NCBI GenBank assembly: GCA_040954595.2 | Contig: CM082582.2 | Coordinates: 744,001 to 808,000 of the forward strand | Reading direction: 5' to 3' | DNA length: 64,000 bases | Origin: Balanoglossus misakiensis | Lineage: Eukaryota; Animalia; Hemichordata | Part shown: positions 1 through 64,000 of the stretch, piece by piece | Layout of the letters: each line of letters opens with the position of its first letter | Position numbering within the stretch: position 1 is the stretch's first letter | Translations under genes and position numbers: made by a program | The notes under the pieces: model-generated | Databases searched by the model: none | The model's input: only the letters and a program-made list of their open reading frames with translations | Told to the model about the DNA's origin: nothing

Positions 1-3000
1 CGTTGGCTAAGTCTTGCAAACCGAAGAGGGAAAGTCACAGCGGGTCAACACTCGACATTTGTTCCGGTAGGACTACATTATTGCCTGTCAATTTATAGAG
101 AAAGCCCGAATTTAACCACTATATATAGGACACAGACTGGCGTAAGTTAACAACGGTAATCACGTCGGGTTTCCTACGGCCTGGCTCAGCTGAAGCCCCG
201 GCACTCTAGAGCAGAAACAGGCGTACATTGACCACGTTGATCAAGTCAGATTTCCTACGGCGTGACTCGGCTGGTGAACCGGCTCTATATGACACAGACT
301 GGCGTATGTTATCAACGGTGATTACGTCGGATTTCCTACGGCCTGGTTTAGCTGAAGCCCCGGCACTTTAGAGCGGAAACACGCGTACATTGACCACGAT
401 GATCAAGGCAGATCTCCTACGGCCTGGCTCGACTAAAACCCCGGCACACCATGACAGACACTAGCGTTCGTTAGCAACGGTGATCAAGTCGGATTTCCTT
501 CGGCCTGGCTCTGCAAAAGACCCGACACTCTAGTACAAAGACGTTGGCTAAGTCGGGCAAACCGAAGAGGGAAAGTCACAGCGGGTCAACACTCGACATT
601 TGTTCGGGTAGGACTGCATTATTGCCTGTCAATTTATAGAGAAAGCCCGAATTTAACCAGGGCGTTACAAACACCGACGTTAGTTGGGGGCACGGCCTGC
701 AGTACTGACGGGTAAGCTGACATCGGCGTACCGCATATAATATAGGGGGGGGGGGAAACAGAACGGTTCAATACTACATTTATTAGATATCAGCTAATTT
801 TGGACAATCATCTAAAATCTAAATCATTTTTTCATATTTGGATATCTGATGATGTATGAAATTTCCATTATATGTAAAAATGGTGCTGATTATAAAAAAT
901 GCACTCTGAATGAACTGATTTAATACAAAATTACGTTTTATTCGTTTTTGCACCTAAAAGGTCATTTTTAGGCAAAACATTCTTTATTTTTTTAATTCGG
1001 TGACCTGATCATATATAAAGAATGGCTTGTATGTTAAAAGTTTTTATGACTTTTAAAAGCAGTGACACTGGCGGCATTCAACACGAAAATAACAATTTTA
1101 GCCACAATTTGGTCAAAATGGAAAATTTTTCAAAATTACAAAAAATACCCTTTTCTACATTTTCGGAAATCTGATGGAGTATAGAAGGCTCTTCGTATGT
1201 ATATATCGATACAAATTCCACAAAAAACCGTCTAATTTGGCTCACTGCAGACAAAATTGCGTTTTACCAAATTTTCCTTGAAAATGTCATTTTTAGAAAA
1301 AAAAATAAAAAAAACCTTTGTTCTTCGAATTTGGTGCCCCGATCATATATGACATGTTGATTGTATGTTAAAAGTTTCGACCACTCCAAAAATGCAGAGA
1401 TATTGACGGAATTCAAGAAAAAATAGCCATTTTGGCCATATTTTGACAAAAATGGTAAAATTTTAAAAAATCATAAAAAATTAACTCTTTTCTTCATTTT
1501 CGGAAATATTATGGAGCATGAAGTGTCGTTCTCTTGTAAAAAGTGCTGCAAATTCCAGAAAAGGTGGTATAATTTGAATCACCCAAGACAAAATTACCAT
1601 TTTCGCCTTTGTTTCGAAAAATTGTCTTTTTTACAAAATAAATAAGAATAAATTCTTTTCTTAGTTTCAAACGGGTAGAGATACTTCCTACACGGGTTTT
1701 CTAACATTGAATTCCCGTTCATCAACTCAGATTTCCTACAGCATAAGTCGGCTAAAACCCTGAGACTTTAGAGCAGAAACAGTTGCACACTGGTAACGTT
1801 GAACAAGTCGATTTTTCTACGGCCTGGCTTGGCTAAATCTCCGTCACAATATGACAGACACTATCGTACGTTAGCAACGGTGATCAAGTCAGATTTTCTA
1901 CGGCATGGCTTGGATAAAGCCCCGGCACTCTAGAGCAGAAACACGCGTACAGAGACCACGTTGATCTACTCACATTTCCTTCGGCCTGGCACGGCTGATG
2001 CCCCGGCACTATATATAGGACACAGACTGGCGTAAGTTACACTACAGACTGAATGTCCTGTTCTACCTGGCGCGCCTGCTCCTGAACGCAGCAAGCCAGG
2101 TGGCTCGCCTGGCTCGCCAGGCCCGGTGAGCGTGTTTGCTGAGCGCGCCAGGCTTGAATCCTGAATATTCATGAGCTACCTGGCTTGCATGGCCAGCCGG
2201 GTCACAGGAAGCGCGCTTGTTTACCTGGCGCGCTAGACTTGCTCCTTGTCTATGGGCTTCATTATGTGTAGGGAACGCGTAGACCCACGCTACCCAAAAC
2301 CACAAGCTCAGTCCCAAATTCGAAACTCACCTCACTACCAAAAACACGCTCAAGGCAAGCATGCACGCAAAAAGTATTGAAATTATTTATTAAGACAAAA
2401 AACCGTCGAAAACACCTTAACTATCGGTTGCTTACCAGCAAGGAAGCAGGTCGGTTTGAACCACAAACACGTTTGATTGATCCATAGGGTCTATGATATG
2501 ATGGCATTTCTGGTTTTTCTAGTCTAGTTGCGCAACCTCCAATTCAGATAAAGAATGCTAGTGGTTCAAAACACTATGTACATGCAGTCATTTATGTTCA
2601 TTTGTAACCTGTGTTTTATGTTACCACAGATGCATACATGTAAAGCATACACGTACAAACTACAGATCAATTGCAGCAACTTAAAAATGACGAATATCGT
2701 AGCACTTCCTGTTTCTTGCTAACAGGGGATTAGCCCTCAGAATCTGTGTGCGTCCACACACTAAACGGACATTGTTTTGAGATCAACGCCGTCTAATGGC
2801 AATGTTTAGGAACACGGCAACTAACAAAAATTGAGGACGTCGAGGACATGTAATTGCAACATATCTCAGTTTCTATACCTGGATATGCGTTCTAGACGAC
2901 TTTGTCGTCGTCTTCATGACCGTTTTGATATCGTTTAGAAGTACTGGATGTTAATCCACAAATCGAAAACGCCTCGTCTTTTCGGCGATCGAAAGAACCT

Positions 3001-3724
3001 AAAGTTGGTGGCAGACAGAAGTGTTGCAGACCCGGCTAACCGCGAGTGGCTAGAAAACCACTCGCGTCCAGTTAGATTGACTCAACAATGGAAACTGACC
3101 CAAGACAATAGGTTACCTAGATAAACATAATCAAATGTCACCACGGGGTTGTGCTTTGCGTTCTCACTGTATACATGTATTTGCTTCGGTCTGGATCTGA
3201 ACCACCCGTCATCGCTGTCGAAAATTAACACCGGCGCAGCACAGGCGAAAAGCATTCTCAAATATTTTTTCCCGTCGGAGTCGTATCTGGATCGTTGCTA
3301 CACCGGTACTACACCGTTGAAAACGTTAATCAATGTACAACTCTCCTTCTCAACATAAGTTTTATTTCAGACTAGGCATTCAGGGAGGGGCGTTCAATTC
3401 ACTACGAACAAAATGTGTCCGTTGTTAGTGTTAGTTTTCTTTATTAAGCATTTAAAACACAATTACACTACATTAGTTGTACAAATGCAAGGGAACATTT
3501 CCTTTCTGAACGAGAGAATGACAATCCGACAAACATGCTGATAAAGCCCCCCCCCCCCAAACAAAAAACAAAAACAAAACAAAAAACATCAACGGCGGAG
3601 AGCTTTATCGATTGCCTTGATACACTGTTTTGACCACACGTCGCGCTCGGCGGATCGCGGAAAATCGTGGGATTATATTACCATGGCCTGTGCGTCGCAT
3701 TTTAATTGGTCGAGATGAACGACG

Positions 3725-4573
3725 TCACTGACCACAAATACCCAGTAATGGTTTGTTTACATGCCCGTAAATCTGAATAGTAATATTAGCAACGAGTTCA
3801 GTGAATACAACATTTTGCGTAACACAAGTTCCGGGGTCCCTAGTGGGACATTTTCGTAAATTTTGACGGTTTTCTTGATTTTGTTGGTAATATAATGGAA
3901 ATAACCGACTCCGCCCAGACCATAAACGTTTGTTTATGGGCGCGGGCTCGAGGAAAGCCAAAATTCATGGGCTCGGAAGCCTCGCCCATGAATTTTTGGC
4001 TTTCCCCTCGCCCTTGCCCATAAACAAACGTTAATGGTCAGGGCGTCGTCCATTATTTCTAAAATATTTTCGGAAAGTTGCTCCTTCAACTTTCTTAAGC
4101 CTTCTGGGACTTAACTTCAATTTCTGTTTGGTACCCCCAAACACACGCCCTGTGCAAGTACGTCCGGCGCGTTCTGTATATGATTCTGGTATGAGAATAT
4201 CCCTGGTGATAGGAGGGAACCATAGTGGAGGCGGAGAAGTCTCAATCATCCCCGCTGTCTGCGAAGACGTGAGAATCGGCTGTACTGCCGGCTGTAGTGT
4301 AGTTTGGAACGGTGGTGTAATATCAGCGGCTGGGCGTGGTGGGAGTGGTGTTGGTGACAAGGTGGGCGCTGGTGGAATCGGCGGGGGCATGATCATAGTG
4401 CCTGATCTAATGAATTGAACGATCGTTACACACATTATTGTCGCGGTGAACGGACGCGCGTATACGTGTTGTCGATCACAGACAACAGTGTGGTCGATAC
4501 TCTGACTGATTTGTCGTAGTTTCTCTGTTTGGGAAATGGATGAAGTCACATTATTGTGCTTTGTAAGACGCAA
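3725..4573 (-). pseudogene. Possible cargo ORF (~224 codons once the MITE is removed): Pro/Thr-rich segment followed by a Cys-containing C-terminal region, function unknown
   Basis: ORFs 4031-4573 and 3725-3961 are in the same frame. Excising the 174 bp of MITE plus TSD joins ...GATFRKY to YQQNQENRQNLRKCPTRDPGTC... with no stop. Confidence 0.45.
3893..4064. mobile_element. Palindromic (hairpin) MITE of ~172 bp nested in the CACTA element
   Basis: The two halves are reverse complements (GACCATAAACGTTTGTTTATGGGC...GCCCATAAACAAACGTTAATGGTC; AAAGCCAAAATTCATGGGC...GCCCATGAATTTTTGGCTTT). It is flanked by TA at 3891-3892 and 4065-4066. Confidence 0.85.
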
Positions 4574-7500
4574 ATTACAATACTAGTATGTATCTAATAT
4601 TTGAGTCATAGATTGTTCTTGTTTTCATGAGCCTGACACTCAGAACTATGACCCTAGGATCCTAGTGACCGGCGCATCAAATTGTATTTTTAAAACAAAC
4701 CACAGACAAAAATGTACTGACTTCAGAAGTTTTTGTTCATTGAGTTCACACATATTTTATTGTACTGACGAACAAAAAGGTGATAACAACCTGAAGAACA
4801 TGGCTGGCCGAGCATAAACATGTAACACCCGTGGACGCTGGGAGATACATTACAGAGAAAGCGGGTAGATTTTTACTCTGAAACAAAGATAAGCTTTAAT
4901 AGATGCAGTGTATCACTATTTCCTAAATTTACATCACGACCGCGCAACGTAACTGCGGTCCATTGCATGTAAGTGTGCGGGCATCTACACCAAAAACAGC
5001 GACACGGTGCCGTTACAATTATTCCAGCTAAATATAAACACAAGAAAACACGAATCGCGATCTGTGGATTCCCTGGATATGATTTTGAATCTGCAATAGA
5101 TTGGAGATCATGTTGAGGAAAAAAACTTGATCGCACAAATTAGTGAAAAATACATTTATGAGGTAGCTGGTACGATCCTACTGACTAAAGGCTACCTCCT
5201 GGGGCCCACCCCATTCACACCTGTGATTTACTAATGTGCAGGCTAGTCGTCAGTAGGCTTTCTTTTTCCTGTTATGCAGATTATTCTTCATTGTTGATTT
5301 CATATGAGTATCAATGGGTATGACTGCTCGCAGTATACTCTCGGGCTTAATTGTTCCGACTTTTTCGTCCATAATTCTGACTACGTCCGCGACCCTTGTG
5401 GAGTGACCGTGATTCAACCAAGCGAAAATAGCTACCCATCACTCTAATTATTGCAGCTATGCTAGTTATAAACACAATCGCAATTTTGATCGTGACATAG
5501 GCCATATATACTTTTAAATTTAAAAGGAAAAAGGAAACTTTTACTTTTGATGCATTAATTTACGAGCAGTGATTTAAGTGTGAAAAATAAAAGTTTCTGT
5601 TTCTTCTGACAGCGGTATAGCCTCAGCGGGTTTTCCCGCTCTGCACTCGGATATAAAGCAGAAATTAATGTAAGGAAAATCCACAATGTCTGACAGGTGA
5701 CAGGTAGTAACTCGGATAGAAAGCAGAAATGTAAGGAAAATCCACAATGTCTGACAGGTGGTCAGTTTGTACAATGAGTAACTCTCATGACGAATCCTTT
5801 TCGAAAGAGACTGCTTCAAATTGGGAGAAACAATTAGGTGTTAACGATAATGGCGTTGCTTTGTTGTTTTTTCTGTGCTGAAAGGCATTTTTGTATTGGG
5901 GTAAAGAAAATTGTGTACAAATTATTACACGTCACATTTGTCGACTCCTGTATTTCAAAACACACAGTACCACAAACGAGAGCAAAGTTCGGTCGTATTT
6001 AATGTACAAGGGGTCTTTTCCTTTTTGTTGTTGTTGCTCGATAGATCATTATTCAGAAGGTCTATTTGAACATGCACGTCTCTATGGCTTCTCAGTGTAC
6101 ATGTATATATAGACTGTGCCGTGTCGATGGTTCCTGGTCATTTGTTCGTATGGCAACGAGTTTCAATAAGTTATATTTGCATATCGAGAGAGTGTGTTCT
6201 GCATTAAAGTTTCCGCCCCAAGCGCTAGATTACTGAATAAATTCAGAGCTGATTCTCGACTTTAGTAGTTCCGACATCGATGCATTTTCCCGTTTTGCTG
6301 TTTATTTGTACTTGAGGACATTTTTATTCTACTCTGATGTGACTTGCTGTATAGTTTGTAACATTTATGTAAACTCAAAATTTTCCCTATTATTTTTCAC
6401 ATTTTCTAAACTAAAAAAAATGTTACTTCACAATAGTGTCATACATGTATGTGTGCACCTGTATCTAACTCACTGACGGTGAGTTTAAGATCTACTTAAA
6501 CTGGCATTGAATATGGCTGGAGTCCATGCAATTGTTCGACAGAATGAACACAAGCTAGACATTTCATAGTTCTTCAGGAGTGCTTTTTTGATGCGGATTG
6601 TATGTTGTATGTTGCATGGAGCATGGAGGTAGGATGGAAAGGAACTACACCTGCTACTGTTGTTTTTGAGGCAAGTCAGTGATTCCACTTGTTTACCGAG
6701 TAAACACGACTGTTTATTGGCAAGGCTACTCGCATGTGGCTGACAACAAAGGGAAATCAATAAAATAAAAGTTTGATACACACGAAGAATGCAATCAGAA
6801 CACAATATACATTCTACTGTTTTGAGAATATCCATCTAATTTACCAGGCGATGAAACAGGTAGAGAGTCCCTGCGTCAGACCATAGCTACGCACGATTGT
6901 ACAATCATGTAAACAAACATGGCGTCGATCGACGACATCACATCACGTAGAGAGATCGAGTCACAGTCCGATCGAGGTGGTACCTCAGGCAAATGCGAAC
7001 GATCTTACATGTTTGCTAACTTTGATGATTAGGTTACAATGATCAATCTAGGCCCGATCAAGAAGACTGAGCTAGAATTTGTCGTGGTAAACCATGACAC
7101 ATTGATTACATCTCGGACACATGCAGACACGCACGAAACGTCTAATATATTCCGACGGGTGACATGCTAGCCCAATTCTTAACTCCAGAGTTCTCAAACA
7201 TGCCTTCTTCTCATTCTAAGACTGGCAGACTTCTCATGTGTTCATTCGGGCCCGCCAAACACAGCAAGCGCAGCGGGCCCATGGGCTAGCTGGGCCCGGT
7301 GGGCCCGAATGCGGGCCCACCAAACACATTTAATTAGCAAGCCCTGCGGGCCCATGGGCCTGCTGGGCCCGGAGGGACCGAGCCCCCTGGCGCGCGCAGC
7401 AGGCCACTGAGCGCGCCCGGCAAGCGCGCCATGTGCAGGACATTCAGTCTGTAGTGTAACAACGGTAATCACGTCGGGTTTCCCACGGCCTGGCTCAGCT

Positions 7501-9734
7501 GAAGCCCCGGCACTCTAGAGCAGAAACAGGCGTACATTGACCACGTTGATCAAGTAAGATTTCCTACGGCGTGACTCGGCTGGTGCACCGGCTCTATATG
7601 ACACAGACTGGCGTAAGTTATCAACGGTGATTACGTCGGATTTCCTACGGCCTGGTGTAGCTGAAGCCCCGGCCCTTTAGAGCGGAAACACGCGTACATT
7701 GACCACGATAATCAAGTCAGATCTCCTACGGCCTGGCTCGACTAAAACCCCGGCACACCATGACAGACACTAGCGTTCGTTAGCAACGGTGATCAAGTCT
7801 GATTTCCTTCGGCCTGGCTCTGCAAAAGACCCGACACATTAGTACAAAGACGTTGGCTAAGTCGGGCAAACCGAAGAGGGAAAGTCACAGCGGGTCAACA
7901 CTCGACATTTGTTCCGGTAGGACTACATTATTGGCTGTCAATTTATAGAGAAAGCCCGAATTTAACCAGGGCGTTTCAAACACCGACGTTAGTTGTGGGC
8001 ACGGCCTGCAGTACTGATGATGGGTAAGCTGACATCGGCGTACCGCATGTAATGTAGGGGGGGGGGGGACAGAACGGTTCAATACTACATTTATTAGATA
8101 TCAGCTACTTTAGGACAATCATCTAAAATCTAAATCATTTTTTCATATTTGGATATCTGATGATGTATGAAATTTCCATTATATGTAAAAATGGTGCTGA
8201 TTATAAAAAATGCACTCTGAATGAGCTGATTTAATACAAAATTGCGTTTTATTCGTTTTTGCACCAAAAAGGTCATTTTTAGGGAAAACATTCTTTATTC
8301 TTTAAATTCGGTGACCTGATCATATATAAACAATTGCTTGTATGTTAAAAGTTTTAATGACTTTTATAAGCAGTGACACTGGCGGCATTCAACGCGAAAA
8401 TAACAATTTTAGCCACAATTCGGTCAAAATGGTAAATTTTTGAAAATTACAAAAAATACCTGTTTTCTACATTTTCGGAAATCTGATGGAGTATAGAATG
8501 CTCTTCGTATGTATATATCGATACAAATTCCACAAAAGACCGTCTAATTTGGCTCACTGCAGACAAAATTGCGTTTTACCAAATTTTCCTTGAAAATGTC
8601 ATTTTTAGAAAAAAAAATAAAAAACCTTTGTTCTTCGAATTTAGTGCCTGATCATATATGACATGTTGATTGTATGTTAAAACTTTCGACCACTCCAAAA
8701 ATGCTGAGATATTGACGGAATTCAAGAAAAAATAGCCATTTTGGCCATATTTTGACAAAAATGGTAAATTTTTAAAAAATCATAAAAAATTAACTCTTTT
8801 CTTCATTTTCGGAAATATTATAGAGCATGAAGTGTCGTTCTCTTGTAAAAAGTGCTGCAAATTCCAGAAAAGGCGGTATAATTTGAATCACCCAAGACAA
8901 AATTACCATTTTCGACTTTTTTTCGAAATATTGTTTTTTTACAAAATAAATAAGAATAAATTCTTTTCTTAGTTCCAAACGGGTAGAGATACTTTCCACA
9001 CGGATTTCTAACATTGAATTCCCGTTCATCAACTCAGATTTCCTACAAGTCGGCTAAAACCCTGACACTCTAGAACAGAAACAGTTGCACACTGGTAACG
9101 TTGAACAAGTCGATTTTTCTACGGCCTGGCTCGGCTAAATCTCCGTCACAATATGACAGACACTAGCGTAGGTTAGCAACGGTGATCAAGTCAGATTTTC
9201 TACGGCATGGCTTGGATAAAGCCCCGGCACTCCAGAGCAGAAACACGCGTACAGAGACCACGTTGATCAAGTCTGATCTCCTACGGCTTGGTTCGACTAA
9301 AACCCCGGCACACTATGACAGACACTAGCGTTCGTTAGCAACGGTGATCAAGTCAGATTTTCTACGACATGGCTTGGCTAAAGCCCTGGCACTCTAGAGC
9401 AGAAACACGCGTACAGAGACCACGTTGATCTATTCACATTTCCTTCGGCCTGGCACGGCTGATGCCCCGGCACTATATATAGGACACAAACTGGCGTAAG
9501 TTAACAACGGTAATCACGTCGGGTTTCCTACGGCCTGGCTCAGCTGAAGCCCCGGCTCTCTAGAGCAGAAACAGGCGTACATTGACAACGTTGATCAAGT
9601 AAGATTTCCTACGGCGTGACTCGGCTGGTACACCGGCTCTATATGACACAGACTGGCGTAAGTTATCAACGGTGATTACGTCGGATTTCCTACGGCCTGG
9701 TTTAGCTGAAGCCCCGGCACTTTAGAGCGGAAAC

Positions 9735-10728
9735 ATGTAGAAAACAGGTATTTTTTGTATTTTTCAAAAATTTACCATTTTGACCGAATTGTGGCTAAAA
9801 TTGTTATTTTCGTGTTGAATGCCGCCAGTGTCACTGCTTTTAAAAGTCATAAAAACTTTTAACATACAAGCAATTGTTTATATATGATAAGGTCACCGTA
9901 TTAAAAAAATAAAGAATGTTTTGACTAAAAATGACCTTTTTGGTGCAAAAACGAATAAAACGCAATTTTGTATTAAATCAGCTCATTCAGAGTGCATTTT
10001 TTATAATCAGCACCATTTTTACATATAATGGAAATTTCATACATCATCAGATATCCAAATATGAAAAAATGATTTAGATTTTAGATGATTGTCCAAAAGT
10101 AGCTGATATCTAATAAATGTAGTATTGAACCGTTCTGTCCCCCCCCCCTACATTACATGCGGTACGCCGATGTCAGCTTACCCATCAGTACTGCAGGCCG
10201 TGCCCACAACTAACGTCGGTGTTTGAAACGCCCTGGTTAAATTCGGGCTTTCTCTATAAATTGACAGGCAATAATGTAGTCCTACCGGAACAAATGTCGA
10301 GTGTTGACCCGCTGTGACTTTCCCTCTTCGGTTTGCAAGACTTAGCCAACGTCTTTGTACTAGAGTGTCGGGTCTTTTGCAGAGCCAGGCCGAAGGAAAT
10401 CCGACTTGATCACCGTTGCTAACGAACGCTAGTGTCTGTCATGGTGTGCCGGGGTTTTAGTCGAGCCAGGCCGTAGGAGATCTGACTTGATCATCGTGGT
10501 CAATGTACGCGTGTTTCCGCTCTAAAGTGCCGGGGCTTCAGCTAAACCATGCCGTAGGAAATCCGACGTAATCACCGTTGATAACTTACGCCAGTCTGTG
10601 TCATATAGAGCCGGTGTACCAGCCGAGTCACGCCGTAGGAAATCTTACTTGATCAACGTGGTCAATGTACGCCTGTTTCTGCTCTAGAGAGCCGGGGCTT
10701 CAGCTGAGCCAGGCCGTAGGAAACCCGA
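9735..10728 (-). repeat. Inverted ~1-kb segment of the macrosatellite
   Basis: At 9735 the sequence switches to the reverse complement of the AT block (ATGTAGAAAACAGG...), then runs through the poly-C linker and reversed 81-bp units. It returns to forward orientation at ...GGAAACCCGA|TTTTTCTACGG with CGA microhomology. Confidence 0.95.
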
Positions 10729-12997
10729 TTTTTCTACGGCCTGGCTCGGCTAAATCTCGTCACAATATGACAGACACTAGCGTACGTTAGCAACGGTGAT
10801 CAAGTCAGATTTTCAACGGCATGGGTTGGATAAAGCCCCGGCACTCTAGAGCAGAAACACGCGTACAGAGACCACGTTGATCAAGTCTGATCTCCTACGG
10901 CTTGGCTCGACTAAAACCCCGGCACACTATGACAGACACTAGCGTTCGTTAGCAACGTTGATCAAGTCAGATTTCCTACGGCATGGCTTGGCTAAAGCCC
11001 TGGCACTCTAGAGCAGAAACACGCGTACAGAGACCACGTTGATCTACTCACATTTCCTTCGGCCTGGCACGGCTGATGCCCCGGCACTATATATAGGACA
11101 CAAACTGGCGTAAGTTAACAACGGTAATCACGTCGGGTTTCCTACGGCCTGGCTCAGCTGAAGCCCCGGCACTCTAGAGCAGAAACAGGCGTACATTGAC
11201 CACGTTGATCAAGTCAGATTTCCTACGGCGTGACTCGGCTGGTGCACCGGCTCTATATGACACAGACTGGCGTAAGTTATCAACGGTGATTACGTCGGAT
11301 TTCCTACGGCCTGGTTTAGCTGAAGCCCCGGCACTTTAGAGCGGAAACACGCGTACATTGACCACGATGATCAAGTCAGATCTCCTACGGCCTGGCTCGA
11401 CTAAAACCCAGGCACACCATGACAGACACTAGCGTTCGTTAGCAACGGTGATCAAGTCGGATTTCCTTCGGCCTGGCTCTGCAAAAGACCCGACACTCTA
11501 GTACAAAGACGTTGGCTAAGTTGGGCAAACCGAAGAGGGAAAGTCGCAGCGGGTCAACACTCGACATTTGTTCCGGTAGGACTGCATTATTGCCTGTCGA
11601 TTTATAGAGAGAGCCCGAATTTAACCAGGGCGTTTCAAACACCGACGTTTGTTGGGGGCACGGCCTACAGTACTGCCGGGTAAGCTGACATCGGCGTACC
11701 GCATATAATGTAAGGGGGGGGGGGACAGAACGGTTCAATACTACATTTATTAGATATCAGCTAATTTTGGACAATCATCTAAAATCTAAATCATTTTTTC
11801 ATATTTGGATATCTGATGATGTATGAAATTTCCATTATATGTAAAAATGGTGCTTATTATAAAACATGCACTCTGAATGAACTGATTTAATACAAGATTG
11901 CGTTTTATTCGTTTTTGCACCAAAAAGGTCATTTTTAGGCAAAACATTCTTTATATTTTTAATTCGGTGACCTGATCATATATAAACAATTGCTTGTGTG
12001 TTAAAAGTTTTTATGGCTTTTAAAAGCAGTGACACTGGCGGCATTCATCACGAAAATAACAATTTTAGCCACAATTTGGTCAAAATGGTAAATTTTTGAA
12101 AATTACAAAAAATACCTGTTTTCTACATTTTCGGAAATCTGATGGAGTATAGAATGCTCTTCGTATGTATATATCGATACAAATTCCACAAAAGACCGTC
12201 TAATTTGGCTCACTGCAGACAAAATTGCGTTTTACCAAATTTTTCTTGAAAATGTCATTTTTAGAAAAATAAAATAAAAAAACCTTCGTTCTTCGAATTT
12301 GGTGCCCTGATCATATATGACATGTTGATTGTATGTTAAAACTTTCGACCACTCCAAAAATGCAGAGATATTGACGGAATTCAAGAAAAAATAGCCATTT
12401 TGGCCATATTTTGACAAAATGGTACATTTTTAAAAAAATCATAAAAAATAAACTCTTTTCTTCATTTTCGGAAATATTATGGAGCATGAAGTGTCGTTCT
12501 CTTGTAAAAAGTGCTGCAAATTCCAGAAAATGTGGTATAATTTGAATCACCCAAGACAAAATTACCATTTTCGACTTGTTTTCGAAAAATTGTCTTTTTT
12601 AAAAAATAAATAAGAATAAATTCTTTTCTTAGTTTCAAACGGGTAGAGATACTTTCCACACGGGTTTTCTAACATTGAATTCCCGTTCATCAACTCAGAT
12701 TTCCTACAGCATAAGTCGGCTAAAACCCTGACACTCTAGAGCAGAAACAGTTGCACACTGATAACGTTGAACAAGTCGATTTTTCTACGGCCTGGCTCGG
12801 CTAAATCTCGTCACAATATGACAGACACTAGCGTACGTTAGCAACGGTGATCAAGTCAGATTTTCAACGGCATGGGTTGGATAAAGCCCCGGCACTCTAG
12901 AGCAGAAACACGCGTACAGAGACCACGTTGATCAAGTCTGATCTCCTACGGCTTGGCTCGACTAAAACCCCGGCACACTATGACAGACACTAGCGTT

Positions 12998-13184
12998 ATT
13001 ATTATTATTATTATTAAGAATTGTTTAAAATGCGCTACACATACGTCTCAGCGCATTGTGCACAGCTAAAACAGTAGATTAAAAAATACAAGGCTGGTAA
13101 AAATAGTTAAAAGGACACAATCGAACACGTTACACATAAAACCGAGTAAAAAGGTATGTTTTCAAATTACGCTTAAAAATATTG
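12998..13184 (-). mobile_element. 5'-truncated L2/CR1-clade LINE 3' end
   Basis: The minus strand reads FKRNLKTYLFTRFYV*, typical of an L2-type ORF2 C-terminus. It is followed by a 3'UTR with a TGCGCT...AGCGCA stem and an (AAT)n tail. There is a 6-bp TSD AGCGTT at 12992-12997 and 13185-13190. Confidence 0.88.
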
Positions 13185-16100
13185 AGCGTTCGTTAGCAAC
13201 GTTGATCAAGTCAGATTTCCTACGGCATGGCTTTGCTAAAGCCCTGACACTCTAGAGCAGAAACACGCGTACAGAGACCACGTTGATCGACTAACATTTC
13301 CTTCGGCCTGGCACGGCTGATGCCCCGGCACTATATATAGGACACAGACTGGCGTAAGTTAACAACGGTAATCACGTCGGGTTTCCTACGGCCTGGCTCA
13401 GCTGAAGCCCCGGCACTCTAGAGCAGAAACAGGCGTACATTGACCACGTTGATCAAGTCAGATTTCCTACGGCGTGACTCGGCTGGTGAACCGGCTCTAT
13501 ATGACACAGACTGGCGTAAGTTATCAACGGTGATTACGTCGGATTTCCTACGGCCTGGTTTAGCTGAAGCCCCGGCACTTTAGAGCGGAAACACGCGTAC
13601 ATTGACCACGATGATCAAGGCAGATCTCCTACGGCCTGGCTCGACTAAAACCCCGGCACACCATGACAGACACTAGCGTTCGTTAGCAACGGTGATCAAG
13701 TCGGATTTCCTTCGGCCTGGCTCTGCAAAAGACCCGACACTCTAGTACAAAGACGTTGGCTAAGTCGGGCAAACCGAAGAGGGAAAGTCACAGCGGGTCA
13801 ACACTCGACATTTGTTCGGGTAGGACTGCATTATTGCCTGTCAATTTATAGAGAAAGCCCGAATTTAACCAGGGCGTTACAAACACCGACGTTAGTTGGG
13901 GGCACGGCCTGCAGTACTGCCGGGTAAGCTGACATCGGCGTACCGCATATAATATAGGGGGGGGGGGGGAAACAGAACGGTTCAATACTACATTTATTAG
14001 ATATCAGCTAATTTTGGACAATCATCTAAAATCTAAATCATTTTTTCATATTTGGATATCTGATGATGTATGAAATTTCCATTATATGTAAAAATGGTGC
14101 TGATTATAAAAAATGCACTCTGAATGAACTGATTTAATACAAAATTACGTTTTATTCGTTTTTGCACCTAAAAGGTCATTTTTAGGCAAAACATTCTTTA
14201 TTTTTTTAATTCGGTGACCTGATCATATATAAAGAATGGCTTGTATGTTAAAAGTTTTTATGACTTTTAAAAGCAGTGACACTGGCGGCATTCAACACGA
14301 AAATAACAATTTTAGCCACAATTTGGTCAAAATGGAAAATTTTTCAAAATTACAAAAAATACCCTTTTCTACATTTTCGGAAATCTGATGGAGTATAGAA
14401 GGCTCTTCGTATGTATATATCGATACAAATTCCACAAAAAACCGTCTAATTTGGCTCACTGCAGACAAAATTGCGTTTTACCAAATTTTCCTTGAAAATG
14501 TCATTTTTAGAAAAAAAAATAAAAAAAACCTTTGTTCTTCGAATTTGGTGCCCCGATCATATATGACATGTTGATTGTATGTTAAAAGTTTCGACCACTC
14601 CAAAAATGCAGAGATATTGACGGAATTCAAGAAAAAATAGCCATTTTGGCCATATTTTGACAAAAATGGTAAAATTTTAAAAAATCATAAAAAATTAACT
14701 CTTTTCTTCATTTTCGGAAATATTATGGAGCATGAAGTGTCGTTCTCTTGTAAAAAGTGCTGCAAATTCCAGAAAAGGTGGTATAATTTGAATCACCCAA
14801 GACAAAATTACCATTTTCGCCTTTGTTTCGAAAAATTGTCTTTTTTACAAAATAAATAAGAATAAATTCTTTTCTTAGTTTCAAACGGGTAGAGATACTT
14901 CCTACACGGGTTTTCTAACATTGAATTCCCGTTCATCAACTCAGATTTCCTACAGCATAAGTCGGCTAAAACCCTGAGACTTTAGAGCAGAAACAGTTGC
15001 ACACTGGTAACGTTGAACAAGTCGATTTTTCTACGGCCTGGCTTGGCTAAATCTCCGTCACAATATGACAGACACTATCGTACGTTAGCAACGGTGATCA
15101 AGTCAGATTTTCTACGGCATGGCTTGGATAAAGCCCCGGCACTCTAGAGCAGAAACACGCGTACAGAGACCACGTTGATCTACTCACATTTCCTTCGGCC
15201 TGGCACGGCTGATGCCCCGGCACTATATATAGGACACAGACCGGCGTAAGTTAACAACGGTAATCACGTCGGGTTTCCTACGGCCTGGCTCAGATGAAGC
15301 CCCGGCACTCTAGAGCAGAAACAGGCGTACAGTGACCACGTTGATCAAGTCAGATTTCCTACGGCGTGACTCGGCTGGTGCACCGGCTCTATATGACACA
15401 GACTGGCGTAAGTTATCAACGGTGATTACGTCGGATTTCCTACGGCATGGTTTAGCTGAAGCCACGGCACTTCAGAGCGGAAACACGCGTACATTGACCA
15501 CGATGATCAAGTCAGATCTCCTACGGCCTGGCTCGACTAAAACCCCGGCACACCATGACAGACACTAGCGTTCGTTAGCAACGGTGATCAAGTCGGATTT
15601 CCTTCGGCCTGGCTCTGCAAAAGACCCGACACATTAGTACAGAGACGTTGGCTAAGTCGGGCAAACCGAAGAGGGAAAGTCACAGCGGGTCAACACTCGA
15701 CATTTGTTCGGGTAGGACTGCATTATTGCCTGTCAATTTATAGAGAAAACCCGAATTTAACCAGGGCGTTTCAAACACCGACGTTATTTGGGGGCACGGC
15801 CTGCAGTACTGCCGGGTAAGCTGACATCGGCGTACCGCATATAATGTAGGGGGGGGGACAGAACGGTTCAATACTACATTTATTAGATATCAGCTAATTT
15901 TGGACAATCATCTAAAATCTAAATCATTTTTTCATAGTTGGATATCTGATGATGTATGAAATTTCCAATATATGTAAAAATGGTGCTGATTATAAAAAAT
16001 GCACTCTGAATGAGCTGATTTAATACAAAATTGCGTTTTATTCGTTTTTGCACCAAAAAGGTCATTTTTAGGCAAAACATTCTTTATTTTTTTAATTCGG

Positions 16101-16949
16101 TGACCTGATCATATATAAGCAATTGCTTGCATGTTAAAAGTTTTTATGACTTTTAAAAGCAGTGACACTGGCGGCATTCAACACGAAAATAACAATTTTA
16201 GCCACAATTCGGTCAAAATGGTAAATTTTTGAAAATTACAAAAAATACCTGTTTTCTACATTTTCGGAAATCTGATGGAGTATAGAATGCTCTTCGTATG
16301 TATATATCGATACAAATTCCACAAAAGACCGTCTAATTTGGCTCACTGCAGACAAAATTGCGTTTTACCAAATTTTCCTTGAAAATGTCATTTTTAGAAA
16401 AATAAAATAAAAAAACCTTCGTTCTTCGAATTTGGTGCCCTGATCATATATGACATGTTGATTGTATGTTAAAACTTTCGACCACTCCAAAAATGCAGAG
16501 ATATTGACGGAATTCAAGAAAAAATAGCCATTTTGGCCATATTTTGACAAAAATGGTAAATTTTTAAAAAATCATAAAAAATTAACTCTTTTCTCCATTT
16601 TCGGAAATATTATAGAGCATGAAGTGTCGTTCTCTTGTAAAAAGTGCTGCAAATTCCAGAAAAGGCGGTATAATTTGAATCACCCAAGACAAAATTACCA
16701 TTTTCGACTTTTTTTCGAAATATTGTTTTTTTACAAAATAAATAAGAATAAATTCTTTTCTTAGTTCCAAACGGGTAGAGATACTTTCCACACGGATTTC
16801 TAACATTGAATTCCCGTTCATCAACTCAGATTTCCTACAGCATAAGTCGGCTAAAACCCTGACACTCTAGAGCAGAAACAGTTGCACATTGGTAACGTTG
16901 AACAAGTCGATTTTTCTACGGCCTGGCTCGGCTAAATCTCCGTCACAAT

Positions 16950-18444
16950 AGTCCTGTTTCAAAATGACCTACATTACACGTCCTATACACATGTTTTGCA
17001 TGTTATGATTGGTTTATCCGCTTCTCTTAGGTCCACTTGCGGCACGCTGATTGGAGGGACCTTGTAGGTTAGGTCTTATTATTATGTATTATTCACTAGA
17101 CCTTGTAGGTTAGGTCTTATTACTATGCATTTTTCGCTTTACAGCTCCCTGATTGGTTAACGTGTCAGTTTGGTCCCCCGTGTGTTCACTGCCTCATAAT
17201 ACAGGACCTTGTAGGTTAGGTCATATTAATATGTATTTATTCACCATACAGCTCCCTGATTGGTTAACGTGTCAGTCTGGTCTCCCAGTGTTCACTGCCT
17301 CATTGTGAAATGTCCCATGTGCTTCCTGGCTAGCGTTGTGGTAACACATTATTCGGGATGTCCGCAGATCATTCATTAATTTTCTGAGAAATAGCCTGAC
17401 TGATACTATCTCCAACATAAACCGCACCCTGGAAAGATTAAATGATTTTTAGATGGACTTTGAAAATCTGATTAACACATCTAAGCATTTTTGCTAACAG
17501 TTGTATATTTTCTTAAATCACCCTCCTACTTCTCATCATCAATATTATTATTGTTGTTTTACTATTTTAAAGTAAATTTGTTTTGACGTAGATGTTGTGA
17601 AAAGGAGTACGTTGTCCGTTTATACATTCGTATATTGTTTTCATAAAAATGGAACTATGACGGTGCAGCTTCGTGAAAGAAGTACAATAAAAGTAATCAT
17701 ACCTGTAAAGCAACTAATGAGGTATCCCAATTAAAGAAATGCAATGCTATTCTAAACAGTTCTATTGTAAGATATTTTTGGTTTGCTCGAATGAATAGCA
17801 CACACTTCGTATTCAGCCAGGTGTTACACGAAGTGATGCGCTGAAAAGCATTACGTAACAAAACACTAGCCCATTTCAACAAACCGCCACTGGAAATAAA
17901 ATAAAAAAATTCTCCTGGCAATTTTTATTTCGAGTATCTAGTTCACAGTATCACAAAAAAATGCCATGAATAGTGAAGGAAAGGTTAAATCCAATCATTA
18001 TATGAGTGCCTTTCTTTATACACTTGGATCGAGCTTCGACAACGCGCAGGCAGCATGCCAGACAGAATACGACAACTGTATTCAGAAAGTACAAAAGACT
18101 TTGCATAACGAGGCAGTGAAAATTGGAGACCTACACATTAACCAATCAGGGAGCTGAAAATTGAATAAATGCATGTTAATAAGACCTAACCTACAAGGTC
18201 CTGCATAATGAGGCAGTGAACACTGGAGGACCAGACCTACACATTAACCAATCAGGGAGCTGTAAAGTGAATAATACATAGTAATAAGACCTAACCTACA
18301 AGGTCTAGTGAATAATACATAATAATAAGACCTAACACATAAGGTCCCTCCAATCACCGTGCCTCAAGTGGACCTAAGATTACCAGATGGACCAATCACA
18401 GATGTCGGTACATATGTCATGGACCTGACTTATGAAACATGACT
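16950..18444. mobile_element. Non-autonomous foldback-like DNA transposon with AGT...ACT termini, 1495 bp, superfamily unassigned
   Basis: Termini are AGTCCTGTTTCAAAA and TTATGAAACATGACT, with a 3-bp AAT duplication (16947-16949, 18445-18447) that restores the satellite CGTCACAATATGACAG. The imperfect inverted arms (~350 bp) are made of modules GACCTTGTAGGTTAGGTC and AGCTCCCTGATTGGTTAA. Confidence 0.9.
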
Positions 18445-21400
18445 AATATGACAGACACTAGCGTACGTTAGCAACGGTGATCAAGTCAGATTTTCTACGG
18501 CATGGCTTGGATAAAGCCCCGGCACTCTAGAGCAGAAACACGCGTACAGAGACCACGTTGATCAAGTCTGATCTCCTACGGCTTGGCTCGACTAAAACCC
18601 CGGCACACTATGACAGACATTAGCGTTCGTTAGCAACGTTGATCAAGTCAGATTTCCTACGGCATGGCTTGGCTAAAGCCCTGGCACTCTAGAGCAGAAA
18701 CACGCGTACAGAGACCACGTTGATCTACTCACATTTCCTTCGGCCTTGCACGGCTGATGCCCCGGCACTATATATAGGACACAAACTGGCGTAAGTTAAC
18801 AACGGTAATCACGTCGGGTTTCCCACGGCCTGGCTCAGCTGAAGCCCCGGCACTCTAGAGCAGAAACAGGCGTACATTGACCACGTTGATCAAGTAAGAT
18901 TTCCTACGGCGTGACTCGGCTGGTGCACCGGCTCTATATGACACAGACTGGCGTAAGTTATCAACGGTGATTACGTCGGATTTCCTACGGCCTGGTGTAG
19001 CTGAAGCCCCGGCCCTTTAGAGCGGAAACACGCGTACATTGACCACGATAATCAAGTCAGATCTCCTACGGCCTGGCTCGACTAAAACCCCGGCACACCA
19101 TGACAGACACTAGCGTTCGTTAGCAACGGTGATCAAGTCTGATTTCCTTCGGCCTGGCTCTGCAAAAGACCCGACACATTAGTACAAAGACGTTGGCTAA
19201 GTCGGGCAAACCGAAGAGGGAAAGTCACAGCGGGTCAACACTCGACATTTGTTCCGGTAGGACTACATTATTGGCTGTCAATTTATAGAGAAAGCCCGAA
19301 TTTAACCAGGGCGTTTCAAAAGGCGGTATAATTTGAATCACCCAGGAAAAAAATACCATTTTCGACTTTTTTTCTCTCGAAAAATTGTCTTTTTTACAAA
19401 ATAAATAAGAATAAATTCTTTTCTTAGTTTCAAACGGGTAGAGATACTTTCCACACGGGTTTTCTAACATTGAATTCCCGTTCATCAACTCAGATTTCCT
19501 ACAGCATAAGTCGGCTAAAACCCTGACACTCTAGAGCAGAAACAGTTGCACACTGTTAACGTTGAACAAGTCGATTTTTCTACTGCCTGGCTCGGCTAAA
19601 TCTCCGTCACAATATGACAGACACTAGCGTACGTTAGCAACGGTGATCAAGTCAGATTTTCTACGGCATGGCTTGGATAAAGCCCCGGCACTCTAGAGCA
19701 GAAACACGCGTACAGAGAGCACGTTGATCAAGTCTGATCTCCTACGGCTTGGCTCGACTAAAACCCCGGCACACTATGACAGACACTAGCGTTAGTAAGC
19801 AACGTTGATCAAGTCATATTTCCTACGGCATGGCTTGGCTAAAGCCCTGGCACTATAGACCAGAAACACGCGTACAGAGACCACGATGATCTACTCACAT
19901 TTCCTTCGGCCTGGCACGGCTGATGCCCCGGCACTACATATAGGACACAGACTGGCGTAAGTTAACAACGGTAAACACGTCGGGTTTCCTACGGCCTGGC
20001 TCAGCTGAAGCCCCGGCACTCTAGAGCAGAAACAGGCGTACATTGACCACGTTGATCAAGTCAGATTTCCTACGGCGTGACTCGGCTGGTGCACCGGCTC
20101 TATATGACACAGACTGGCGTAAGTTATCAACGGTGATTACGTCGGATTTCCTACGGCCTGGTTTAGCTGAAGCCCCTGCACTCTAGAGCAGAAACAGGCG
20201 TACATTGACCACGTTGATCAAGTCAGATTTCCTACGGCGTGACTCGGCTGGTGCACCGGCTCTATATGACACAGACTGGCGGAAGTTATCAACGGTGATT
20301 ACGTCGGATTTCCTACGGCCTGGTTTAGCTGAAGCCCCGGCACTTTAGAGCGGAAACACGCGTACATTGACCACGATGATCAAGTCAGATCTCCTACGGC
20401 CTGGCTCGACTAAAACCCCGGCACACCATGACAGACACTAGCGTTCGTTAGCAACGTTGATCAAGTCGGAATTCCTTAGGCCTGGCTCTGCAAAAGACCC
20501 GACACTCTAGAGCAGAAACACGCGTACAGAGACCACGTTGATCTACTCGGATTTCCTTCGGCCTGGCTCTGCAAAAGACCCGACACTCTAGTACAAAGAC
20601 GTTGGCTAAGTCGGGCAAACCGAAGAGGGAAAGTCACAGCGGGTCAACACTCGACATTTGTTCGGGTAGGACTGCATTATTGCCTGTCAATTTATAGAGA
20701 AAGCCCGAATTTAACCAGGGCGCTTCAAACACCGACGTTAGTTGGGGGCACGGCCTGCAGTACTGCCGGGTAAGCTGACATCGGCGTACCGCATATAATG
20801 TAGGGGGGGGACGGAACGGTTCAATACTACATTTATTAGATATCAGCTAATTTTGGACAATCATCTAAAATCTAAAAATCTAAATCATTTTTTCATATTT
20901 GGATATCTGATGATGTATGAAATTTCCATTATATGTAAAAAATGGTGCTGATTATAAAAAATGCACTCTGAATGAGCTGATTTAATACAAAATTGCGTTT
21001 TATTCGTTTTTGCACCAAAAAGGTCATTTTTAGGGAAAACATTCTTTATTTTTTTAATTCGGTGACCTGATCATATATAAACAATTGCTTGTATGTTAAA
21101 AGTTTTGATGACTTTTAAAAGCAGTGACACTGGCGGCATTCAACACGAAAATAACAGTTTTAGCCACAATTTGGTCAAAATGGTAAATTTTTGAAAATTA
21201 CAAAAAATACCTGTTTTCTACATTTTCGGAAATCTGATGGAGTATAGAATGCTCTTCGTATGTATATATCGATACAAATTCCACAAAATACAGTCTTATT
21301 TGGCTCACTGCAGACGAAATTGCGTTTTACCAAATTTTCCTTGAAAATGTCATTTTTAGAAAAAAAATAAAAAAACCTTTGTTCTTCGAATTTGGTGCCC

Positions 21401-21563
21401 TGATCATATATGACATGTTGATTGTATGTTAAAACTTTCGACCACTCCAAAAATGCAGCACTGCGGCCCAGAAGTGTGTTCATTTGTCCGCTATTCCGCG
21501 AAGCGGAAATATGTTAATTGAGGTCATATGCTGGGGTCACGTTCCTAGCATCGTATATACAAA

Positions 21564-22184
21564 ATGGCGGCGTCCATGATCGATGTTTCTAAAACAGTGA
21601 AACGTAAGCTGCGTGAGGCCAAATTTCAGTTATTGAGGACAAATATCGACCGTTCCATCAACCTACATGATTGTTTTGATGATCTCGATGCTGCTGTTGA
21701 TGTAACAGTTCGCAAACGTAGTGCAACGATGGTGGAGCTTGCGAAGATGCAGCAGATTCCGGTGTATCCTGTATTCGAACGGGAGATGTGTCACTGGCGC
21801 TCAACAATTATGCAGAGAATGAAGCCATCACCCTCAGTGCGCAACCCATGGAAGTGCAGTTTTGGTAGGAATGTTCCTATGGAAGTTTTCGATGTATTTC
21901 GACAGTGCGCTACCCGTAATTCAATGGGAATTTATGATCGGGAAACTCCATGTATTGCTACCTTTCGATTTACCTGGATCAACAAAGTGAATTACGTGCT
22001 GGGTAGAGGTGTCAACTATGAAAACCAACAACTTCTGGTGAAGACAGTAAAGGGTAAGCGGGTGGAAGTTATCTGCACCGAAGATAAACCTATGATTGTC
22101 AGATACAGGAAATCAGCCGAGACAGTGACAATACATTTCCATTTTGGATGCTGGAACAAACATGGTGTTGCTCAGCATTTGTGA
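21564..22184 (+). CDS. Intact intronless 206-aa accessory protein of the transposon, unknown function
   Basis: Long ORF in AT-rich context with a strong start context (AAAATGGCGGCG), ~100 bp inside the left TIR. Composition is protein-like, with a helical-looking N-half and a beta-rich-looking C-half. An ATTAAA lies downstream at ~22291. Confidence 0.8.
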   Translation: MAASMIDVSKTVKRKLREAKFQLLRTNIDRSINLHDCFDDLDAAVDVTVRKRSATMVELAKMQQIPVYPVFEREMCHWRSTIMQRMKPSPSVRNPWKCSFGRNVPMEVFDVFRQCATRNSMGIYDRETPCIATFRFTWINKVNYVLGRGVNYENQQLLVKTVKGKRVEVICTEDKPMIVRYRKSAETVTIHFHFGCWNKHGVAQHL

Positions 22185-22604
22185 AATCATATTTAGACTG
22201 TTGTTGAAATTTTTTTTCATGTTCTTGGAACTGACTATATTACTTTTTGTCAGTCCATTTGAATTCATGCATCGTTGCATGTCCAAGCAAAATTAAAAAA
22301 GAAAAACATGTTTTATAGGAACTGAATAGCTGTGGGTGAATCATTTATCATTCAGTTTTTATTCACTTATTTTGAAACATGGTTATCTACAGAGCTGATA
22401 TAAGCAGCTAGTTTCAAAGGATGATTAAAAAGCTATATACATATTTTGAACAATACAATACAAGCAGCACAAAATCTGTGACATTCATAATGAAAGATTA
22501 TTTACAACAAACTCTCTTACAGTTATATACAAATCTAAAACTATCCGGTACATTTCATGTACAGTAATAATTGTTTTGAATCATGAAATTCAAACTTTCA
22601 CATT

Positions 22605-25600
22605 TTATTTCATTATTTTTTTTAGTTTTTTTGAGATCTTACCACTAATTGCAGACTGTTTTATTTCTGACATAAATTCACTGCTGCATATTTCACAGGA
22701 ATTTGACAACTCTTCCTTTACATTCCCACAATAACAGTATGATGGGTCATCAAAGCATTTGTCTGGGATGTACTTTATTACTTTGGAGGCATTTGACCTC
22801 CCATCCCCCCTGTAGTTATCTGAAGCGGGGTCTCGCATGCGTAACCAGTACAACAATACATACTCATGTCTGAAAATTAGTGGCCATCTATTTTGAGGGG
22901 TGGAATTATTGCTGTATTCCAGAAGGCGCTGATGTTTTGCCTCCCTGCCCTCCATTGTATTAAGCCCAAGCCCCATTTGGAACTGCTGGTGGATTTGAGA
23001 TGCATGACACGGAACAACATATCCTATATGCCAAATAGTATTGTTTACGGTCAGAAATAACGCATGCAAATTGAAGTACCATTTGCACTTCTGCCTTAGT
23101 ACTACAATATCTCTCTCATGTAGGGTAAACCTGGAACAGAGAGATGTTATATCTCTGAGTAGGACACCAATGTAACCATACAGGGACAATTTCGCTCTCA
23201 CCTGTGCACTGATACCGGGTTCCCTAAAACACTCTATCAGTGACATAAAAGACCATGCCAACTTCCTTGATTCTTCCCCTGTAAAGCGGTGAACTCTCAC
23301 TGATTGGGCATGGGTACTAACCTTATTCTCAGCAAAATATTTGACAATTTGATTGTATAGTTTCCCTGCTCTCACTGTATATTTTAGTGTATGCAGGAAT
23401 TTGTACAGGCATGAATTTGGTGGTAGCTTTTCTAATTTCACACCATGGTCAATGACTTTTTGGTCAGTCTTAGCCACAGCATCAGTAAGAAGCCTTTGAA
23501 AGAAATACTGCCAGGCATTGTTTTTTAGATGTAGGGGTTCTATCTTGGCACACTGTATATACTTACCCAGGGGTGGAATATATTCCTGTCGGGATTTTCT
23601 GGAGGCAATGAAACGTGTGACCTTAGAGCGATCTGTCGATGTTTCAGGCTTACCTGTTTTCTTTGTCAAATTTGCTTTGAATTTTGCCACTGCTTATAGC
23701 TCCACTCTGACCAAAATTTCCCTGGCCCTATATCTGCCCCTATTTCATCTATGCTACCTTTTGTTACATTAGCAAAGGAACTGAAATACTCAGCAGCATT
23801 AGATAACTCACCAGAAACTGAGGCTAATCCCTTTTGATCAAATGGCAGCAAAGATACATTAAACTTTACACTCAGGCCATGTAAAGTGTATTGTTTGGCC
23901 TCTATGATCTCAAACTCTTTGGCTAGGTTTTTAGCATAATCTATCAGGACTGGGTCATCTTCCTTCAGATTAGCCCCTAGCAACAAGAAATTATCATCAG
24001 GGCTTGCTAATATGTGGCCCACATTGATGAAACTGACAAGCCAGGAAGTTGCCTGACCATATTTTCCAAAAGGAGCCCCATCAGCACCAACAGCAAGTTG
24101 GAAAGTGCCCTTCGGTTTGCCAAACCAATTTAGGATGTTAGGGTGGTGCTCACTCAAGCAAAGATACATGTCAGCAACTTTAAAGAGCATCTGCTCTGTA
24201 TTTCGCTTCATACCCACTACTTTGTTTGCATCTGTTACAATTGGTTCAAGACTTCCTATATCTAAACCACGTGTATATTCAGTGACCTTGTTGTAGGAAA
24301 GTAACCTTGGTATGTTACACCTAAAGTGAAATTGCAACACTTTTCTAGGTTGTTTTAATTTAGACAGATTCAACTCACTATTACGTAAGGCATTGTATTT
24401 GCGTTTTGACAAAACCCCATTCTGATACAACACTTGCACACTCCTAGTCAAATTACCTTCACTTTTCTCAAATTCAGATATTGATTTCTTTATCAAAGTT
24501 GGTATGACCAATTCATTTATTTTCATTGATGATTGAAGGTACTTTTCCATTTGACGTGGAGTGGCACTGTTGATCAAAGTATACCATAGCCCATCAAGAG
24601 CTGATTTTGGTGGATTTGCACTGACATGTCTCCCTGCAGATATATCTGTTCCTGATGATGACTGGTGTATGACTGTAGCTGCATGAAGAGTCTGACTTCT
24701 GCGTTCATGTTGCTGACTTCTGGACAGTGTGAGGCATTCACTGTTATTAGCACAAACCTGGCTGCTTTTATGAACCCACTTCTGTTTCTTTGGGGATGTC
24801 AAATCTGCAATCTTTAATAAATGAATACAAAACAGATTTTCATTGTCATGCCAAGGTTAAACAGGTAGGCAATGTCACATGAGCAAGCAATACACATGAA
24901 TGGAAACCCCAGTGTCATGCCAAGGTCAAACATGGAGGCCATGTCACATGAGCAAGCAATACACATGAATGGAAACCCCAGTGTCATGCCAAGGTCAAAC
25001 AGAGAGAGAATATCACATGATCAAGCAATACACATGAATGGAAATCCCAGTGTCATGCCAAGGTCAAACATGGAGGCCATGTCACATGAGCAAGCAATAC
25101 ACATAAATGGAAACCCCAGTGTCATGCCAAGGTCAAACATGGAGGCCATGTCACATGAGCAAGCAATACACATAAATGGAAACCCACGTGTCATGCCAAG
25201 GTCAAACATGGAGGCCATGTCACATGAGCAAGCAATACACATGAATGGAAACCCCAGTGTCATGCCAAGGTCAAACAGAGAGAGAATATCACATGATCAA
25301 GCAATACACATGAATGGAAATCCCAGTGTCATGCCAAGGTCAAACAGAGAGGCAATGTCACATGAGCAAGCAATATGCATAAATGGAAACCCCAGTGTTA
25401 TGCCAAGGTCAAGCAGGGAGGTGTTTCAAAGCTGTAGTTCAGAATTTAGAAAACAAACACACATAAAATCATATCATATACATTAAAGCAAGGTCAAAAT
25501 GTTTTATGATTCACTTAGTTGTAATATAATTTAAAGTATACAAACTTTAATTTGGTGGATATTTTCCTATTCTGCTTGTAATCATAAATCTTGTGAAAAT

Positions 25601-25990
25601 CTGAAATGAAGCTAAATTCCTTCTATATAATTACCTTACCTCCTGATTAAGCTTAACCCTATTTCCAGCTAATCTCCTTTGCTTCTTTGCTAGCCTGTTT
25701 AGTTGCTTACTGGCCCTGTCGACTAGTCTCCTCTTTGCATCTAATTTCTGCATTTTCTCTCTGTACTGAGCTACCTCTTCCTCACGTCTACGCTTTCTCT
25801 CTCTTGCCCATGCCCCTAGCTTGTATCTATTCTCTGACTTGCTCTTAACCTTTTCTGGCAGTGTCTTTGCAGCTAACTCAGCATCTAACAGCTGTTGAAG
25901 TTGTATGTCTCTAGCTATTTCTCTGGCTTTTTTTTGTTGGACTGCATACTGCCCGATGTCAAAATGGTTTGTCCTTTTCCTGTTAGGCAT
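22605..25990 (-). pseudogene. DDE transposase (~850 aa reconstructed), frameshifted; coding exons 25990-25640 and 24811-22605
   Basis: Motifs VGADGAPFG (D at 24080-24082), PFDQKG (D at 23837-23839), EPLHLKNN and TMEGREAKHQ (E at 22941-22943) parallel RAG1 CDG / YDEK / DALH / EGNESGN. Donor GAG|GTAAGG at 25640 and acceptor AAG|ATT at 24811 join in phase 0. There is a single frame change near 23690 (WSYKQ to AVAKFK). Confidence 0.88.
24843..25412. repeat. 69-bp minisatellite (~8 copies) in the predicted transposase intron
   Basis: Unit GTCATGCCAAGGTCAAACATGGAGGCCATGTCACATGAGCAAGCAATACACATGAATGGAAACCCCAGT. It gives the 23-aa periodicity seen in ORF 24872-25486. Confidence 0.95.
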
Positions 25991-27025
25991 GATTTGAGTT
26001 ATATCCAGAGCACAGCTGGGATGGAGTTACACAATGGAGCATTTCCTAAATGTGAATAAATGTGAAAAGTTGTAGAAAACATAAAAGGTCATCTAGAAAG
26101 CTGTTTCAGTCAAACAGTTCCAAACAGACAGTATTTAATGACGCTACAGAAGACCTGATGATATAAAAGACTGTGTATTTTGCGAAGTACTGGCATACTG
26201 TTGCAAGTACCGGAACATTGATTGAGTATAATCAGCTGCAATCTACGTATATTGCGCGTGGACGCAGTTCCTTCTGTGTGCGTCTGCTTTGCCTAAACGC
26301 TGTACGCGCGCGGCGTTCAAAGCGCTGTCGCAAGAACTCTCTCGTTCAAAATATTTACTCTTACATTTTAGAACGAAAATGATATATCAACATGTTATAT
26401 AGATATCAAGGAACAATCTGCTCGTTTTGGTTTTTTAGGTTCACGCTTCAAACTCGAGAAATCTGCCGATATGTTTTGCCTGACGGTCGACATTTGCGTA
26501 GCTGTGCCATTGTAATCAATGGTAGAGCGACGCGCAGGCAGAACGCGCCAAACTCGATGAATTTCTGCTTGGATCAATTTCTACATATGACCTTTTTGGG
26601 GATAGAAAATCAAAACACTGAGTTACAAACGTCTTAGGAACACTCTCATGGTTTTGAAATTTTGAATAATGCATTAAGATTTGATTTTTTCGGCCGTTTT
26701 TCTGTCTTGGTTGTGGTTGCTATGTTCTTTGTTTACATAGTTACCAATGATAGCGATTTGAAACCAGGTCAGATTTTCAGTGAAATTAAATGAATAGAAA
26801 TCAGAGAATGATGACAATACTAGCTTAAGACCTTAATGAATATGATAACGTGATGTAAACATTTTAAATGCGTTTAATGTCTTGTAATACTTACCGGCAT
26901 TTTCATGTTGTTGTAACTGGCAAACGTTCCATTGCCGGTAACAAATCGCCTCATACATTATTCATGAGGCCATGAAAGTAGGGACGGAAATATCAGACAA
27001 AGATGGCGCACACTGGGCTGTAGTG

Positions 27026-30000
27026 CAGAGCTAGTGGTCAGTGTCGTGCCAATCAATTTTGAGTGTTTGGTGGGGTCAACATATGCGTCAACATTGATTA
27101 GTCAGGCCATGCAGAGCTAGTGGCCAGTGTCGTGCCCATCAATTTTGAGTGTTTGGTGGGGTCAACATTTGCGTCAACATTGATTAGCCAGGCCATGCAG
27201 AGCTAGTGGCCAGTGTCGTGCCCATCAATTTTGAGTGTTTGGTGGGGTCAACCTTTGCGTCAACCTTGATTAGCCAGGCCATGCAGAGCTAGTGGCCAGT
27301 GTCGTGCCCATCAATTTTGAGTGTTTGGTGGGGTCAACCTTTGCGTCAACATTGATTAGCCAGGCCAGGCAGAGCTAGTGGCCAGTGTCTTGCCCATTAA
27401 TTTTGAGTGTTTGGTGGGGTCAACCTTTGCGTCAACATTGATTAGCCAGCCCAGAGCTAGTGGCCAGTGTCGTGCCCATTAATTTTGAGTGTTTGGTGGG
27501 GTCAACCTTTGCGTCAACATTGATTAGCCAGCCCAGAGCTAGTGGCCAGTGTCGTGCCCATTAATTTTGAGTGTTTGGTGGGGTCAACCTTTGCGTCAAC
27601 ATTGATTAGCCAGCCCAGAGCTAGTGGCCAGTGTCGTGCCCATCAATTTTGAGTGTTTGGTGGGGTCAACCCTTGCGTCAACATTGATTAGCCAGGCCAG
27701 AGCTAGTGGCCAGTGTCGTGCCCATCAATTTTGAGTGTTTGGTGGGGTCAACCCTTGCGTCAACATTGATTAGCCAGGCCAGAGCTAGTGGCCAGTGTCG
27801 TGCCCATCAATTTTGAGTGTTTGGTGGGGTAAACCTTTGCGTCAACATTGATTAACCAGGCCATGCAGAGCTAGTGGCCAGTGTCGTGCCCATTAATTTT
27901 GAGTGTTTGGTGGGGTCAACCTTTGCGTCAACATTGATTAACCAGGCCATGCAGAGCTAGTGGCCTGTGTTGTGCCCAATAATTTTGAGTGTTTGGTGGG
28001 GTCAACCTTTGCGTCAACATTGATTAACCAGGCCATGCAGAGCTAGTGGCCAGTGTCGTGCCCATTAATTTTGAGTGTTTGGTGGCGTCGACCTTTGCGT
28101 CAACATTGATTAACCAGGCCATGCAGAGCTAGTGGCCAGTGTCGTGCCCATTAATTTTGAGTGTTTGGTGGCGTCAACCTCTGCGTCAACATTGATTAAC
28201 CAGGCCATGCAGAGCTAGTGGCCAGTGTCGTGCCCATCAATTTTGAGTGTTTGGTGGGGTCAACCTTTGCGTCAACATTGATTAACCAGGCCATGCAGAG
28301 CTAGTGGCCAGTATCGTGCCCATCAATTTTGAGTGTTTGGTGGGGTCAACCTTTGCGTCAACATTGATTAACCAGGCCATGCAGAGCTAGTGGCCAGTGT
28401 CGTGCCCATCAATTTTGAGTGTTTGGTGGGGTCAACATTTGCGTCAACATTGATTAGCCAGGCCATGCAGAGCTAGTGGCCAGTGTCGTGCCCATTAATT
28501 TTGAGTGTTTGGTGGGGTCAACCTTTGCGTCAACATTGATTAGCCAGCCCAGAGCTAGTGGCCAGTGTCGTGCCCATCAATTTTGAGTGTTTGGTGGGGT
28601 CAACCCTTGCGTCAACATTGATTAGCCAGGCCAGAGCTAGTGGCCAGTGTCGTGCCCATCAATTTTGAGTGTTTGGTGGGGTCAACCCTTGCGTCAACAT
28701 TGATTAGCCAGGCCAGAGCTAGTGGCCAGTGTCGTGCCCATCAATTTTGAGTGTTTGGTGGGGTCAACATTTGCGTCAACATTGATTAGCCAGGCCAGAG
28801 CTAGTGGCCAGTGTCGTGCCCATCAATTTTGACTGTTTGGTGGGGTCAACCCTTGCGTCAACATTGATTAGCCAGGCCAGAGCTAGTGGCCAGTGTCGTG
28901 CCCATCAATTTTGAGTGTTTGGTGGGGTCAACCTTTGCGTCAACATTGATTAGCCAGGCCAGAGGTTAGTGGCCAGTGTCGTTCCCATCAATTTTGAGTG
29001 TTTGGTGGGGTCAACCCTTGCGTCAACCTTGATTAGCCAGCCAGAGCTAGTGGCCAGTGTCGTGCCCATCAATTATGAGTGTTTGGTGGTGTCAACCCTT
29101 GCGTCAACATTGATTAGCCAGGCCAGAGCTTAGTGGCCAGTGTCGCGTGTATTAATTTTGAGTGTTTGGTGGGGTCAACCCTTGCGTCAACCTTGAGTAG
29201 CCAGGCCAGAGCTAGTGGCCAGTGTAGTGCCCATCAATTTTGAGTGTTTGGTGGGGTCAACCCTTGCGTCAACATTGATTAGCCAGGCCAGAGCTTAGTG
29301 GCCAGTGTCGCGCGTATTAATTTTGAGTGTTTGCTGGGGTCAACCCTTGCGTCAACATTGATTAGCCAGGCCAGAGCTAGTGGCCAGTGTCGTGCCCATC
29401 AATTTTGAGTGTTTGGTGGGGTCAACCCTTGCGTCAACATTGATTAGCCAGGCCATGCAGAGCTAGTGGCCAGTGTCGTGCCCATCAATTTTGAGTGTTT
29501 GGTGGGGTCAACCTTTGCGTCAACCTTGATTAGCCAGGCCAGAGCTAGTGGCCAGTGTCGTGCCCATCAATTTTGAGTGTTTGGTGGGGTCAACCTTTGC
29601 ATCAACCTTGATTAGCCAGGCCTTGATTAGCCAGGCCATGCAGAGCTAGTGGCCAGTGTCGTGCCCATCAATTTTGAGTGTTTGGTGGGGTCAACCTTTG
29701 CGTCAACCTTGATTAGCCAGGCCATGCAGAGCTAGTGGCCAGTGTCGTGCCCATCAATTTTGAGTGTTTTTGTGGGGTCAACCTTTGCGTCAACCTTGAT
29801 TAGCCAGGCCATGCAGAGCTAGTGGCCAGTGTCGTGCCCATCAATTTTGAGTGTTTGGTGGGGTCAACCTTTGCGTCAACCTTGATTAGCCAGGCCAGAG
29901 CTAGTGGCCAGTGTCGTGCCCATCAATTTTGAGTGTTTGGTGGGGTCAACCTTTGCGTCAACCTTGATTAGCCAGGCCTTGATTAGCCAGGCCATGCAGA

Positions 30001-33000
30001 GCTAGTGGCCAGTGTCGTGCCCATCAATTTTGAGTGTTTGGTGGAGTCAACCTTTGCGTCAACCTTGATTAGCCAGGCCATGCAGAGCTAGTGGCCAGTG
30101 TCGTGCCCATCAATTTTGAGTGTTTTTGTTGGGTCAACCTTTGCGTCAACCTTGATTAGCCAGGCCATGCAGAGCTAGTGGCCAGTGTCGTGCCCATCAA
30201 TTTTGAGTGTTTGGTGGGGTCAACCTTTGCGTCAACCTTGATTAGCCAGGCCATGCAGAGCTAGTGGCCAGTGTCGTGCCCATCAATTTTGAGTGTTTGG
30301 TGGGGTCAACCTTTGCGTCAACCTTGATTAGCCAGGCCATGCAGAGCTAGTGGCCAGTGTCGTGCCCATTAATTTTGAGTGTTTGGTGGGGTCAACCTTT
30401 GCATCAACATTGATTAGCCAGCCCAGAGCTAGTGGCCAGTGTCGTGCCCATTAATTTTGAGTGTTTGGTGGGGTCAACCTTTGCGTCAACATTGATTAGC
30501 CAGCCCAGAGCTAGTGGCCAGTGTCGTGCCCATTAATTTTGAGTGTTTGGTGGGGTCAACCTTTGCGTCAACATTGATTAGCCAGGCCAGGCAGAGCTAG
30601 TGGCCAGTGTCGTGCCCATTAATTTTGAGTGTTTGGTGGGGTCAACCTTTGCGTCAACATTGATTAGCCAGCCCAGAGCTAGTGGCCAGTGTCGTGCCCA
30701 TTAATTTTGAGTGTTTGGTGGGGTCAACCTTTGCGTCAACCTTGATTAGCCAGGCCAGAGCTAGTGGCCAGTGTCGTGCCCATCAATTTTGAGTGTTTGG
30801 TGGGGTCAACCTTTGCGTCAACCTTGATTAGCCAGGCCTTGATTAGCCAGGCCATGCAGAGCTAAAGGCCAGTGTCGTGCCCATCAATTTTGAGTGTTTG
30901 GTGGGGTCAATCTTTGCGTCAACCTTGATTAGCCAGGCCATGCAGAGCTAGTGGCCAGTGTCGTGCCCATCAATTTTGAGTGTTTGGTGGAGTCAACCTT
31001 TGCGTCAACCTTGATTAGCCAGGCCATGCAGAGCTAGTGGCCAGTGTCGTGCCCATCAATTTTGAGTGTTTGGTGGGGTCAACCTTTGCGTCAACCTTGA
31101 TTAGCCAGGCCATGCAGAGCTAGTGGCCAGTGTCGTGCCCATCAATTTTGAGTGTTTGGTGGGGTCAACCTTTGCGTCAACATTGATTAGCCAGGCCATG
31201 CAGAGCTAGTGGCCAGTGTCGTGCCCATCAATTTTGAGTGTTTGGTGGGGTCAACCTTTGCGTCAACATTGATTAGCCAGGCCATGCAGAGCTAGTGGCC
31301 AGTGTCGTGCCCATCAATTTTGAGTGTTTGGTGGGGTCAATCTTTGCGTCAACCTTGATTAGCCAGGCCATGCAGAGCTAGTGGCCAGTGTCGTGCCCAT
31401 CAATTTTGAGTGTTTGGTGGGGTCAACCTTTGCGTCAACCTTGATTAGCCTGGCCATGCAGAGCTAGTGGCCTGTGTCGTGCCCATCAATTTTGAGTGTT
31501 TTTGTGGGGTCAACCTTTGCGTCAACCTTGATTAGCCAGGCCATGCAGAGCTAGTGGCCAGTGTCATGCCCATCAATTTTGAGTGTTTGGTGGGGTCAAC
31601 CTTTGCGTCAACCTTGATAAGCCAGGCCATGCAGAGCTAGTGGCCAGTGTCGTGCCCATCAATTTTGAGTGTTTGGTGGGGTCAACCTTTGCGTCAACCT
31701 TGATTAACCAGGCCATGCAGAGCTAGTGGCCAGTGTCGTGCCCATCAATTTTGAGTGTTTGGTGGGGTCAACCTTTGCGTCAACATTGATTAAACAGGCC
31801 ATGCAGAGCTAGTGGCCAGTGTCGTGCCCATCAATTTTGAGTGTTTGGTGGGGTCAACCTTTGCGTCAACATTGATTAGCCAGGCCATGCAGAGCTAGTG
31901 GCCAGTGTCGTGCCCATCAATTTTGAGTGTTTGGTGGGGTCAACCTTTGCGTCAACATTGATTAGCCAGGCCATGCAGAGCTAGTGGCCAGTGTCGTGCC
32001 CATCAATTTTGAGTGTTTGGTGGGGTCAACCTTTGCGTCAACCTTGATTAGCCAGGCCATGCAGAGCTAGTGGCCAGTGTCGTGCCCATCAATTTTGAGT
32101 GTTTGGTGGGGTCAACCTTTGCGTCAACCCTGATTAACCAGGCCATGCAGAGCTAGTGGCCAGTGTCGTGCCCATCAATTTTGAGTGTTTGGTGAGGTCA
32201 ACCTTTGCGTCAACATTGATTAACCAGGCCATGCAGAGCTAGTGGCCAGTGTCGTGCCCATTAATTTTGAGTGTTTGGTGGGGTCAACCTTTGCGTCAAC
32301 ATTGATTAGCCAGGCCAGGCAGAGCTAGTGGCCAGTGTCGTGCCCATTAATTTTGAGTGTTTGGTGGGGTCAACCTTTGCGTCAACATTGATTAGCCAGC
32401 CCAGAGCTAGTGGCCAGTGTCGTGCCCATTAATTTTGAGTGTTTGGTGGGGTCAACCTTTGCGTCAACCTTGATTACCCAGGCCAGAGCTAGTGGCCAGT
32501 GTCGTGCCCATCAATTTTGAGTGTTTGGTGGGGTCAACCTTTGCGTCAACCTTGATTAGCCAGGCCTTGATTAGCCAGGCCATGCAGAGCTAGTGGCCAG
32601 TGTCGTGCCCATCAATTTTGAGTGTTTGGTGGGGTCAATCTTTGCGTCAACCTTGATTAGCGAGGCCATGCAGAGCTAGTGGCCAGTGTCGTGCCCATCA
32701 ATTTTGAGTGTTTGGTGGAGTCAACCTTTGCGTCGACCTTGATTAGCCAGGCCATGCAGAGCTAGTGGCCAGTGTCGTGCCCATCAATTTTGAGTGTTTG
32801 GTGGGGTCAACCTTTGCGTCAACCCTGATTAACCAGGCCATGCAGAGCTAGTGGCCAGTGTCGTGCCCATCAATTTTGAGTGTTTGGTGGGGTCAACCTT
32901 TGCGTCAACATTGATTAACCAGGCCATGCAGAGCTAGTGGCCAGTGTCGTGCCCATCAATTTTGAGTGTTTGGTGGGGTCAACCTTTGCGTCAACCTTGA

Positions 33001-34398
33001 TTAGCCAGGCCATGCAGAGCTAGTGGCCAGTGTCGTGCCCATCAATTTTGAGTGTTTGGTGGGGTCAACCTTTGCGTCAACCTTGATTAGCCAGGCCATG
33101 CAGAGCTAGTGGCCAGTGTCGTGCCCATCAATTTTGAGTGTTTGGTGGGGTCAACCTTTGCGTCAACCCTGATTAACCAGGCCATGCAGAGCTAGTGGCC
33201 AGTGTCGTGCCCATCAATTTTGAGTGTTTGGTGAGGTCAACCTTTGCGTCAACATTGATTAACCAGGCCATGCAGAGCTAGTGGCCAGTGTCGTGCCCAT
33301 CAATTTTGAGTGTTTGGTGGGGTCAACCTTTGCGTCAACATTGATTAACCAGGCCATGCAGAGCTAGTGGCCAGTGTCGTGCCCATCAATTTTGAGTGTT
33401 TGGTGGGGTCAACCTTTGCGTCAACATTGATTAACCAGGCCATGCAGAGGTAGTGGCCAGTGTCGTGCCCATCAATTTTGAGTGTTTGGTGGGGTCAACC
33501 TTTGCGTCAACATTGATTAACCAGGCCATGCAGAGCTAGTGGCCAGTGTCGTGCCCATCAATTTTGAGTGTTTGGTGGGGTCAACCTTTGCGTCAACATT
33601 GATTAACCAGGCCATGCAGAGCTAGTGGCCAGTGTCGTGCCCATCAATTTTGAGTGTTTGGTGGGGTCAACCTTTGCGTCAACATTGATTAACCAGGCCA
33701 TGCAGAGCTAGTGGCCAGTGTCGTGCCCATCAATTTTGAGTGTTTGGTGGGGTCAACCTTTGCGTCAACATTGATTAACCAGGCCATGCAGAGCTAGTGG
33801 CCAGTGTCGTGCCCATCAATTTTGAGTGTTTGGTGGGGTCAACCTTTGCGTCAACATTGATTAACCAGGCCATGCAGAGCTAGTGGCCAGTGTCGTGCCC
33901 ATCAATTTTGAGTGTTTGGTGGGGTCAACCTTTGCGTCAACATTGATTAACCAGGCCATGCAGAGCTAGTGGCCAGTGTCGTGCCCATCAATTTTGAGTG
34001 TTTGGTGGGGTCAACCTTTGCGTCAACATTGATTAACCAGGCCATGCAGAGCTAGCGGCCAGTGTCGTGCCCATCAATTTTGAGTGTTTGGTGGGGTCAA
34101 CCTTTGCGTCAACATTGATTAACCAGGCCATGCAGAGCTAGCGGCCAGTGTCGTGCCCATTAATTTTGAGTGTTTGGTGGGGTCAACCTTTGCGTCAACA
34201 TTGATTAACCAGGCCATGCAGAGCTAGTGGCCAGTGTCGTGCCCATTAATTTTGAGTGTTTGGTGGGGTCAACCTTTGCGTCAACATTGATTAACCAGGC
34301 CATGCAGAGCTAGCGGCCAGTGTCGTGCCCATCAATTTTGAGTGTTTGGTGGGGTCAACCTTTGCGTCAACATTGATTAACCAGGCCATGCAGAGCTA
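27026..34398. repeat. 86-bp tandem satellite (with ~82-bp variants), roughly 85-90 copies, 7.4 kb
   Basis: Unit CAGAGCTAGTGGCCAGTGTCGTGCCCATCAATTTTGAGTGTTTGGTGGGGTCAACCTTTGCGTCAACATTGATTAGCCAGGCCATG; the first two units start at 27026 and 27112. Confidence 0.99.
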
Positions 34399-34989
34399 CA
34401 TGTATGTTGCCTGTAAGGCACACATCTCCAATTGGTACATTGGGCCTATCATACTGTACATGTACAACTAGGAAAATGTACTTCATCATATTTCCATATT
34501 CAGCAGCTTCAAGAACATGTTGCCTTCTCTATATGAATGTTTAGACTAAAAAGAAGTATAAGAAGAATAAAGTTGTCCAATTATTGTTGGCAGGGGGTGG
34601 GGTGTGTGCTCCCATACAAATGTATATGGGTATGTACTCTTTAAGAAAAACCTTCATATGCAAGAGAAAAATGGTAAATGACAAAGAAAATTTGACTGGT
34701 ATTACAATAGGTCGGGTTTTTGGCATTTACACATATTGATGTTATCAACCGGGAAGCACACTACGTGCTGAAAATAATTGGAGACCTCTCGCCCGGGGTG
34801 TCGGCCAGTGGCCACATACATTTCCAGTCCTAAACCTTGCATCAGTTCTGTGGTGCGGATTAAGAAATAAGATTGGCGCTACAATATGCCCACTTAGTTT
34901 GAAATGGATTCTGCATATACATGTAAACACATTGAAAATGAGATATTACACATATAATCATGGGACAAGAAGGGCAAAAATTAAATTAT

Positions 34990-35830
34990 CCAGCAGGTGT
35001 TCGAATTATGCAAATTAGAACAGTTGTCTAATATTGCCATGTCAACCACGTTGAAATTGTTTTAGGTACCCATATTAATTAAAACCGTGAAAATGCGATA
35101 TTACACACCATATAAGACAAACCAGGGAAATTTACATGTTAGAGAAGTTTGTCGGCCATTTGGATTATGCAAATTAGAACAGTTGTCTAATATTGCCATG
35201 TCAACCACGCTGAAATTGTTTTAGTTACCCATATTGATGAAAACCCTGCAAATGCGATTTTAGGCACCATATAAGACAAAACAGGGAAATTTACATTTAA
35301 GAAGAGTTTGGTGGCCATTTTGGATTATGCAAATTAGAACAGCTGTCTAATATTGCCATGTCAACGACGTTGAAATTGTTTTAGGTACCCATATTGATGA
35401 AAACCCTGCAAATGCGATATTACACTCTATTAAAGACAACCATAGTAAATTTACATGTTAGAGAAGTTTGTCGGCCATTCTAGATTATGCAAATTAGAAC
35501 AGCTGTCTAACATTGCAATGTCAACCACGTTGAAATTGTTTTAGGTACCTATATTGATGAAAACCCTTCAAATGCGATACTACACGCTTTTTAAGACGAC
35601 CATAGGAAATTTACATGTTAGAGGAGTTTGGCGGCCATTTTGGACTATGCAAATGAGAAGAGTTGAACAAAAAATGCCATATTTGCAATGCTGTTGTCTT
35701 GTTTTGGGTGCCTATGTTAAGGCTTGAAAATGAAAGCTTATTCACCATTTTGGCACAAACAGTGGCGAGAAGGTGTTCCAATGTAACTTAGAAGAGTTGC
35801 CATATTTGCAATACAGTTATATTGTTTAAG
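34990..35830 (+). repeat. ~160-bp tandem repeat, ~5 copies; inverted counterpart at ~62030-62430 and diverged copies at ~63640-63960
   Basis: TATGCAAATTAGAACAG(T/C)TGTCTAATATTGCCATGTCAAC recurs at ~35007, 35165, 35325 and 35485, with a degenerate copy at ~35646. Confidence 0.9.
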
Positions 35831-38129
35831 GTATGAATGCAAATCCTGAATATTAGATTTATAACAATTTCATTGGAAAGAACATTTGTAGGTTCATCAT
35901 TGACCCCATAGGACTGTCAACTCAACTACAGACAGTCTCGATGAACACAAGACATGATCCCAATTTGCAAGCTGAGTTGAAACTGACTGCTGCAGTAACT
36001 TTAGCTCTGGGAATGTCTTGTGTGATTTAAAGCAATTGATGACCAAATTTAACACAGTTTCTCTGAGGTAACCACTTAGCTTTCGTGACTGGTTGTTTAA
36101 GAATCCAAAAAACATGAATTCTACCCAATGAATTCAACCCATAGAATTTCACAACTGTAACAGAGTTTGCAGTCATGCACAAAAGTGTGTATCATACACA
36201 TAAGAAATTTCTCACATGTATTTTTATGATGGCAATGCATTTGACTGTAAACAAACATTGACATCAGTCAGTAGCGCTATTTTGTCAGTGAAATGGCTTC
36301 ATCATCATCCCTCCAACCAAAGTTGAAACTGAGTTGCAAATATTGCACAGCTTGAAATCATAAATTGTTGCAAAATTGAACCAACAGTTCGGTCAATGAT
36401 CAAGTTCTTACAGCTATTATTACAACCAGACAATCTCAGTGAACAAGAGACATGGGCCTTATTTGCAAGTCGAGTTAGAACTGCCTTTGCCTGCCCACGG
36501 ACGCCCCAGTTTCAGCAAAAATTATTGCATTAAAATGTGAGTATGGAGAACTATGCTCTGTGTTCCTTTTGTTAGCTTACATAGCTGTTGTCATTCTAGT
36601 TTTTCCTCTGTCCTGTGAACAGAGTTTCAGTTGCGAAAACCGACAGTTCTCAAAGTACAAAAGTACACCTAAATTGCCTCGGTGATGAGCATGCAGAATT
36701 TATCTGATGCTTTTTACTGGCAGAAGGACCCCACCAGTTGCAGATTGTCAATTCCATGGCACAAGGGAATTTACGCTTTGCGTTCAAATATAAAAAATTA
36801 AAACCTGTTTAATTTTTCTATAGGTTCTTTAGTGATGATTCAAAAGTATTATAACTGCTAGTGTGATTAATATTCTATTTTCAAAATGTGTTTCTCTTAA
36901 TGATTATGAATACATCAAAATTTATGCTTTAAAATTATATCATTTTACCTGAAATATTGCAAATATTTGGAGGGTTGCATTTAATTTGAAGTTCTCGATC
37001 AAAGTTTTAGGCATAAAAAAGGTGCTACACCCCCGAAAAATTGGTAGCTATGAATTCAATTCAAAGAGTGTTGTAATGTCTGTTTTGCAACAGGGTGCCA
37101 GTTCAACAAAGCGCATGAGGATAGTAAATCACCTTTGTGAATTTTGTGCACCACAGTAAGAATTCCCTAGAAACTGCAAACTAAATTGCAAAGCAATCAG
37201 ACAAAAATGGCAGAAATTGCCAAAAAAAAAAAAAAACAATATTGTCACTTCCATCACTGGGTTTGTTAAATTGTCATAAAATCACACCTAAGAACATGCA
37301 AACCAAATTTTAAAAAAAATGTGGGTAGAGGTTTCTGAGTATATGACGACCAAAATCACCCCAAAAATATACTTCAAAAATGAAAAACAAAATCTGTATA
37401 AAGTCTCAATAACATAAATACACACCAATTTCTAAAGCAATCTGACCAGTACCTTCTTGAGTTTCTGAGTTTAGAACAATTTCACATTGGTCCCAATGGT
37501 ATATTGACATATACGAAATTGGACCTAAAGAGTAAAACACATTTCAAAGATTTTACAATTAAAGCCTCACAAGCTGCCAAATTTTACACATCTTTTTCCA
37601 CAATAACATTTTTCAAATCATCCACCTATCCTTTAAAATCAGCAACATTGAGCCATATTACTTGAATTTGCATGGGGTTTGTCATCTCTCTGCGATGTGT
37701 ACCCTCCATATGGAGGCTGATTAAAACAGGTGTGGCGCTCGTTTAATATCTGACTTTTTTAAATGGCAACATACAGGCACATTCATTAGTCAATAAAATG
37801 TTCATGTATACCTATCAGTCAGTTTGTTTAGATGAACAAATCTAAGATGGAAAGTAATATCATGAAAATACTGAAAGATTGGAAACTCTGAGTTTGAGTC
37901 TAAGGATAACAAGGGAACCTCTCTGCTATTTGAAGCACCAAAGCTATGAAAAACTTCCTTCTTTCCCTCAAATATTTTTTATGAATATGTTCTACTCCGT
38001 GATTAAAATTTCCCTTTTACCAAATGTACATATGTAAGAGACGAGATTTTTTCAGGAAAATTTCAAATGGCCTAGGGTGACTTTTTACCTACTTACCCAT
38101 ATTGGGTAGCATGAAACACAGAATGGCAT

Positions 38130-39330
38130 ACCAGTGGGTTAGAGATACAGCGTTTTATATTAACATGAATTAACATGAAACTAAAAATTTGATGGTTTAC
38201 TTAGGACTGCCTTGATCCATGGTAACCTCATTAAATATGTACATATCTAATTCTAGGCTATCCAGTTGCGGTAGAAACCTGGACATGGACAACTTTGGGG
38301 TCAAAATCTTATGACAAAATGTTGGGTGATCTTGGGTAAACTTTGACCTACATTCCTATATCTTGGCATCCGGCACAGATACATCCTTGACACTTGGAGT
38401 GATGGAACTGCATAATGGAGTATTATGTCTCAGCTAGTCACAGTGCTTTTGCTGTGTTTTATGTCTTTTATTCAGCCAAATTAGATGTTTTTCATTACAC
38501 ATCGGCTGTGTTTGCCAGTACTTTTTAGCTGGTCACACTGCCTTAACACAATGTATTCTCAAAATACTCTGCAATCTTTATGAAGCATATACAGCAGACA
38601 AAGTTGTGGTAAGACTGAACTTGCCCATCTTTGTGATTAAAGCATGACCAGCCTGTCTTAGGTGGCCCCTACCTAGGGGCTTTACCCGTCATTGGCTCAC
38701 AGTCTGAGAAATCAGCTCTGCAGGGAAGTTAACGATGTAACCCACCATTAAAGCTTGGATTTCTGCTTTTTGTATTTGATGCCTGGCTGAGGCCTTCTTA
38801 GGATCTACCCAATGCTGAGTAGGCTATCCCGTCATTGGCACACAGTCTCAGGGAGGGAGTCAAAAGTTCAGTATACCATCAAAGCCTTTATATTGTCCAT
38901 TCTTTTTAAGAGAAGGCTGGCTGCTGTAGAAAAATGTTGATCTCAAATTTATCATGTCCAAAAAGCCAGACTTCCAGCCCTATTGGTTAGGCTGGCATTA
39001 GGTAAGTACATAATTAATGAGGCAAGACATAATACTCAATCAAATAGTTCCATCACTCCAAGTGTCAAGGTTGTATCTGCTCCGGATGCTAAAATATAGG
39101 AATGTAGGTCAAAGTTTACCCAAGATCACACAAATGTTTGTCAAAAGATTTTGACCCCGAAGTTGTCCATGTCCAGGTTTCTACATCAGCTGAATAGCCT
39201 AGAATTAGATATGCACATATTTAACGAGGTTACCATTGCTCAGGGGGGTCTTAAATTAACCATCAAATTTTAGTTTCATATTAATGCATATTAATATAAA
39301 ACACTGTATCTCTAACCCTACAGGTAAGCC
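38130..39330. repeat. Innermost foldback: ~280-bp inverted arms around a ~630-bp core; mirrored at ~54900-56100
   Basis: CCTTGACACTTGGAGTGATGGAACT (~38385) vs AGTTCCATCACTCCAAGTGTCAAGG (~39046); GGGTTAGAGATACAG (~38136) vs CTGTATCTCTAACCC (~39304). Confidence 0.88.
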
Positions 39331-40809
39331 TAGAATTAGGTACATGTACATGCGTAAGTTTTTGACAAGACAGTTAAGCTGTAATATATGTACATGAACC
39401 TTGACAATTGACTTAAAATAACATAAAGGCAGAACTGATACTGATTGGAGATAGATATTACTAATGACAGTGATGTTAATTACACCAGGAATGTTTGTCT
39501 TAGTATACGGTAGCTTACCGACTGCTTGAGGTTAAGTAATGAAAGTGCCCACTTGCGATTCACCTTCAAATAGCTACTTAGTCTTTGGTACATGTACATT
39601 GTTTTTCCAATGATTAGACAAATGATATACATATGTGTAATTAAGGTTGGGTAGCATTTTCAATGTAATAAGCCCTGCCTTCACTATAATCTTACACCAA
39701 ATCAACACTGTTCAGTAATGTGATAGGCTTCAAAGCGACGCTAGTTACATCATAATTCCCAGCAAGGGGTATTAGTTTATTGGGCAAGTGGCATGAGTGA
39801 GGCCAGACATTAGTTTTGGAAGCAAAGCGGACAGAACACTGCCGGGCATAGACTAGGTAGTTCTGAATGTGACCAAGGACGTTACCACATTAGACTCTGT
39901 ATTGTAAGTTTCTGAAGAATCGCAAAAAATCATCAACAGTCTACATGTACTTCAACCTTGTGAGAAGTACTGTATAACACACAGGATATACTAGTCACTG
40001 TTGGTCAGGTTATTACACACTGTGGTCCCATCTGGGGATTACACAAAATTAGGTATGTCTGTGTTCATGGGAAAAATCATGTGACATTGGCAAGCAGATA
40101 TGACCTACTGTAAGAACATTTCAAAGGAACCAGACAAGTATTTTAGGGAAAACAACATTCAACAATGACAAAAACTGCCTCAAACCACATATATCCAACT
40201 ATCAACAAATTGTATAATATCTACTTCAATCACCACGCCTACCAAAGTTGAAAGCAATCTGACTAGTAGTTTCAAAGAATACAAATTGCAAAAATTGCCC
40301 CAAGACCACAATATGTAAATTTCACCAAAATGATATACAACATTACTTGGGTTACCTCTTGGAACAAGCATACCAAAATTTGAAAGCAATCTAAGGAGTT
40401 TCTCAGAAAATGAATTTTGACCAAACATGACAGATTACAAATTCTGCGACAATTTAAACAAAACTAACTAAGATCACCTACCGGAAGTGTCATACTAAAT
40501 TCTAAAGAAATCAGCCAATCTCTTTAAGAGGAAAAGATTTTTTTTCAAATGGTAAAACAAGACAAAATAATTGCATAAAAAATAGACAATTCACGATATA
40601 AACTCAAAGTATATCAGGTATGATGACATTACCAACATGCATACAAATGTGTAAAGCAGTCTAACCAGTTGTTGAGTTTTGATCAATTCCACATATTTCA
40701 CAGGTTATTTGCGTATTTTTGCAATGACAACTTCATTTAAGCAAAATCCCATCTACACACCAAATATCAAGGTGATACGCGAAGTGGTTTCATGTTTTGG
40801 ATCAGGGCA

Positions 40810-40930
40810 GACATACATCCATATATACATGTAACATGCATACACACATGTACACACACACACAAACACATGCATACATGCATACATACATACATACATA
40901 CATACATACATACATACATACATACATACA
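40810..40930. repeat. (CATA)n/(CA)n microsatellite in a decayed Helentron-associated-like element
   Basis: Visible directly. It is preceded by CACACCAAATATCAAGGTGATACGCG, which also precedes the microsatellite of the 46719-48004 element. Confidence 0.9.
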
Positions 40931-43019
40931 GAGGGAAACGGTCTGGTAATCAATGTTGTGACACTAGCATTAGGCCTTAAACCCGGGTGCGGAAAGCACT
41001 GGGGTTCGGATTAACGTGTGTTTGTACAGTTGTTTATTTGGGAGTGGTCGTCATGCATAATAACTGTGTAATTGATCTCATGTACATAGAAAATAATTGA
41101 ACACTTTACACCTCTATGCGATTGACAGCTGTTTGAATGGTGTGGTTATTGTTTCCCAGGGATGCTTCTGAAAAGCACTGAAACCAGATTTCTCCCAAAA
41201 TCATCGTTGTTTCAAAAGCTCGTGTACTTTTTCATCGATAACTTTATGTTGTGTGTGTTTATAAAGCCAACCACTGTCGTTGTGTGGTGTAATTCTTTAT
41301 GCTTGGATCTGTTTGGGCCGATTTTCATAGAGCCAAGATCATTGGTGTTGTCTGTTGTCAGTCAAACGGCATTAAGATTCGCCACTGATTTGGGTGGTCT
41401 TTTATACCACGCATCGGGGTTTAATGTTTACGATATCAGGACAATTTATATCATATGAAGTTTTATGTATTCATAATTATTCAGAGAAGCAAATTTTTAA
41501 AAATGTGAAATTGTTATCAATAGGATGTGCACTGACAGCATGCTTATATGGAATACAGGTACTCTAACACAATCAGTCATAACACTTTTGAATCATCAAT
41601 AAATAACATATAGAATAATTTTACAGGATTTAATTATTTATATTTGAACGCAAAGCGTAAATTCCCTTGTGCCATGGAATTCACAATCTGCAACTGGTGG
41701 GGTCCTTCTGCCAGTAAGAAGCATCAGATAAATTCTGCATGCTCATCACCGAGGCAATTTAGGTGTACTTTTGTACTTTGAGAACTGTCAGTTTTCGCAA
41801 CTGAAACTCTGCTCACAGGACAGAGGAAAAACTAGAATGACAACAGCTATGTAAGCTAACAAAAGAAACACAGAGCATAGTTCTCCATACTCATATTTTA
41901 ATGCAATAATTTTTGCTGAAATTGGGGCGTCCGTGGGCAGGCAAAGGCAGTTCTAACTCAACTTGCAAATCAGGCCCATGTCTCTTGTTCCCTGAGACTG
42001 TCTGGTTCTAATAATTGCTGTAAGAACATAATCGTTGACCAAACGGTTGGTTCAATTTTGCAACATTTTATGATTTCAAGCTGTGCAATATTTGCAACTC
42101 TGTTTCAACTTTGGTTGGAGGGATGATGATGAAGCCATTTCACTGACAAAATAGCACTACTAACTGACATCCATATTTGTTTACAGTCAAATGCATTGCC
42201 ATCAGAAAAATGCATACGAAAAAATTCTTATGTGAATAATACACACTTTCTTGCACAACTGCAAACTCTGTCACATTTGTGAAATTTTAAGGAAATTCAT
42301 TCATTGGGTAGCTTTATGAATTCTTAAACAAACTTAGTCATGAAACCTAAATGGTTACCTTACACATCTGGCGGCTCGACTTCTGTGATATGATAGTCTT
42401 CAATTAATGTGTATGTGATTCCATACAAATCCATATGATTACCTGAACGTACAAAATAAATAAAAAATAAAAAATAAATTAAAAATAAATAAGTATCTCA
42501 TACATATGCATAAGTGCTTGTGATAAATATATCCTGTATTTAAATAAACCTGTCATTTATTGACCTCGTTTTCCTATTAACCCAAAGGACTAGATTGCGC
42601 TGTAATATTATTACAGCTTCATTTCAATGCAACAGGTACACTACATCATATTGGAGCAAATATGCCAGCTCAACATTGATATAAAGAGTGTCAAAATATT
42701 GGTGGCTACAAAAGCTTGTGTCCCTTCAATCCATCCTCGCACTCAGGTGAAAACGAACGTCATTAGTTTTTGGGAAAAAACCTCTGAAATCAATTTCGGT
42801 GAGGCCAAATGTGTTTCAAAGGCAAACCGTTTCTGGTAAACAAATCAATGGCAAATAATTACTTCGGCGACATACCAATCAGTCAACATGGCTGCCTAAT
42901 CGTTGGATAGCCCAGTTTCATCTCGCGACCATTCTATCTTCCGATATGGCGTTGCATGGTTAAATTCGTCTCTTCTTTGCCGACATAGTCAGGCGACAAC
43001 GGTCCAGAAGCATAGGCAG

Positions 43020-43110
43020 CGACGCCATCTTGTTTACAATGTGAAGTATTGACTGCGCATGCTCAATAATTTTCCGCGTTTTTTTTTTGCCAACGGCGCG
43101 CGCGCGGTGT
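43020..43110. promoter_or_regulatory. CpG-rich promoter-like motif cluster (YY1-like AAGATGGCG, Forkhead-like TGTAAACA, NRF1-like GCGCATGC); inverted copy at 51421-51470
   Basis: GACGCCATCTTGTTTACAA and TGCGCATGC are followed by GCGCGCGCGC. These are motif matches only, with no expression evidence. Confidence 0.4.
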
Positions 43111-43703
43111 CTGGTATAGAGAAAATAACATGCAAGTGCGCGATTATTTATTTGTAAAAAATCAGTTATACATTTGTCATCAACGTTTGAAAACTTTCAA
43201 TGATCTTACCTCGGTAAGCATTTCAAATAGGTACACTTTTATTTAGAACCATCGTATGTGGAAAATAATAAAACACAGAGTGGGGATTGGCCCTATGTTT
43301 GACTTGATCATAACCAGCTCGGTTTGCGTTTTGTCATTGACGAGGGTGTCAGACTTTTGCTGAGAGAGTGAGTTTCTATAGCGTAAACGTTTATCGACTG
43401 GACTTTCTGTGGCCGGGGAACACGTGCAACTTTTGATGACTGTTTTTCTAGCGCCGTGTTTTTATCTTACGACCTAGAATACCTGCTTTCGTCACCCTGG
43501 TCTGCTCTGCACGTACTATGCTTTCCAGTTTATGTAGCTTGAAGTTGTACCACATTTTGGTTTCCGAGCTGTAGCGAACATAAAACCGAAACTAATAGCT
43601 ACGTGTTGACCGCAGCGACTGCGTGTTTTTTTGTTGAGCTCGCTAAATTCCAAGTATTCCCAACCTACAGTTTATTCTCATGCAGCTCAGACTGAGGTCG
43701 CTT

Positions 43704-44036
43704 CTAAGAGAAAAAACAACAACATATTTTGGCTGTTGCCAGACCAGGAATGGAAAATCTTGAGTGGCGCTGGGCTGCATTTCTCTGTAGGACTGTAGTT
43801 GTATTGTGCAAGGGTTCGCCAGCATCGCCTTCAGACTTGTTGTCATAGTCACTGGTGGCGGTTTGTCCTGCACTACTCGTCGTTCTATTTGATGTGGTGG
43901 TATTATTCTCAGATGTCTGTGCCGAGGATCCTGCCCGTTTTCCGATTCTCTTCGTTTTGTCGGCCATTTGCTTCACTTTTTCCGTCATTGTTGCGACGTC
44001 AGTCTCTGTTGTTGTTCGAAGGAGGCGAAAGTCCAT
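43704..44036 (-). CDS. Possible small 110-aa Ser/Thr-rich protein ending KICCCFFS
   Basis: ATG-initiated ORF in non-repetitive, GC-richer sequence. It has a disordered-type composition and a terminal Cys cluster. No recognisable homolog. Confidence 0.3.
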   Translation of the reverse strand: MDFRLLRTTTETDVATMTEKVKQMADKTKRIGKRAGSSAQTSENNTTTSNRTTSSAGQTATSDYDNKSEGDAGEPLHNTTTVLQRNAAQRHSRFSIPGLATAKICCCFFS

Positions 44037-44127
44037 TCACCATTAATAGCCGAATTTCCAAGATCGTCCGTTAATTACAATGCGACGTCACGCTACCATG
44101 TCCTAAGAAAGACTACAGGGCACATTT

Positions 44128-44292
44128 TTTTATCTCGTGCGCACGACTGACGTGTGCATGTGATATTTTCTCGTGAACACGAGTGCGCTCGCAATTTTCT
44201 CGTGCGCACGAGATATGCACGAGATAGCATGTTTCTCGTGCACACGAGAAATCATCTCGCTGGAACAAGATACTATCTCTTGCACAAGAAAT
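44128..44292. repeat. Cluster of short palindromic TCTCGTGCGCACGAGA-like units (MITE-like remnant)
   Basis: About 6-7 degenerate copies of TCTCGTG(C/A)(G/A)CACGA. Confidence 0.7.
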
Positions 44293-46718
44293 AGAATAAC
44301 TGGCAGCCACTATGATGTCTGCCACAGGCAAATTTAAATATTCCACTCTGGATCTTCTTTCAGCCCTTCGGAAAACATGAGCATTTATGAAATCCGGCTC
44401 TCAATTTTTCGAGAAGTTCCAGCAGTTGTGGTGTCGCCAAAAACGAATGTATGCCATTCCTGGCGGAAAAAAATATGCAAGAGACGCTTGCAATACACTG
44501 CCATCTACCTGACCGCCCTACATGCCTTAATGTAAGGTAGAAGGTCGGGCGGTAGGAAGAGTTCACCAAAAGAGGGCGCATTTTATCATCCATTGATTTA
44601 TACTGTTTACGAGCAGAGAAGCCTCAGTGTTCGCGGTTAGAACCGTATCGGTAAGACAAAGACAGAAGAGTTGACAGACAACAAACTTATTCAGTTTATA
44701 TCATATAATTCTTACTGTAAAACGTTCCCTGAATAAAGCCTTGTGCTCATAAGAACATTGAAGATTGTCGCATACAGACCGACACCTTTTTATCTATTGT
44801 AGGTATTGAATGGAACGCTAAATACCTGTGTATTTCTTATTCATTAAGCAATGATGTAACACAACAAGTTTCGGACAGTGTGAAGGAAGGGCCAAAGCAC
44901 TCTTGCAAGTTAGTGTGGTGTACTCTTTTCCAACACTGCTGCAAGCTGTTCAGCACCTGATGCTGCTTGTATCTCCGATGACAAATGGACAGTCTGTGTG
45001 CTGTCAAAGTAAATCCATCAATTTTGCGGAGCTGAAAGGAAAATGACAGCTTGTCAAACTCAAATCTGCCAGACGAAATAGGGAAAGAAATGCATAACAG
45101 GTAATCCACCATACTATGAATTTTAGCCAGCATCCTATGAAATGCGGTAAAACGGAACTGCAATTAATTTTAAATGAATTCTGCTCAAATTGTTTTCTTA
45201 GTTCTCAACATTGGATTGGAACCGTTAAATATAATGTACCGTATAACATTATCATACAGGTTAGTATGTCAAATATTTTTCCATTTGGCATTTTCTTCTT
45301 GAGGTCATTTCAACAGTATACACACCACAGTTTGTGAGATATGGACAGAAACAAACAGGAATCTATGCAATGTTATAATAGTATATTATTGTTAACAAGA
45401 AAGCGGCAACTCTCTGCCTGGCAGAGAATAATGATAGTCTTTTTGAAAAAAAAAGGGCGTGCTGAGGATATGGTCCGTCAAAAACATACATGTATAAGGT
45501 ATGCCTGAACTAATTTTTAACATGGTGTACATAAATATTTATGCATTGTCACAATGACTGGAGGTCTTTAAATGACCAAGCTGTATGGACACCTCATTCA
45601 ATGTTACATATATTTGTTATTACATGTTTTATTGAAATTGCCAGTTGTCTGTTTTAATACTGGCAGTTCTGCTGTGTCTTTTGTCTTGCCCTGACAGAAT
45701 GCAGTAATATTTGCAGTAAAAGAGGAGTGTCAGTAAATAGTGGAGCAATATCTTTCTACGAATGTACTCATGCATTGCTCCAAAGTGAAGTACATTTGCA
45801 AAACCAGTTTGGGAAATCGGGACTCTTTTCAAGATAATACCACATTTTTGTGGATGTCACATGACATGGAAACACGCTAGAATCACGATTGAGATAAGGT
45901 TTCGGTTTGATATACCACTTCCTTGTTATTTCAATCTGTATGTTTTCTTAACCCCCTCCCTCGAAAAAAGGTAATTGAGGTAATTGTAAAATTACCTGAA
46001 AACAAACAGGCTACTCTAGCCTCCAATTTATGAGGTTTGTGATGTAACATATTTTGAATTTCGTGAATCGATCAAAAGTTTCCGTGCACCAACTATCAAA
46101 ACTACACCAAAAAATAATTTGGGCAATTCATAAGGAGAATCTAGTGGGTCAGCGGCTATAGAACTGACGTAAGTGTAAGTATCAGAGAATTGTGGGTACG
46201 AGGCTGGGAAGAGCAAAACTCGAACACTCATGAAATCTACACGTGACGCCAAATTCTTTGTAATATGAACAGTGGAAAACTGCCATGCCATCCCTCTAAG
46301 TGCAAACTTCCAAAGATTTCAATCTGGTGATATTTAAAAAAAATATTTTATTCAAATTCATGTGGTGATATTTAAAAAAAAATATTTATTCAAATTCATG
46401 TTATAAATTAATTTTGCATCTATGATATAGAAATGACTCTGTCTTATATAACAAAAATACAAATAACTTGGTTAGATGACCAAAGATTTCCCATCTCGAA
46501 AAGTTTCTACCAAAATGACTATCTCCAAATCTGCTAAGAGAGCCCTAGCAAATTTAATCACTGCACATTACTCTCGATAAAACGAAATATTGCGCATTCA
46601 TTTTGTCCTTGAATTGAAATGCATGGCCAGTGTTCATATACTTCACACACACAGGATGTTTAAGGAGTTGAATTGTTATTGACAGCGACCAGGTCGGTAG
46701 ATTCTATAGGATGAAGTA

Positions 46719-48004
46719 AAAATAGCGTCAAGGACACTGTGGTCCCATTTGAGGACATAAAATATAGCAACATAGCAATAAGCATATCTGCTCTGGATGC
46801 CAAGATATGGAAAAGTAGGTCAAAGGTCACCTGAGGTCATGCAAAATTTGGGCATAAAATTTTGACCTTATACTGGTCCATGTTCAACAAAAACCAAACC
46901 TATAGCCTTATTGGTTAGCCTGGAATTAGGTATGCACATAATTAATGAGATATGCAGGTGTCACAGGTAACCCCCAATTTTGGCTTTTCAATGTTAGTCC
47001 CAACCCTCCAAACGCGAAGTCTGTACCTGCTCTGGATGCCAAGATATGATAAAGTAGGTCAAAGGTCACCTGAGGTCATGCAAAATTTGGGCAAGAAATT
47101 TTGACCTTATAATGGTCAATGTTCAATAAAAACCAAACCTATAGCCTTATTGGTTAGCCTGGAATTAGCTTTGCACATAAATAATGAGATATGCAGGTGT
47201 CACAGGTGACCCATATTTTGGCTTTTCAATTTTAGTCCCAACCGTCCAAACGCCAAGTCTGTACCTGCTCTGGATGCCGAGATATAGGAAAGTAGGTCAA
47301 AGGTCACCTGAGGTCACCCAAAATTTGGGCAAGAAATTTTGACCCTATACTGGTCCATGTCCCACAAGAACGAAACCTCTAGCGTAAGCCCTATTAGTTA
47401 GCCCGGAATTAGGTATGCACATAATTAATGTGTTAAGCAGGTGTTACAGGTGAGCCAAAAATTTGCCTTTTATTTTGGCCCCATTGTGCTCACTGACCAA
47501 TAGACAGTCACTGTACAGGACTATTGCACAGACCAGAATTCCACAATAAGACGTGGACATAGCTTAACCATAGAGGTATAAGTAAAGGTATAAATTTAAT
47601 AAAAAGACTAAAAAATTTATAAAAAATAAAACATCCATGATATTAACTTAACACTTACAGGTCGATGTGAGGTTGACATAAGGTACATGCATACCAATTT
47701 TTAAAGCAATCTGACCAGTAGTTGTTGACTTTCAGAGTTTTGATAAATTTCACATTTTACTGGCTAATTTGCATATTTTTGGGCCTGGCAACTTCGTTTG
47801 GACAAACTCCCATCTACAGCCCTGCCTGCATCTGCACACCAAATATCAAGGTGATACGCGCAGCGGTTTTCAAGTTTTTGATGTGGACGGACATACAGAC
47901 ATACATACATACATACATACATACATCCATACATACATCCATACAGACGCAACCCATCCCATAAGGTCCCATGGTATATAGGCCTATACCAATGGGACCT
48001 AAAA
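46719..48004 (-). mobile_element. Helentron-associated non-autonomous element (HINE/DINE-like) with three ~237-bp internal tandem repeats
   Basis: A hairpin AGGTCCCAT...ATGGGACCT lies at 47964-48000 next to (CATA)n, with a matching subterminal GGTCCCAT at 46741 and A-runs at both ends. The core repeat GCTCTGGATGCCAAGATAT starts at ~46790, 47029 and 47266. Confidence 0.8.
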
Positions 48005-48187
48005 ATGAAAAGACAGTCAGTACATAGCTAAATTCTCCTATACAAGGGCGTCTTCAATTGGTACAGTGACTGACTGAATGGATGAATGAATGAATGAATG
48101 AATGATGAACGGATGAGTCGTAATAATATGCTTCAATCATAGGGGCTTTGAAAATTATTTAAAAAAAATAAAAAATAATGTACTCAC

Positions 48188-49275
48188 AACCGACATTTAT
48201 ACAACAGACAGCTCAAGAAACTCCTCCATGTGTACAATACTTTGCCAATTTAGTGACAACATCAGCTTGCAGAGCACGTGAGCACCGCTTTCGCCAGCCT
48301 GTGGTGCCCGCATATCTTTTTTGTTCAGCAGTAACATGCACGACACATGCAGAGACACAAACGTCCATGTTGCAAATTGTAGATGAAAGCATCAGCTGCG
48401 CTGGTTTTATGGTCAGCATCACTGGCTGTTACATGAAAACTGTTTGTCACATTCCTTAAGATGGGTCCCTGGGATCTTTTTGCGCGTTGCTATGGGCCTT
48501 TATAGGACATTACACCCCGATTTGGACTAAGCCGTTTTCAGAGTCTAACAAGGGGCTGGTAACTAGTTGAAAATCTGCACGATTGTGAGCGCGCGCCCCC
48601 TGACGCCATTGATATGCAAATTAGCTAGGTCAAATTTCAAAAGCCTAAGGCTTTTTATTCCGTGACCTCAAAAACGAACTTGATGCGTATTCATTAGTTG
48701 CTTGAACCAGGGAAGATCGTGACGGATTTTGTTTTCAAATATTATCGTTGTATCCTACGATTTCAGCATACCCGTACCACACCTGAAAAAGTCATCGATT
48801 TTGGGTGTTTTTGGACGCACTCTTCCACCGGTATCGCTTCTTAGCACGACGAAAACCGAAAAAACGATCCGTCACACTATGCGGAAGTGCGTTCTCAACA
48901 AGCAGGTCAAATTTGGCTGGCGTACGTGGCCTATGAAAAAAGCCTTAGGGATTTTCGTGAACGGTACAAAATCTCTGTGTACAAAACATTGGATTTTTAG
49001 CGTTCGATCCAGTTACTGTGGTTACAGGACGCGCACACTATCGCTGACCGCTGCTTTGCGGTATTAGCGTGGCGGCCTATGGCCGGGCGGTAGCTGCCGT
49101 AACCATACTCGGACAGGGGGTGTGCACACAATCGTGCGTATTTTTAACTAGTTACAAGCCCCTTGTCGGACGTTCATAACGGTTTCGATCAAAATTGAGT
49201 GTAGTGTCCTATAAAGGCCCATAGCAACGAGCAAAAAGATCCTAGGGACCCATCTTAACCAACATATACGTGTAT
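48188..49275 (-). pseudogene. Decayed exon (possibly WSC-domain-like) split by the TTAA element
   Basis: Acceptor CTTTCTTTCCATACAG at 49276 and donor GTGAGT at 48187. Translated fragments YVG...MDVCVSACV...RYAG...GGVS* loosely resemble a WSC domain but need frameshifts and contain stops. Confidence 0.3.
48460..49254. mobile_element. Non-autonomous TTAA-target DNA transposon (Kolobok-like purine termini), 795 bp
   Basis: TTAA at 48456-48459 and 49255-49258. The ~130-bp TIRs begin GATGGGTCCCT(G/A)GGATCTTTTTGC. Confidence 0.9.
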
Positions 49276-49797
49276 CTGTATGGAAAGAAAGTAGGCTCAC
49301 CCCCGGTACAATATTATTTTTTTTGCATGCACGCAATGGCCTGAATTTGCTAAACTGGGATCATCTGCGCGCATTTCAAAAAGTGCTCGTTGCTTAACTT
49401 CGTGTGCTTTATTACTACTCACAATTATTCCACTTGTGAACGAACACGTCACCCAATTTTACAGTGTAGCCATGTGGAAAACTGGTGACAAGGTAATATT
49501 TCATTCGAAGATCAACCTACGTTCAGAAAGTTTGCATTGTGGTGAATTCTCACTGCTCTCGCAATGCGGTCTGTGGCTCACTGCCGCTGACCGCATTACA
49601 CGTAGAAATAAATTCTGTACGTCACAGTTCGTAGGTCGCATAGGTCATGGAGTTAATCCATTATACATTGCGGCTTACAATTTCTCGTGACCCTCTTATC
49701 ATGCAGCTTGTGTGTTACTGACCACTGACGCATGTCAAAACACTCAATATTTTTTTTAAATTTGCAAAATCTTTCATTTTAAAGTCGTGATACTCAC

Positions 49798-49948
49798 TGC
49801 AGATAGCATTCTTTTCAGTAGGAACTATTTCTGCTGCCATTTCAATATTGTCTTTATTCCATGTAAATATATTTCCTCCAATTGAACAGTCCCCCGCCAC
49901 AGCTGCAACCTCTTCTGCAGTCAGAACTTTTGACCACATGTATGTCAT
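49798..49948 (-). pseudogene. Truncated exon resembling the C-terminal part of a pentraxin/LamG-like domain
   Basis: YMWSKVLTAEEVAAVAGDCSIGGNIFTWNKDNI fits the pentraxin tail pattern W..VL...E....A.C...GN...W. It ends in a GTGAGT donor at 49797. The upstream part is replaced by repeat-derived DNA. Confidence 0.6.
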
Positions 49949-52900
49949 TTAGTCAAGACAATTTGGGAGAACTGTAGTTTAAAGCCTCCAAAGCTGCCAC
50001 TTTTTGCATTATTTTCATGATTTTATTTTCCAACTTAAATTGGTTCATCAAAATAAGCTTACTGATAGGTATACATAAACATCTTATCGATGCCCGATTG
50101 TGACTGCATGTTGCAATTGGAACATGCTATGTATTAAAACGGTGCCTCACCGATTTAATAAGCCTTCATACAAACAATAGCAGCTAAGCAGCTATCGTGA
50201 AATGCGACGCCAAGTGATGACAAACCAATGCAAATGCAAGTAATATGGCTTAATGGTCACGGGTGAAGATTTTAGGGAATAGGGAATATACATATGAAGT
50301 ATTTTACTCTGGAAAAAAATATGCCAATTTTAGCAGCTATAGGGTTTTTAAAGCGCGGGCGAAGTATGAACAGATGCAGTAAATATCGATACATTGTATT
50401 TTGGAGGTTTCTCATAACCATGATTGGTTGGCTAATTATGCGGCGTTTTCTAAATAAAAGGAACAATATTAATTTATTGTTGGGGCTCACCTCCGTTAAC
50501 ATATTGCCGTCTCTGCTGAGTGTTGGCCTCTTCCAGCGGCACGTGTTTGTCCTTTACGGCATGCTGTAAAATATTTAGAATAGCGCTGCCATTTGATCAA
50601 AGGATAAGCTGGCTTCGCGTCTTAGGGATGTGTGTCTGACGACTATGCCTCGAAGCAAAAGACACAGCCGACCCTGCCACGCAGATTCATTTGTTGTGTC
50701 ACACATTTTCGATCCAAGAAGAGAATATCAACCTTGACGTTGCGAAAATGACAAGAAACTTTCACTCATATAGGTTGTGTGATTACTTACCCGCAACTTG
50801 TTGGGAATTGCTGTCACCAGAGGTGCCCCAGCGTGAAAGCCAGAATGACTGCGACGCCTGCATTGGAGTTCGTCATGAATGGAAACATCGATGAACACGT
50901 TCGGTCTTCGATGAGGCTAGTGTCCACAGAATAGGCATTCTTTTATAACGCAGCTGGGAGGTGGTAAATCCATTGTGATCACCATGCTATTAGTAGCCCA
51001 AGCAGTCAAAATTTGCGAAAAATATATCAATATGGAAAAATATATCAATGGGATCAATAGTTATTAAGCACTTTTTAAAAACAAATGACACCGTAAGATC
51101 AATTATCTTGTTTTCCGCGACAAGTTTCAACATGGTATGTCAGCGCTACCAGTGAATAATATTATTAGAAACTATGACAGCTGTAACCGTGCGATTAATG
51201 ATTTGATCAATTTTAATCATATACTTGTAAATATTTGCGCGGGTGCAGGTTTAATAAACTGTGTTGATATATAGGTGGAAGACTGTTTAGTTTTCCAGTC
51301 AATTATGTGATGTATTACACCTGACGCTTAAATGATTTGGTCCAGGGAGAATAACCGTGTTTGGCCGGTCAAGCGAACCCTGGATCTTGCAGGCTCTGCC
51401 CACTTTCCAATCAACAACCATTGAGCATGCGCAGTCAATACTTCACATTGTAAACAAGATGGCGTCGCTGCCTATGCTTCTGGACCGTTGTCGCCTGACT
51501 ATGTCGGCAAAGAAGAGACGAATTTAACCAAGCAACGCCATATCGGAAGATAGAATGATCGCGAGATGAAACCGGGATATCGAACGATTTGGCAGCCATG
51601 TTGATTGATTGGTAAGTCGCCGAAGTAACTATTTGCCATTGATTTGTTTACCAGAAACGGTTTGCCTTTGGAACACATTTGACCTCACCGAAATTGATTT
51701 CAGAGTTTTTTCCCAAGAACTAATGACGTTCGTTTTCACCTTTCTGTCCCGAAGTTGCAAACGTGTTGTCTCTGAGAAAATAAATGTGATTTGTACCCGC
51801 GATAATCATAGTTCGGATTTCAACCCACAACATCAACGCCAGCCATTCACCAACATGTGCCAGATAATGTTTATCAGTCATATTTTCTCAGTCTGAATTT
51901 ACAAAAGACTAATTGTATTGTATGTACATTGCAATTTTAATATGTAACACGTTTGTCCTGAGTGGGAGGATGGATTGAAGGGACATAAGCTTTTGTAGCC
52001 ACTTATATTTTGACACTGTTTATATAAATGTTGAGCTGGCATATTTGTTCCCTTATGATGTAGTGTACCTGTTGCATTGAAATGAAGCTGTAATATTAAA
52101 GTGCAATTTAGTCCTTTGGTTTACTGGGAAAATGAGGTCAATAAATGACAGGTTTATTTAGATATATGATATATTTCTCACAAGCACTTATGCATATGTA
52201 TGAGATACTTATTTATTTTTAATTTATGTATTTATTTTTAATTTATTTTGTACGTTCAGGTAATCATATGGATTTGTATGGAATCACATACACATTAATT
52301 GAAGACTATCATATCACAGAAGTCGAGCCTCCACATGTGTAAGGTAACCATTTAGGTTTCATGACTAAGTTTGTTTAAGAATTCATAAAGCACGAATTCT
52401 ACCTAATGAATGAATTTTCTTAGAATTTCACAACTGTGACAGGGTTTGCAGTTATGCGAAAAAGTGTTATTATTCACATACGAAACTTTTCGTATACATT
52501 TTTCTGATGGCAATGCATTTAACTTTGAACAAATATTGACGTCAGTTAGTAGTGTTATTTTGTCAGTGAAATTGCTTCATCATCATCCCTCCAACCAAAG
52601 TTGAAACTGAGTTGCAAATATTGCACAGCTTGAAATCATAAAATGTTGCAAAATTGAACCAACCGTTCGGTCAACGATTATGTTCTTACAGCTTATATTA
52701 GAAGCAGACAGTCTCAGGGAACAAGATACATGGGCCTGATTTGCAAACTGAGTTGGAACTAACCTTGCCTGCCCATAGATGCGCCAATTCAGTGAATCTT
52801 ATCGTATTAAAAATGAATATGGAGAACTATTCTCTGTGTTGTGATTGTTAGCCTACATGTATACATATGTACCTTGAGTGATTCCACTTTCTTCAGTGTC

Positions 52901-55900
52901 CTGTGAATTCAGTTGCCATAACTTGCGCTTCACATAGCGCATACATGTAGGTCTAATCAATTTGGCAACTGGGTCTTACAATATTATCTGATGCCTCTTA
53001 CTGGCCGAAGGACCACAAGTTGCATTTTCACATCGCATATAAATAGAAAACCCATTAATTTCTACTGTATGATTTTATTGACGATTCAATAGTTTCATGA
53101 CTGTTAGTGTTAATTACAATACCTAAATTTCCAAATGAAAGCATGCTGTCAGTTTTCATGTGATTGATATTAATTTTACAATTTCAAAATATGCTTAGCT
53201 CTGAATGATTATGAACATATCAAACTTCATGTTAAATAAACTGTCTTGATATTGTATACATTAAGGCCTACTACCAGTGTCACAACATTGATTTCCTGCA
53301 TTTTTACTCATGCCTTCTGACCAGTCAGTTGCCTCTGTATGTGTGTATGTAGTATGTATGGATGTATGTATGTCTGTCCACATCAAAAACTTGAAAACCC
53401 CTTCGCGTATCCCCTTGATGTTTGGTGTGTAGATGCAGGCCAGCCTGTAAATAGGATTTTGTTCATATTAAGAAGGTTGAAGTATTTTCATGATAGGTTT
53501 TATTTGATTACTCCAGAAACATACAATACAGAGTCTGTGTGGTAAGTCTTGATATTGGGTTTTTAGATGCAGGCACGCCTGTTCAAATGAAATATGCTAA
53601 TTACCTGGAGCAATGTGAAATTGATCAAAACTCAGAAACTCAACAACTGGTCAGATTGCTTTGAACATTTGTATGCATGTAGCTTATGTCACGCCTGATA
53701 TACTTTCAGCTAATATCGTGAATTGTACCTAGAATTTAGTATGCTATTTCCTATAGGTAATCTTTGTTAGTATTGTTTAAATTGTGGCAAAATTTGTAAT
53801 TTTTGGGAAATATAATTTTGTCATTTTTGGTCAAAAATCATTTTCTCTGAAACTCCATGTCAGGTCAGGTTGCATTTAAATTTTGGTTTGCTTGTTCCAT
53901 GAGGTAACCCAAGTAATGTTGTATATCATTTTGGTGAAATTTGCATATTTGTGGTCTTGAGGCAATTTTTGCAATTTGTATTCTTTGACACCGCATGTCA
54001 GATTGCTTTCAATTTTGGTAGGCATGTTCCTTGTGGTGATTGAAGTGAGATATTGTTGGATTTGTTGATATCTGAATTTTTGTGGTTGAGGCAGTTTTTG
54101 TCATTGTTGAAGAAATGTTGTTTTCACTGAAAATACTCCGATTCCTGTGAAATTGTATTAGGTTACCTGGTAGGTCATATCTGCTTGGCAATGTCACAGC
54201 GGTGTACACACCTATTTTTGTGTAATCCAAAGTGTGTAATAACCTAGCAAATATTTACTAGTAAATCATGTATGTTCTACTTCTTACAAGGTTGAAGTAT
54301 GTTGATGTCTGGGTTAAATGGGATTCTTCAGAAACATACAATACAGAGTCTGTGGTACAGTTCATGGTCACATTCGATTACCTAGTCTATATCCAGCCGT
54401 GTTCTGTCCGCTTTGCTTCCAAAAGTATCGTCTAGTGTCATGCATGCCACTTGCCCAATAATCTGACACCCCTTGCTGGGAAATTTGATGTAACAAGTGT
54501 CCCTTAGTGAAGTTATTAACATAAACTGAACAATGTTGATTTGGCGTAAGATTATAGTGAAGGCAGGGCTTATTACATTGAAAATGCTATCCAGCCTTAA
54601 TTACACATTATGAATATCCTTTGTCCAATCATTGGAAAAACAATGTACCATAGACTTGCATAGCACTTTGAAGGTGAATCGCAAGTGGTCACTTTAATTA
54701 CATTACCTCAAGCAGTCTTTTACATGTAGCTATAATAAGACAAACCTTCCCGGTGTAATTAACATCACTAGTCTGTTGTTATTAGTATCTATCTCCGATA
54801 AGTATCAAGTCTGCCTTATGTTATTTTAAGTCAATTGTCAGGTTCATGTACATATTTTACAACTTATCTATCTTGTCAAAAACTTTCGCATGTACCTAAT
54901 TCTAGGCTTACCAGTAGGGTTATAGATACAGTGTATTATATTAACATGCATTAATATGAAACTAAATGTTGATGGTTAATTAAAGACCCCCTTGAGCTAT
55001 GGTAACCTCATTAAATATGTGCATATGTTATTCTAGTGGATGTGGTAACCTGGACATGGACAACTCTGGGGTCAAAATCTTTTGACAAACTTTTGGGTGA
55101 TCTTGGGTAAACTTTGACCTACATTCCTATATCTTGGCATCCGGCACAGATACATCCTTGACACTTTGAGTGATGGAACTATGTAATGGAATATTATGTC
55201 TTGCCTCATTAATTATGTACATACCTAATGCCAGCCTAACCAATAGGGCTGGAAGTCTGCCTTTTTTGGACATGATAAATTTGAGATCAACATTTTTCTA
55301 CAGCAGCCAGCCTTCTCTTAAAAAGAATGGACAATATAAAGGCTTTGCTGGTATACTGAACTTTTGACTCCCTCCCTGAGACTGTGTGCCAATGACGGGA
55401 TAGCCTACTCAGCGTTGGGTAGATCCTAAGAAGGCCTCAGCCAGGCATCAGATACAAAAAGCGGAAATCCAAGCTTTAATGGTGGGTTACATCGTTAACT
55501 TCCCTGCAGAGCTGATTTCTCAGACTGTGAGCCAATGACGGGTAAAGCCCCTAGGTAGGGGCCACCTAAGACAGGCCGGTCATGCTTTAGTCACAAAGAA
55601 GGGCAAGTTCAGTCATACCATAACTTTGTCTGCTGTATATGCTTCATAATGATTGCATGGTATTTTGAGAATACATTGTCTTAAGGCAGTGTGACCAGCT
55701 AAAAAGTACTGGCAAACACAGCCAATGTGTAATAAAAAACATCTCATGTGGCTAAATAAAAGACATAAAACACAGCAAAAGCACTGTGACTAGCTGAGAC
55801 ATAATACTCCATTATGCATTTCCATCACTCCAAGTGTCAAGGTTGCATCTGCTCTGGATGCCAAGATATAGTAATGTTGGTCAAGGTTTACCCAAAGTCA

Positions 55901-56856
55901 CCCAAAGTTCTGTCAAACAATTTTGACCCCAATGTTGTCCATGTTTAGGTTTCTCCCTCCACTGGATAGCCTACAATTAGATATGCAAATATTTAATGAC
56001 GTTACCATAGATTAAGGCGGTCCTAAATAACCATGAAATTATAGTTTCATGTTAATTCTTGTTATTACAAAACACTGTATCTATAACCCTTCTGGAAGCC
56101 ATGCTTTGTTTCATGCTTCCCAATATGTGAAAGTAGGTAAAAAATCAGCCAAGGTTATTTGAAATTTTGCTGAAAAAAATCCGGTCCCTGACATTTGGTA
56201 AAGGGGTCAAGACACTTGGCAACAAATTTTTGTCCCAGATTAGAACATATTCATAAAAAACTCAGGGAAAGAAGGAAGTTTTTCACAGCTTTGGTGCTTC
56301 AAATAGTAGAGAGGTTCCCAAGTTATTTCAATGAAACCTTAATGTCAACATTACATCGTTAGACTCGAACTCATCTGGCATAAAGCTGCTAGTTAAAGCC
56401 CTAAGGGTTGTGCCACTTTTTCATTATTTTCATCTAAGATTTGTCAATCTAAATAAGCTTACTGCTAGGTATACATCTACATGAACATCTTGTTGACAGA
56501 CGATTGTGGCTGTAATTTAAAGAAGTCAGATATTTAACAGGTACCACACCTGTTTAATCTGCCTCTATACAAAGGGTACACATCTCTGGTGGTATGCATC
56601 ACCTAGATATGACAAACATAAGCACTACAAGTAATATGGCTTTATGGTGGCGATTTTGAAGGATGTGGAGAAGATTTGAAAAACACTCTTGAGGAAAAAG
56701 ATGTGTTAAATCTTTGAAATGTGTTTTATTCTTTGGTTCCCATTTCGTATATGTCTATCTACCACTGGGACCAATGTGAAATTGGTGGAAACTGGTCAAA
56801 TTGCTTTAGAAATTGGTGTGTATTCATTTTGAGACCTCATTGATTTTTTTTCATTT

Positions 56857-59200
56857 TTAGCTCACGTGAAAATCACGTGAGCTTATGGTTTAGCGATGTC
56901 TGTGTGTGTGTGTGTATGTATGTATGTGTGTGTGTGTGTCTGTCTGTATACCCGATATCTCAAGAACCGCTGAACCGATTTCAACCAAATTTAGTACACA
57001 GGTTCAGATATCATATGGCAAGAACTGAAAAGGTTTTGGTGGGTGTGGCTTTGATATTAATGAAGTTATTTAAGTTTTAATTTTTCTATTACATGGTTGT
57101 CTATGTGAGCTTTCGTTAATGTCGCATATATGACCAGTGGAAACGATAGTTTGAGGAGATCGACTGTTTGAGGGCGCTGTGAAATGAGACATTCCTGGCG
57201 ATATTGCCGTTGTTCTGTCCATGCTCAGACGATGTACCCGTCGTTACGAATAACTTCCCTACGTGAATCCAAAAGGAAGCTAACGTTGTTTAGTTGCTTC
57301 ATAGAGCGTAAATTGTTAATCTACAGGACCGTCAGACGAATACTCTTTTCAAATGAAGTTTGAAACTACTTACGAGTAAGTTAGTGGCGGATAGTTGGCG
57401 TGCAGCCGAATCCGCGTTATGACTATGACGTGACCCATTCATCAAGACAAACCGTAAATGATTCACGCATATTGTGGTCCTCACGCAGTCAATCTCAAAA
57501 TGTCACCAGGCTTTCTATTTGTCTATTGTTCAGAGAAAAACAACGTGGCGGTTGATCACACTCAACAGTTAAATCCGTTTTGTGAGTTTATAGACAGTCT
57601 GTTATCGCCAATACTATATAGCGATTGCTAGATGGCTTACCCAATATGTGATCGAGCGAGAATGATAACATTGAATGTCTGTTCAGATCTCATTCCGTAC
57701 GTCATACGTCAACATTTCGATTTCGATTTAATCCATTCATAAAGAATTTAGAGAAAGTCGTCTTGAATTGTGACCCCGACTATCAATTTTACGATGATTT
57801 TTTGGCGACGGAATACACGAGACGCCATTACATAACTACGTCAGCTGAACTTCCAAGGTTACCATTTTGTGTGTATGGAATCTTATCGCAGAGACTACGT
57901 ACTTTGACAATATGCCATGCTATATCAATGACGCCCCAGAAAATTTGTCGAAGAATGAATTTGTCTTCTCATGGTGGTGCAATATATTTTAATGTCTATT
58001 TTGAGGTTGATTTTGGTTTTTGGCTAACATGTATATCAATGTCAGCTTATAGCATAAGTTGGTGTCCGTCGTCTATGTATGTCTGTATGTGTGCCTCATA
58101 CAGAATTATGTATTTTGCGAATGGATCAGTTTCGTCTAAATGTATTGATGTATGTATGTGTATGTCCATCAACATCAAAAACTTGAAACTACTGATATTT
58201 AGTGTGTACATAGAAATTGTTATTGCGAAAAAATGCATACTGGTATTAATAACTCGAAAAATGTTCAAATAGTCAAAATTGAAAAACTTAATAACAGCGG
58301 ATCAGATTCAGTTAAAAATTGGCGTGCATTGGTGTGCAAGTACTATGGGAAGACCTCGTATGATTTTGTTCAGGTGGAGTCAGTATCTGGCGTTTGCTAT
58401 TTTTTATGAATTTTTGGGAGAATTTTCTGTAGTTTTGTTAAAAAAATTTCTTCTCTGAAATTAAATGTCCAATTGATTGGAAACTTGGTATGGAGGTTCA
58501 TAGGGCTTACCTGAATCACATTTGTGCAAACGGTGGTGAAATTTGCAAAAATGCATTTTTGGGCAATATTTCCTGTTTTTGTCAAAAAATCAAATCCTGT
58601 GAAACTGTAAGTGCAATTGTTTTGATACTTTGTATTTGGGTTTCTAGGGGTGATCTCAGTCAGATATGATCAAATTGTAAAGAAATTTGCCTAACTGTAT
58701 TTTTTGGGAATTCTGCAGGGTTTGGCCAAATAGTCTTCAGTAAAACCACAAGTCCAATTGATTGGAAACTTTGAATGGGAATTCATATATGTGATATCAG
58801 TCAGATTTGTCTGAATTACCTGTTGTTTGCCAAAATGTCTTCCTTATTGAAACTTGTTAAAGAGGTTCTTAGGCATGAACAGAAATCAGATTTGTTGAAA
58901 TCTGGTGAAATATTCATACTTTTTGGTATATTTCTTGCCATTTTTGATCAACGAGTTTTAGAATTCCATAGACTTATCTTTTTATGCAGTTCAGGATGGG
59001 GTACATGACTCATAACCCCTTACAAAAATTGACAAGGCAACAATTCCACAAACATGTTTACATTTCACAATGGTGCAACACACAACCCTTACACCATATA
59101 CACTATAAACCAAATTGGTTTAACACTGGTTTTTCTAATCTTGTTATTCTGTCAACCAATCACAGTACTGCACGTGAGCATATTCAGTTAATATCTGGTT
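56857..59200 (+). mobile_element. Helentron-associated non-autonomous element (HINE/DINE-like), ~2.3 kb
   Basis: It has a 5' hairpin AGCTCACGTGAAAATCACGTGAGCT followed by a (TG)/(TATG) microsatellite, and a 3' subterminal CACGTGAGC at ~59171. It is inserted in a T-run; the empty site TCATTTTTGAAGTATA is seen reverse-complemented in the left arm at ~37368-37383. Confidence 0.88.
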
Positions 59201-60834
59201 TGAAGTATATTTTTGGGGTGATTTTGGTCAAATACTCAAAAACCTCTACTCACAGTTCTTTGAAATTTGGTTTGCAGGTTCCTAGGTGTGTTATCACGAC
59301 ATTTTAACAAATCCTATGATGGAAGCGTCAATATAGTTTTTGTGGACAATTTTTGCCATTTTTGTTTGATTGCTTTGCAATTTTTTGTTTTGCAGTTTCC
59401 AGGGGATTTTTTTACTGTGATATATCATAAATGTTCTGAAAATGAAAAAATTGTATTTTGGGGGCATAAAAAAAATTCTCAGAAAGTGCATGGTTGATCA
59501 CTTTAAAAGTTTAGTTGTGAGTTAATGATATGTGCTTCTTTAGAATGATAATTGAATCAAATCATAGCTGAATTAGTTTTTTTGTTTATTTTGTTAGATA
59601 TTTTTTCCGTATACCTCAAAAATTGTTATTATAAAAGAGAAATTACCATTACATAGTAGTTTGCAATTAAGGAGGACCCCCTCCCCCACTGAAAATCGTA
59701 TACACCTTGATCTCTCTATGTCTGTATTCATGTCTGTATGTATGTTTTACAAATGTATGCTCCCAATAAGAGTGAAATGATTTTTTTTATCGTAATACTT
59801 CTAAAGTGATTATTTCCTATGAGATATGCAGTCTTATTACCTAATCGTTTCTAAATTTCTACCTCATGCTGTGTATGAAAAGTCTAATATATGTCATTGT
59901 CAAGATCCCCAAAACAGGCTGATATAGTATCACATAACATTTGATAAAAGTATCCCAAACAGTTTGGCCATGTCTTCATAACACAAAATGTGAGTGATAT
60001 ACTACTTGAATATTTTTGTCATGTTTTCCACTATAATAGTACTGTTTCTGTAGATATCAGATGTTTTATGTTATTTAAATAACCGTGATAGACAACACAT
60101 TTTAATGTAAGCCATCATGTGCAAATGTGATAGCCATGGCCGTGTAAGATACACTCCCCAATTTCACGAAATTCACACATGTGCTTTACCATTGTTATGC
60201 TATGTGTTGAACTGGCACACTGCAAATTTTGAAACTACGATATTGATCACAATCACACGCACACTCACAGCATGCTTTTTTGGAATAGAGGTACTAACAC
60301 TATCAATTATTATTATACTTTTGAATCCCCAATAAAGAATATATAGAATTTAACAGGATTTATATTTGCACGCAAAGTATAAAATTCCCTTGTGCCGTAG
60401 AAATGAAAATCTGCAACTGGTGGTCCTTCTGCCAGTAAGAAGCATCAGAAAAATTCTGCATGCTCATCGTCCAGACAATTTTGGTATACAGAAAAAAAAA
60501 CACTAGAATGACAACAGCTACATGTATGTAGGCTAGCAATAGGAACACAGATAACAATTCTCCATATTCATTTTTAAATACGATAAGATTCGCTGAAATT
60601 GGCACATCTGTGTGCAGGCAAAGTCAGTTCCAACTCGGCTTGCAAATCGGACCAATGTCTCTTGTTCGCTGAGACTGTATGGTTCTAGTAATAGCTGTAA
60701 GAACTTGATCATTGACCAAACTCTTGGTTCAATTTTGCAACATTTTATGATTTCAAGCTGTACATATTTAACTCCGTTTCAACTATGGTTGGAGGGATAA
60801 TAATGGAGCCATTTCACTGACAAAATAGCGCTTA

Positions 60835-61658
60835 GGGACCATTCAGTTTTTACGGTGGGGGGAGGCTGGCAAAATCCAGGGGGTCACTTAAATTTTGAAA
60901 TCCAAAAGAGGGAGTCATCTTTTTTTCAAACGTTTAGGGGGGAGGTCATATACATGTACCCACCGATGCTAACTTTGAGTGGAGTGGCAACAGTAAAATT
61001 GGTCCTTTCAAACATTGAGATAATTTGCTTTTGACTTCATTAAAATGCAACTTTGAGCTACATATTTTACAAAGTTTTCTTATGTGGAAGGGGGACATCC
61101 CCTCCCACACCCATCCCCTTATTTCTTCGCCACATATAGTGTACCAGGGCAGAATACTTGCCATCCCACCCCCACTGATGTTAACTTTGAGTGGCAAAAG
61201 TCAAATTTGTCCTCCCCAACATTAAGTTAATTTGCCTATGAGTTCATTAAAATGCATTAATTGTATTTTACAAAATTGTCCTACGTACACCCACCCCTTC
61301 CACTTTTCTTGTTTTACCAATTCTACCAACTATTGTATTGACGTGTCCTATTAATTTATCCATAGACTTCTTTATTGCAACGCTATACTATTATACACTT
61401 CAAATTATAAATTTCTTTAAGAAATTTAGAATTGAGGTGTGAGGAGACCCTTTACCTTTATTGCATACAGTCAGTGTACATAAGATAAGGATGGCGAATG
61501 TTTTCAGGGTGGGAGGAGGGTCATCATATTTTGGTCCTGTCAAAGGGGGGGGGGGTCATCATTTTTTTGGTCCTGGTTGAAGGGGGTGTCGGCCTGATTT
61601 TGAAAACCAATGACACAAACTTTTGCCCCCCCCCCCTCCACCAAAACTGAACAGTCCC
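60835..61658. mobile_element. PIF/Harbinger (Tourist-like) MITE, 824 bp
   Basis: TIRs GGGACCATTCAGTTTT and AAAACTGAACAGTCCC, with a TTA TSD at 60832-60834 and 61659-61661. It is absent from the three paralogous copies of the host module. Confidence 0.9.
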
Positions 61659-64000
61659 TTACTAAAGGACGTCAATGTCTGTTTACAGTCAAATGCATTG
61701 CCATCAGAAAAAAAATGCAAACAATTTCTTATGTTTGTAGTACGCACTTTTTGTATATCTGTAAACTGTGTCTCAGCTGTGAAATTCTAAGGAAATTTGT
61801 TCCTTGGGTAGAATAAAGGATTCTTAAACAAACTTAGTCACGAAAGCTAAATGGTTACCTCAGAGAAACTGTGTTAAATTTGGTCATCATTGTTTTAAAT
61901 CACACAAGACATTCCCACAGCTAAGTTACTGCAGCAGTCAGTTTCAACTCAGCTTGCAAATTGGGATCATGTCTTGTGTTCATCGAGACTGTCTGTAGTC
62001 GAGTTGACAGTCACTACAACTGTATTGCAAATATGGCAGGGTTGGGCAACTCTTCTAATTTGCATTTGAACACCTTTTCTGTTTGCGTCAAATGATGAAT
62101 AATGTTTCGTTTTCAAGAATGCCTTAATATGGGCACCCAATACAAGACAACTGCATTGCAAATGGCATTTTCATTCAACTCTCCTGGGTACCTAAAACAA
62201 TTTCAACATGGTTGACATGGCAATATTAGACAACTGTTCTAATTTGCATAATCCAAAATGGCCGCCAAATTTCTCTAACATGTTAATTTCCCATATTTGT
62301 TTTAAATGGTGTGTAATATCGAATTTGCAGGGTTTCCATTAATATGGGTACCTAAAACAATTTCAACATGGTTGACATGGCAATATTAGACAACTGCTCT
62401 AATTTGCATTATTCAAACACCTGCTGGATAATTTGACTTTTGCCATTCTTGTCCCATGATTGTATGTATTATATCTCATAACAGGCAATTAAGTGTGCTA
62501 ATTGTCAAGCCAATCTTAATTCTTCATCTGCACCACAAATCAGATGCAAGGTTTAGGACTGGGAGTGTATGTGGGAGCAGCATATAGGGGCCTACAGGTA
62601 TCTTTAATGGCAAGTCCTCGGTTAAAGCCAGAAGGTTTTCAGGTTGTAGGCCTCTATTGTATCTGCAACAGTTTCTATCACCTCCATCCCACTGGCCGGC
62701 ACCCGAGGGGGGGGGGGGGGGTACTTGAAATTTTTTCGGATGGTAGTCTGTCGCCCCAGTCGATAACATCAACACGTGTAAATGCCCAAAACCCGACCTA
62801 TTTGTATTATAAGTCAAATTTTCTGGTCATTTACCCCAAGTTTTTCTTAAAGACTACATACCTATACACCTTTGTATGGGAGAACACATCCCCCACCCCC
62901 CTGCCAACACTAATTGGACAACTTTATTCTTGTTATACTTCTTTATAAGTCTAAATGTTCAGTAAGAAAAGGCAACAAGTTATTGAAGCTGCTGACCATG
63001 GAAACTATGATGAAGTATATTTTTTTCCTAGCTGTACATGTACAGTATAATTGGCCCAATGTACCAATTGGAGATGTGTGCCTTACAAGCAACACAGGTT
63101 GTATATCCAAGCCTTGTCTGTTGGCACTATGAAGGGTATTGGAAGAATGTCTCTGCTGGCCACTTTGGCCAGCCACTTTTGGCCAGCAGACTATCAAAAG
63201 GGTCAAGAAAATAGCCCTAAAAGGTATGGCGCTGTATGCAAATCTAGTGCAGGAGTGGATTGATACATTTCCCATCACTGTACATGCATCATCCTGTATG
63301 GATGATATGTACTCTAGCATTATGCACCAGATAAAAATGGTCAAAATTGCAAAAAAAGGAGATGAAACTCCCACTGGCCTTTAACGCAATCCATAGATAA
63401 AGAGACAACATGTTCAGGCATTGGATCTAAACATGGTGGATACTGACGAGGGTGTGGTGAATGATGGTGAATCCCTGGATGTTTTGAGGTCGGAATTCTG
63501 AAAAGGATTCCCATCGTGAGATTGAGGAACAGGATGATGCAGAGGGGCTGGCTCTTTGTGACTCCTATCAGTGGGGATAGACATATATTTGGGATACAGA
63601 GGTTGCACTTCCTTGCTTCATGATTAGTACGGTAACACTGCCAAATTTGCAACACAGTTGTATTGTTAAAGGTACCCATATGAATGTGCTAATCCTGAAA
63701 ATACGATATTGCGCATCATTTTGGGAAACATGGCAAAATTTCACTTTTAGTGGTGATTGGCGGCCATTTTTGATTATGCAAAATAGAAAAGTTGCCAAAC
63801 ACTGCCATATTTGCAATACATAACCAATATGGATGCAAATCCTGAAATTTTAGATATTACACATAATTTTGAGAAAAAAGGGCCAAGTTTTATTTTAGAG
63901 AAGGTATTTGGCGGCCATTTTTGATCATGCATATTAGAAGAATTGTCCAACATTGCCATTTTGGCAACTCAGCTGGAATAGGTCTAGGCTCCCATATGAA

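Follow-up and report, generated by a model that had tools for sequence, protein, structure and literature searches.

Convergent two-gene DNA transposons with a predicted RAG1/Transib-type transposase in marine invertebrates

A standing question about how V(D)J recombination arose is why RAG2 became necessary to a Transib-like transposase encoded by one gene. RAG2 serves RAG1 as an accessory protein, as TnpA serves En/Spm, and two-protein elements encoding TnpA and TnpD are familiar among EnSpm transposons. RAGL/ProtoRAG elements are described as carrying two genes tail-to-tail inside inverted repeats (PMC7204232) and a YY1-type motif near an end (PMC7481187), and the C-terminal tail of RAGL has been defined as CX2CX3GHX4C (10.1101/2023.08.20.553239). 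Transib is described as encoding one protein and making 5-bp duplications of the target site (TSDs) (PMC4411706; PMC7204232), while CAC..GTG ends, 3-4-bp TSDs and an LH motif are given for Chapaev and Chapaev3 (PMC4079192). C(2)C is said to be common to all named CMCT lineages, in an account that files fungal families with CAC..GTG ends and a 3-bp TSD as EnSpm (PMC12730594).

The window, the whole stretch of 64,000 nucleotides of Balanoglossus misakiensis DNA that was analysed, contains an element that shares features with each of these systems. The best explanation, with a probability of about 60%, is that the element belongs to a family of two-gene cut-and-paste DNA transposons, with a transposase of predicted RAG1/Transib fold and a convergent, co-inherited partner that is likely an accessory for efficient transposition. 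The family is widespread in marine invertebrates, with members in cnidarians, nemerteans and hemichordates. It is a natural comparison for RAG1-RAG2, having a similar core fold, a tail-to-tail layout and an unrelated partner, and it raises the questions of what the partner contributes and why the layout is convergent. It also gives a name to several hundred "uncharacterized" marine-invertebrate proteins, and adds a partner family whose fold is confidently predicted and unmatched. Interest is tempered, since accessory genes are a common feature of CMCT elements and the role of the partner is putative.

The element in the window and its target-site duplications

Inspection of the window bore out the sequence-only reading of a CAC...GTG-bounded element at 21459-27025, which is 5,567 bp long and has 13-bp inverted ends of the CAC..GTG type. 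The left, partner-side terminal inverted repeat, CACTGCGGCCCAG (21459..21471, plus strand; relatives begin CACGCYGGG), matches the inverted form of the right, transposase-side repeat, CACTACAGCCCAG (27013..27025, minus strand, located by an end-pattern search), at 11 of 13 positions. The end pattern has two sites in 64 kb against an expected 0.12, a count that mainly shows the absence of a third copy because the pattern was built from those two ends. Eighteen base pairs inside the right end is a YY1-type motif, GCCATCTTT (26999..27007, minus strand), a putative element by sequence likeness that is identical to the ProtoRAG TR5 element at 8 of 9 positions; the presence of such a motif close to one end is a point of likeness with RAGL/ProtoRAG.

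Two genes face each other between these ends, with 420 bp separating their stops, exactly as had been claimed. The partner gene (21564..22184, plus strand) is an intact single exon encoding 206 aa with a pI of 9.7, and the transposase gene, on the minus strand, has its stop at 22605. Exon 1 of the transposase (25640..25990, minus strand) has 117 codons, is basic and coiled-coil-like, and aligns to the N-termini of transposase homologs. It adjoins a predicted 828-bp GT..AG intron (24812..25639, minus strand), called from splice sites only, in which a 69-bp unit is repeated in tandem 8.4 times (24844-25421). Use of the GT..AG at 25639/24812 joins exon 1 in phase 0 to a middle frame (23669..24811, minus strand) with the catalytic D in GADG and the D in FDQK; a C-terminal frame (22605..23693, minus strand) supplies EPLH, RFTG, the catalytic E in EGREAKH and a C-terminal CxC..CxxC. 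The order of motifs (GADG, FDQK, EPLH, EGREAKH) is thus the one first noted. By resemblance of the motifs, the first R of RFTG might be the counterpart of RAG1 R848.

The earlier claim of a spliced DDE transposase stands for the motifs and the in-phase exon 1, with splicing predicted only. Not stated in that reading is that the gene shifts frame near 23690, where about 7 codons plus 1 base are absent relative to homologs. The run X2 contig spans this point without a gap, making an assembly error unlikely. Judged by its sequence, the window copy is a broken, frameshifted member of its transposon family, and it could move only with transposase supplied in trans.

The trinucleotide CAG is present on both sides of the element (21456..21458 and 27026..27028, plus strand), and had been read as a 3-bp TSD. 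The left CAG is in a roughly 2-kb repeat, other copies of which read CAG-AGATATTG and empty copies of which continue AGATATTGACGG. The right CAG is at the beginning of an array (27024-34398) of 86-bp satellite units, which read ATGCAG-AGCTAGTGG. While the CAG is found at both ends, the two flanks come from different satellites, so this duplication did not arise from one simple insertion, and the window copy does not have a clean insertion scar. A 5-bp TSD for the same element (TGCAG) was rejected, since one end would then depart from the CAC..GTG symmetry.

At the level of the family, the 3-bp TSD is upheld, and is known from relatives rather than from the window copy. Among 12 contigs having both ends, five have a 3-bp TSD and none has one of 4-8 bp; L060, which has one flanking base only, was excluded from the count. 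The TSD of L064 is 3 bp, and for L081 the duplicated ATA is present once in the empty units of its satellite, which constitutes empty-site proof of a 3-bp TSD and brings the relatives with such a duplication to six. The duplicated sequences (CAG in the window, then GAT, TTA, AGC, TAG, ATT and ATA) have no fixed target. Of the seven two-ended contigs without a 3-bp TSD, three have an end in common with a TSD-bearing contig, a sign of assembly collapse, which may also apply to the other four.

Fold, conserved residues and relationships of the transposase

Evidence for the fold of the transposase came from a model of the homolog P0001 (pLDDT 87.9) rather than of the frameshifted window copy. This model matched RAG1 (5zdz_C) with Z 22.7 and an rmsd of 4.1 over 468 residues, BbRAG1L (6b40) with Z 19.9, and HzTransib (6pqx) with Z 19.8 and an rmsd of 4.2 over 425 residues. 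The P element reached a Z of only 12.3, and a Foldseek comparison of the transposase model with RAG1 gave E 2.4e-12. The ranking in the PDB favours RAG1 because the PDB matches included no EnSpm or Chapaev transposase; among predicted models, TM values for RAG1 (0.63), EnSpm Transposase_21 (0.62) and Plavaka (0.59) were about equal. The transposase is predicted from these models to have a RAG1/Transib-type catalytic fold. The assignment to a RAG1/Transib/Chapaev type made in the sequence-only reading is consistent with a RAG1-type core, but with such similar TM values RAG1 does not stand out from EnSpm and Plavaka as the nearest match.

In P0001 numbering, the catalytic residues D181, D262 and E566 are kept in 135/135, 135/135 and 134/135 homologs, respectively, the D-D-E triad having been assigned from motif order and conservation rather than from residue-level superposition. 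The conservation count excludes approximately the first 100 residues, which the reference P0001 lacks. The LH motif is retained (H370 in 134/135 homologs), and H(4)H is partly kept, with H545 in 133/135 homologs, H540 in 70/135, and Y at the H540 position in the window copy. The cysteines C637, C639, C650 and C653 are conserved in a C-terminal CxC..CxxC pattern in the set of 135 homologs, among which no conserved cysteine pair was found between D262 and E566, C518 standing alone at 91/135. No conserved Cys/His set was found in the aligned transposase N-termini, and exon 1 is cysteine-free. To judge from its sequence, a transposase of RAG1 fold apparently functions here with a 3-bp stagger and with the CxxC half of its zinc site missing.

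The family shares with RAGL/ProtoRAG and RAG1-RAG2 the core fold, CAC termini and a convergent two-gene layout within CAC-ended inverted repeats. In contrast, the RAGL/ProtoRAG partner is a Kelch (+PHD) RAG2L rather than a 206-aa alpha/beta protein, the TSD of those elements is 5 bp rather than 3 bp, and their tail is CX2CX3GHX4C rather than CxC..CxxC; moreover, RAG1 is only 8-13% identical to the present transposase, which also lacks the CxxC zinc pair of RAG1 and RAGL. Transib shares the core fold, CAC ends and the absence of an N-terminal Chapa finger, but has one gene and a 5-bp TSD where the present family has two genes and 3 bp. Chapaev and Chapaev3 have in common with it the CAC..GTG ends, a TSD within 3-4 bp and the LH motif. 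Unlike Chapaev, the present family has a conserved second gene, and lacks both C(2)C and the Chapa zinc finger, and the TWA target of Chapaev3 fits one of the seven TSDs listed above; H(4)H agrees with Chapaev at H545 and, in about half of the homologs, at H540. Given the lack of a CxxC zinc pair, a Chapa finger and 5-bp TSDs, the family is not RAGL, Transib or Chapaev, in support of the earlier claim of a distinct lineage. EnSpm/CMCT elements resemble it in their CA..TG ends, TSD within 2-5 bp and DDE core, and in the model similarity to the Transposase_21 and Plavaka clusters. The family works like a CMCT element, yet of the CMCT zinc motifs, C(2)C and H(3-4)H, it is without the first and has the second half degenerate, its two genes are separate and convergent, and its partner belongs to no known family. 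These features suggest a lineage that is apparently undescribed and related to the CMCT group, set apart from the named families by their descriptions.

A bolder proposal, which is possible but held only tentatively, is that this is an undescribed RAG1-fold lineage at the level of a superfamily, in which a partner of new fold is an obligate transpososome subunit, possibly replacing the lost zinc site. This would amount to a second and independent RAG1-RAG2-like invention, with intact copies existing for experiment.

A further possibility, judged unlikely, is that Repbase or Dfam already lists these elements by a different name (EnSpm, Chapaev, Lanisha or an unclassified 3-bp-TSD entry, from Nematostella or corals). 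This would be compatible with the best explanation; the family would then be known, though absent from the literature searched. Four near-identical 797-aa copies are present on four large Nematostella contigs, which speaks for the best explanation too, and the Nematostella vectensis genome, with its several near-identical copies, was used in Repbase work (PMC4411706). Lanisha, moreover, is described solely in Repbase Reports, and fungal families with the same ends and TSD length have been filed as EnSpm (PMC12730594). However, none of 31 transposases matched Pfam at curated cut-offs, and no match to Transposase_21 or Plavaka was present, Transposase_21 having been tested in 31 members at E 0.1. 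Named homologs are annotated "uncharacterized" or "hypothetical", no description of the family was found in the literature searched, and the family is without the C(2)C that is said to be common to named CMCT lineages (PMC12730594).

The partner protein and its co-inheritance with the transposase

Evidence that the partner belongs to the transposon came from 80 related loci, 34 of which have a convergent partner downstream. The proportion is 30 of 33 among loci whose downstream DNA extends for 1,500 bp or more, and 14 of 17 among dereplicated families. No strong partner match was found in any other position among the loci scanned, and the best partner E in a reversed-sequence control was 0.063. 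Three loci (L012, L020 and L047) lack the partner in spite of 1,500 bp or more of downstream sequence; L081, a relative 74% identical to L012, carries it 4 kb away. Of the 34 loci, 23 have a CACG-type end upstream of the partner, which lies some 80-130 bp in from the terminal repeat, and flanks differ between copies within six families. Across 19 sequences, identity between transposases is correlated with identity between their partners (Mantel rho 0.61, p 0.0001), and the two trees have five matching clades. The partner is under purifying selection, with dN/dS of 0.21-0.34 in four unsaturated pairs. Two suggestions that would have undermined the pairing can be set aside: the counts are at odds with homologs generally lacking the partner, and capture of a host gene once, as a recent passenger, is contradicted by the position inside the terminal repeat, the matching trees and the dN/dS values. 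A single ancient capture in the ancestor of the family is the expected origin. Co-inheritance is explained by physical linkage and is no sign of contact between the two proteins.

The partner is confidently modelled as an N-terminal helical hairpin plus an alpha/beta domain spanning about residues 65-206. Its conserved motifs are RR, PW and a C-terminal (Y/F)GxWNxxGxPQH, and its pI exceeds 9 in 36 of 49 full-length members. A word-seeded search gave no partner matches; a full HMMER search gave 115 clusters, of which a small number (P0054, P0103, P0140) are spurious repeats. No Kelch or PHD match was found by Pfam among 63 partner members, which, together with the predicted model, agrees with the original description of the partner, and no Pfam family matched above cut-off. 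PDB sequence searches with transposase or partner, as single sequences or profiles, returned nothing significant. Foldseek found no PDB match to the partner at E 0.001, one viral model matched with E 3.4e-4 and a TM of 0.22, and the ESM Atlas gave no usable match. The best VIA Z was 7.6, reflecting the generic N-terminal helical hairpin only, the alpha/beta domain alone having been barely probed. The modelled fold of the partner is unmatched among known structures, although empty searches of this kind are no proof that the fold is new.

Extrapolating from the fold and from RAG/Transib chemistry, a dimer of the transposase would bind both ends and cut, leaving hairpins on the flanking DNA, and the ends would be joined to the target with a 3-bp stagger. 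The basic partner may work alongside the transposase, either at the ends of the element or on the target DNA, and is likely a cofactor. It would have been recruited independently of RAG2, because the two share no common fold.

Alternatively, the partner of the same transposon could be a regulator, either an anti-silencing factor or an activator or repressor acting on the ends of the element, for which VANC-like and TnpA-like roles are precedents. We consider this unlikely. The partner is small and basic and is the faster-diverging of the two proteins (median identity 21%, versus 39% for the transposase), and both genes begin near the element ends, where YY1-type motifs are enriched, all of which would suit a regulator. 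On the other hand, conserved positions cluster in the C-terminal aromatic motif, the families agree in partner length and position, and neither a chromatin-reader nor a known DNA-binding fold was recognised in the partner, points that are not decisive. It is highly improbable that a host gene is being carried as a passenger here or that the layout in the window is a chance neighbourhood: a partner-like stretch does occur in a 613-aa nemertean gene model with tau-type repeats (P0126, E 1.4e-4), but the convergent arrangement in 14 of 17 families, the fixed distance from the end, the congruent trees and the purifying selection largely refute this.

No relatives of the transposase or the partner were found in viral contigs. 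Prokaryote genomes gave one match, L081, which is inside an array of a 294-bp satellite and whose layout is of intron type; it was rejected as a bacterial ancestor, since the array and the layout suggest animal DNA in the bin.

Anatomy of the element and its transposase

The element is 5,567 bp long (21459-27025), with a left end that starts CACTGCGGCCCAG and a right end that is the inverse of CACTACAGCCCAG. The terminal pattern common to both ends occurs at only two sites in the 64-kb window, and CAG adjoins the element on each side. The CAC..GTG-bounded element with convergent genes described by the sequence-only reading was recovered: the partner ORF (21564-22184, + strand, 206 aa) starts 105 bp inward of the left end, and the transposase stop (22605, − strand) lies 420 bp from the partner stop. 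A spliced DDE transposase had also been proposed. An 828-bp intron with GT..AG borders and an internal 69-bp tandem repeat is predicted to follow exon 1 (25990-25640, − strand, 117 codons). The gene, split into exon 1, intron and a long − strand exon, is frameshifted near 23690, where ~7 codons plus 1 base are absent in alignment with homologs. A contig from sequencing run X2 spans this site gap-free, and contigs of X1 and X2 (one sample, perhaps the one from which this DNA came) support the element-flank junctions. Because its transposase frame is broken, the window copy would be non-autonomous unless the enzyme comes from another copy.

A strong GTAAGT donor at 26895 (−) suggests an extra non-coding 5' transposase exon near the right end. 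In X1 and X2 the 5' region of the transposase (window 25425-26774) also occurs in a second, diverged form, which has several indels and ends loosely at 26774. Short pieces of 80-90% identity near 22845-22976 and 24039-24130 suggest more decayed relatives in the same sample.

A search with the C-terminal frame found 32 longer relatives. A Ptychodera flava protein was the best match, at 60% identity, and others were named from Nematostella, Actinostola, Exaiptasia and Lineus, which suggests a marine-invertebrate host. A profile search matched 328 proteins; none of the 120 listed carries any Pfam domain computed beforehand, and those with names are annotated “uncharacterized” or “hypothetical”. 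Pfam gave no match above cut-off in 31 transposase members. The family shows a conserved catalytic triad. The P. flava model (pLDDT 87.9) matched RAG1 (Foldseek E 2.4e-12; Z 22.7, rmsd 4.1 over 468 residues), BbRAG1L (Z 19.9) and HzTransib (Z 19.8), and more weakly the P element (Z 12.3) and Hermes (Z 6.2), at 8-13% sequence identity; this ranking is biased, since the structural matches contained no EnSpm or Chapaev structure. Feature neighbours in the ESM Atlas include RAG1_RNase_H and RAG1 clusters (0.95) and one fungal cluster (0.97). By Atlas structure, RAG1 (TM 0.63), EnSpm Transposase_21 (0.62) and Plavaka (0.59) lie at a similar distance. The transposase is predicted to have a RAG1/Transib fold.

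Target duplications and the flanks of the window copy

Evidence for a 3-bp target site duplication (TSD) came from 12 two-ended contigs with flanks: five carry one (GAT, TTA, AGC, TAG, ATT; p ~3e-5, with the chance rate set generously), one has a 2-bp match, and none has a duplication of 4-8 bp. Three of the seven contigs without a 3-bp TSD have one end in common with a TSD-bearing contig, as expected of collapsed assemblies. At the metagenome locus L081, a 294-bp satellite is interrupted by a complete 8.5-kb element. ATA stands on both sides of this element, and only once in each of 20 empty satellite units with matching continuation, among 30 anchor matches. This copy (L081 6241-14782) looks intact; its contig was binned with a bacterial metagenome-assembled genome and is likely animal DNA in that bin. 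Elements of the family range from 4.2 to 8.5 kb, copies within one family have differing flanks, and the elements have moved to many sites. YY1-type motifs, present in the window at 26999-27007, were found no more than 200 bp from one or both ends of all eight elements checked and are sparse in the interior; at the partner end the motif may be just a Kozak-type signal, since it overlaps the start codon context (AAAATGGCG).

The apparent 3-bp TSD of the sequence-only reading holds for relatives but not for the window copy, whose CAG pair, judged from its flanks, is no clean insertion scar. On the left, the element adjoins one unit of a ~2-kb repeat with six further matches in the window, five of which run past the insertion point, four of them as CAG-AGATATTGACGG. 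On the right begins an 86-bp satellite with units of the form ATGCAG-AGCTAGTGG, and ATGCAGAG is common to these two different repeats. Recombination between two copies in similar targets, or aberrant transposition, could have produced this arrangement.

An X2 contig fuses the left flank (21456) to the right satellite (27282), with the element absent and three added letters that form a short palindrome with the right flank's CAG. This is a weak hint of what could be an excision footprint with palindromic addition; it was not counted as evidence because its short side is 27 bases, it was picked up among repeats under a relaxed identity setting and it is not listed in X1. The ~2-kb composite repeat, with 81/162-bp subrepeats, occupies 1-21458, amplified in tandem and partly inverted (matches ~95% identical, starting at 643, 7952, 11612, 13855, 15747 and 20701, with an inverted one at 10250-9732), and has very deep coverage in X1 and X2. 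The satellite forms a 7.4-kb array (27024-34398; ~86 copies, 82-bp variants included) whose onset coincides exactly with the element's right end and whose start and end are in phase (CAGAGCTA).

Co-inheritance of the two genes and standing of the family

Scanning metagenomes with the transposase profile gave 232 confirmed stretches, the best 80 of which were analysed. The partner profile matched 34 of these 80 loci, downstream and on the opposite strand. Where the downstream DNA extends for 1,500 bp or more, 30 of 33 loci have a convergent partner; where it extends for 3,000 bp or more, 14 of 15 do. With near-identical loci merged, 14 of 17 families with sufficient DNA carry it, arguing against the possibility, raised earlier, that transposase homologs generally lack the partner. 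No partner match at E <1e-10 occurred in any other position in the 80 loci, and reversed loci gave a best E of 0.063. The loci without a partner match are L012, L020 and L047; in L081, a relative of L012, it is 4 kb away and would fall past the end of L012. A CACG-type end lies 5' of the partner in 23 of the 34 loci, 77-131 bp from the ATG where the ATG was matched. This anatomy and these ends characterize the family.

Transposase and partner identities are correlated (rho 0.61, p 0.0001) across the window copy and 18 loci chosen by hand from the 34. Five clades are identical in the two trees, and the deep placement of the window copy and of locus L070 differs. Four pairs give a dN/dS of 0.21-0.34 for the partner; in five further pairs synonymous sites are saturated. 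At the sequence level, these data show long co-inheritance under selection, as distinct from binding.

RAGL transposons pair convergent RAG1L and RAG2L with CAC ends and 5-bp TSDs (PMC7204232, PMC9435367), and Transib encodes a single protein (PMC4411706); the two-gene family differs from both in partner and TSD. Chapaev has CAC..GTG ends, 3-4-bp TSDs and the motifs C(2)C, LH and H(4)H, and Chapaev3 a TWA target (PMC4079192) and an N-terminal Chapa finger (10.64898/2026.01.24.700457); the present family differs in its zinc motifs, lacking C(2)C and keeping H(4)H only in part. C(2)C and H(3-4)H are said to be common to all named CMCT lineages (PMC12730594); the family departs from this list in the same way, yet is CMCT-like in its working. 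No published description was found in the literature searched, with Repbase, Dfam and subscription journals outside the search, and the accessible parts of 10.64898/2026.08.26.747230, 10.1101/2021.09.26.461848, PMC7481187 and 10.1101/2023.08.20.553239 do not describe the family. Intact copies in Nematostella make prior curation in Repbase or Dfam plausible, although we consider it rather unlikely. The distinct lineage proposed from sequence withstood these comparisons: the family is a real two-gene lineage of RAG1-fold transposons, apparently undescribed so far.

The partner family and a proposed mechanism

A full HMMER search with the partner found 115 clusters at E ≤0.001, mostly of 200-240 aa, 62 of which were aligned with the query. 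Conserved motifs are RR, PW and a C-terminal (Y/F)GxWNxxGxPQH, and pI exceeds 9 in 36 of 49 full-length members, making this a basic family. No Pfam family was found for the partner, and fold searches gave no convincing match. Its model (pLDDT 94) has an N-terminal helical hairpin followed by an alpha/beta domain; there is no beta-propeller and no PHD pattern, in agreement with the earlier claim that it lacks Kelch and PHD features.

In RAG and Transib chemistry, a dimer binds the ends, hairpins form on the donor flanks and staggered joining follows. By analogy, a transposase dimer would bind the element ends, cleavage would leave hairpins on the donor flanks, and the ends would be joined to the target with a 3-bp stagger. 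We infer that the partner is an accessory factor acting at the element ends or the target (probability roughly 0.6). The main alternative, that it is a regulatory or anti-silencing factor, appears unlikely.

Two minor observations concern partner-like sequences. A Tubulanus polymorphus gene model from the partner search (P0126) combines tau/MAP tubulin-binding repeats with a partner-like stretch (residues 466-608, E 1.4e-4), either a fusion or an artefact of gene prediction. At four metagenome loci (L066 1054-1263, L067 3222-3323, L068 690-899, L060 282-473), fragments that weakly resemble the partner and contain stops occur within the element, 5' of the transposase gene and on its strand; they are perhaps a decayed second partner copy.
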